Made by a program: the position numbers and the translations under genes. The notes below the pieces were generated by a model that searched no databases, was not told the origin of the DNA, and saw nothing but the letters and a program-made list of their open reading frames with translations. Shown piece by piece: positions 1 through 64,000 of a DNA stretch of 64,000 bases. The first letter of the stretch is position 1, and every line of letters begins with the position of its first letter. This DNA is from Octopus vulgaris (Eukaryota): NCBI GenBank assembly GCA_951406725.2, contig OX597823.1, forward strand, positions 93,310,001 through 93,374,000, in the 5' to 3' direction.

Positions 1-276
1 AAGAGAACCTACCTAAACAAGTTTAGGGGTGGCTGTTCCGGGGTTCGGTCCCGCCGCATGGCACGTTCCACAAGTGTCTTCCAAGAACCACCTTACAAGT
101 GTCTTGTAAGGTGGATCTTGCTAAATGCTTTCCGGGTTCTTGTTTAATGGTGGTTTCGTTGTTTACATCATGGCTTCCACGTATAATTATATTCCGTTGG
201 GATTCCATTTGTGTCTAGGGGAATAATTAAGGGTTTTCATTTTAAGGGAGTTTTTTTTTTTTTTATAATATTTAAC

Positions 277-842
277 TGGCACTCTGTCATTCAGGACGAC
301 AATGGTTCCAGTTGATTCGAGCAACGGAATAGTTTGCTCGTGAAAATAAACGTGCAAGTGGCTGAGCATTCCACAGACACAAGTACCTGGAGGCAGACGA
401 AATACCTATTTCTTTACTACCCACAAGGGGCTAAACACAGAGGGGACAAACAAGGAGACACACGGATTAAGTCAATTATAACGACACCAGTGCGTAATTG
501 GTATTTATTTAATTGACCCTGGAAGAATGACAGGCAAAGTCGACCTCGGCGGAATTTGAACTCAGAACGTAGCAGCATACGAAATAACGCTAAGCATTTT
601 GCCCGGCATGCTAAAGTTTCTGCCAGCTCTCCACAGACACAAGTATCAGTAACTTAATTCTGAGGGAGATTAAGGCTCACATAGAATGTGACAAGGCTGG
701 GCCGTTTCAAATACAGACAGAAATCATTTTTGCCAGCTGAATGAAATAAAGTACCTCGCTCAAGGATAAAACCTGCTACCGTGAATCAATCACATGACTT
801 CACCATCGAAAGCCAAACTCATAACAATTAAGCTATGCACCT
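277..842 (-). mobile_element. tRNA-derived SINE family A (OR-like), old copy interrupted by a family M SINE at 386-629
   Basis: Shares 3' half (gctcgtgaaa..gtgcaagtggctgagca.tccacagacac..gtgacaaggctgg) with copies at 1395, 31661, 32264 and 32938. Confidence 0.8.
386..629 (-). mobile_element. tRNA-derived SINE family M (MetaSINE-like central domain) with 16-bp TSD
   Basis: Minus strand reads gagctggcagaaac..gagttcaaattccgccgaggtcgac..; flanked by the direct repeat tccacagacacaagta at 370-385 and 630-645. Confidence 0.9.
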
Positions 843-1394
843 TTTAAAACAATATCTCAATCATATACAGTGTATCCTATTGAATGCAATACCGCAAAAA
901 TGCCAAACCCGCTACATGTTAAAAGCGCAGCTAACAACACCGCATTTATTCCAAAATGATGACACTTTGAATTAGAAAAAGCAGATTCTGATTAGAAAGA
1001 AAGCACATTTAAATGTTTTGGATAGAACAATATGAAAGGCCGCTACTTGCTGCATTGGAATTTTACGATGCTTCTTGTTAACTTAAATCAAATTGCATAA
1101 TATCAAAGTCATCCTGCTGAATTCTATCCCGCTATTCCTGAATGTTTTTCTTTAAAACCTCGAAAATCCGAAGAAAGCAGGTTAACTGATGTCAATATAA
1201 TCATCATAGTGAATTCAAAGAAATTTTTATTACTGCAAACAACTATTTTTAAAGTATAAAAAAGCTCTGAATATTTTGTGCATGAAGTGAATTTGTCATC
1301 GAATGAGAGTAGAATGGAGCGTGAAACTTGTGTTAATCTCTCGATTTGATTTTGTCTATGAAGACAATATGACGAAGCCATACATTAAATATCG

Positions 1395-1739
1395 TGGCAT
1401 ACCGTCGGTAACTGCCTGCTCGTGAAATTAATGTGTAAGTGGCTGAGCACTCCACAGTCACGTGTACCCTTAACGTAGATCTCAAGATGATTCAGCGTGA
1501 CACAGAGTATGACAAAGCTGACCCTTCGAAATACAGGTACAACAGAAACAGGAAGGAAGAGTGAGAGAAAGTTGTTGAGAAAGAGTACAGCAGGGTTCGC
1601 CACCACCACCTGCAAAATCTTCGTGGGGCTTTAGGTATTTTCGCTCAATAAACACTCTCAACGGTCGGTCTGGGAATCGAAATCACGATCCTAAGACCGT
1701 GAGTCCGCTGCCCTAACCACTGGGCCATTGCGCCTCCAC
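1395..1739 (-). mobile_element. tRNA-derived SINE family A (OR-like), near full length
   Basis: Head gtggaggcgcaatggcccagtggttagggcagcggactc..tttcgattcccagac with Pol III A/B-box-like motifs; colinear with 31661-32024. Confidence 0.85.
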
Positions 1740-1774
1740 ATAAACTAAGAATGGACATACTCTGCTAAGGCTTA

Positions 1775-2567
1775 CACAAATCTGTTTTCCGGGAGCTGCA
1801 CAGAGCCGGATTTCACAGGAGAGCTGCATTCAGAAAATCACTACTTTCAAAAACAAACGTTGCAAAGCGTTTAGAGTGGAGTAACAACCTACAGAATTGG
1901 TCCCTAGAGCAGTAGAAGAATATCATTTTCTCGGATGAGTTATCCTTTACCCTATTTCTGACCTCCAGCCTAGTATACGTGTGGAGACAGTCAAAAGTAA
2001 ACATTTGATCCATACCGCCTTCTTTCAACTGTTAAATATGGAGGAGAATATGTGATAATCTGATGGGGGGAGGCTATACCGTGGAAATACGCGGGCCCAA
2101 TGATTTCCCTTCATGGCAGAATTAATACACAAGACTATTTAAGTATTTTATCTGATCAAGTTTATCCTATGTTTACGGAACTCTTTCCGGAGAGAAACGC
2201 AATCTTCAGGATGATAATGCACCACTTCACACAGCCAATGTTGTTACTGAATGGCACAAGGAACATTCTAGTGAAGTTGAACATCTTATCTGACCACCAC
2301 AGTTCCCAGAACTCAATGTTATTGAACATTTATGGTGCATTATAGAAAAACAAATAAGGAGTCGATATCCTCCACCTTCAACACTACAAGAACTGGAAAT
2401 TTTTAGCTGAATAATGGACAAAAATTCTTTTGGAAACAATTGTAACTTTGTACGATCCATATCTCGTAGAATTCATGCTGCAATTACTGCCAAAGGCGGT
2501 CCTACCTCATATTAAAATAAATTTGTTTGAAATTTTAAGGTGTTTCCATTATTTTGCCTAATCCCTG
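1775..2567 (+). mobile_element. Tc1-family DNA transposon relic (5'-truncated transposase pseudogene plus right TIR)
   Basis: Frameshifted motifs RELHRAGF, IIFSDE, QDDNAPLHTA, PPQFPELNVIEHLW, AKGGPTSY*; ends ..aatccctg|TA at 2567. Confidence 0.9.
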
Positions 2568-2874
2568 TATATATGTATATGATTGTTTCTACACTTGTAT
2601 TACCATTAACAGACGACGTTCTTCTAGTTAAAGGGATACAATTAACATACAACTATTTACAGAGTTAAGAAACGTAGATAAATCTGAACAGACCCGCTTA
2701 ATTTGCGGAATTTTTTATATGCTGATAAAATGAGTGAATCATTAGTTAATTAATTACTTATTTAATTAGTTAATTGATTAATTAAATAATTAATGTTGGG
2801 ATCCACACATTTTAGATACTCCGAGATGTGAGATAGATCTGATATTCTACAAAATGTGAACACGATATCTTTTG

Positions 2875-3255
2875 TCTCTTGTTTGCTTCAGCTAGTAGAT
2901 TGCGACCTTGCTGGAGCACTGCCTTGAAGAGTTTATACTTGAATGAATCGAACTAGATCTTATTTTTTTTAAAGCCTGGTACTTATTCTATCGGTTCTCT
3001 GTGGCCGAAACGCTGAGGGACGTGGACGTCCGCACACAAACACCGCTTGTCAAGCATTGGTGGAGAGGAGCCCTGAAACGAACACACACATCGTGGGCGC
3101 GCGTGTATCTGGATCTATCAGTTTCCATGAACATACTCCTATCACAAGGCTTCAATCAGGCCGCGGCTTTAGTAGAAAGCATTTGCCCAACGTACCACAC
3201 AATGGGACTGAACACGGAACCATGTGTTGAGAAGCAAACGTCTTACCACAGAGCC
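2875..3255 (-). mobile_element. tRNA-derived SINE family B, diverged copy
   Basis: Colinear with the cleaner copy at 62901-63322. Confidence 0.75.
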
Positions 3256-3717
3256 TATATACAAGATATTCATATATGGAAGTTTGTACGTGTGTATATA
3301 CATACAGCGTGATATCCCAAAATTTTTCATGTATTCTTTTCTATGACTTGGTCAGAGTAAAACACTACCATCACAGTTGCTATTTCCTTTTCTACATTCT
3401 CTCTGAATACACACGTCTTAGGGTGCTCTTTCTATAGTCTTGAACATACAAGGTTGAAATGTTCGTAAAATATTTTGTCATCTCCTTGTAGATAAATGAA
3501 GAGTCAACCATTTTAGAAAAGTGCTTTACAGTATCAATTCCAATGAAAAATCGAAAAGCAAACAGAATGATATGTTGTTACTTGCTGCTGGCAAACAGCT
3601 AATTGTAACTGTTTCTCGGATTAACGATGGAGATATTAATATGGCTTCTGTTTATGTGTCAAAATACTCTTTTCACCGCTAGAGAGTGCAACGGTTTTCA
3701 AAAATGTTCGCTGTTCC

Positions 3718-3789
3718 ATATTCTTCTAAGAATGCGGATAATGAATATATAATTATATATATTCATTATCCGCATTCTTAGAAGAATAT
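3718..3789. repeat. Perfect inverted repeat, 34-bp arms, 4-nt loop
   Basis: atattcttctaagaatgcggataatgaatatata / atta / exact reverse complement. Confidence 0.97.
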
Positions 3790-4478
3790 ACAATTATATA
3801 TATGAATTGTGTGTGTGCGTGTGTGAGGGTTTTTTTCTTTTGTCTTTAATTATTTAAATTCTTCATATGAAGAGGGAGCTGGTTTCTAACAAAGATACAA
3901 AGCTCCATTTTTTTAATGCTGATAACGAAAACAATGTCAGTTTAAACCCGAGAAAAGTTTTACATGATTTTACTGTTCCGATTGCAGAAGGTATTTGAAT
4001 ACGCGAGTATTCTGACTGGCATATTCTTACAAAACGAAGAGAATTTGTTTACAAAACCATTTGTAATACGGATATAAAAGTTGTAAATATCGAAGTAGCT
4101 GTCCATAATTATCTTACTTTTCTTTGATTTTCGAAGGGATTTTCGCATAAAGAGGACAAATTTTTTCTTGGCTGTCCCAAACAACAATAACCGGACTATT
4201 ATGCTTACACTTTACTGATGTTTACAGGGAAAATTTCTATTACTATTTTTTGTGCTATTTGTGTACGTATTCAAAAAGGGCGGAATTCTCTATATCTATT
4301 CCAGGAGAGTTTTTCCCGAATGGCATTTTATATTGTTTTTGCGACCAGATCATGTTGCAAAGGCAGGTAGTAGCTTCATGACAATTTTGGGCAGCTTCTA
4401 ATTACATGAGTGATATCTTCCATATAATAAAGGGACACATGTCATTCTGTCTCTAGATTATATGTTAATATTTTGGCG

Positions 4479-4551
4479 TAGCCACTGATGAGAACTTCGC
4501 CTAGCATATTATTATATTTGCTAATTAGTATTAGAAATCTAGGTATGGCTG
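4479..4551 (+). ncRNA. Type I hammerhead ribozyme-like motif (probably Penelope pLTR-derived, partly decayed)
   Basis: Helix I uagcca/uggcug, core CUGAUGA (4485-4491), GAAA (4534-4537), palindromic loop CUAG, GUA triplet; base of helix II mismatched. Confidence 0.6.
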
Positions 4552-4826
4552 TAAAAAAAAACACAAGGTAAAGGTTTTTATTTTTCATTCCCTTCGTAAT
4601 TGCTCTTAAATGTGGTTTTGATCGTTTTGACTGCTACTTCCAGATTGTAAGGCTGCCTGTTACGGGTCGCCTCTTATGTGTTTAAATGTGCACTAATTTT
4701 ATATGCATATATAGGTATATATTTATTGCATCTATGATATAATTTATGTAATATACATCACACATCCTATATTACATAATATACAAGCGTAAATATATAT
4801 TTATACACAGATATAGGTTTGTATAT

Positions 4827-4883
<57 letters not shown>

Positions 4884-4933
4884 TATACATATTGAACATA
4901 TTCAAAGGAATCTTAATTATATTTTATATACAT

Positions 4934-4989
<56 letters not shown>

Positions 4990-5461
4990 GTGCGTGTTTG
5001 TGTCTTTGTGTATACCTACATATGTATATACTTGTATGTATACATGTATGTATCCATAGTTACACGCAAATATATAAATATATCATATTTATACAATATA
5101 TCCTTATTCGCGAATTTATTTAATATTACTTCTCAAGAAATATATTTTCCAGAGATATCATCGCAATATTTTCAACCATTATAGGAGAATCGTTCTACAA
5201 CGACAACAATATTAACACTCCTAATACAGAAAGAAAATTAGCAATAACTAACAACCATTAGGAAAAAAATGAATGATAAATAAATTTCGTGATGGACAAA
5301 TTAATGATACATTTAGGTTTTTTGTAAATAACCAAGACATAAGTTTTTAATTCTCTAAGTTAGGACTACCTGTAGACGCATACATATACGCGTGTATGTG
5401 AGCAAGCGAGCGTGTATGTTTGTCTATAAACTTCACCCTATACACACTCACCCATATGTAC

Positions 5462-5518
<57 letters not shown>

Positions 5519-5557
5519 TATGCAGAGCTGTACCTATACACACTCACCCATATGTAC

Positions 5558-5598
<41 letters not shown>

Positions 5599-5699
5599 GA
5601 GAGAGAGAGAGAGCTGTATATAGAATTGAAGTGGTGAGGCGAAACAAATTCCATTAGATAAGGAACTGACATTTCAATAAACGGAATATTGTTTAACAT

Positions 5700-5947
5700 T
5701 TATGATGATGGTGATGATGATGAGGATGGTGACGACGATGGCAATGATGGTTGTGGTGGTGGTGGTGGTGGTGATGATTTTGATGATGGTGGAGAAGGAG
5801 GTGTAGGACCATAATTCTATCAGTGACAGTGATAAGTCGACGATGACGACGGTGACGACGACGGCGACTACAATGATGGCTGTGATGATGATGACAATGA
5901 TGATGACGATGGTGATGATGATGACGACGCCGACGACGATGATGATA

Positions 5948-5986
<39 letters not shown>

Positions 5987-6636
5987 AGGAGGAGGAAATG
6001 GGTTTCTGAATGGTGGGGAAGGCTGGGTGTGGTGGAGCAAATGCATCTGTATACAATTTTTTAAATACTGGAGATTCAGAAGTGGAAGAAATAAGAAAAA
6101 AATTAGATAAAATTTTTAAACAAATATAAAAAAAAATAGTAAAACAACAACAACAACAACAACAAATGAAATTGGCAAAAGTAGTTAATGGAACAAGATA
6201 TAAAGGCTGAATGATTTAGGATGTCAAAAATTATGATAAATGTTGAAAATTGAGGGGAAAAAAATAAAATATTTTTCATAACTTTTCCATAATTTCAACG
6301 TTCTAATTTACAAGTTTCTCATGAAAATACGTGGATGAAAGACATCTCAGAAACTGTGATATATATTAACGAAAAATTCTCAATAATCCAAACTGATGAA
6401 GAAATTTTCTTAAGTTGAAGTAATTGGTTTTCAGACAAACTTTCAAGTGATTGTTATCATATTTGTTTTGTTTTTATTTTCTGGTGTTTTTTAATGCTTC
6501 TGTATTATACGAGTTACATAATTTTTATATATATATATATTTATTTATTTTGTTTTTGTACAAGTTTCTATACAAAAACGAAATTTCTATATAGTTTTAT
6601 ATGATTTTTTTAAATATTTCCCTTTCTGAGGCTCGC

Positions 6637-6700
<64 letters not shown>

Positions 6701-6982
6701 ATCTCTCTCCCCCTCTGTCATTCTTTTCCCTCTCTCCTTCTCTCTCTTTCTCTCCCACTCTCTCATTCTTGTCTCACTTTCTCTCTTTCTCTCTCTTCCT
6801 TTCTCTCTTTCTCTCTCTTCCTTTCTCTCTTTCTCTCTCTTCCTTTCTCTTTCTGTGTTTCTTTGATTTTGGATTGTTTATAATAAAATATTTAACAAAA
6901 AATATCTGTAATTCCTATTTTCAGTTATGTCTTATGATTATTATCATTCATAATAAATAATAATAATAATAATAATAATTAA

Positions 6983-7080
<98 letters not shown>

Positions 7081-7083
7081 TAT

Positions 7084-7158
<75 letters not shown>

Positions 7159-7181
7159 TGATGATGATAGTAATAATAATA

Positions 7182-7224
<43 letters not shown>

Positions 7225-7244
7225 TGATGATAGTAATAATAATA

Positions 7245-7290
<46 letters not shown>

Positions 7291-7298
7291 TGATGATG

Positions 7299-7371
<73 letters not shown>

Positions 7372-7403
7372 TGATGATGATGATGATGATAGTAATAATA
7401 ATA

Positions 7404-7449
<46 letters not shown>

Positions 7450-7499
7450 TAATAATAATAATAATAATAATGATGATGATGATGATGATAGTAATAATA

Positions 7500-7563
<64 letters not shown>

Positions 7564-7917
7564 TAATAATAATAATGATAATAATAATGATAATAATAAT
7601 GATGATGATGATGATAATAATAGTAATAATAGTAGCAATAATGTCGTTGGTGGTGTTGATTACAATATTAATAGAAATAATATGATGGTAATAATAGTTG
7701 TTAATGATTTATCCATTTGCCATGAGACTAACACACAGAAATCAAAATCATTTAAAAGAAAGTGATGAAGAATTATTCAAGATTAAGACTGTACATAAAT
7801 CAGCTATTTGCCAAAAAATAAAGTTTGTGTGAAATGACAGCAGCAACAACTATATGATGATGTTGATGATCATGATGGTGTTGTTGGTGGTGGTGGTGGT
7901 GGTGGTGGTGGTGGTGC

Positions 7918-7963
<46 letters not shown>

Positions 7964-8105
7964 GATAATGATGATGCTGATGATGATGATGAGGAGGAGG
8001 GGGAGGAGGAGGAGGATGACAATGATAGAGGTGGTGGTGGTGGTGGTTTAGATGATAATGATGATGATGGTTGTGGTGGTGGGGTGACGTTGATGATGAT
8101 GATGA
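5700..8105. repeat. Microsatellite block: (GAT/GGT/GAC)n 5700-5990, (CT)n 6640-6850, compound (AAT/GAT/ACT)n 6950-7640, (GAT/GGT/GAG)n 7854-8105
   Basis: Directly visible. Confidence 0.95.
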
Positions 8106-10828
8106 TATTTTCTTTAATGAAATGCCAAAGCAAAGTGTTATGTGAAGACAAAAAAATTACCACACTCCCACCACCACCACCGCCGCCGTTACTACTGCTG
8201 CTAACTCTAACGCCACCACTTCTACTACAAGAAACACCATGGTCATCACCCAAAGCGACGCCACAAAACTGAAATGCTTCGCAACAGCGGCCGTAAATAT
8301 CATACGGTTTTCTCAGTCGGACAAAACACTAATTTTTGAAAAAAGTCAAACTTAAACTTTGCGAAGTGCTGCTTCAAGCATAACTGGACTGTTATTAGAA
8401 ATGGCTTCCAGGCGACCAATACTTTACAGATGTTTGCTATTGATAATCGGCGTCGGGAAACTGTCACTCATGTTCAAGTGAGAATAGGCATGAAGTGTGA
8501 TCTGATATAAATCTCAACATTAGCTGTCAGACAATTCGACGCTATCGAAGCGAGGTTCATATACGCATCCTTTAAAACAGAAAATTGTCTTTTTTCCGAC
8601 TGATGTGGGAAGAGAGAGAGACGAAAGAGGGCTAGTGAAGGTGAAAATATTTAGCGTTCCACCAGAGGTGGTTTCTCTTGGGATGTAATGAGTATCGTTC
8701 TAGAAGGTATTGGTACAATCATGGAAGTATAGGAAGTATATATCGAAAGTAGAGTCGATCTGGAATAAGACTAAATGTTCGATTTCAGGTGAAACTGGAA
8801 CACCGGAATAGAAACCAATCTGGAATCGAATTCAGCTACGAATGGAGCAGAACATCATGTCATGTCGTTAGGGTATAAGACATAGGTGTTATATATGTGG
8901 TGACGGGAAGAACCTGAGTGATTTCTGCCCTTTACAGGAAGAAAAATTACGGATGACAGTCTTGCTTCTAACAGCACAGATATAACGACTACAGCACCAC
9001 CAAGAACAGCGTGAAAGTTGTACGAGCACGAGCAGTAACAGCGACTTCAAGAATGAATCCAACAAAAGAAACAAAATAGCAAAAGCTACAGCAACAACAC
9101 CAGGAAGAGCATACCGCTCCCAAAAGACCCCAAGCGATATAATAGCAACTATCACAACAACAGCAAAACTATCTTAAACATTAATAAATGAATTCTCCAA
9201 TCATGTTTCAACAATCCAATATATGATTCTGCTGCCTGTAGCTAAAGGCAGACATATATTATACCGAGAACGGGAAAAGGAAAACTGCCTTAGAGAAAGG
9301 GAAATATACAAAACAAATCTGCCCAGAGGAAATGATGACAGATTCGAAGAAAGAGACTAAAAGGAGTAAACATCGTCACAAACTCCAGCATCACTAGCAC
9401 TAGAGATAACATCAGTGCTACAAACATTACAAAATATCCAAGCCCAAAGAAGAACAACATCTGGAAAGCACCAGCCTATATAGCCACCTTTACAAATGCA
9501 TTCTTACGGTCACACTCTGCTTTTGCATCATTATTGAACCCCCTTAGCTTATAGTAACCATTTTTGTCCACTTCTCTACACATTTTGTCTTTGCAGTATG
9601 ACTGGATTTTATCAAAATTTATCTTTGTCAAAGAATCGAATTAGCTATAATCAGTAATAATTAGTAATTCACTATCTCATTTCAGGTTTCTATCTCTGAA
9701 TAATAGCCAACGTTCCTCAAAGAAGCATTTTTATTTCAGAAAATTAATATCTTGTGGTACTTACAATATTCCTGATCTTTAATGCTATTTTTGTAGTTCT
9801 GAGCAGCAGCGAAATTAGTTTCTTCCGAAATCTTTTTGAGAATATCCTACCTCTTAGATATTGTGGGAGTTTCGAACGACATTTTAAAGATGTAGATGAA
9901 AAGCATCGATTTATCAAAAGAGAATCCCGAAGTACTATTAATAACGGAAAACGACAGTTTAGGGCGGTTGCGACTTTAACCGGTCGGCTAAAGACAGTAA
10001 ATTTAGATGTGCTCGCTCTGCCTGGATGAGAACGAGTGATGGTGTGTTTGCATATTGTTGCTGAATGTGACTTTTCCGCTGTAAGAGCCTGCAGAGATGC
10101 GATTAGTGTTTTAGTCGCGCCGGTTGAAGTTGAGAAAGTGTGGCTCATTGATTTTCGAATTAACTCTACAGTAAATTCAGCTCAGCCGAGCCTCAGCTTC
10201 ATGCTTGCTGAGATACGAAAGGGTTTGGGACTCCCTCGCTTAGTTTCTAATTATTGAGATTTGTCGGAACGTTTTCACTACATATTTGGATAGATATAGC
10301 TACTAACCAAGTGTATCGGGAAAAACAGTCCATGAATGCTTAGCAGTTTTCCTCTACTCGCAGGTTATAACTTTCGTTACATATAACGGTATAGATGGGG
10401 AGAAGGTACATAAAAGACTGAAGACTAACATATTCGGCCGAAATCACATCGACTGTTTCAAGTTTTGCATACACATAAAGGTAGGATTGCAGAGGGAAAT
10501 TCATTTGCCAAATACACTCATTGAAATATGTGTGTCAAAAGTAAACATGTTACGAGTAAACTACCAAACTTTCAACATGCACATGTAAATCGGGAAAACG
10601 AACGACCAGAGAAGGAACAGATTTTCAATACGTTTTTTAATTGGTTCTTGGCAGCTTTGAGGCGCATTCAGGAATATAGCGTAATGCAATTGATACTTCG
10701 TGTAATTGTTGCTCTTACACATTTTACGTAACTCTCAGCCCTATTTTATCTTCCCTTGACTGAGCCCCTGTAGCTAATAAACACGTAATTATTATTCTTA
10801 AATTTTTTATTATTACTTTTTTCTTTAG

Positions 10829-11360
10829 TAAGAGAGTAGCACATGTATTTAAAGTGACGCTGGGGTACAAATGTATGAAACCCCATTACCCTTCATGACT
10901 ACCTGTCGGATAAGGGTATAGCGGGCAAATGCATCAGGACCATATGTACGTGATATGGTGATCTCATATTGAGATAAACAGCGCATGATTTGCAGTTGGG
11001 GCCCAGTTAGAATTTTCTTCAGGCCAAATAGTCCATCCTGCTCAAAAGGTTCCTGAATAAGAGCTGCTAATGGATGAAGAATGCAACACCTATCTTCCCA
11101 AAGATGGATCATTTAAACCCCAAAGAATTCCTCTCAGCGCATGGCTATTATGCTCCCGCACTACTTCTGCTCGTGTAATCAGAGATGCACATATTGCCAA
11201 CCAGTGAGGGATATCTTTAAGGCCCAGCAACTTACAAGTAAATTTGTGGTTTTGAGTTGAATATTTGCTGCCCAAACAATTTACACTAAGACAAGCCATA
11301 ACACTTCCAATCAGCTAAGATCAGAAGCCATAAATCCCTCTGTATGGAATTGCATCAGGG
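10829..11360 (-). mobile_element. Non-coding interspersed element family C (~520 bp); strand inferred
   Basis: Colinear with 48454-48964 (e.g. atggtgatctcat, ggggcccagttagaattttcttc, cactacttctgctc). Confidence 0.8.
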
Positions 11361-11529
11361 TATATATTATATTATTAGTATCATTTGCATAGTGTTCACC
11401 TTGTTAGTACTAAGTCGTTTAATTCAATTTTTTATAACTTTATCAAGTTATGTAATCTCAAAGATACACTACTTTACTTAGGATATTTGCTATTAGCTAA
11501 AGTTTTCTTTTGCAATACCGTACTGGGTA

Positions 11530-11718
11530 GGTGGCGAACTGGTAGAATCGTTAGCACGCCGGGTGAAATGCTTAGCGATAGTCTGTCGGTCTTTATGTTC
11601 TGAGTTCAAATTCCGCCGCGGTCGAATTTGCCTTTCATTCTTTCGGGTTCGATAAATTAAGTACCAGTTTATGTATATATATGTATCGTATATATTATAC
11701 ACGCACACACACACACAC

Positions 11719-11768
<50 letters not shown>

Positions 11769-11873
11769 ATAGATACACACACATACATATATACATATAC
11801 ATACTGAGGTCGATCTAATCGACTGGCCCTTTCCACCATAATTTCGGGTCTCGTGCCTATAGTAGAAAAGAAT
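11530..11873 (+). mobile_element. SINE family M (older tail type) split by an internal (TA)/(CA)/(TG) microsatellite at ~11670-11800
   Basis: Head and body at 11530-11669; resumes tactgaggtcgatctaatcgac..gtgcctatagtagaaaag at 11802. Confidence 0.85.
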
Positions 11874-11959
11874 ATCGTAATACTGTGACAGATTGTTTTA
11901 TAACAAGATCTTCCTTAAATCTTTTCGGCTGCTATTTAATCATTATCAGTGCCACTATT

Positions 11960-12990
11960 CTTTTCATATTCCACATTCTTATTTTTTTCATATTTTTTTC
12001 ATATTCCAAATTCTTTTCTTCCCAATCCTAAATATTTTATGATTTTCTCTTTTCTTTTAGTGTTGAGAAGATGGTTTTCTGGGGAAGCGACATCGTTCTA
12101 CAAATATCTCTTTACGGTATCTTTCTCCACCAAACTTATATCTGGCCTTGTATGTTCGATATATCCGTCTGGATTGTAAAGTCCCATAAGAGTTTCGGTC
12201 TGATTTTCTTGGACGTTCTCTGGTTTGAGCTAATACCATTTCTCAGTGGTTGGAAACTTATATTTCTTGCAAAAACACCAGTGAAGGTTTTAGCATAAGT
12301 AATTGTAGCGCCATTATTCCCTCTCAGTGCAAACGTGTCATAGGGATTCACAACTTGTGTCACATATTCCACCTTCTTTACACATAACCTACACATATTT
12401 ATTGGGTTATCCTGAAAGTCCGTGCTGATTTTTAAAGGAAAGAAAAAGGTCAATAAATACTCGTCATTACATTTTTAATCAACCAAATATGAACCATTTT
12501 GTTGCACAATGCGTCTCCACCTTTCCTTTAACTTGAAAATACCCTCTTCTCGGAATTGAAGGTGGTTTGGTGGCAAAGAATTCATCAAGGTATCTTTTTA
12601 CGTCATCCAAGGAATTGAAATTTTTTCCATTAAGACTATTCTGCAGAGATCTGGATAAATGGGAATCCGAAGGAGCAATATCTGGTGAATATGGAGGGTG
12701 GGGTAACACATCTTATCTTCCATTTTAAAGGGTTACAGAAGTAACACAGGTCATAGGAACATAAACGTTCTTCCACAAAAAGATAGCTTAAACTGTGGTC
12801 TAGATTGAGGTGTAGTGAAATCCTATTTTATGGACTCAACCATGTTCTAAAATAAGTCGAAATGTAAGCTACTATAAATCGGCACGAACTTTACGGACAA
12901 CCGAATATTTCATCTGGGTTATACACATTTTTTATCAGAATATCATGTTTAAGGCTTGATCCTCAGCAGCCATCAACAATTTCTCTGTCA
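11960..12990 (-). pseudogene. R4/Dong non-LTR retrotransposon C-terminal relic (zinc knuckle plus REL endonuclease), interrupted by a mariner
   Basis: Across frameshifts: TEKLLMAAEDQAL..[mariner]..MCRLC..LHWCFCKKY..KWY..KLLWDFTIQTD..EHTRPDI..KEKIIKY; homologous to the C-terminus of the 42943-44766 ORF. Confidence 0.8.
12402..12905 (-). mobile_element. Internally deleted mariner with both TIRs and TA TSD
   Basis: TIRs ttgggttatcctgaaagtccgtgctgattt / ttcggttgtccgtaaagttcgtgccgattt; TA at 12400 and 12906; start MEDK joined to LPHPPYSPDIAPSD. Confidence 0.9.
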
Positions 12991-13209
12991 GTCTGTCTGT
13001 CTGTCTGCCTCTCTCTCTCTCTCTCTCTCTCATAATATCTATGAAGGTTCTAATATTATTTCCTTCCTTTGTCTTTCGAATTGACCCTTCCTCGCGCCCA
13101 GTTCCTGAGCTAGCAACCTCTGGTTGTAATTTTATTTACTTTCACCATATTCAATGCATATGCCTCTGCTTTTGGCAACATACATTAAAAGGTCTCTACG
13201 GCTGGCCAA

Positions 13210-15420
<2,211 letters not shown>

Positions 15421-16050
15421 AGATAGCTAGATAGATACATGCTTGCATATATACAGATACACTTGCTTATACGTGCATAGAGAAATGCGTACGCATACAC
15501 ACATATACATACATGCAAGCAAATTAATATACATACATATACTTGCTCGTGTGCGTGTATTCGCAAAGGTGTAAAATGTAAAATGACGGCTACTTGTTGG
15601 GAAAGAAAGTAAATAACTGCATGTATAGAATAGTATTTGTACAAATCGGGAGAAAAAGACAGTAAAATCATGAGAGACCTTGAAAGATAGAGAGAGAGAG
15701 AAGGAAAGAGTGGGAGAGCGAGAGAGTGAGAAGGAAAGGAAGAGAAGAGGAAAGAGAGACTGATTGACCTAAAGGCAAATGGAATGATGGTGCAAACGCA
15801 GTGTTTAGATAATGATACACTGGAAGATAATGATCAATAAAATGAATGAGATTTGGAGAGTGATAGAGAACAAGAGCGATACAGGAAGGAAAAACGTAAA
15901 GCTACGAAAATAATCAGTGTTTAATGCTACAAAATTTGTATTAACAAAAACATCTAACTACAGTGTTTATCACAGACAGCCATAATGTTCAGGCTGACAG
16001 TCTCTCACTCTATCTTTCTCCATACCACTACCTCTTTCTCAATCTCTCTC

Positions 16051-16090
<40 letters not shown>

Positions 16091-16534
16091 ATACTTCAAT
16101 GATCTAACGTTATTCTTTTTCTATGTCTATTTGTACATGTATATTATTTTAAATTTAATTGAATATTTTTAACAACTTGAGGTCGTTTAAATATAGGTGA
16201 TATATCTTACTTGCAAATATGTTCATGTATTGAAAAAGAAAACATACATAAACAGTTCTTTTTCTATATAGTTCTTATCGATTTGAAGCCATTTATGTAT
16301 TATTTTAGAATTATTTATATATTTTTTTGATAGAGAAACCAAGTTAAACTTTATAAAAGCTAACGGAATATATTTTGAAGAATATGGTTGGTAACTAATC
16401 CATGTACCTCACCTCAACATAAACGAATTTCTGAAATATAGAAAACATTTATAACTATAAATGTACTCACGTAGCACAAACATACACACAACACACAAGC
16501 ACACTGACATAAGCACATATACATGTTCGCATAC

Positions 16535-16572
<38 letters not shown>

Positions 16573-16574
<2 letters not shown>

Positions 16575-16794
16575 TTTCAAAATGTGACCGCGTGTGTACC
16601 GATGGCGATTTTTTTCCTCTGTCTTCCCTTCTCTGAATCTTTCCTTCTCCTATGTTTCCGACGAAGTGCTCCGCTCGAAACGTTAAACCCTCCTTCTTTC
16701 CTTCTTTCCTGAGCGTCCAATAATACTTTAATTGTTCCACGTCCTCGCCTTGCTGTGTTTTTTTTTGTGTTTTCTTGTTTGGATTAACATTTAC
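16573..16794 (+). mobile_element. Short (TA)n-embedded element with minimal hammerhead-like fold (Penelope pLTR/retrozyme-like)
   Basis: guuu-CCGACGA-agugc ucc gcuc-GAAA-cgUU-aaac at 16654-16688; homologous to 24895-25049. Confidence 0.7.
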
Positions 16795-16796
16795 TA

Positions 16797-16832
<36 letters not shown>

Positions 16833-16979
16833 TGTATGTATGTATGTATGTATATATATATGGAAGAGAAAGCGAGAAAGCGAGGGAGTATGAATATATA
16901 TCTACCTATCGATATATCTATATACATGGATATATACATGTGTATGTATATGTGTGTGTATATGTGTGTGTGTGTGAAT

Positions 16980-17162
16980 TTGTCCCCCCTCACTATCGCT
17001 TGACAAGCGATGCTGGTGTGCTTACTTCCACGTAACTTGGCGGTTTTAGCAAAAGAGACCGATAGAATAAGTACTAGGCTTACAAAGAATAAGTTCTCGG
17101 GTCGATTTGTTCGACTAAAAGCAGTGCTCCACCATGGCCGTAGTGAGATGACTGAAACAAAT

Positions 17163-17163
<1 letters not shown>
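16980..17163 (+). mobile_element. SINE family B, 3' half
   Basis: atcgcttgacaagcgatgctggtg..gaccgatagaataagtactaggcttacaaagaataag..actgaaacaa. Confidence 0.9.
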
Positions 17164-17222
<59 letters not shown>

Positions 17223-17225
17223 CTC

Positions 17226-17604
17226 TCTTGCTTCAGTCATTTGAATGTGCCCATGTTGGAGCACCGCCTTTAGTCGAGCAAATCGACCCCAGGACTTATT
17301 CTTTGTAAGCTTAGTACTTAGTTTATCGTTCACTTTTGCCGAACCGCTATGTTTCGGGGACGTAAACACACCAGCATCGGCTGTCAAGCGATGTTGGGGG
17401 AGGGGTCAAACAGGGAGACACAAACATATACACACACATACATATCTATATATACATATATACGACGGGTTTCTTTCAGTTTCCGTCTACCAAATCCACT
17501 CACAAGGCTTTAGTCGGCCCGAGGCTATAGTGGAAGACACTTGCGCAAGATTCCACATGGTGGGACTGAACCTGCATCCATGTGGTTCGTAAGACAGCTA
17601 CCTT
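17226..17604 (-). mobile_element. SINE family B, near full length
   Basis: Reverse complement of the adjacent copy, plus head with ggttcagtccc B-box-like motif. Confidence 0.9.
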
Positions 17605-18078
17605 ATTTCATTAAGAGTTGCCCTAAAGGCATTACAAAGAGTAGTGTGCGGACTGGACAGATACATTGATGAGGTGAATGATGAAAAAAGAATATGATGG
17701 GAGAAGTCAAAGAACACCCGCCAATTTTTGGCTTCTCTAAAACATTATTCTTCTTTTTTTCAACAGAAAATAAAAACGAGGTATTGAACATCTCACTACA
17801 GTTTTTGCAATTATTGGACTTAATAGTCCATTACAAAGAATAACATACAATAAAATATTCAATATACAATCAACACTAGTCCATTTACACATTGAATGCA
17901 AAGAGTTCCGAGATGCATATTTTTTTTATTCCTTTGTATTATTCTTTAGTGACACGTGTTTTGTTACGGGTGCCATTCCTAGATACCTGCAACATTCCTC
18001 CTCAGATGTAAGGGAAACAGTTAAATCATTGATGGAAACGCTGCTAGCCTGGTTTACAGTTTTACCCCCTTCCAAACC

Positions 18079-18135
<57 letters not shown>

Positions 18136-19068
18136 TATATCTCTTATTATAAAAGGCAGATTTTATCTGCCTCCCTTTGTCTCTTATAGAAATCTACAAT
18201 ATAGGATTTTTTCAATTACAATTTACCTAGCATTTTTAAGAGTAGAATGCATCGGGTCGTGCCAGGTCCAGTTTTTAAAATATCAACCCCAATTAAGAAA
18301 AATTTAGAGAAAACTCACATTCTGGTGTGTATGTCAAATGCTTTTCTTAGTGTGGGCTACAGCACACGCATACGCACACACACACAAACGGAGCGAACTG
18401 TTTCACTGACGCTATCACCCTAATTTCTCCTTTCTCTTTGCAAGTCTACCTTACAACACTACTCAAAAAAAAAAGAAAGCAGCAAACAGAAACAAATAAA
18501 TACATAACGATTTACTCCTCACACAATTTCTTCAATTAGACTTTACCTATGATTTTTCAAAGAACTTCCATTGGGTCATGCCATACAAAATTTCTTTCAA
18601 TTTCACCCCCAATTAAGACAAAATTCGAGAAAACTCAATATTTTAACATTTCACTTTGAAGCCTTTACTCTACCTATTACTCCCACTTCCTCTTTAGACA
18701 CATAGACACGCTAATATATACGACAGTGTCAATTGTTGACAGACATTGTAAGCTAACGTGTGTGTGTGTGTGCGTGTGTGTCTGTGTGTGTGTGTGTGCG
18801 TGTGTGTGAGGGTGCGCGTGTGTGTGTGTGTGTGTGTGTGTGACAGGGATGACCCATTCAGACTGGTCATCCTTTTTGCTAGAAGATCACCTATGCTACA
18901 CCACTGGTTTTCAGTTCATATTAATCAAATTAATATTCACAAGAAGAAGGACTATTCATTATAATACATCAGTTCCATCGGACAACTGCACAAACATTTG
19001 CCATTTTACACATGTATGTAAACAAATTCCTTTCTTTTAGAATTTCAGTTCATTTTTTTTTTCAATTA

Positions 19069-19424
19069 ATACAAAGTTATTTAGGACGAATATAACATCT
19101 AAAGTTATCTCTAAGAAGCAGAAAGATCGCCCAAAAGTGTATATAGATATTTAAATCTATTTATATATTCATCTATGCACACATGTATGTATAACGTGTG
19201 TGTATATATTTCCATAGAGGTAACCATTCACTCCATACAAAGTTTTTTAGGACGAAAATAAGATCTAAAGTTATCTCTAAGAAGCAGAAAGATCGTCCAA
19301 AAGTGTATATAGATATTTAAATGTATTTATATATTCATCTATACACACATGTATGTATAATGTGTGTGTATATATTTCCATAGAGGTAACCATTCACTCC
19401 ATACAAAGTTTTTTAGGACGAAAA
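19069..19424 (+). repeat. Tandem repeat, 166-bp unit x2.1, inside the Helitron
   Basis: atacaaagtt.tttaggacgaa begins at 19069, 19235 and 19401. Confidence 0.95.
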
Positions 19425-19673
19425 CCTTTATATATAAAAGAAAGGTTGTGTGTCTATCTACTCCGATTTAGATTCCTAACTACTCCCACATTTTGCGATG
19501 CAGTTTAACCAAAACCGAGTATCTTATAGTCGTGATTCATATCGAGCCCTTCTGGGTATTAGCGCGCGTCTACGATGAGTCTACGATTTTACAAATAATT
19601 TACCATCATTTTTTCCCATTTTAATGCATTTTTTTTTAAATTAAGGGAAGTAACTCTCAAACTTCACACCAAT

Positions 19674-20195
19674 ATGCGTGCTCATATGCGACGTAATATC
19701 ACATCAGCAGCATTTCCTCACACCCTCATTGCACTTGGCGAAGGCAAAATACCAGGGGATGAAAATGGTAATATTGCCATCGATTCCATTTGTACCATTG
19801 TTAAGACGCCTTCTGATCTCAGAGATGCAGTGTTCCAAGATCTACAAGCTAATTATCAGAATATGGATTGGATTGGCAAAAAGGCTATACTGGCCCCAAG
19901 GAATAAAACTGTTCACCATATTAATGATGAAATGCTAAAACTCATTCCTGGGGAAGTCTATGTATATCAGTCTATCGATACAACTCCTGACCCAGAGGAC
20001 GTCATCAACTATCCAATAGAGGTACTCAATTCCTTTGAGCACCCCGGACTACCACCACACATTCTCAAACTTAAAGTTGGTGCCCCTATAATGCTCATCA
20101 GAAATTTGGTTCCCCCAAAACAATGCAATGGCACACGTTTGATCGTTAAGTCCTTATCTCCCAGCGTAAACTTATATCAATATTTGCCTGAATAA
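19674..20195 (+). pseudogene. Helitron RepHel PIF1-family helicase fragment (173 aa)
   Basis: NMR..LIALGEG, KAILAPRNKTVHHIN, YPIEVLNS..GLPPHILKLKVGAPIMLIRNL..CNGTRLIV are typical of Helitron PIF1. Confidence 0.92.
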
Positions 20196-20270
20196 TCATC
20201 ATCATTCAGTGCAATCATTAACAGTACTTTCAAGTAATTCAGCCCCGAGCAACGCCGGGCAATTCTGCTA

Positions 20271-20353
<83 letters not shown>

Positions 20354-20384
20354 TGTATGTATGTATGTATGTATGTATGTATGC

Positions 20385-20695
20385 ATGCGAGAAAGCGAGA
20401 CAGATGAGTGACAACCTGGCCACTGGTGGTGGTGGTGTTACACACCATACTGATCATATCTGTCGGGCATGTGGAAGAAGTGTAATTCGGCAGGAGGACT
20501 TAAACGACATGCAAAGGTACATGAAGCCGAGTTACAACTACAGCCGGCTATTGCCAGTAATGGTTTTAGCTGCCAGTTCTGTACAAGACATTGTAGATCT
20601 TTAGCTGGGCTAAAAAGTCACATTTGATCACAGCACCAATAACATTTAAGCTTCGTGCAGTGGCCATACTCGATAACGAGGGAGCAGCCATCATG
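20385..20695 (+). mobile_element. 3' end of an RTE-like LINE with two C2H2 zinc fingers, in (TATG)n
   Basis: CRACGRS.NSAGGLKRHAKVH and CQFCTRHCRSLAGLKSHI*SQH (one frameshift, one stop); short 3' UTR, then (ATGT)n. Confidence 0.7.
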
Positions 20696-20887
20696 TATGT
20701 ATGTATGTATGTATGTATGTATGTATGTATGTATGTATGTATGTATGTATGTATGTATGTGTATACGTAGGTCGCGGTGTCGGCAGTGGTATTTGTTGAG
20801 ATGATGGTGATGATGGTGGTGAAGGTGGTTGGGGCCGTAATTGTGTGCTTCGTAGTTGTCATATTGTTAATAGTAACTGGAAGCAAG

Positions 20888-20958
20888 CCGGAGAGCTGGC
20901 AGAAACGTTAGCACGCCGGGCGAAATGCGTTAGCGGTATTTCGCCTGCCGTTTCGTTG
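20888..20958 (+). mobile_element. SINE family M head fragment
   Basis: gagctggcagaaacgttagcacgccgggcgaaatgcgttagcggtatttcg. Confidence 0.85.
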
Positions 20959-21233
20959 TGAATGTGTTTTTGTCTATTTCTGGTGCATTTCTTTGTCAAT
21001 TTTAGGTTTATTTGCTGGCAATAACGTATCAATATATGTGTCCTTTTGCTAGTTGGTTGAAGCATTCCCTGATTCTTTTCACAATTATGTGACACACTGC
21101 CATAATTCATTTGTGTTCGAGAATAAAGCGCACCAATGCATAGGATTTGCTTTGAACACCAGACGTTAGAGAAATGTGCAAAGAGCAAAACATTTTTAGT
21201 ACTACTTCATTTTTCCGAGTTTCTGTGCATATT

Positions 21234-21272
<39 letters not shown>

Positions 21273-21327
21273 ATACATATATAATAATTATTTGAAGGAA
21301 TTGAAAAAAGGTGTTTTTTTCTAATTT

Positions 21328-21395
<68 letters not shown>

Positions 21396-22225
21396 TGTAT
21401 GTATATGTATGTGTTCGAGCGTATGTATATTTTGCTCATGGTACATAAGATATATATATATATATATAAATCCTTATGTATTTAGATACACATATACAAA
21501 TATAGATATAACTGGAGAAGCACATACACACGCATACAAACAGACACACACACATGTTCATATTACATGCATGTGTGAATAAAAAATTCCTCAATGCATT
21601 AAGTAGATTTATTTATTTATTTATTTATCTATGCAGGTATTAATTGTTTTTTTTCCTTATGAAAGGTGGAACTTCAAAAGCTACAATCACTAATTTCACG
21701 TTCTTGACGCTGATACCACAGCGAAATTTAAAAGTTTCTGTATAATGGGCAACAAATATCAAACCAAAAATGAGTATATAAAAGAAAATAAATCAAAATT
21801 TTAATAATGGAGTACTCAATATTCGTGTCATAAAATGAAAGTATATAAGTTCTATGGGGGAAAAAATATCTGTGGATTCACTTAAAGCAAATTGTTTGAA
21901 TGAAATATGGAATTCAGGTAAAAAATGAAATCAGAACAATTTAGCATAGGACTTAAATGATAATAGGAAAATCGATGTTTTTGAAAAATAAGGTTTAACT
22001 ATACAGAGCTAAACAGAATATTTAACTCTTTATTGGATCTTTTGAAAACCTTTCCATTCACTGCGGTGCATAAAATGTTTAATTTCCAGTGAATTGTGGA
22101 ACGTGATCGTTATAGGAATATTATATAGGTTATGTCTATAGCTGCGCAGTCTCGTTCACAAAGATGGGAAAAACGTTCTATTTACTTGAAGCATTCAGTT
22201 CGTAAAATAGAGTGGATTCATTCGT

Positions 22226-22268
<43 letters not shown>

Positions 22269-22322
22269 TTAAAGCAATGGCTTTGAGAAAACTAATCTTG
22301 TGAAGATTATATATGTATGTAC

Positions 22323-22364
<42 letters not shown>

Positions 22365-22498
22365 GGAGAGAGGGGGAGAGAGAGAGATGGATAGATACAT
22401 ACATACATACATACATACATAGACAGACAGACAGACAAATAGATAAATAGATAGATAGATAGATAGATAGATAGTGATCGAGAGAGAGACGCATTTAT

Positions 22499-22530
<32 letters not shown>

Positions 22531-22859
22531 AGACATAAATATATATATATATATATGTTTGTATGTACATTTTTGTGTGCGATGTATATATAATTGTGTA
22601 TATAATGATTTTCAGCGGGAAAAAAACCTAGTTACCCGCAACAAAAAAAACTTCAACGCTTCACAGTACTATTTTGAGTTATATTATCAAATACTGCTGG
22701 ATTATATGACATAAAGAAAACTAAATTAGGTTTGGATTATATTTAGCGTAAAAAAAGTGTTGTTGAGTGAGATTCTGAAGAATGCTGATCGAGTTCATGA
22801 TTACGAAGTGGAGGATGATTCTAGTTATTAGCAGCATGCGGAGAACGCCGAATATTTTG

Positions 22860-23412
22860 GGGAAGTGGGTAGTCGATCCAAGTGTTCAACTAGTACTTTA
22901 TTTCCTGGGACCTGAAACGGTGAAATCTAAAGTTAACCTCGGCGAAATTTGAACTCAGAAATTAAAGACAGACGAAATGTCAGCTTGACGATTCAATAAC
23001 AATGACAATAATCTTATCTACGATAAGCACAAGGCCAGAAGTTTGTGGTGGAGGGGTCTAGTCCAATAAATCGACACCAGTGTTTCATTGATACTTCATT
23101 TATCGATCCAAAAAGGGCAAAGTCATCCTAGGTAAAGTCGACCTAGGCGGAATTTGAACTCAGAACGGCAGACGAAATACCTATTTCTTTACTACCCACA
23201 AGGGGCTAAACACAGAGAGGACAAACAAGGATAGACAAACAGATTAAGTCGATCATATCGACCTCGGTGCGTAACTGGTACTTATTTAATCGCCCCAGAA
23301 AGGATGAAAAGCAAAGTCGAACTCGGCGGAATTTGAACTCATGACGTAACGGCAGACGAAATACGGTTACGCATTTCGCCCGGCGTGCTAACGTTTCTGC
23401 CAGCTCGCCGCC
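22860..23412 (-). mobile_element. SINE family M cluster: two older bodies plus a young copy joined tail-to-body at 23180/23181
   Basis: Three occurrences of aaagt..acct.ggcg.aatttgaactc; head ends at 23412. Confidence 0.9.
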
Positions 23413-23470
23413 TTCAATAATAATAATAATAATATTAATAATAATAATAATAACAACAACAACAACAATG

Positions 23471-23547
<77 letters not shown>

Positions 23548-24124
23548 TCTGATAATGGAAACTATAGTGAGCTTCTAATATACATAGAGATAAGATGATT
23601 TTTTCTAGCTGCAGGCCGAATGCCTATGATGCGTATCAAGATTGAAATAAAAAAAAAACGGTAAGAAAAATTAGTGATAAAAAGCATAGATAAAAATACC
23701 TAGATAGTACAATAGAAAATGTCATAAAACGATAAGGTGAAGATAGATGGACAGCGGGGAAACGGTTGTATGACGGAATAATGAAATAGTTAAAAGGTAA
23801 ATGGAATGCAAAATTAAAAATAGAAGGAAAGGTCACGGATTTGATTCATAGCTAGGACAGGTGTGGTGTTTGTAATAAACGGGAGGTAGTATGAATCAAG
23901 TGCATCTATCAATGGAAGATGTTTGTAAAAGTGGAGATGAAACACAGGTGGAACACACAAAGCGTTTAACCCATATTTAAGCACTTCATTTAAATTCATT
24001 ATTCTTTCCTCGTCCTCATCTTCTTGTACTTCTTCTTCTCCTTCTTCTCCTCCTTCTTCTTCTTCTTCTCCTCCACCTCCGCCTCCTCCCCCTCCTCTTC
24101 TTCTTCTTCTTCTTCTTCGTTTTA

Positions 24125-24464
24125 TTATATCGACATCAGTGCGTAACTGGTACTTAATCGACCCCCAAAGGATGAAAGGCAAAGTCGACCTCGGCGGAAT
24201 TTGAACTCAGAACGTAGTGGCAGACGAAATACTTATTTCTTTATTACCCACAAGGGGCTAAACATAGAGGGGTTAAACAAGGACAGACATAGGTATTATG
24301 TCGATTACATCGACCCCAGTGCGTAACTGGTACTTAATTTATCGACCCCGAAAGGATGAAAGGTAAAGTCGACCTCGGCGGAATTTGAACTCAGAACGTA
24401 AAGACAGACGAAATACCGCGAAGCATTTCACTCGACGTGCTAACGTTTCTACCAGCTCACCGCC
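24125..24464 (-). mobile_element. SINE family M, head plus ~1.6 tandem units (junction 24232/24233)
   Basis: aaagtcgacctcggcggaatttgaactcagaacgta at 24181 and 24365. Confidence 0.92.
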
Positions 24465-24766
24465 TTTATGCTTCATATTATACAGTAAAATATTACAGAG
24501 GTGGTATGTAAATATATGTATGGAGTAGTTTCGGTAGGTTACAAATCCTTTGCAATATGGAACTGACATTTACATATACTGATCAATATGAAGAATTTTT
24601 TATGACTTTTATTTTATTTATTTATTGTTTTGGTATATCTTTTAGTATATTTCAGAGAACGTACTGAGATTCGTTTTGAGATTATTGATGGAAACATGCA
24701 TTCCTGAGATGCAAATTTATAAGCACAAACTTTACAAATACTTCTATCAGTGTATGTATGTATGTG

Positions 24767-24840
<74 letters not shown>

Positions 24841-24894
24841 CGTGTGTGTGTGTGTGTATGTGTGTGTGTGTGTTCGTGTGTGTGTGTGTGTGTG

Positions 24895-25049
24895 TGTGAC
24901 CGCTTGGGTATCGTTGGCGATTTTCTTTCTCCGTGAGGAGCTCCGCTCGAAATGTTAAATCCTCTTTCTTTCTTTCCTTTCCTGAGTGTCCAATAATATT
25001 ATACTTGTTCCACGTCCTCGTGTTGTTGTGTTTTCATGTTTGGATTAAC
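24895..25049 (+). mobile_element. Second, internally deleted copy of the hammerhead-like (TA)n element
   Basis: tgtgaccgc..gagctccgctcgaaatgttaaa..tttcctgagtgtccaataata..ttgttccacgtcctcg..tttggattaac|(TA)n. Confidence 0.8.
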
Positions 25050-25082
<33 letters not shown>

Positions 25083-25388
25083 GTACTATGTATGTATGTA
25101 TATGTGTGTATGCATACACACATACGTGTAGACAAAGATGTCTATACACGAATATATATGTATAATGATATATTTATATATCTACATGTACACACACGCA
25201 CGTACACATATATGTATAAGTATCTACGCACATCCATACACGTATATACATGTATGTAAGTATGTAGGGAAAATTCATTTCACTTACGACAGTATTACAG
25301 TTAACCTTTTCTTTGAATCTACGCATTTCCAACTTTCAGTAATGTATTAAGAATGGCTTGGTTCCCGATTTCTGTTTGTTTCTATATA

Positions 25389-26770
25389 CAGTAATGACCA
25401 AACGTTGAGAACGAAAATAAATGTTAAAGGCATTTACATTTCTGCTTCATTTATTCGAATGGTATTTTTCTGTATATACTTTGAAGTATGTTCATTATTT
25501 ACCGTAAATTTTGTAGGGTGAGACCATTACTTGAATAACTTATAACAGGGAATATGTTTATTTGGAAAATATAAGATGGACCAAATTAGAGAACGTATGG
25601 TGTAAAATTCAAAAAGTAAAATATGGCAGCACAGCGTGAAAGTTTATATTAGACTGTAGTGAGTTAAGAACCATGGAAAGCTGATGTAAAGTTAATGAAA
25701 GCCTCAGGAAAGGAGTGGTCACATTCACAAAAGAAGGAATCGCTATTTCTGATGTCGCCAGAGAAATTAACAGATCGAAGAGTGTTGTTTCAAGAATATT
25801 CAAAGTCTATGAAAATACAGGCTTGTTTGTGTCATTAGAAACAAATGAGAGAGGCCACGGAAAACTAGTTTATGGCAAGACCGTGTTATTCAGACGCTGT
25901 GGTCAAGAGACCATTTCGATAGTGTTGCAGGAATTTCTTGCCAAGTAAATCGTTAATATGGGATGAATGTGTCTCAGAAGACTGGCTTGTCATTTGAATT
26001 AAGTCGGACTTCATGTCCATTATCCGCCACTAAACCTCTATCAGTATGGAGAAACGAAAAGTGAGTTAGTGTTTGCCAATGAGTAAATAATGTGGACAGA
26101 GGACAACTGGTCACATGTGTTCTTCAGTGAAGAAAGCAAGTTCAATTTGGTTGACTCTGATGGTAGACAATACGTTAGACATTGTAAAAAAGTGAAAGAT
26201 TGCTTCCTAAATGCATGAAGGAATCAGTGAAGTTTGGAGATGGGTGTTTAATGATATGGGCAATGATTTCTGCACTAGGTGTTGGGCTTTTCATCCGGAC
26301 CCATGGTATTGTGAATGCAACCATATACAAAAACATCGTTCTGCAGTATGTTGTGCCACCTCTGAGGTCCTTTTCAACTTGTCAGGCAATCTTTATGCAG
26401 GATATTGTGTCCATAACACAGTGTTAAAATAGTTAAGGTGTTTGAAGCTAAAAGTATTACTGTGATGCGTTGGCCAGCTCAGAGCCCTGGCCTTAATCCC
26501 ATTGAAAACTTATGAAAGATACTTGGTGATAAAATCAGAGAGCACCGACCTGCGAATGATAGGATCTCGTGGGGTAACTTACAGAAGAATGGAATAAAAT
26601 TACATCAGAACAATATGAGAAATTAGTCAAATCCTGCGGACGGAGATGTACTGAAGTCTCTTAAAATAAAAGAGTGTACTCATCTGATATTGGCGTGGAT
26701 TGTAAACATTTCTGGCAGAATTTTAATTTCTTGAATTTTACGTCAAAAGTTCTCTAATTTTGTCCATCTT
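25389..26770 (+). mobile_element. Tc1-family transposon relic of IR/DR type, right end truncated
   Basis: TA|cagt start; HTH VAREINRSKSVVSRI; WSHVFFSEESKF, VKFGDGCLMIW, IFMQD, WPAQSPGLNPIENL; 22-bp inverted match 25573-25594/26749-26770. Confidence 0.9.
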
Positions 26771-27577
26771 CTATGTTTCAAATAAACATTTTAAGCGTCT
26801 TTCAAATTCAACTTTCGCCAGCTGCACACCGGCGTGGAGACTTCAACCGTACAGTGAAGAACGACTAGCAACAGGAACCGGAAGCAGGTTTCTTATCACA
26901 CAGTCACACCATTTCTTAAGGACATTTCCTGAGACTAGTATAAGACATTTTTCTCAGTTCGTATGGGATTAATGCGCGTTGCATATCTGTAAACGAACAG
27001 ATACACACACACATTCTCACTCACTCTCTCTCACATACACACATATATATGTATAATATGCGTTTGTGCATGTGTGTATACAGGTATGAAAATATTTCTA
27101 ACGTACATATACATACACAAGCATATAGACACAAACACAGACACATAAAGCTGACAGACACGCGCTCATTAATATGTGTGTATGCGTGTAGGGCTGCGTA
27201 TGTGTGTGCATTTACAAATATACAAAGAGTATAAATAATAAATATATGTTAGTCAGAGAATGTATAAGTGGAAAAATTAGGACTAGCAATGGAATAAATA
27301 ATGATACGCGGAAATAAACTTCATTACAAAAATTGAGAACCATAGTTATTGTATGTACACTCATATTTACACATACACACGTACACACACACATAGACAT
27401 GCATATAGAGGCCTAGTTATATACAGGTATATGCAAATACATGCATACGGTTTCACAGCCATACATATATGTATATGTACTGTATATGTATATATATATA
27501 TATATATGTGTGTGAGTGTGTACATATGTATGTATATATATATATAAAGTTCAATTAAAGGTTAAATATACACATAC

Positions 27578-27616
<39 letters not shown>

Positions 27617-27647
27617 TATATATACATAAATATACATATATATATAC

Positions 27648-27682
<35 letters not shown>

Positions 27683-28078
27683 AATATATATATAATCGAT
27701 ATATGTTTTATGTTGAGTGAATTGAGTTTTGAATTAAAGTAATAAAGACGGTAGTCATGAAATTATTTACCTGAAAAAAGTCCAAGATAAAAGATTTTTA
27801 AAAAGCCCCTTCTTTGAAACCCTCCGCTATCTCATCGGCACCCTCCTCACCCAGACAGTATTATAAGTAAAAACACTACAGTTACGAATAGAAACATAAA
27901 AAAAATATAAATGTATAAATCCATAAAATTTTGTCTGTTATGGCGGTATGGGAAAAGATTTGTAAATATGTTTTCTCTGTCGAATTTTCTACTCCTCTCT
28001 TTCACTGAAATACTCTCTATCTCTATCTCTGTATCTCTCTCTATCTCTATTTTTCTTTCTCTCCCCGTCTATCTCTCT

Positions 28079-28119
<41 letters not shown>

Positions 28120-28408
28120 AATCTTACTCCTTTTCTACCCATGTTTGCCTCTACCTATTGCGCTCAATCTTTCTCTATATCTTCATATTATTCGATATAT
28201 GTAACAATATGGCGAAGTCGATATATGACATAAAAAACAAATTAGAGAAAGCATTCATTTTGAACTCAATGTCAAATGATTTTTCGTTTATTATAGGATT
28301 TTACTTAATAATTTATTTATTTTTCCTATTTTTATTCTTACTACTTTGGAATTTGTTTCTCACATCCGTATTTAATCCATTATATTCTTAGTATTACAAC
28401 TAAACCAC

Positions 28409-28410
<2 letters not shown>

Positions 28411-28458
<48 letters not shown>

Positions 28459-28566
28459 TCTTGTTGGAACAATGGTGGTAGGGAATGTAATTTTCCTTTT
28501 CTTCCTGAGAAAGAACTGAAAAAAATCATGTCGGATTTAGTAGTAGTAGTTAGTAGTAGTAGTAGT

Positions 28567-28624
<58 letters not shown>

Positions 28625-28704
28625 TCTTGTCGGAAAAATGGTGGTAGGGAATGTAATTTTCCTTTTCTTCCTGAGAAAGAACTGAAAAAAATCATGTCGG
28701 ATTT
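28411..28704 (+). repeat. Tandem duplication of an 81-bp unique segment with (AGT)n, period 166 bp
   Basis: gtcttgt.ggaa.aatggtggtagggaatg..tcatgtcggattt at 28458-28538 and 28624-28704. Confidence 0.95.
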
Positions 28705-29370
28705 TTGCACGTGAACGAAACGATGAAGAGTTAAAGAGAATCGGTTTTCGTTGTCTGCAGGAATGAATCATTTCTTGTTTGTTGCTAGCAAGCTTGTTGT
28801 AAATATCTTGTGGCTTCCAACTAATATAGAAAGACTAGGAGAGAGTAAGAGAGAAAGACAATGGAAAACCAAGAGAAACAGCGCGGTATACCGAGAACGA
28901 ATGTGATAGATTAAATTGCAGTTAATGCTATGCTATCGATGTGATGATTAAATTGAGCTACAATATATTTATTTAGAGAAAATTGTGTTGACAGATATAA
29001 ATTTACAGGTCATAGAGAACGGCATGGAAAAGAGGAGAATGAAGCTGAGAATATCCGTTAAAAACACGTGGGGATTTGTTATTTTTCGTGTTACTGCATG
29101 TGGGAAGAGTTAGTGGGTGGAAGATTCTTGTTTGTTGTTTATTGCTACGATTTTCATGCCAGTCGCTGCGGAAAGAGTATCATACACACTCTCCTGTTCT
29201 GTATTTAGTTTCGGTTTGTGAAATCATTGCATTTTTCAAGATAAAACTAGATATATTCTCACAGATAAACACAGAAACACGCAACACACACACACATACA
29301 CACACACAAACACATAAACACTCAAACACACCTTATACACAAACGCACGCATATAAAAATTACAAGGATA

Positions 29371-29431
<61 letters not shown>

Positions 29432-30739
29432 ATACATAGAGATATGCATACATACGTACACACATAATACATAGACAATACATGCATACATTGATTCATA
29501 CATACACACACACACGTACGTATATACATACATATATATATATACATATATGTACATACATATATACCAAAATGACACATACCTACTCAAAGCATATTTG
29601 GAAATTAGCAATGATATCATTGAACGTGATATGATGAAATTCTTGGCCCCGTTGAATAATGGCTTTCGAGATAACAAACTCGAAACTGATAACAAACTTT
29701 AGTCAAATGCTGTGGCACCTTCCTTGATTAGTTCATTTCATCATTGCACACCTGTTGATAATCAACCATAACAAGAATAAACTGAAAATCTATGAGTTCC
29801 ATAATCTCAGAATATGATCAAATATGTTCTCTACCAGAAAACAATCTTCGAATATCATAGCACAGGTCATCTTGAGAAGATCTAGTTGAGCTGGTAAACA
29901 ATAACAACATCAAATGATTATAAGAATTATAAATGGGGGCAGTTTTGTATGAATTATAATTGCTTTTATGGAAAATATATTTTTGGATTTCTGTAAATAT
30001 TTTATTGTTGAAGTTCATATTTCAATCTGGTTTCTGTAGAACAAAACGGTGAAAATAGCAACGACTAATGCTGAAAGGTAAGAACGACGATGACGATGAC
30101 AAAACTATTATTGGCAGCAAGAAGAACAGAATCTACAACAAGCACCAAATCATGATAAAAAAACAAGTAAAGCAACGTAGAAGTGAGTCAACCAATGTTG
30201 TGTCCTGTTGCTTGAATAATAACACTGTTCTTTGTTTTGCTTTCTTTTTCCTGTGAAATGTTTCTAACACAATCTATAAAACATTTTAAACCATTTTAAA
30301 TATTAACAACATGTCCACTTCCATTTGAGAAGAATTAAATAATCTGAAATGAAATGGATATAAATAATAAATAGATAAAACAATATATATATTTTTAAAA
30401 AGCAATAATTCCAGGACATTTATATTTATCCGATAGGGAAGGCTTTGTACGCATCTGACCGTAACGAATTCCATCAAATTATTTCCAATGTTCTGAGTCT
30501 ATTTTTAGAGAAATTCTGCGCACGTGATTCCCATGCATATGTATGCCCACGCGCACACCACCTCTGCACCACAGACACACAGAGGCACATCCACACTTGC
30601 ACACAGTAACACTTATCCCACATCATCCATAATGATAACCGAACCCACACCTACACCTTTACACTGTATCTCTTTCTAATTTCCATAACAAACACACCAG
30701 CCACAGGGAATTAAATACATACGTGTAAGTTAAACACAT

Positions 30740-31600
30740 ACGGGGACTTCGGGCAAAATTTGAGGATTTGCATACAAAGGGAACACACTGTCACACCTAA
30801 AATTAAAACTATTTTTAAAAAGTCAAAAAAATATCAACTAGATTATGGCTGGGAGATAACAGTTTGGTCAGGGTAGCCACCCTCAGCTCATATTACGGCC
30901 TCAAGACAGCTTCGGAATCTGGCGGATCCGTTCCTCACTTTGCCTTTGGTAAGAACTTTGAGCACCTCTTTGATCTTGGCCCCCAGCTTAACTTTGCTGT
31001 TGCAGGCACTGTGCTTGGTATCTCTCTCAACCGCGTCCCACACATAGTAATCCATGGAATTAAAATAGGTGAGATTAGGAAGCCATAAATTGGGGCTGGT
31101 GAAGTCGTAGAAATTCTCTGAAAACCACTTCGGATTCTTTCGGGAAATAGGGCCAGGGGCCGAATCCTATTGCCACATATCTGGCCTTGCAGCAGCAATG
31201 CTCGCCAGCCAGAGTTTGACCACGGTCTCCAGCAGCTCCACATACCTGTCTGAATTGAAACCTAAAGCCCTATTCAATGATGTGGAGGTTAACTCCGGCG
31301 TGCAGACACAGTCATAACGCCTGTTGCGCTCTTTCCTGCTAACCATGGCTTTGTAGTCTCAACTGACGCTGTCCATAGTTACGTCTTACAGCTTTACAGT
31401 GCTTACAGAGCATTGAACAACAGCCATAACGCCAGTGTTTTGCTACTCCAATATTCAGATGACTCCGTGCCCTTCATGTCAGCTAATATATCCTCAATTT
31501 TAACTACAAACTTTATGTTCACCAGGACTGTTAACTCTTCACCAATAAATCAAGCTGTTTTTAAACTAAGGAGACATAAAATACCGTCAAATTCAACCCT
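30740..31600 (-). mobile_element. maT/DD37D-like DNA transposon relic, internally deleted
   Basis: Minus-frame VWQ*DSAP..KWFSENFYDFTSPNLWLPN...NSMDYYVWDAVERDT..RFRSCLEAVI*AEGGY; degenerate terminal repeats. Confidence 0.75.
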
Positions 31601-31660
31601 ACAATATAATGAATACAATTTTCTATGCATGCATTTGTACACGGTTTTGTGGAAATATCG

Positions 31661-32024
31661 TGGCACGCCGTCCGTTACGACGACGAGGGTTCCAGTTGAA
31701 CAGATCAACGGAGCAGCATGCTCGTGAAATTAACATTCAAGTGATTGAGCACTTCACAGAGACGTGTACCGTTGACGTAGTTCTCAGGGAGATTTAGCGT
31801 GACACAGTGTGCGGCAAGGTTGGCCCTTTAAAATACAGGTACAACAGAAACAGGAAGAAACAGTGAGAGAAAGTTGTGGTGAAAGAGTACAGCAGGGTTC
31901 GCCACCACCCTCTGCGGGGCCTTGTGGGACTTTATGTGTTTTAGCTCAATAAATACTCACGACGCCCGGTCTGGGAATCAAAACCGCGAGTCCGCTGCCC
32001 TAACCACTGGGCCATTGCGCCTCC
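31661..32024 (-). mobile_element. SINE family A, full length
   Basis: Colinear with 1395-1739; same tRNA-like head. Confidence 0.9.
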
Positions 32025-32263
32025 TGCGGAAATATATATAAGCTAAGGCAGTACAATGAGTGTTCATCTGAACGTTACATGTGCCGTCATACAACAGACC
32101 GCATTTACTGATATCTTTGTTGGTTTATAGCTTCTTCAAACCTCAACAAAGTAAATAAATCTTTGCTTTGTATGTAAGCAAGAAATAAAAATTGTCTCAT
32201 TACATGTAGTATGCTGCTCAGTTTGTATGATTGTGTAATGACAAGAATATTTTTTTTAAATAC

Positions 32264-32510
32264 TGGCCCTCCGTCGGTTACGACGACGAGTGTTCCAGTT
32301 GGTCCGATCGACGGAACAGCCCACTGGTGAAACTGACGCGCAAGTGGCTGAACACTCTACAGTGAAGCGTACCATTCACGTAGTTTTCAGGGACATTCAG
32401 TGACACAGAACCTGACAAGGCCGGCCTTTCGAAATACACTTACTTCTCATTTTTACCAGTTGAGTAGAATTAGGGCAGCATGAAATAAAGTGTTTTACAC
32501 AAGAACACCA
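32264..32510 (-). mobile_element. SINE family A (alternative 5' half), 5'-truncated
   Basis: Shared 3' half followed by ctcatttttaccagttgagtag..tgaaataaagtg. Confidence 0.8.
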
Positions 32511-32937
32511 ATATTCTGTACACCGTAAGCGTATGTAAAGATTTTCTTTTTACTAGGTGAATAAGCCTCACATTTATAACACAAGAGCCGCTTTGGTATT
32601 GTTTCGCTTACCTTTTAGCATGTAAGTCACTGCCCGAACAACATTCATATACAAAGCTAGTCATACTCTATAGAACATTTGTTGATATCATAAGTATTGG
32701 GTATTCCGATCTATGAAGAACGAATTAATAGAGAACGGTTACTTAATATCACAATGAGGAATGTTATCAGCTTCAAAGATAATGAAAATTTTCTTCATTA
32801 TACTGTAATTTACAGGAATTTTCCATGAAGTATATAGGTAGGGAGAAATCTAGGACGAAACAGTAGGAGAGCAGTGTTATGAGTTTACATATGCAGTGAC
32901 CACAGCCAATTAAATAAACAGTAAAACTGACCATAGA

Positions 32938-33258
32938 GAGAGCGCGTGGCTTCGTGGTTGGGGCATGCGACTCATGATCATTAGATCGTTAATTTGATTC
33001 CCGACGCTGGATTCTATCCTTGAGAAAAATACTTATTTCACGTTTCTGCACTCCACTGAGCCGGTGAAAATGAATAGTACGTGTAATTCGAAGGGCTAGT
33101 CTTGCCACACACTGTGTCACGCTGAATCTCCTTTAGAACCACGTTAAGGGTACGCGTGTCTGTGGAGTGCTCAGCCACTTGCACGTTAATTTCACCAGCA
33201 GGCTGTTCCGTTGATCGTATTAGCTGAGGCCCTCGTCGTCGTAACTGACGGAATACCA
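32938..33258 (+). mobile_element. SINE family A (alternative 5' half), full length
   Basis: Head gcgcgtggcttcgtggttgggg..ttgattcccg; tail ctgtggagtgctcagccacttgcacgttaatttcac..ctcgtcgtcgtaactgacgga. Confidence 0.85.
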
Positions 33259-33950
33259 ATTACAGTCAATTAACGAAAGAGTAGACAATCAAAATTAATC
33301 TCTAGTACAAGGACACAGACAGAGACCAATATTTATATTCTAGATCTTGCCACCCATGTCACATTAAACGGAAAATCCTATTCAGTATCACGAGACATCT
33401 ATACTCAATGGTTACGGACATTTATATACGAGAGTAATGTAAAGAAGCAGACACACTTAGATACGTACGTGCGTACATAGGTGGAAATAGAGAGAGATAA
33501 ACGTAGCTTTCTGTCTGATTCATGATTCAATACTAGTATCTCAATGAATGACATGGTAGGTGTTAAAAATGAATAAGTGGTTGGTAGTGTAGAAGGGTAT
33601 GTGGTGGTAATTATTTTACTAATCGTGCGAGAGTGGAAGTTGCGATTATAGTTATGATTATAGGGGTCGGTAGTGATTATATGATTAGAATTGGCCCGAT
33701 GTGAAGGAGTGGGTTATATCATGATAATGTTCAGTGACAAAGATGGCGATGGTGTGTCATAGAAGAGGAGCTGTGTGGACGTAGGTGGCCTTGGATAGCA
33801 ATGGTGGATGGACATGTTTGGAGAGGACATAGCGGCTGAGTGTTTGAATTCTCTGGTGGCTGTAGTGACAGAAAAGTTTGGAAAATGTTGGAGATTTCAA
33901 TGGAGTATTGAGCGAGTAAGGAAGAGAGAGTGGGAAGAGAGAGAGAGAGA

Positions 33951-34216
33951 GAAAGAAAGAATGAGGGGACAGAAAGGGGAGGGGAGGGCAAACAGAGAGG
34001 CCGAGAGCGAGACAAAGAGGGGGTAGAAAGAGAGAGTGAAGTAAGTGTAATCTTGTTGAAAAGAGAGAGAGAGAGAGGGGGGAGGGGAAAGAGAGAGAGG
34101 GGAGAGAGAAAGAAAGAATGACGGGACAGAAAGGGGAGAATATGGCAGACAGAGAGGCCGAGAGTGAGACAGAGAGGGGATAGAAAGAGAGAGTGAAGTA
34201 AGTATAAACTTGTTGA

Positions 34217-34240
<24 letters not shown>
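33951..34240 (+). repeat. Purine-rich tandem duplication, period 157 bp
   Basis: gaaagaaagaatga.gggacagaaagggga..gtgaagtaagt.taa.cttgttgaa at 33951 and 34108. Confidence 0.9.
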
Positions 34241-34247
<7 letters not shown>

Positions 34248-34317
34248 GAAGAGAAGAGGGAGAATAGAATAAATTGAGAATGGAAATGAGATAGAAAGAT
34301 TGCTGACGGGGAAATAC

Positions 34318-34390
<73 letters not shown>

Positions 34391-34817
34391 AATACACAAA
34401 CACACATACAGCACAGCACACACACACACAACGCTTACAGACAACACACACATACACACGGAAACACTCGCATAAAGTGAAAAATAGTTTGATAGATGGA
34501 CATAGATAGATAGACAGACAGATAGGTAAGTAAATAGACACACACACACACACAGTGAGTGGCTAAGTGAGGTAAGGGAGGAGTAGAGAAAATCAAATCA
34601 GAAATTGCTTATCCATCTGTAAAGAATTTGTTTCCGAGACTGTGGAGTGAGAGACACTGGTTGGGAATGTTGGAAAGTGACTGTCAGAATATGACGCCGA
34701 GAATCAATAATGATTATATTGAAATATCAAACAAGGGAAGCTTCTAAAGGCAATATATGATAAAGTTGGAGGTAAATATATTTTAATACATACAGTCATT
34801 CACAGATGAGCATATAC

Positions 34818-34901
<84 letters not shown>

Positions 34902-37076
34902 GTGTGTGTATATATGTGTATGTATATGGGTGTGTGCGTGTGTGTGTGTGTGCAACTAGACAGAGGTAATATTCATTATTGATTATTAATATTATTTGTA
35001 TAGCCTTAAAGCAGTGGAATGGATAAAATTGACTTTTTTTTTAACAAAATTCTTTTAGAGAGTAGAGGAGCAACAACGTTGATGGACTCTGCAGACAGAT
35101 CGATTCCATTGTAGTGCTATTGATGTAGATGCTGTTTATATTTTGCTTGAAGATGCCTACTGGGGGGAGAAAAGTGGCGCAGGGTGAAAATTTGAAAGTG
35201 TACCAGAACTTAAAGGGAAAAATTGAGTGAAATGTTTAATGCAGAAATTATAGCATTGGGAACCAAAACTAGAGAAAACGAAAGAAGCTGGAGAGACAAA
35301 GAGACATGTGTGTGTATTGATCTTTATAGTCCAGAGTAAGAATTTATCTAATGAGGAACGAAGAGAACAGTTTAAAATTGTGTTCGTCATTCAGTGGTCC
35401 TGTAGTTTGTTTTTGCTGGTGAGACTTAACGATCTCCTAATTAACATATATTTGAATGTGGATTACAACGCCTTTCTTTGTAGCGGTATTTTGCCAATTA
35501 TTTCAATGTATATCGTTTTTTGGCAATTTATTAAATACGAAATATTTTATGGCTCAGAAAATATAAGCTTAATCGTAAGGATATAGATTATAAAATATTA
35601 ATTGTTAAAGACGTTATTAAAGCTTTAGCAATAGTTTTTTTTTACTGTCTTTCAATTCTAGTCTCTCATTGTGTTCCTAATACTGTGTAATACTTAAGAA
35701 AACAAACAAAAAAAACAGAAAGAGTCTTCGTTTCTATCCAAATCATTGCTCCATAAAAGAATTGAGTTTATGAAGATAATAAATGTTGTTTGTGATATAG
35801 TTTAATTGAAAGTCATAAGCTACGAAAACATTAAACTTGATATAGTTGAGTGGAATAAGTTGTCCGATAAGAACGAGACCTATTGTTAGGTGCGAAGCCG
35901 TGAGGACTTGTTGCCAGGTTGAATTGTCGATTGCCGGCTCGTGGTTACGATTCACATTTCGCGATTCTAGTCAGTTATAAATGAGAAACCATGCGAAGAA
36001 CTGGCATACCGCTCAGGAGAAGAGTTGCGATCTCGGTTACACATGAGAAGGCAAACAGGATAACCGCTTTTACACATTTTAGGAATCGAGACAAGAATGT
36101 TCGTAAACATTTTATTTGTATTTCTTTACCTTATGAGAGTTAGAGGCTGAAGGGATATTAAAGGATAAATAACCAGCGACAAAGACTAGCCGAGGGAAAG
36201 AGCAGACGATCTTGTTTGTGACAGAGTATGAGCAAAAAAACAAAATGGTGGTGACACTTAATTTATCAGGTTTACTGTCTCGAAGTCGAATGGGTGAAAT
36301 CTGTACTGAAGAAACTCAGGAAGCGCATCACCCTCGCCATCCTGCGGGTAAACACGTTATCCAGTTTGTCTACTGAGACCATAAACTATCTGACTTACAG
36401 GATACTGTACGTTCCACAACTTAATGTAAAGTTGCTCCATATGAATAACAAATAAAGAAAAAGATTTTAAGGCGCTAGATCATAATATTCGTGATGGAAG
36501 TATTAGAGACATCTGTTTTGGACGGGTCAAAATAACACTGCAGTGAGGATAATGACGAAATAAATATATAAATCTATATAAATAAAGATAAGATCGTTCA
36601 TTATAGTATGTCTATTTATTTATTTTAAACAGTTCAGATAATATATAAATACATGTGTAAAGTACTAGTAATTTCTACTTTTATGTATATGTATATATAT
36701 AGCAAAAGTTTACAGACCAAACAAATGCAAGGTCATCCACATAACATTTCATATCTCGAACATTTAATCATAGAATATACATTTATGACATCACGGAAGA
36801 TGAAACATAACTCATCTGTACAAGCATATAAGAAAGTGCGAGAAAAATGTGTGAATGCAGTTCATCACGGTTAATGTTAATACTTTAGCGATTAAGAAAT
36901 ATATATTAAAAAAAAAACATTACAAGACCTAGAAAATAAATACGTAAAAATATAGTATATTTTGTTTGTTTGTTCTGTAACCTTGGTTTGATATATTTGT
37001 CTCATTCAATTGAGCACTTCTATAGCAGTCCTATTAAACATTTTGTCCCTGATAAGAAACAATCACTGTATTATTG

Positions 37077-37131
<55 letters not shown>

Positions 37132-37132
37132 C

Positions 37133-37184
<52 letters not shown>

Positions 37185-37282
37185 ATTTATTTATTTATAT
37201 GCAAGGACAATACGAACAACTTCAGGAATACCTAAAGCATGAAATACGTATGCGTATATACACATATACGTATTTGTATGTA

Positions 37283-37337
<55 letters not shown>

Positions 37338-38440
37338 ATAATATGAGGATGAAACTTTTTTTGAAAGATGTTTTATCAGTGGCCAGCATATAAAGTGAAA
37401 CCGGTTAAAGTGAAAAGAATCAATTCAAAAAACATTCTTCATTTACATTTTGCTTCAAGATTAATTCGCTTGTTACCGACCTAGACATCGTTGTGTAGGA
37501 ACGCGGATCACCTTGAGAGAAACATCGCCTTAGACAGAAGAACCATAAGTCACTGTTGTAGAAAGAGAGAATAAACGATCTATCAATTTGTATTTGAAGT
37601 GCTTTGGATGATGAAATAATATTTGTCGACCAAGTAAAATGTTTTTTTTCTCTGTTTTCGTTTCTGTCTCAGTTTACTGTTTCGTTTACTTTGAAATTTC
37701 CTTTCAAACAGATATTTCCTGCAGGACGGTCAAGATTTAATCCGTCTGATTCCGTCTGCGTATTTGAATTCGTTCTTTGTCGAGAAGAATTGGTAAACTC
37801 ACGTAACATACCCTATGGAAATATAAAAATAAAGTATCTATTTTATTGCCTGTAGTTCAAACCATCTATGTTATGTGTCTAATAGCTACCCAAAATTCTT
37901 TTCGCTCTCTGAATTTATAACACAAATGCTCGAGATAATATAATGAAAATACTCAAATTAGTTCCGACATCTTGTACACAGAGATTATCATATAATAATG
38001 TTTGTGGGGAACATCGATTATCAAGATTGAAAATCTTGTCGATAGGGAAAACATGGGAAACATCTCAGATGTGGACACTTTCCTGTACAAGTTTTGCCTC
38101 GGAGGCTCCGACGTCAAAATGCTCCGCAGGGTCATTAACTGGAATCGGTGCAGAGTCAATGAGCGAAGATCTTTCCAAGAAATAGACAAAAGTAAAATAT
38201 GTTCAAATATCCGCCTACTGATCTACCGTGTTATCTAGCTAACAGAAACACCGCCTACTGTAATCCTAGAAAGAACTGTATTTCAGAAAAAGGAAGACGA
38301 CATTGGAACGTCTGAAACGCGTTTTTGTGTTTTTAGTCTGTTTAGTTAGTGCCGACCCGAGAGAAAACGCCAAATCACAACAACTTTATGCGGATTCGAG
38401 AAACCCCACACCTCTTTCACAATCTTTCTGGTGTCAGATA

Positions 38441-39113
38441 TTTATTTCTTTATTGCCCACAAGGTGCTAAACATGGAGGGGACAAACAAGGACGGACAAA
38501 GGGTTTAAGTCAATTATATCGACCCCATTATATCGACAAAGGCGGCGAGCTGGCAGAAACGTTAGCACGCCGGGCGAAATGCGCAGCGGTATTTCGTCTG
38601 TAGTTACGTTGTGAGTTCAAATTCCGCCGTGGTCAACTTTGCCTTTCATCCTTTCGGGGTCGATAAATAAAGTGCCAGTTGCGCACTGGGGTCGAAGTAA
38701 TCGACTTAATCCGTTTGTCTGTCCTTGTTTGTTCCCTCTATGTTTAGCCCCTTGTGGGCAATAAAGAAATATATATCGAGCCCATTGCGTAACTAGTACT
38801 TAATCTATCTACCCCGAAAGAATGAAAGGCAAAGTCGACCTCGACGGAGCTTGAACTCAGAACGTAACTGTAGACGAAGTACCTATTTCTTTACTACCCA
38901 CAAGGGGCTAAACACAGAGGGGACAAACAAGGACAGACAAACGGATTAAGTCGATTATATCGACCCCAGTGCGTAACTGGTACTTATTTAATCGACCCCG
39001 AAAGGATGAAAGGCAAAGTCGACCTCGGCGGAATTTGAACTCAGACGAAGCGGCAGACGAAATACTGCTAAGCATTTCGCCCGGCGTGCTAACGTTTCTG
39101 CCAGCTCGCCACC
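38441..39113. mobile_element. Nested SINE family M: minus-strand head plus 2 units, with a plus-strand full copy (38541-38771) inside unit 2
   Basis: Tail 38441-38528 (-), full copy (+), body 38772-38882 (-), full copy 38883-39113 (-); tatatcga duplicated around the insert. Confidence 0.9.
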
Positions 39114-39956
39114 TTGGAAGAAAATGTATGTTGTTATATGTGTGTGTGAGTGCTTGCTTGTGAGTATGTGTATGTATGTGTGTAATTGTGTGTGTGTAGC
39201 AGCGACATGGGTTGAATTTTTTTTTTATTCAACTTGAAAATTCAGGCTTCTTGTTAAAGTAATATTTTTAATGAAGAAAAATATTTAAAGAGATGAAAAG
39301 TAGTTTTATGTTTTTGTCTGTAGATAAAAACAGAAGTGATATTTTTTCGATAATTTAAAAGAAAAAAACAGAACTGACGACATTGATATCCAAAACCATC
39401 TGGTTGTGTGTGTGTGTGTGTGTATGTGTTGGCGTGTGTGAATGTGTGTGTGTGTGTGTGTGTGTCTTTGTTTGTGAGTGTTTACGTATGCATGTATGTG
39501 TGCGTACGTGCGTGTATGTGTGTGTCTGCGCGTGTGCCTTTCTGTATAAGTATGTACATGTATACACATTTAGAGAGTGTGTGAGGGATATGTACGTATG
39601 TGTATGTTTATATGTATGTATGTATGTATATATATAAATATGTGTGTATGTATGTATATATATATATATATGTGTGTGTGTATGAGAGGGAGAAAGAGAG
39701 AGAAAAAAGAAACGATGCAAATAGATAGACAGATGGATAGATGAATAGATAAATAAATAGATAGATAGATAGATAAACAGATAGATAGATAGATAGATAG
39801 AGAGATAGATAGATATATATACACATATAAATAACCGCACATTCACAGACAGACACAGGCACAGACCCAGATGCGCACACATATACATATAGACACATAA
39901 ACACACACCATATACATACATATATAAATACATACACACACACACATATATATATA

Positions 39957-40010
<54 letters not shown>

Positions 40011-40836
40011 CAATACCATATATGTATAATAAACATATACAAATAATGTATATGTATAATATGATATAATATAATATATGTATAATATATATATATAGTA
40101 CACATGCCGTAAATTTATATATATATAATAGAATATGACGAAATTTTTAGAGAGAGAAAACAGAACCTCTCTTGCGCCGAAATTAAAAATATGAGACAGA
40201 GATAATAAAGCTGCCTAAAGCGGTCAAATGACAGTTATTTTAATCACGGTAAACAATCAACAGTTATAAACAAGATATTAGAAAGCTGCTGGCAATCTTA
40301 ATTCCCGTTTTCCTCTTCCTTTGCCTCGGTTCGTGACTAAATGTTACTTTCATCGGCTGATTCACATCACGTTTGTTTGGCGTTCGGTTGTGTGTGTGTG
40401 TGTGTGCGCGTGTGTGTGTGTAGCCGTGTGATTGTATGTGTGTGTGTGTGTGTAGCCGTGTGATTGTATGTGTGTGTGTGTGTGTGTAGCCGTGTGTTTG
40501 TGTGTGGTGTGTTAAGATGACAAGAAAAAAAAAAGATTCTGTGGGTTTTTTTCTAACCTCTTGTCACACCTTTAAAGTATTTCGTTGATGAAAGACAGAT
40601 ACAGCCCTTTCTACACATACACACACACACACACAAATATACACACACGCACACACATATATATTTATATACATATGTGTGTCCGCGCGTGTGTCTGATT
40701 GAGAGAGAGAGCGTATAAACATATTATGAATATTTTTATTAATCGTTGGTTTATATTTATTTTTTTTAGTGTTATATCTGTTTGTATGATTTTTTTTATT
40801 TTTGCAATAATTTATTATTATTATTATTATTATTAT

Positions 40837-40946
<110 letters not shown>

Positions 40947-41294
40947 CTATTATTACTATTAGTGTATCAATTTATTTTCATCAACTTCGCAATATAAAAA
41001 TTAATATTAATAAGAAATGATGATGACGATGATGATGATGAAGACGACGACGACTATGATGATGATGATGATGATGAAGATGGTAATAACACGTTGTTAT
41101 TTCATATTTATGAAATCATCATTATTTATTAAATTATTTGAATTTATATGACAAACTCACCGCATGTGTTTTTTAAAAATAAAATCTACCCTCTCCTTTC
41201 AGAGAGGAAGTGAAACAACCTTTAATTCAAAATGGGGATTAGCTTCTAGTAAAATAATAATAATAATAATAAAATAAAAAATGTTTAAATAAAA

Positions 41295-41630
<336 letters not shown>

Positions 41631-42014
41631 TATAATTCTACGTCCTCAATCTCGCGCTTTCTCCTTCCATCTCTTCTTCTTTCTTCCTCTTTCCCTCTCT
41701 TCTACAGTACTTTATATATATTATATATTCTAGTTAAGCATACTCGCTATCCTTAAACTCTAATATCGTTCGTTATTCTTCGAATAACAAGCCCACACAC
41801 AAATACATATTTATATATACATACGTATATACATCAATATAAACACATACACACGTACATACATACATACAAAATCTGTAAAACTTTCCAGAAGTTTATC
41901 ATTTAAGTATATATTATTAGCAGATCTTGATACACAACTATATGCATGAGAATACATACACAAAACATACATAAAACGAATCTGCATGTATACGTACATA
42001 CATACATACAAAAA

Positions 42015-42125
42015 TATCCTGTTGATGTCGTTGAAATTCCAGTGAAGGAGTCTTGGATCTAGGTTAGAAACCAACTCTTTCTCTATCGGCAAGAAATCTT
42101 GAAATAAAACTGAATAATGACATAC
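42015..42125 (+). mobile_element. Short retroposon-tail-like repeat between (CATA)n tracts; related sequence inverted at ~3860-3930
   Basis: ggagtcttggatctaggttagaaaccaactc vs ggagctttgtatctttgttagaaaccagctc. Confidence 0.5.
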
Positions 42126-42519
42126 ATATAGACATATATACATACATATATTCATATATACATGCATTCATACATACATACAAACATATTTTAGGGCAAA
42201 ATTCTAAGCGCTGTTCTCTTGAACCATACCTGTGTATTTTTGTATTCCAAATCTGTATGTAGATGGAATATTTGTGTTAGGTATGCATAAGAGTTAAAAA
42301 CATATTGGAAAATATTTTCTGCAGATTAATAATATCAAAATGCGGGATCGGAAAAATTTTGGGTATTATTTATTCAACATTACAGGTGTTTCATTTGCTA
42401 ATAGGTACTACAAATTTATACATGTAGTTGATAACATGTACGATATCTCATATTAGAAATCCTTCAGAGAGAGAATCAAATAAAACATAAATATTTTATT
42501 CTGTGTAATAGTGACAGTA

Positions 42520-42715
42520 ATATAGGATACAAATTTTGGGGGACGGGGCAACGAATTGATTACACCGAGCCCAGTGCTCAACAGGAATTTATTTTATCGA
42601 CGAACGCCGAAATGATGAAATGCAAAGGCGACCTCGGCGGAATTTCAACACAGAACGTAAGGACGGACAAAATGCTGCTAAGCAATTTTCCTGGTGCACT
42701 AACAATTCTGCCAGT
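42520..42715 (-). mobile_element. SINE family M (older), head clipped by the (TAA)n tract
   Basis: gacctcggcggaatttcaacacagaacgt..aacaattctgccag. Confidence 0.8.
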
Positions 42716-42719
42716 TATA

Positions 42720-42770
<51 letters not shown>

Positions 42771-42772
<2 letters not shown>

Positions 42773-45700
42773 TTTTTTTTTTCTTCTTTCAAATTTGCTT
42801 CCAGTTCTTGCCGAGTGTCTTCCCGACTCCTAGGGCAAAGAAACTCATAGTATACATTGGAAGGCCATTAAACCAAACTCAATAGTTCGTTCATTTTTTT
42901 TTTTTTTTAAGTTAAATTAAAACACATGAGCAGCAACAGTTCTCACATCGACAATGCTCTCCTCAATACGTGTGATGTACCAGTTAAGACAATCTTTTGC
43001 ACTTCTTGCAGGGATGGTAAGCCAGGGATCATTCTCATATAATTTTCGGTTCCCTTCTTGATATCTGGTTTATTGGCCTTGATGGTTCGGTCTGTATGTA
43101 CTGGAAAGTCCCACAGAATGGTTACATTTTCTCCTTCAGTTACAGCCTCAGGGTGGTGATTATACCACTTGTCGGCAGTTTTGATATTGTAATGCCGACT
43201 TATTAGCCAGTGTAGATATTGGCCAACTCTGTCATGTCTTAATTTATACTCCACTGGTGCTAAGACTTTACATCCAGAGATTAGGTTGTCCACTGTTTCA
43301 ATCATGTCGTTGCAGAATCGGCATTTTGGGTCTGCTCCATTTTTCATCACATTGGCCTGGTAGTTCCGGGTTAATAGGCTTTGATCTTGAGCAGCCAGGA
43401 TGAAACCTTCGCTCTCTGCTTTTAGCTCTGAGCTCCGTAGCCACTGATGGGTTTGCTTCTGGTCAACATCAGCTTGTTTGCTGCGGGTCACATATTTGCC
43501 GTGCAGAGGTTTCTCCTCCCACCTATCAGCCAATTGCTCGTGCGCTTTTTTCGTTGCCATCATTTTCACCTTCTTTGCAACAATAGTTGCCGTACTTCCC
43601 TCGGGTTGTTCAGTTTGGGTATCCTGCACGAGATCAATAGCAATTTTTTTTTTTTTTTTGCTTTCCTTTATAATAGAATGAAGCTTCTTTCGTCTCTCGT
43701 GATTTTCCACGAGATTTAGCATCCAGTCATTCGATATTTCGAGATATTTGGCCAGTCCAATTGTGGTTGTTTTGTAAGCTAGTTCAAATTGGATCAGGCC
43801 TCGACCTCCTTGGGCTCTGGGAAGGTAAAGGCGATCTACGTCTGCCTTTGGGTGGTGCATCCTATTACAACTCAGCAGTTTGCGTATTTTCCTATCTATA
43901 TTCTTTACCTCACTCATATTCCAGTTCAACACATTGTAGCTATAAGTAACAACTGGAACTGCTAAGGAAGTTATAGCTAACACCTTGTTACGTGCATTTA
44001 GTTCAGATTTCAGGACTGCACGAACTCTCCTATAACATTCCTTCCTGATCTTCTCTTTCGTGCTTGCATGCTGAATACCAGAGCCTTCATTTATCCCTAA
44101 ATATTTGTATGTTTGTTCTTGCTCAAGCTCTCTTATGACCGTGTCAACATCTAACACGACTGAATTTGTGGTCTTCACTTTCCCTTTCTGGAAAGTGGCC
44201 TTGGCACACTTCTCAAGTCCAAACTCCATCCCGATGTCATCGCTGAATGCTTTCACGGTGCGCAATACGCCTTCAAGTTCATTATTGTCTTTACCATAAA
44301 GTTTTAAGTCATCCATATAAAATAGATGGCTAATTTTTTTATTGGTAATTTTATACCCATACCCTGTTCTGTTTAATTCACTTGTAAGGGGTATTAGGGC
44401 TATGCAGAATATTAAAGGTGAAAATGAGTCACCTTGAAAAATTCCACAGTTGATGTTTATATTTTCTGAGGCAAGTACTCCATTAGAGTGGTATAATTGG
44501 AGATCCGTATTCCACAACGACATATTGTGCTTCAGGAAGTTTGAAATCACAGGGGAAATTTTGAAGATGTCCAGCGATCTCAAGATCCATGGATGCGGTA
44601 TACAGTCGAAGGCCTTGTTATAGTCAATCCATGCGGTGCTGAGATTTCTGCGCTTGTTGTGACAGTTCTCAAGGATCATACGATTGATTAGCAGTTGATC
44701 TTTGCATCCGTAAGAGCCTCGGCGGCACCCTTTTTGTTCAATGGGGAAAATATCGTTCTTCTCCATGAATGCATTGTTTTCTCCGCCAGGATAGATGTTA
44801 GGATTTTATACGTGGCGGATAGACAGGTTATAGGCCGATAGTTTTTTGGAAGGTTGGTTTCGTTATTTTTTGGGAGTAGGTAAGTAATGCCACTTGCTAA
44901 CCATTCAGGTGTTTTCTTTGGGTCTCTCATAATTCCATTGAGCAGCTGAACTAGCTTACCGTGTGCGCATGGGAGCGATGCGAGCCAGAAATTCGGCACC
45001 CTATCTTTACCGGGGGATTTCCAATTATGGGCCTTCGTGAGTGCCTTTCTTAGGTCTGTTATTGTGATGTCTTCCCATGCTTGTTGTAAATTTTGGTAGG
45101 ATCCTTCAGTTTGTATAATCCAGTCTGCATTTATGTTGTACGTCTTCTTGTCACTCCAAATCCTTTTCCAAAAGTTTTGAACTTCTTCCATGGGAGGGGG
45201 GTCTTTAACGGTTACTTTCTCCTTCCCTATTTCTCTGTAGAATTTTTTGGCATTGGATGTGAACAGCTTATTTTGCTTGTAAAACTTGTTTCTCTTCTCA
45301 AATCTTCGTATTCTTTGGGCTTTTACTTGGACTTTTTGTTTCAGCGTTTCTTTTATTGATATCAGTTCTTCTCTTGGTGAGGATCCAAATTTTCTCTTCA
45401 TCTTTCTTCCTGTTCTGGATCTTACATCATTTCCACATATTAGTTCATTTAATATTGATATTTCCCCTCTCATAAATTCAATCTCTTTTTCAATTTTACT
45501 TCTCCAGGTTTGATTTCTTCCCAGGTTTTGTTTTCTTTGTTTTTTCGGGGGCATACAGCTGTTTTCAATTGCCCTAGCAGAAGCGTAAATAATTTCATTT
45601 AACTCAGTAAAATCAGGTTTTAATTCTCGTATTATTTCATTTGTTACATAGTTGCCAATTTGGATTTGTTTTTTATTTTGGTTTGTATTTGAGAGTTTAT

Positions 45701-46560
45701 GAAGTGGTTATCTATCATTCATACTTGTATTTCTTACAACTTCAAGCGTATTCAGGATTTTCTGCCTCATTTCTGCCATAGACTCTCTGTGTTTTTCAGC
45801 AAATGCGAGATCTTCAGTTACTGTTGTTTTTTCGTTTTCCTGGCTATCTTTAACAGGTACAATAGAATTTCTTGTATCTTCAGGCCTTTGCGTACTTTGG
45901 TCAGGTGGCAGTCTTTCAATTAAGCCTCGTGGCGGGCTATACTGTTCATCTGATTCTTCCTTTCCTTTGTGTCTTATATTTATGTCATTTTCCGTTGCGT
46001 GCTTGATCGCGCTTATTTCACTGTCTGTGAGTCTGTTATTTCTAAGGATATCCCTCCTCACATTTGCTAATTTGTTCTCGTCCAAATAGGGCCTACTGTC
46101 TTGATTCCGTGTTCTCCATATACTGTAAGAGTTTGCGGTGTGTCTCTCTTGAGATGGCCTACCTAATGCATAGTAATAAGCGTATATTACTTCTTTATAC
46201 TCTTCTCGGGTCCATTTGTTCCGCTTACATTTTTCTTTCTGTGGTGGTTGTGGTGGTGAACTTGGAGGGCTCGGGTTGGGGGATTTCCCGTTCAAGTGAC
46301 CATCCATGTCCGTATTCGGAGAAGAGTTTGTGCCAGTTGATGACTTTTCGATCCCAGGCTGGCTCTTCCCTGGGGGACGCGCTTCCAGATTAACCATAGG
46401 ACAAGCGATTTGGTATACTGATTTAGTTTTCCTTTTAGTTTCCAAAAACATTTTGGTGCTACGATAATGTTATCATTTTTTAGCTTTGATTGGCTCGTGG
46501 GGAGACGGCCATCATTGCCGTTACAATTATAATCGTACCATTATAGCAGCCGTAGTCGGC
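42771..46560 (-). mobile_element. Near full-length R4/Dong-clade non-LTR retrotransposon in a (TAA)n microsatellite
   Basis: Single-ORF architecture (N-terminal domain, RT, zinc knuckle, REL); 3' UTR 42771-42942 abuts (TAA)n; TAA-rich tract resumes beyond ~46560. Confidence 0.93.
42943..46451 (-). pseudogene. Dong RT-REL polyprotein (~1170 codons) with one nonsense codon, one 1-bp frameshift and an in-frame endonuclease deletion
   Basis: KWTREEYKEV N-terminus; TAA at 45708-45710 in frame with the 45554 ORF; KSPGKD, NYRPITCL; frameshift ~44775; GIFQGDSFSP, YMDDLKLY, CRFC..ETVDNLISGC, RHD, WDFPVHTD..NKPDI. Confidence 0.93.
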
Positions 46561-46757
46561 TTATTATTGTTATTATCATCACCATTATTATCACTATCAT
46601 CATTATCACCACCATTACCATCATCAGTATCATCATCACCATCACCATCATCATCATCAATGATATTGTTTTATGTGTAGTCACAGCAGTATGTTATTAT
46701 TGTTATTTTTTATCATCATCACCATCACAGTAGTGTCTGTCTGTCTCGTTGGCTGGC

Positions 46758-46828
<71 letters not shown>

Positions 46829-46884
46829 ATTATTATTATTTTTACTACTACTACTACTATTATCATTATTAATTTTTGCTGCAA

Positions 46885-47232
46885 GGACATCGGTCCCAGT
46901 GCAAAACTGGTGCTTATTTATTTAATCTACCCTGAAAGGATGAAATGTAAAGTCGATCGGGGCAGAATTTGAACTCAGAACGTAGTAACGGGCGAAATAC
47001 ATATTTCTTTACTACCCACAAGGGGCTAAACACAGAGAGGACAAACAAGGACAGACAAACGGATTAAGTCGATTACATCGACCCCATTGCGTATCTGATA
47101 CTTAATTTATCGACTCTCAATGGATGAATGTCAAAGTCGACCTCGACGGAATTTGAACTCAGAACGTAACGGCAGACGAAATACGGCTACGCATTTCGCC
47201 CGGCGTTCTAACGTTCCTGCCAGCTCGCCGCC
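46885..47232 (-). mobile_element. SINE family M, head plus unit joined to a more diverged second body (junction 47000/47001)
   Basis: ggcgaaatac|atatttctttactacccacaagg. Confidence 0.9.
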
Positions 47233-47848
47233 TTTTTTTTCTGTTTGTGCTTCGTTATAAGGATTTCAAAAATCTTATCATATCAATACAATACTCATAC
47301 CATCAAAGGGTTTGTTAACCCAATCGTGCATTCTCTGTTATTGAACACATAACATTGAATATTTGCATTATATCGGAACGAAAACTTACTTTAGCATATC
47401 TGGTCTATTTTGTGCATAATTGAGATGATTTTACGCAATGTCATATATTTTACATCGTTACTAACACTGCTTTGTCTATTTTATTTAGTTTCCTTTATGT
47501 TTATAATATTTATATCTCATGCTATATCTTTTTTATCTCATTCTCCTATATCAGATTGTCTACCTCTGAATCTCTTTATTTTCTTGATATATATTCCTGT
47601 TTAATTTAATATTTATTTTATTTTATTCCATTTTTTACATTGTTGGCAATCAATTCAATTCTCAACAGTACTTCTTCCTGTTTTGTAATGTCTGCCTGCG
47701 TTGTGGGAAGATTAAATGTGACCATCTTTTATAATATTACAACTGATATGGAGACTGAAAATCAACAAAGTTTGAATATTATATAAGTATCATATATACA
47801 TGTGCATATGTGTATATTCTTGTATATACTTACTTACATACACACATA

Positions 47849-47895
<47 letters not shown>

Positions 47896-48324
47896 ATATA
47901 ATATATATATATGTGTAAAAGCATATGTATAAATATATATATATGTATGTATGTGTGAGTGTGTGCGTCTGTATGTGTTTGAATGTGTGCATGTGTGTAT
48001 GTGTGTGTATGTGTGTATGTGTGCACAGCTCCAGGTCTCCAGCTAGTTATCAAGCTATCTACGTCACGATAAACATACTTAACTGATATGAAATATATTG
48101 TTGAGACTAAGTTATATTGAAACTTGAACAATTTTCATATATAAAATAAATTATGTAAGTTGTAATGGTAATAAATGAAAAATGCTCATATATCGCAGAG
48201 CAAATATAATCAACGTGCGATAAAAACAAGCACACAACCACATACGCACTCGCACACATTAGCACTTGCATTCATATACATAAATATATATATTTATATC
48301 TAAATGTGTGTGCATCTGTGTGGA

Positions 48325-48364
<40 letters not shown>

Positions 48365-48453
48365 GTTTAATAACATCTTTGGTGTATATACATCTGCTTC
48401 CTATTCACATATTTAGTCAGATTATATTCTATAAAACAATATTATTATTATTA

Positions 48454-48964
48454 TGAGAGAGCAGTACATCCCATCACAGTGACACTGGGTTAAAATATAC
48501 GAAGCCCATTATACTCATCATGACAACCCGTCTGTAAGGGTACACCAGACACATGCAACACAACCATATGTGCGCGATATGGTGATCTCATGTCAAGATA
48601 AACAGCGCATGAACTTGCAGGTGGGGCCCAGTTAGAATTTTCTTCTGGTCGAGTAGCAAATCCCGCTCAAAAGTTCCCTGAATAAGGTTAGTTTAAGGAT
48701 GTTGAGCAAAACACCCATGTTTCCTCTCAACACATGGCTATGATGCTGCCCCACTACTTCTGCTCATGATCAGGGATGCACACATCGTCAGCCACCAAGC
48801 GACATGCTCAACTGGTTAAGGCCAAACAACTGACAAGCAGATATGTAGTATTGAGCAGAATATTTGCTGTAGCCCATCTTTTTTATACCAAGACAAAACA
48901 ATGTACATGATAACACTTCTAATCAGTTAAGATGAGAAACCATGAGAGCCACTGCCTGGTACTG
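48454..48964 (-). mobile_element. Family C element flanked by (TTA)n on both sides; strand inferred
   Basis: Colinear with 10829-11360. Confidence 0.8.
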
Positions 48965-48965
48965 A

Positions 48966-49420
<455 letters not shown>

Positions 49421-49580
49421 TCTATGTTTGACTTTTGCTTTATATTTGTACAAGTTGGCTCCAAGTCTCACCCAGAGACCTCAAGAGACAACAGGGTTGG
49501 AAGTTCATATTGTTGTTATGCCTAGTGTGCCATATATTTGGGGGGTGGGGTGTTGTACTAATGAATGTTTAAAAAAAGTT
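49421..49580 (-). mobile_element. 3' UTR stub of a probable further Dong family
   Basis: Homologous to 51167-51340; ctgggtgagacttggagccaacttg resembles the Dong 3' UTR ctcggcaagaactggaagcaaatttg; abuts the TAA-type tract. Confidence 0.6.
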
Positions 49581-49581
49581 G

Positions 49582-49619
<38 letters not shown>

Positions 49620-51036
49620 GTTTTTTCCTTCTTTCTTCAAATTTTCTTCCGTTTCTCGCCGAGTGTTTTCCATACACCTAGGGCAGAGGAGCTCATTGTA
49701 TGCATTCCCAGATTACACACGCAAATTCACAGGTAAATATATATTTAAAAAGCTAATAAATAAATAAATTCATGAATGGATGTTGTTTTCACAACTATAA
49801 TTCTCTTCTCAATACATGCGCTGTTCTATTTAACACGATTTTTTGCTCTTCCTGTAGGGATGGTAAGCCTGGAATCATTTTCAAATAGGTTTCAGTACCT
49901 TTTTTTATCATTCCTAGAGACCCTACAAATCACTGGTACTGTAGTCGGCTTGAGATGCCACATTCTTCTCAATTTCTATTAACAAGTCTTTATGTTTACT
50001 GATCTTGTCAAATTCTTTCGCTTCTATATTGTAATTTCAACGAATACTCATGTCAATTAATAAATACATCTTTTTTGTCTGATCTTTTATAATAATATCT
50101 GGTTTATTAGCTTATATAGTTTTGTCGGTACGTACGGGGAAGCCCCATAGAATCGACAGGATTTCGTTCTGTAATTGCCTACAATATTGCCTTTTCCGAT
50201 GTTTTTCAGGCACAGCACTGTCCTACCCAATGTCAACTACTCTGTTGTTGCTTGGTTGGCATTTAACAAGGTGTTGAATTGCGCAGCTATTCGTGCATGA
50301 CATTCACCAACTCACTTGATCCAGTAGCCTTGAACTCCATCTGGTATCGGGGCCTTCCAGTTGCTCATTTTTTTGCTGATTTCCTTCACTTCCCTAACTG
50401 AAATGACTAGTTCTGTCTATTTTGGACAGCCTACTGTTTGTTTTAGTTCTTGCAACTATTCAGCATCCTTCTTGTGCTCCTTGTCTTTGCTCCAGATGTC
50501 ACTCCAAAACCTTTGACTTTCAATGTTATCTGGAATCAACTTTTCATCTGTACACTCTCCATTTATTTCTTTATAGAATCTCTTCTGATTTACTCTGAAT
50601 AAACTATTCTGCTGGTAATTCTTCATTCTTTGCTCGTATCTTATCTTTGCTATCTTTGCAACGAGGCGCTGTTTCAGTTCTTCCTCTACTATCTTCTGGC
50701 CCTTTCTTTCAATATTATACTTCCTTTTCCAGTGCCCTGTAATTTTGTTCTCTTTTCGGTCTAACACAGATTTCCTTCGAGAGCATATCTAACCCTGCCT
50801 GGAATATTCTTTTCTACCATGGATCTTTCCTTTTGTCACTCTCATTATATTTCTTTTTCTTGACATCTACACCCACATTTTCTGCTACAATACTTGCTGA
50901 CTTCATCAAATTATTTGTTTCTATGATGTTGTTTGTTCTGATGTATTTCAGAATTTCATTGACATTTTTTGTTTCTTGGTTCAATTTACATCGATCACCT
51001 TTTTAAGGTTGCAAATGATGTCGATATCGTTCTCTT
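49620..51036 (-). mobile_element. Decayed Dong element lacking the RT domain, flanked by (TAA)n
   Basis: Pre-RT region (QQNSLFRVNQKRFY..FWSDIWS..NWKAP.PDGVQGYW..GNYR) joined at ~50170 to ILWGFPVRTD..NKPDI..IDMS..KEFDK..GMIKKGTE; 3' UTR homologous to 42771-42860. Confidence 0.88.
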
Positions 51037-51052
51037 GTTTATTATTATTATT

Positions 51053-51166
<114 letters not shown>

Positions 51167-51340
51167 TAATGCTTGACTTTTGCTTTGTATTTGTACATGT
51201 TGACTCACCCAGGCATTTCAGGAGACAACAAGTTAGAAGTTCATGTTGGTGTTATGCCTAGGGTGTCATATATTTGGATTTCCACATAGTATTGTTCGAA
51301 GGAATATTTAAGAAAACATAGGAAAATTATGAAGTTGCTT
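51167..51340 (-). mobile_element. 3' UTR stub, same family as 49421-49580
   Basis: ttgacttttgcttt.tatttgtaca.gttg..gagacaaca.g.t.gaagttcat.ttg.tgttatgcctag. Confidence 0.65.
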
Positions 51341-51484
51341 TAAAATTTGTGATTTAAAATTTGAGTTTCATAATAATCACATAATTGGATTAACAATATG
51401 TTAATCCAAATTTATATTGCTAGAATTAAATTCCATACATAGAATTGTTTGTAGATTTGATATACTTTAGATATTCGATGCTGT

Positions 51485-52650
51485 GTCGGAATCGTTAGCG
51501 CATCGGATTAGCGAACTAGCGGCAATTTTTCCGGCTCATTGCGTTCTGAACTCAAAATCCTCGCAAGATCAACTTTGTCCTTCATTCCTCCGGCATCGAT
51601 AAAATTGGTACCCGTCACGGATTGGGATATATCTAAATTTCTCCCCTCAAATTGCTGGCCTTTTACCAAAATCAGAAACAACAATTACAGTTTACGTATA
51701 CTAGCTAACTTAGATTTTGTATTAAAACATGTTGGGCATATTTCTTAAATGCCATCAAAAACATTTCGTATTCGGCAATGCAACATTTTCCCGGTTTCGA
51801 GAACGCTCCGATTTTTGAGACATGGCCCTGATTTTTTATTTAGAAATTTTGTTAGATACTCTATTTCTGCAAAACACATCTCTGCATAATATTTGCCATA
51901 ATGCTATGTCAGTGTGTAAACGATATATAGACCACATGAGCTTTATATAGTCTTCAAATTTTATTACTTGTTAAGTCGGTGAGCTAGCAGAAACGTTAGC
52001 ACGACGGGCGAAATTCTTAGCCATATTTCGTCTGTCTTTACGCGCTGAGTTCAACTTCCTCCGAGATTGATTTACAGTTTATCATTTCCTTTTATCCTTT
52101 CAGGGTCCATAAATTAAGTACCAGTTGCGTACTGGAGTCGAGCAGAATAGAATTTTCATTTACTTGTTACGCTTTAAAGTATAAACAGCAATGCTACCGT
52201 TTTTATATTAACTTATAACTTCAAGGTGGCCAGCTGGCAGAATCGTTAGCACGGCGGGAAAAAATATTTAGAGGTATTCTGTCTATCTTTAGGTTCTAAG
52301 TTCAAATTCCGCCGCGTTCGACCTTTTCTTTTATGGTTTCGGGGTCCCAAAATATGTATTAGTTGAGTAATGAGGTCGATGTAATCGACATAACCATTTT
52401 TCCAAAATTTCTGATCTTGTGCCAAACATTGAAACTGACAGTATGAAGCGGCAAGTTGGTGAATTGTTAGCACGCCAGGCAAAATACTTAGCACTATTTC
52501 GTCCGTCATTAAACACAGAGAGAAATTTTTCGCAGAGATGTACTTTGCCTTTCATCCTTTCGGGATGGATAGATTAAGAACCAGATGATCATAGGGTTGA
52601 CATAATCGAATTGCTTCCCCCACCCTCTCATGAACCAAATTTGAAAACCA
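51485..52650 (+). mobile_element. Four diverged same-orientation SINE family M copies (~51485, 51975, 52224, 52448)
   Basis: Repeated gaa..gttagc head and ..cctt..atcctttc.ggg..gat body. Confidence 0.8.
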
Positions 52651-53091
52651 ATATTACATTGTAGAATATTGGGTTGATAAACTCTTTGGATGATGAAGGG
52701 TCGAGAGCTGACCAAAGACATTTTCCAACCAATGGTTCATTTTTACACAGTATCGTATAGTTTATTATTCATAGCTTTATCTACTACAAGTTCCACCGAT
52801 AAAAAATATTTACTTCTTATCTCTCGGAGTTTGTAATTTCTTATGATGTATCAATTATTTTTAAGCGCAGAATGCAAGATTTGTGAGATTGCACTGAATA
52901 TAGTTAGATGTGTGAAGGTTTTTAAAGGACAAAATTTAAATTCAAGAAATGGAGAGAATATAAAATATAGAAACAAAAACGGATGATATATATATAGAAT
53001 AGAATAAATTTCGATACAGGTTGCAAGATAATGAAGACTGGAAATTATTAGAAATAAAAGAAAACGCATGTATTTGCATATATATATATCT

Positions 53092-53153
<62 letters not shown>

Positions 53154-53581
53154 CTTTTGAAAATATGTGTGATATTGAAATACTCCAGAAACAAGAAGAA
53201 AGAGAAGAGACTACTTTCTTTTTTGGAGATTTTGTAAGAAAACGGAATTGAAATCTAGAAAACGTTTAAATGTTTAAATACTGGTAATAGAAACTGAAAA
53301 ACAATGGGATCTCAATTTCCTGAAACGTTCTTAAAAAATATTATCATGTGTAGAAATATTTTTACAATAAAATTCAACATATGTCATAGAAAATATGCAG
53401 GAAATAATAAAATTAGTTTGAAAGAATGTACAAAAAGGTAGTGACATTGAGTGAAGGGAGGGAAAAAATATTGCAGCGAATGGAATTTCTTGAAAAGACT
53501 TGTATACAAAAAAAGGGGAGAAATGGAAATTTTTGCTACTGAGAAATGACAGGAAAGAAACTAATACAAAATTATACATGC

Positions 53582-53623
<42 letters not shown>

Positions 53624-53682
53624 GTGTGTGTGAAGCATAGTGCTATCTATATATGTTCTATACACACACACACATATATATA

Positions 53683-53746
<64 letters not shown>

Positions 53747-53785
53747 TATATATATATATATATTTCTTTACTACCCACAAGTGGC

Positions 53786-54622
53786 TTTCCTAGACTAGTT
53801 CTGTAATGTACCAAACAGGTGGCAGCACACGGTTGTGTGAGCACGTAGAGCTAATAGCAGTCTTCATGAGGCAGTGTACCGAGTGACATTGCTGTGTTTA
53901 CTTCACAAGTTGTGGATTTTTTGTTTTTGTGACCATGTGTTTGCTGCAGTCGGGACAGGAATTTGGAACAAAGATGAAGCTGAAGTTTTGTGTTTATATT
54001 GGGACCTCTGCAACAGAGGCATTGAGCACGCTCAAGCAAGCTTACGGTGACGAGGCAATGAATCGTAGTAGAAGCGATCTGGAAGACATGCTTCGAGCAT
54101 CAACCCCGGATATGTGTAGAAAATTCTTCAGCGTGTGGATGAGATTCGTCGGAAGAGCATCAAAAACACTGCTGATGTTGTTGATGTCATATCGGACGGT
54201 GCAGGCAATCCTAAAGTCTGAAATGAACACACAGCGTCTCTGCAAAGTTATTCCCCCGATTGCTGACCACTGAGTAGAAAGAATATGCCATCAAAATTTA
54301 TCAAGATCTCCGCAGATGACCCTTCCTTTATGTTCAGGTTCATCACAGATGACGAGAGTTGCGTCTACGGCTACGACCTTGAGACGAAGAAGCAGTCATC
54401 ACAATGGAATAACCCTTCATCTCCACGACCGAAGAAGGCGCGATTGAGTCGCAGTTCAATTAAGAGTTGCGTCTCGTTTTCCTATAACCGCGGTATCGTG
54501 CATCGAAGATCGCTATATTCCTGTGCAAGGCGACCATTTCGAAGAAGATGATGTTAAATCTTAGGTAAATAAGTTATTTTTTGTTAAGCATAACTAATTC
54601 GGGAACTTTTTGATACCAAATT
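53786..54622 (+). mobile_element. Mariner relic (irritans-like), internally deleted
   Basis: KFCVYIGTSATEAL..LKQAYGDEAM, FITDDESCVYGYDLETKKQSSQW..SPRPKKAR, C-terminal QGDHFE; terminal ttcgggaactttttgatacca. Confidence 0.85.
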
Positions 54623-54638
54623 ATATATATATACATAC

Positions 54639-54642
54639 ATGA

Positions 54643-54689
<47 letters not shown>

Positions 54690-55085
54690 TGTATGTGTAT
54701 ATATATTCATATACATACATACAAATATATATATGCATGTACATGTATATATGCATATATATGTATTCATATATGTTTATATGTATTATATGTATATATG
54801 TATATATGTATATGTATATATGTATATATATGCATATATATATATGTATATATATGTATATATATATATGTATACATATATATATATATATATATATATA
54901 TGTATACATATATATATATACATATATATACATATATATATACATATATATACATATATACATATACATATATACATATATACATATAATACATATAAAC
55001 ATATATGAATACATATATATGCATATATACATATACATGCATATATATATTTGTATGTATGTATATGAATATATATACACATACA

Positions 55086-55144
<59 letters not shown>

Positions 55145-55148
55145 TCAT
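54639..55148. repeat. 510-bp near-perfect AT-rich palindrome centred at ~54888
   Basis: Informative non-TA bases mirror exactly apart from ~2 substitutions and a 10-bp (AT)n length difference; mirror-image ORFs in the track. Confidence 0.93.
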
Positions 55149-55189
55149 ATATATACATTTGAAGAATACAAGTTGAAAATGCACTGAAA

Positions 55190-56750
55190 AAAGATAAAAT
55201 ATTTTTTATTTAAATATTTAAAGCCCTTAACCGGTTTCACAGTTTACACCGATTTTCAAACAATTCAAATAGAAAGAATTGGCTTATGTTGCAAATGTCT
55301 TCTTTCTGACTAATGTTTGAAGCTTGCCCTATTTTATAGAGATTTCATGGCTCAAATTAGTATATATTTGGAATAGAATTTGATTGGTCGAGGATTGTGA
55401 CATGACTGGTCTTAGAAAATTTTGTAGGTTCCCCTCTACGTCCGTGTGTTTGTACCAAGTGACAATGTTTGACGTCGTAAGTTAAGGCTGACATGGGTGA
55501 CTAAACAAGTCCAAACAATCAACGCTCTGAATATTTTCTGTCAAGTATTTGTAGAGAATGAACACATGATTAAGTTTATAACATTTTTACGTCTCCCACT
55601 ACGTCCGTGTGTTACTGTCACGTGACAATATATTTTGTGCCTAAAAAGAAAGCCGACACGGTAGAGTGAACATGTTTAGTTACAATCAAGGCACTCCAAA
55701 TTTAATGTCTGATGTGTGTGTGGACATGTAGTCCAGTGGCTAAAGTTATAGTTGTCAGCTGTGTAGGTTCTTCCTGTTAAGTGACAGAATGAGTTTTGTG
55801 TGTGAATAGTTGTGTGTGTACTCTGTTAAAATTTGTTAAGTCTTGGTTTGTTCTTTGTGTGTAAGTATTTTTGTTTATCCGTGCTTCAACTGTGGTATTC
55901 GCCGAACAAAGGTAGAGTGGGAATTTGAGAGACTTAGTTTTCGCACATATGTCTATGTGACCACTCTGTGGGATCTGCCTAGAACTGGGGCCCCGTATTT
56001 ACTATCGGTGTATGATCAATCTATTTCTTCGAGTAAACTTTGTTTAACCTATGTAATCTTCATTACATCCTTGGTGTTTGATTGCGTCTATTGAATTCCT
56101 TGAAGAACATGTAAAGTGATATTTTACAGTAAAACCTGCCCTGATTTGAATTTGTATGTTGTGTCTTCAATAAAGTTGATGCAGGTCCCGCAATTGGGGC
56201 GGCAGCACTTTTGGTGTAGGAATTGTGAAAGGTAATTTAGAACTTGTGAGGAATTTTTTGAGGGACTTTGTCTTTTACGTTTGATTAAATTGTGTATTTC
56301 GAATATTCGTTTCATTCTTGGGTCTTGTTTTAGTAGTGAGATGTTCTGGTGGATAATTTTGCAAACCTATGTGTTTCATGGGTTGTGTGCTAAAATAAAG
56401 GGTAGATTGTTGGATGTATCTGGAGCGTTCTTCGTTTTTCGTAGTTCTTCAATATTTATTGCTTAGGTACGTTCTATTCCGTTGTCTATTAGTATTAATG
56501 GATATTGTCTTTTAAGTAGTGCTTGTTTTAGTTCTAGGAGTCTTTTATTGCGAGTTTAAGGGTTTGAGATAGTTGTGCACACTCTTCTTGCTAGACTAAA
56601 AGGGATATTATTCTTCATGAATCTGAGTTAGTATGAGGAGAACAGTAACTATTGTATAGAATATGTTTGTTTGTAGTGAATGTCTGTTTCAATGTTTTAA
56701 TCTCTTATGATGATTAGTATATCCAATAATGGTAGATGAGTTTTACTGTA
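55190..56750 (-). mobile_element. Penelope-like element relic: RT thumb, GIY-YIG endonuclease and 3' region
   Basis: LPLLDILI..IETDIHYK..NIPFSLARRVC..LLKRQYP..KCCRPNCGTC..FTCSSRN.I.AI...GCNEDYIG*T..R...HR; many stops; 163-bp-period duplication at 55436/55599. Confidence 0.88.
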
Positions 56751-56759
56751 TTCTATCTA

Positions 56760-57355
56760 TCCTTAGCGCGTGTTTTGAAGAGTGCAGTTCGATTTTAACA
56801 GTTACGTTTTTCAAAGTAATAACGGAAGTGACAAACGGACATATTTAGCATATTTTACTTTATGAGTTCAATGAAGGCAACAACGCAACGCAAAGTACGA
56901 GGAATATTAAATACAGTATATTGGGATCGGATAATAAGTATAAGCCAGGGTCAACTGTGATTCCAGAAATTCCGAGCCGGAAACTACAGACTAGAAGACG
57001 AGCCTCGTCCTGGAATATCTGTAGAGCTTGATGAGGACGTCCTGCAAACCTTGGTGGAGCAAAATCACATCGTAACTGCTGAGGAACCCGCAGAGAAGCT
57101 TGGATTTAGTCAATCAATCATTCATCAACATCTAAGTGCCATCGGAAAAGTTAGAAAGATGAGTCAAAGGGTTCCTCATAAACTTTCCGAGTTTAATCGG
57201 TCGCAGAAAGTGAATGTCTGCTCTTCTTTGCTGTTCCATCGCAAGAATGAAACTTTTTTTGAGCAACTAGTGACTGGTGACAAGAACTGGGTTCTCTATA
57301 AAAATGTCAAGCACCGAAGAAAGTGGGTAGGGAAAGGAGAAGCACCGGCAACCAG
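56760..57355 (+). mobile_element. Mariner transposase N-terminal relic
   Basis: HILLYEFNEGNNA, FQKFRAGNYRLEDEPRPG, IGKVRKMSQRVPHKL, LVTGDKNWVLYKN. Confidence 0.9.
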
Positions 57356-57660
57356 GACATATGCGTCCATAATTGACCGTGGACAGTTTGATTTCGTTAT
57401 TTTTCTTCGTTTTTTTGCCGTATAATGAGTTACAAATACTGTTGTCGATGGAGACATATTTTTGTAGTAAAAGAAATAACAGCCCTCTGGCTGCTATTTC
57501 TAATACTTTCGGTATGTGGTCTAGCAACTTGTTGCAAAGACCATCATTGTTATAATTAGATATAATTTTACCGAATATGATCCTTTTTCATACCGAAATA
57601 CTACTTGATGAAATTGGTTGATTTTATTAAATTAATTATAGTTCACCCTTTATCTGTACT

Positions 57661-57703
<43 letters not shown>

Positions 57704-57777
57704 TCAATATAGACATATATATAAATCCACATATATATATATGTATGTATATATATAGATATATATGTATATATATA

Positions 57778-57975
57778 GTCGCCATGATAGATCGTTAGCC
57801 ACTACACACATTTTTTCTCTCATTGGTTCTCTCCTTGTTTTTTTCTGTGTACCTTTCTGTAGAAGAGCGTAGGGTCGAAACGTAAAATACATTTTCTATT
57901 CCTGAGCGTTATACTAATACATCTGTTTGTTTTGTACACAACCTGTCTTCGTCTTTTGTTTTTTTCGTAAACTTT

Positions 57976-57978
<3 letters not shown>
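57778..57978 (+). mobile_element. (TA)n-embedded element with hammerhead-like fold, sister family of 16573-16794
   Basis: uuu-CUGUAGA-agagc guag gguc-GAAA-cgUA-aaa at 57854-57887, then ttcctgagcgt and a T-rich tail into (TA)n. Confidence 0.65.
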
Positions 57979-58015
<37 letters not shown>

Positions 58016-58070
58016 ATGTATACGCATACATTTATGTGTGTGTATAAATTCACAAACATATATATATTAA

Positions 58071-58117
<47 letters not shown>

Positions 58118-58163
58118 ATGTATACGCATACATTCATATGTGAATATAAATTCAAAAAAAAAA

Positions 58164-58194
<31 letters not shown>

Positions 58195-58200
58195 TAGCTA

Positions 58201-58351
<151 letters not shown>

Positions 58352-59249
58352 GGATGTATATGCACACATTTATATGTGTATATCAAATCACAAACATTTG
58401 TATCTGCTAACTTTAAGTATTTATTATATCTCTACACTATAATCAGGCGTGCAAGTAACATACAAATATTCTCAGCGAGATCTTAATATAAAGCAACTCA
58501 AAATCCTGCATAAAAGTTAATATTTTATGTATTCAAAGTGACAGCTTAATACATTCAAGCATATATATGTGTGTGTGCTTATATGTGTATTTATATATAT
58601 TAATTTGTCTGTTATTCTTATATATGCATGTATACATGCTTATATACATTGTGTATAAGCGTATGCGTGTAGGACTACGTTTCCACTATTGGAATCTTTC
58701 TACTCCTTGTGTATATCCGCTGTCAAAATTTGAATACCCTTCCAGTAATATATGAATCTAGTAATCCATTTGATTTTGGACTTTCACCTTCTGTTGTGAC
58801 TTTTGATGTATTTCAACGGGGAACCACTGAGCATGCGTGAGCAGAAATCAAGGCAAACTGAAAAGGCTTGACTACATACTTTGCAGTTTCCCTTATTTTA
58901 CTTTCAAATAAAAATGTAAGAATCCCTTAATGCTGACAGCTCTCTTAATTCCCTTTCAGTGATTCAATATGGCGATGTCTTACAATGTTATTTCCTCACT
59001 TTTTTTCTGTAGTTGTTTTATTAGGTTGTTTAATTTTTTTTATTGTTCATGAACTACTGAAGCAGCGAAGTCAGTAATATTTTGTACATATCGTTTTGAG
59101 TTATGATGCTACCTCTAACATGAGTTCAAATTCTCTTGTTCCACTTCGACTTTCTTTCATCCTGGATAACTAAAAGTAAGTTGCAGTAAATATTACTCTT
59201 TTAGTCTTTTACTTGTTTCAGTCATTTCGTAATAATAATAATGATATTA

Positions 59250-59652
59250 AGGCGGCGTGCTGGCAGAAACGTTAGCAAGCCGGACGAAATGCTTAGCAGT
59301 ATTTCGTCTGTCTTTATGCTCTCAGTTCAAATTATGCCGAGGTCGACTTTGCCTTTCATCCTTTCAGGGTCGATAAATCAAGTGCCAGTTGTGTACTGGA
59401 GTCCATCTAATCGACTTGCCCGACCCCCAAAATTTCGGGCCTTGTGCCAAGGGTAGAAAGGAATATTAAGGCGGCAAGCTAGCAGAAACTTTACATCGAC
59501 ACCGGAACTCAACTGGTATGTATTTTATCGACCCCGAAAGAATGAAAGGCATAGAGGACCTCGACGCGATTTGAACTCAGAATGGAAAGATGGACGAAAA
59601 TGCCGCTAAACATATTGCCGGTTTCCGAGCGTTTCTGCCATCTCGACGCCTT
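59250..59652. mobile_element. SINE family M: plus copy 59250-59465, head fragment, and minus copy ~59495-59652
   Basis: ggcggcgtgctggcagaaacgttagc..; tttatcgaccccgaaagaatgaaaggc. Confidence 0.85.
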
Positions 59653-59912
59653 AGAAGAGTAAATAATAAAATTAACAATAAATTTGGTAGAAATAAGAAT
59701 AGAAGAACCAGCATAAGGCAAGTCAAAATGGTCGACAAGAGCCAAGACATGAATAACAGCAACACCATTGGAACGATGGAAGGGCAACATTTCACATTAT
59801 ACTTACTGGACGATAGGATTATCCGAAAGAATACGTAGCTACCGTACTAATTATGATTATATATATATATTTATGTGTGTGTGTATGCATATATTTATAT
59901 ATGTATATATAT

Positions 59913-59961
<49 letters not shown>

Positions 59962-59996
59962 CATACATACATACATAGATACATGCATACATATAA

Positions 59997-60126
<130 letters not shown>

Positions 60127-60365
60127 GTATATACACATACATACAGCTGCTAGAAAAGGTAGAAATCATACTACTGGTGCCAAGCGAAATAATTATGCTA
60201 CGAAGAGGAACCAAAATTCCAACGGAAATGATGCTTTCGAAATAGTTCATTTTAAGAGCAATTGTATAACTTAGTCAAATAATTGAAACAATAACAGAAA
60301 GAAAAGTGGTCATTCCAACAAGTTTAGCAATAACAATAATCATCGTGAGAACTGTATCTACCGTT

Positions 60366-60606
60366 CTCTTATTCTTTTAGTTGTTTCAGTCACTTGACTG
60401 CAGCCATGTTGGAGTACCGCCTTTAGTCGAACAAATCGAACACCAGGACTTATTACTTGTAAGACTAGTACTTGTTCTATGTGTGTCTTTTGCCCAACCG
60501 CTAAGTTAAGGGGACGTAAACAAACCAGCGTCAGTTGTCATTTGATGGTGCGGGGACAAACACAGAAACGCAAATATACACACATACACACGCACACACA
60601 AAAACG

Positions 60607-60649
<43 letters not shown>

Positions 60650-60814
60650 ACGACGGGTCTCTCTCAGTGTCCGTCTACCAAATCCATTCACAAGATTTTC
60701 GTCGGCCCGACACTATAACAGGATATTATTGACCAAGGTGCCACGCAGTGACACTGAACCCGGGATCATGATGTTGGTAACCAAGCTACTTACCACACAC
60801 CCACGCCTGCGCCT
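60366..60814 (-). mobile_element. SINE family B, full length with internal (TA)/(CA) tract
   Basis: Colinear with 62901-63322. Confidence 0.88.
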
Positions 60815-61013
60815 ATAGACACAAGACCTGAAAATATGGGTGAAAAGAGTGATCGATCACATCGACCCCAGTTCATGAATTTTGGAAGAGGGAGCCTTGC
60901 AAGTCTATCAGATAGATAGAAGACATTGTAGAAAATGAAGTTAAGTATATTTCAGAATAAAAAAGAACATTGGCTATCTTCATTTTGAAAAATAATAGAA
61001 GTATAAAAAAACT

Positions 61014-62540
61014 GCCAAGCCAAGCAAGCCATAGCGCTGACTGTGTTGTCGTAGCCTTGGACATTCAGCCCTATGGCGCCCAGAGCTCTGATGATCCTCA
61101 GCCGCTTTGGTGGACATTCGATTTTTTGGAGCAAGATGAAGAGGCCTTTTCTACTTACCAAGTCAAAGGCCTTTGTCCGATCAATGAAAGCCATATATAA
61201 CGGCATTTTCTGCTCTCTGGACTTCTCCTGAAGTTGGCGTATGGAGAATATCATGTCAATAGTTGATCTGCTTCTTCTAAAGCCACAATGCGATTCTGGA
61301 TAAATTCGAGAAGCAAGCAGTTGTAGCCTGGACAGGATAATGTGAGCAAAGGCCTTTCCAACAGTGCTTAGAAGAGATATTCCACGGCAATTGTTACAAT
61401 CACCACGGTCACCTTTGTTTTTGTAAAGCGTTATGATGTTAGCATCCCGCATATCTTGAGGGACTGTATCCCCTTCCCAGCACTGACACCGAAGCTCATG
61501 AAGGTGCCGAAGCAGGCTGGTGTTTTTGCCGGTTTTGATGATCTCTAAGAGGATGCCCTCTTTCCCCGGAGCCTTGTTACTTGCTAGAGAGTCAATAGCC
61601 TTGGTGAGCTCTGCTATAGATGGCAGACTGTCAAGTTCATACGTGACTGGCAAGATCTTGACACCCTCGATTGCAGCCTCAACTACCGCGGTCTCCCGTG
61701 AGTACAGATCCTGGTAGTTCTCCACCCATGTATCCATTTGCTTGCTTTGGTCCTTGATGAGATCTCCAGTAGTTGATTTCAGAGGGGCTGACTTGGTTGC
61801 GGATGGACCGAGCGCCTTTTTCAAACTGGCATACATCCCACGGGTGTCGCCACTGTCAGCAGCTGACTTGATACTCTGACAGATTTCCTGCCAATACCTA
61901 TTTGCACAGCCTCTAGCAGTCAGTTGGGTTTTATTTCTTGCCTTTCTGAGTTCTTCGAGTGACACTGTAGAAGAATCCCTCTTGTGTTGCATCAGAGCTG
62001 TACTCTTTGCTTCGATAACTGTTTCCAGCTTTGAGAGCCCAGCACTGAACAAAATCTGGGTTTTGCCTTTCTTTCATGCCGAATGTATCGATTGATGTGG
62101 TATATAAAGCTTCCCTGATATAATTTCACCTACTTTCAGCAGAGGAGGTTGGGCAGCTACTGAGGGCAACCTTGATAGAAACAGCAAAACATTCTCGCAG
62201 TGTAGGGTCCGAGGTTCTGCCAGTGTTAATGCGTGGTCGGTCCATTTTCTTGGAGTGATGGACTTTTTTAGGCAGAATCCTCACCCTGCTTCTTATTAGT
62301 GAATGATGTTTGTCACAATCCACGCTGTGGAAACAACGGGTCAGTTGAACAGAATTCAGAAAGGATCTTTGTGTAATAATGAGATCCAGCTCATACCAGT
62401 GGTAAGATCTCGGATGTCCCCAAGAGGCTTTGTGCGATGTCTTGTTGGCAAAGAATGTCTTGGTGATGCACAGGTTATGGTATGTGCAAAATTCAAGTAG
62501 TCTCTGACCATTGTCATTCATGTTGCCAATACCAAAAGAC
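61014..62540 (-). mobile_element. RTE-clade LINE fragment (APE endonuclease C-terminus to RT N-half)
   Basis: NDNGQRLLEFC..SWGHPRS..LDLII..DKHHSLI; KAPGKEGI, IITLYKNKGDRGDCNNCRGISLL, PESHCGFRRSRSTIDMIF, FIDRTKAFDLV; RT similarity ends ~61085, before the YxDD motif. Confidence 0.92.
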
Positions 62541-62650
62541 ATACACTTACATACATATATATACGATTGATTTATTTCAGTTCCTGTCCACGAAATCCAC
62601 ACGCACACACGCACACGCACACACACATATATATATATATATATATGTGT

Positions 62651-62686
<36 letters not shown>

Positions 62687-62770
62687 ATACACACAGACAC
62701 ACAAAGATAAATTGATAGATACAACTGAGTGGGCAAACAAAAATATGAGACACTGCATAGTGCTTTTTTT

Positions 62771-63117
62771 ATATTTTTATAAGCCTGGTACTTATTCTAT
62801 CAGTTTCTTCTTCTGAAACCAGTGTGTTATGGGGATGTAAATAAACGAACACCAGTTGTGAAGCAGTGATTAGGGAGAAAGACAATGACACACACATAGA
62901 CTTACTCTTTTACTCTTGTTTCAGTCGTTTGACTGTGGCCATGCTGGAGCATCGCTTTAATCGAGCAAATTGACCGCAGGACTTATTCTTTGTAAGCCTA
63001 GTACATATTCTATCGGTCTCTTTTGCCGAACTGCTAAGTTACGGGGACGTAACACCAGCATCGGTTGTCAAGCGATGTTGGGAGGACAAACACAGACACA
63101 CAAACATATATACATAC

Positions 63118-63161
<44 letters not shown>

Positions 63162-63508
63162 CGGGCTTCTTTTAGTTTCCGTCTACCAAATCCACTCACA
63201 CGGCTCTGGTCGGCCCGAGGTTATAGTAGAAGACACTTGCGCAAGTTGCCACGCAGTGGGACTGAAACCGGAACCATGTGGTTAGTAAGCAAGCTATTTA
63301 CCACGCAGCCACTCCTACGCCTACTTACATATATTCATACATATAAATACAATTGATTTCAGTTTCTGTCTACAAAATCCACTGACAAGGCTTTGGTTGG
63401 TCTGCGGCTATAGCAGAAGACACATGCCAACTTTCCACAGAGTGGGACTGAACTGAGGACCATGTGTTTTGGAACCAAGTTTGTTACCACACAGCAACAC
63501 CTGCACCT
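62771..63508 (-). mobile_element. SINE family B cluster: partial 62771-62875, full 62901-63322, head 63357-63508
   Basis: Head aggcgtaggagtggctgcgtggtaa..tttcagtcccactgcgtggc; tail gactgaaacaagagtaaaagagtaa. Confidence 0.9.
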
Positions 63509-63712
63509 ATGTATATATGTGTGTGTTTTGGATCGGTGTGTGTGTGTATGGGTGTATATGTGTATGCATGTATATATATGTATATATATGTGTACATATT
63601 ACATCTACATCTATATATACATCTAGACATACATGTTTACATATACATGTATATCTATAGAAATACATCTATACATATACATGTATACATATACATATAT
63701 ATATATAAATAT

Positions 63713-63767
<55 letters not shown>

Positions 63768-63849
63768 TGCATATTTACATACAATAGAGAGATGCTTTTG
63801 TTTCACTTTTAACACGTAATATTGAAGTAGTGGAGAAGATGTGATATTG

Positions 63850-64000
63850 CTGTGGGCTCGACCTAGGCAAGACGTTAAACATTTTTTTGCCCATGACACT
63901 ACATGGACCCTAAGAAAGGCATGTGTAAAATTTGAATGAAATTGGTTGCGTAGTTCTCAAGTTTTAGGGATTCACACAAACAGAGAGACAGACAGATAGA
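63850..64000 (-). mobile_element. Probable non-autonomous Helitron 5' region, cut by the window edge
   Basis: Minus strand tctgtctgtc..gaatccctaaaacttgagaactacgcaaccaatttcattcaaatttt resembles subterminal sequence of small Helitrons; terminus not visible. Confidence 0.5.

What the first reader, a model, noticed from the sequence alone, without database searches (positions are those of the whole stretch)
23010..24464. SINE whose tail re-enters its own body at a fixed nucleotide at five independent loci (self-targeting or concatemeric SINE RNA)
Seen: the young family M subfamily reads head(~48 nt)-GTATTTCGTC..~184-nt unit..AAAGAAATAN and then restarts at GTATTTCG, not at the head. The same junction occurs at 405/406, 23180/23181, 24232/24233, 38882/38883 and 47000/47001, i.e. 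5 of the 8 such tails I see. At 23180, 38882 and 47000 the second body looks more diverged than the first, and at 23010-23130 it carries a different, older tail type. The unit starts GT and ends AG in 3 of 5 junctions. Inference: either the RNA has a 3' extension identical to an internal SINE segment and primes reverse transcription on pre-existing copies (homing into itself), or the unit is copied from a circular or concatemeric RNA. Random nesting or unequal crossover would not be expected to give one exact junction everywhere.
Basis: partly seen in the sequence, partly recalled or inferred. Interest (0 to 1): 0.72.

Follow-up and report, generated by a model that had tools for sequence, protein, structure and literature searches.

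The report
Octopus SINE inserting into older copies
A very common short jumping element in this animal genome (likely an octopus) joins its tail to one fixed spot inside older copies of its own family tens of thousands of times, likely because its RNA carries a few letters of its previous landing site that steer the next insertion; long chains likely grow later by ordinary DNA duplication, and no sign of a circular RNA was found.

Summary
Confirmed. The junction occurs 32,034 times genome-wide among 134,670 exact young-tail ends. It is mostly self-insertion into DNA, not a circular RNA or one master dimer. About 200 loci keep the old head, a full new copy and an 11-19 bp duplication at position 49 (control 16). 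Last units with the older tail are independent old copies, twice as diverged as the first unit (0.068 vs 0.032). In seamless arrays the head is mostly new but its 5' part is about one-third old, and the outer duplication is older. Tail variant predicts the site: 26,139 vs 246 for one variant, 591 vs 2,399 for the other; copies in unique DNA follow the same letters. The tail matches the 3' end of an L1/Tx1-like LINE. Against a circle: dimer units differ, headless units are rare. Arrays of 3+ units look DNA-expanded. No pre-insertion allele was seen in relatives. The scan noted this family before on other pieces of this genome.

The parts
23366..23413 (-). tRNA-like head, consensus positions 1-48, young type
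   Evidence: (0/42 non-diagnostic changes)
23182..23365 (-). unit 1: positions 49-232, shared core plus young (Y) tail matching a LINE 3' end
23009..23181 (-). unit 2: older copy from position 49 with the old (O1) tail; inferred target
   Evidence: (divergence 0.18)
22848..22978 (-). separate decayed fragment of the same family
24234..24465 (-). head plus Y unit of the second array
24124..24233 (-). unit 2 (positions 49-162), ending at a (TCT)n tract
407..632 (-). head plus Y unit
392..406 (-). 15-nt start of a second unit; 16-nt perfect duplication lies outside the whole element, so the template ran past the junction (inferred)
38884..39114 (-). young head plus Y unit (3 changes from consensus)
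38772..38883 (-). unit 2, positions 49-160 of an older Y copy
38540..38771 (+). full Y copy inserted in inverted orientation into unit 2
38443..38527 (-). rest of unit 2 (positions 148-232)
47002..47233 (-). head plus Y unit
46887..47001 (-). unit 2 (positions 49-159), ending near a (TTA)n tract
53761..53786 (-). 5'-truncated Y tail, followed by (AT)n

Best explanation
The young-tailed copies of this SINE are joined to position 49 inside older genomic copies of their own family, likely by target-primed reverse transcription in which read-through RNA letters behind the tail pair with the nicked target and the new cDNA then pairs with the old head. Steps. (1) Shown: the Y tail resembles the 3' end of an L1/Tx1-like LINE; inferred: that LINE's enzyme mobilises it. 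(2) Shown: landing sites fit pyrimidine|RRTA(T), and the first letters follow the tail variant; inferred: the enzyme nicks the broad motif and the RNA's inherited 3' letters choose among nicks. (3) Shown: position 49 (C|GGTATTT) and position 16 (C|AGAAA) of the head are hit. (4) Shown for a minority: old head, full new copy and duplication all remain. (5) Inferred for the majority: the cDNA pairs with the homologous old head and replaces most of it, leaving one head and two bodies inside the old duplication. (6) Inferred: transcripts of nested copies read on into the next unit, lengthen the homology and favour the same site again. (7) Inferred from unit identity: arrays of 3+ units grow mainly by DNA-level unequal exchange or slippage.
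For: 200 head-duplication-head matches vs 16 at a control position, 10 of these in one array; 24 of 29 distinct loci examined rejoin at 49-52; duplications sharing private changes absent from the insert in L113, L184, L185, L199, L201; a 10-nt truncated insertion between two site copies in L256. O2 last units are star-like and as old as O2 monomers: 359/5270 vs 155/2076, first Y unit 196/6113; last older than first in 19 of 22 O2 and 11 of 13 O1 arrays. All 278 end-to-49 junctions come from Y tails, none from O tails. Head 3-24 in O-ending arrays 0.075 vs 0.055 (old expectation 0.110, p=0.006), 37-61 wholly young. Outer duplications 46/510 vs 43/734 mismatches (p=0.044); L062 has 5 mismatches in 19 around a first unit with 3/144. 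Tail-site table 26,139/246/591/2,399, odds ratio about 430. No T4 run in the consensus array. Per-site preference over GGTATTT in other DNA roughly 30-fold (estimate).
Against: The visible nested class is under 1% of junctions, so head replacement must be very efficient; it is inferred. Outer duplications of O2-ending arrays alone (32/424) differ significantly from neither Y-only (p=0.27) nor O2 monomers (17/159, p=0.24). In about nine nested loci (e.g. L182, L187, L196, L198, L209) the two site copies differ. For Y-last arrays first and last units are equally old (19 vs 16 of 42), and Y-Y dimers are slightly more alike than chance (0.355 vs 0.416, p=0.009). 14 of 14 A-run-ended junctions sampled are Y copies still joined at 49, which a site-specific nuclease would also give. 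No pre-insertion allele was seen and no RNA ends were measured.
Confidence: 0.62

Rival explanations
1. Same self-insertion, but the site is chosen by sequence-specific Tx1-type endonucleases alone; different tail variants use different LINE partners.
For: Roughly 30-fold preference over the same 7-mer elsewhere (estimate); A-run-ended copies still join at 49 (14 of 14); Tx1 families are known to be target-specific (PMC4494074, passages); earlier scan notes report LINEs at a fixed base of this head (unchecked).
Against: The five LINE ends with a Y-like tail in my loci abut microsatellites (4) or unique DNA (1), none the SINE head; three pattern searches found no LINE-type tail excess at 49 (3, 5 and 330 matches, all or mostly SINE-type). 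Unique-DNA sites share no sequence with the head upstream of the nick beyond a pyrimidine; variants differing at two bases go to different sites.
Confidence: 0.2
2. Arrays form in one event: the reverse transcriptase starts on one SINE RNA and switches at position 49 to the 3' end of a Y RNA.
For: One outer duplication encloses the array in about half of arrays; most of the head is young: G44 in 16/54 O2 arrays vs 0/25 O2 monomers, O-type 62/64 in 4/53 first units; a hairpin has its loop beside the site (z -2.3); O2-array duplications alone are not significantly old.
Against: Needs thousands of different, already decayed old copies as first templates; cannot make the nested class with internal duplications; does not predict old 5' head or older outer duplications; no excess of 5' ends at 46-53.
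Confidence: 0.1
3. A few dimeric master genes or a 184-nt circular RNA produce the arrays.
For: Templates ran past the junction at window 392-632 and L021; five headless arrays start at 49-52; inner units of long arrays are near-identical (10 of 21 pairs).
Against: 48 O2 last units share no clusters of private changes; 1 of 24 dimers identical at diagnostic sites; last units come from three age classes; a second junction exists at 16 (2,399); no ribozyme in Rfam over a junction-spanning stretch; headless starts 0 of 57 in unselected DNA.
Confidence: 0.06

Closest known systems
SINEU-3 with Tx1-Mar in crocodilians (PMC4494074, passages)
   Same: SINE inserted at a fixed site in an abundant repeat, Tx1-type partner inferred, tandem copies by sequential insertion
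   Different: Target there is a Mariner, and tandems keep a duplication between full copies; here the target is the SINE's own head, most joins lose the extra head, and the site follows the tail variant
R2Bm 5'-junction formation through cDNA pairing with upstream target (PMC6895275, passages)
   Same: cDNA homologous to upstream target displaces the original strand ('gap and flap'), giving a seamless 5' join; target letters on the RNA aid first-strand synthesis in R1Bm
   Different: R2 is an autonomous element with a restriction-like nuclease in rDNA; here a non-autonomous SINE whose whole head is the homology
TSD1-(SINE)n-TSD1 arrays of Scapharca broughtonii (PMC11481361, passages and section 15)
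   Same: One complete head, repeated head-truncated units, complete last tail, one outer duplication
   Different: There internal tails are truncated and recombination is proposed; here tails are complete, units come from different subfamilies, and nested intermediates exist
SINE-derived satellites of squamates and Dip multimers (PMC10702118, passages)
   Same: Tandem arrays from a SINE portion, homogenised when long
   Different: Founding dimer there is ascribed to unequal recombination or chance co-insertion; here it recurs at one base tens of thousands of times

Membership tests
tRNA-derived SINE | Short, high-copy, non-coding, flanked by target-site duplications | tested here: met
   232 nt; 134,670 exact tail ends; duplications of about 16 bp in 19 of 46 monomers vs 0.7% background
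tRNA-derived SINE | A and B boxes / tRNA origin of the head | tested here: inconclusive
   Box-like motifs read by eye (recalled consensus); ARAGORN 0 genes, no Rfam tRNA hit
tRNA-derived SINE | 3' tail shared with a partner LINE | tested here: met
   47-nt local match to the 3' end of an RT/zf-RVT LINE in five loci
tRNA-derived SINE | Pol III transcription | not testable with these tools
   No RNA reads were laid
Deu/Nin-domain SINE or octopus OR1/OR2 | Central domain homology | not tested
   Resemblance to Deu/Nin is recalled only; a motif search of papers found nothing relevant
Tx1 clade (partner LINE) | APE endonuclease + RT + zf-RVT ORF2 related to L1 | tested here: met
   Homologues carry PF03372, PF00078, PF13966; best solved match L1 ORF2p, E 9e-69, vs R2 5e-16
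Tx1 clade (partner LINE) | RT phylogeny within Tx1 | not tested
   No named Tx1 sequence was at hand; microsatellite landing (4 of 5 ends) is only consistent
Tx1 clade (partner LINE) | The LINE itself inserts at SINE position 49 | tested here: not met
   For the tail types tested only; other LINE families were not sampled
Dimeric SINE (Alu-like master dimer) | Fixed left and right arms sharing diagnostic changes across loci | tested here: not met
   Star-like last units, three age classes, 1-7 units
Retrozyme / circular-RNA retroelement (recalled) | Self-cleaving ribozyme in the unit | tested here: not met
   Rfam E<=10 over window 38600-39200 gave none
Retrozyme / circular-RNA retroelement (recalled) | Tandem units identical at birth; circular RNA present | tested here: inconclusive
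   Dimers not identical; circular RNA itself not tested

The most novel reading that the evidence does not exclude
The SINE carries a heritable, RNA-encoded guide: letters read through from its last landing site steer the next insertion, lineages that once landed in their own head lock onto it, and integration there overwrites the decayed promoter head of the old copy with a fresh one. This would be a natural guide-directed insert-and-replace reaction run by a LINE enzyme tens of thousands of times, turning dead copies into active sources and seeds of satellites.
Probability: 0.35. Interest if true: 0.78.

Novelty: new variant of a known kind. Interest (0 to 1): 0.56.

Why it matters
It links dispersed SINEs to tandem repeats through a defined first step, at large scale (20 of 53 young-led elements in unselected DNA are arrays). 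The two tail variants with two sites give a ready test of how far RNA 3' letters, rather than the nuclease, choose where a LINE enzyme inserts. The age gradient in the head is a genomic record bearing on the open question of how 5' junctions form. It also means repeat annotation and dating in this genome mix old and young parts within one 'copy'.

Tried and rejected
Orthologous pre-insertion alleles: contigs of four public runs laid on window 22610-23415 were swamped by paralogues; only the closest other organism covered the unique flank. On L062, flank contigs of two relatives and another individual run into the same head, so the insertion is shared and no empty or single-copy allele was seen. 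Neither result bears for or against. Splice or back-splice reading of AG|GT: rejected, the G belongs to the target. Retention of the old 49-66 stretch in unit 1 as the general 5' join: rejected, seen in a minority (4/27 at 50-61; 4/53). Uniform later deletion between two heads predicts about 80% old at 3-24 and 20% at 37-61; observed 36% and 0%, a poor fit. Poly(A)-tailed LINE at position 49: 14 of 14 sampled (of 67 matches) were SINEs. A conserved tail hairpin was not supported by folding (z 0.02). Rfam MIR2646 hit is the inverted SINE pair, below its gathering score. A genome-wide count of 3+ unit arrays was not obtained. In one search one of 13 diagnostic sites was mis-indexed to an invariant column, and position 220 was counted as divergence; the effect is small. 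No RNA reads were examined.

Full report
Setting. The window lies at G000:C10:93,310,001-93,374,000 in a 2.80-Gb genome of 227 contigs. Size and a close LINE homologue from Argonauta make an octopus likely (inference; PMC13282606, passages, gives 2.8 Gb for O. vulgaris).

Observation. The five junctions are real and far beyond chance; 5 of 8 young tails in the window continue into a unit at position 49/50. Genome-wide there are 32,034 exact junctions and 134,670 exact young-tail ends, with 0 and 4 for reversed controls.

Anatomy. From fetched copies I built a 233-nt consensus: head 1-48, core 49 to about 165, then a young tail (Y, to 232) or older tails (O2, O1). In 800 kb taken at fixed coordinates, 25 of 66 Y tails continue into a unit; of 31 tail-to-SINE joins 22 are at 49, 5 at 16 and 4 elsewhere. 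Y-led elements have one, two or three units in 33, 15 and 5 cases; up to seven were seen in selected loci. All 278 end-to-49 joins come from Y tails; O units sit last. Divergence is about 0.03 for Y, 0.07 for O2 and 0.11 for O1, roughly 9, 20 and 30 My on the scale in PMC13282606 (inference).

Position 49 is a DNA target. L113 reads: decayed head 1-61, a fresh full copy, then the decayed copy again from 49; the 13-bp duplication shares a change that the insert lacks. A pattern for this class gives 200 matches against 16 at a control position, 10 of them one array. Of the first 30 loci (29 distinct), 24 rejoin at 49-52, one at 16, three end otherwise and one did not parse. L184, L185, L199 and L201 show shared private changes; in about nine others the two site copies differ. 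L256 holds only the last 10 nt of the tail between two copies of the site.

The seamless majority. The 48 O2 last units share no clusters of changes and are as old as O2 monomers (0.068 vs 0.075), twice the first unit (0.032); 28 of the 48 were chosen by an exact junction pattern, and the unselected 20 give the same 0.068. So each is an independent old copy, not the arm of a master dimer. The head is mostly new: Y-type position 44 in 16 of 54 O2 arrays vs 0 of 25 O2 monomers, and O-type 62/64 in only 4 of 53 first units. But positions 3-24 are about 36% old (p=0.006) while 37-61 are new, and outer duplications of O-ending arrays carry more mismatches than those of Y-only elements (46/510 vs 43/734, p=0.044) and do not differ from O monomers (34/302, p=0.33). 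O2 arrays alone are not significant either way. L062 shows 5 mismatches in a 19-bp duplication around a nearly pristine first unit. I infer that the cDNA pairs with the old head and replaces most of it, as proposed for R2Bm (PMC6895275, passages).

What picks the site. Duplications in unique DNA fit pyrimidine|RRTA(T): O2 copies mostly AATAT, the main Y variants GGTAT, the C-A variant often AGAAA. 65,866 tails are followed by GGTA. Genome-wide the main variant joins 49 in 26,139 and 16 in 246 cases; the C-A variant 591 and 2,399. Tails followed by GGTATTT plus A, G or T number 6,626, of which 12 of 30 inspected are not at 49; with 176 such sites outside and 55 inside SINEs per 800 kb the preference per site is roughly 30-fold, more than a 7-mer explains. 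The consensus array has no T4 run, and window 392-632 and L021 hold a partial second unit inside their duplication (2 of 9 partial-unit arrays had one), so templates ran past the junction. I infer read-through RNA with longer self-homology and a feedback. A nuclease contribution is open: 14 of 14 sampled A-run-ended junctions are Y copies at 49, though these runs may have formed in DNA.

Partner. Prompted by earlier scan notes, I found a LINE with RT and zf-RVT whose 3' end matches the Y tail in five loci; four abut microsatellites, none the SINE head. Homologues have APE, RT and zf-RVT and are closest to L1 ORF2p among solved structures. Tx1 membership was not tested by tree. Searches for such tails at 49 found no excess, so I did not reproduce the notes' SINE-targeting LINE for these tail types.

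Long arrays and circles. Y-Y dimers differ at diagnostic sites (0.355 vs 0.416 shuffled; 1 of 24 identical), inner pairs of long arrays barely do (0.064; 10 of 21 identical), and some inner units are hybrids of last and first unit (L078, L098). This fits DNA-level expansion. Headless starts at 46-53 are 0 of 57 in unselected DNA and 5 overall; Rfam shows no ribozyme.

Relatives. Two read-laying runs gave no pre-insertion allele; they are uninformative.

Literature. Closest are SINEU-3/Tx1-Mar (PMC4494074, passages), clam arrays (PMC11481361, passages and section 15), squamate sSats (PMC10702118, passages) and R2Bm. PMC4758252, PMC4824008 and PMC3812793 were seen as passages only. Eight searches found no description of a SINE targeting its own head with tail-coupled sites; subscription papers, Repbase entries and all supplements were not seen and may hold one.

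Verdict. Real, abundant, best explained by self-targeted insertion with homology-driven loss of the extra head (0.62), with nuclease-only site choice the main rival (0.2). New variant of a known kind; interest 0.56.

Noticed in passing
genome-wide; e.g. L108:8629-9007: Second fixed junction at consensus position 16, used mainly by the C-A tail variant (2,399 exact).
   Followed up: yes
L345-L358: Y copies whose last 9-12 letters are replaced by an A run of 7-16 yet still joined at position 49 (14 of 14 sampled from 67 matches).
   Followed up: partly
G000:C22:10,031,044-10,035,334: At least 23 junctions at about 186-bp spacing: a satellite-like array of the unit.
   Followed up: no
G000:C22:20,052,857-20,053,637; C5:87,874,181-87,875,486; C1:15,779,647-15,780,179: Other tandem arrays from this family: 84-bp and 67-bp-multiple head repeats and a 101-bp old-tail repeat.
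   Followed up: no
L278 (minus strand, near its end): Head 2-64, about 370 nt of unrelated sequence and a full Y copy all lie within one 14-bp duplication, suggesting a composite template.
   Followed up: no
window 39040-39114 (-): The head folds into a hairpin (z -2.3) whose loop lies just upstream of position 49.
   Followed up: partly
window 42946-46469 (-) and 60955-62073 (-): LINE remnants with RT domains; the first ends in an A run and (AAT)n and has no Y-like tail.
   Followed up: partly
L062:4811-5200: Last unit is pristine at its 5' part and old at its 3' part, as if priming had occurred in register further inside the old copy.
   Followed up: partly
L173, downstream of 3883 (-): A zf-RVT-type LINE remnant abuts an old SINE copy starting at position about 18; which inserted into which is unclear.
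   Followed up: no
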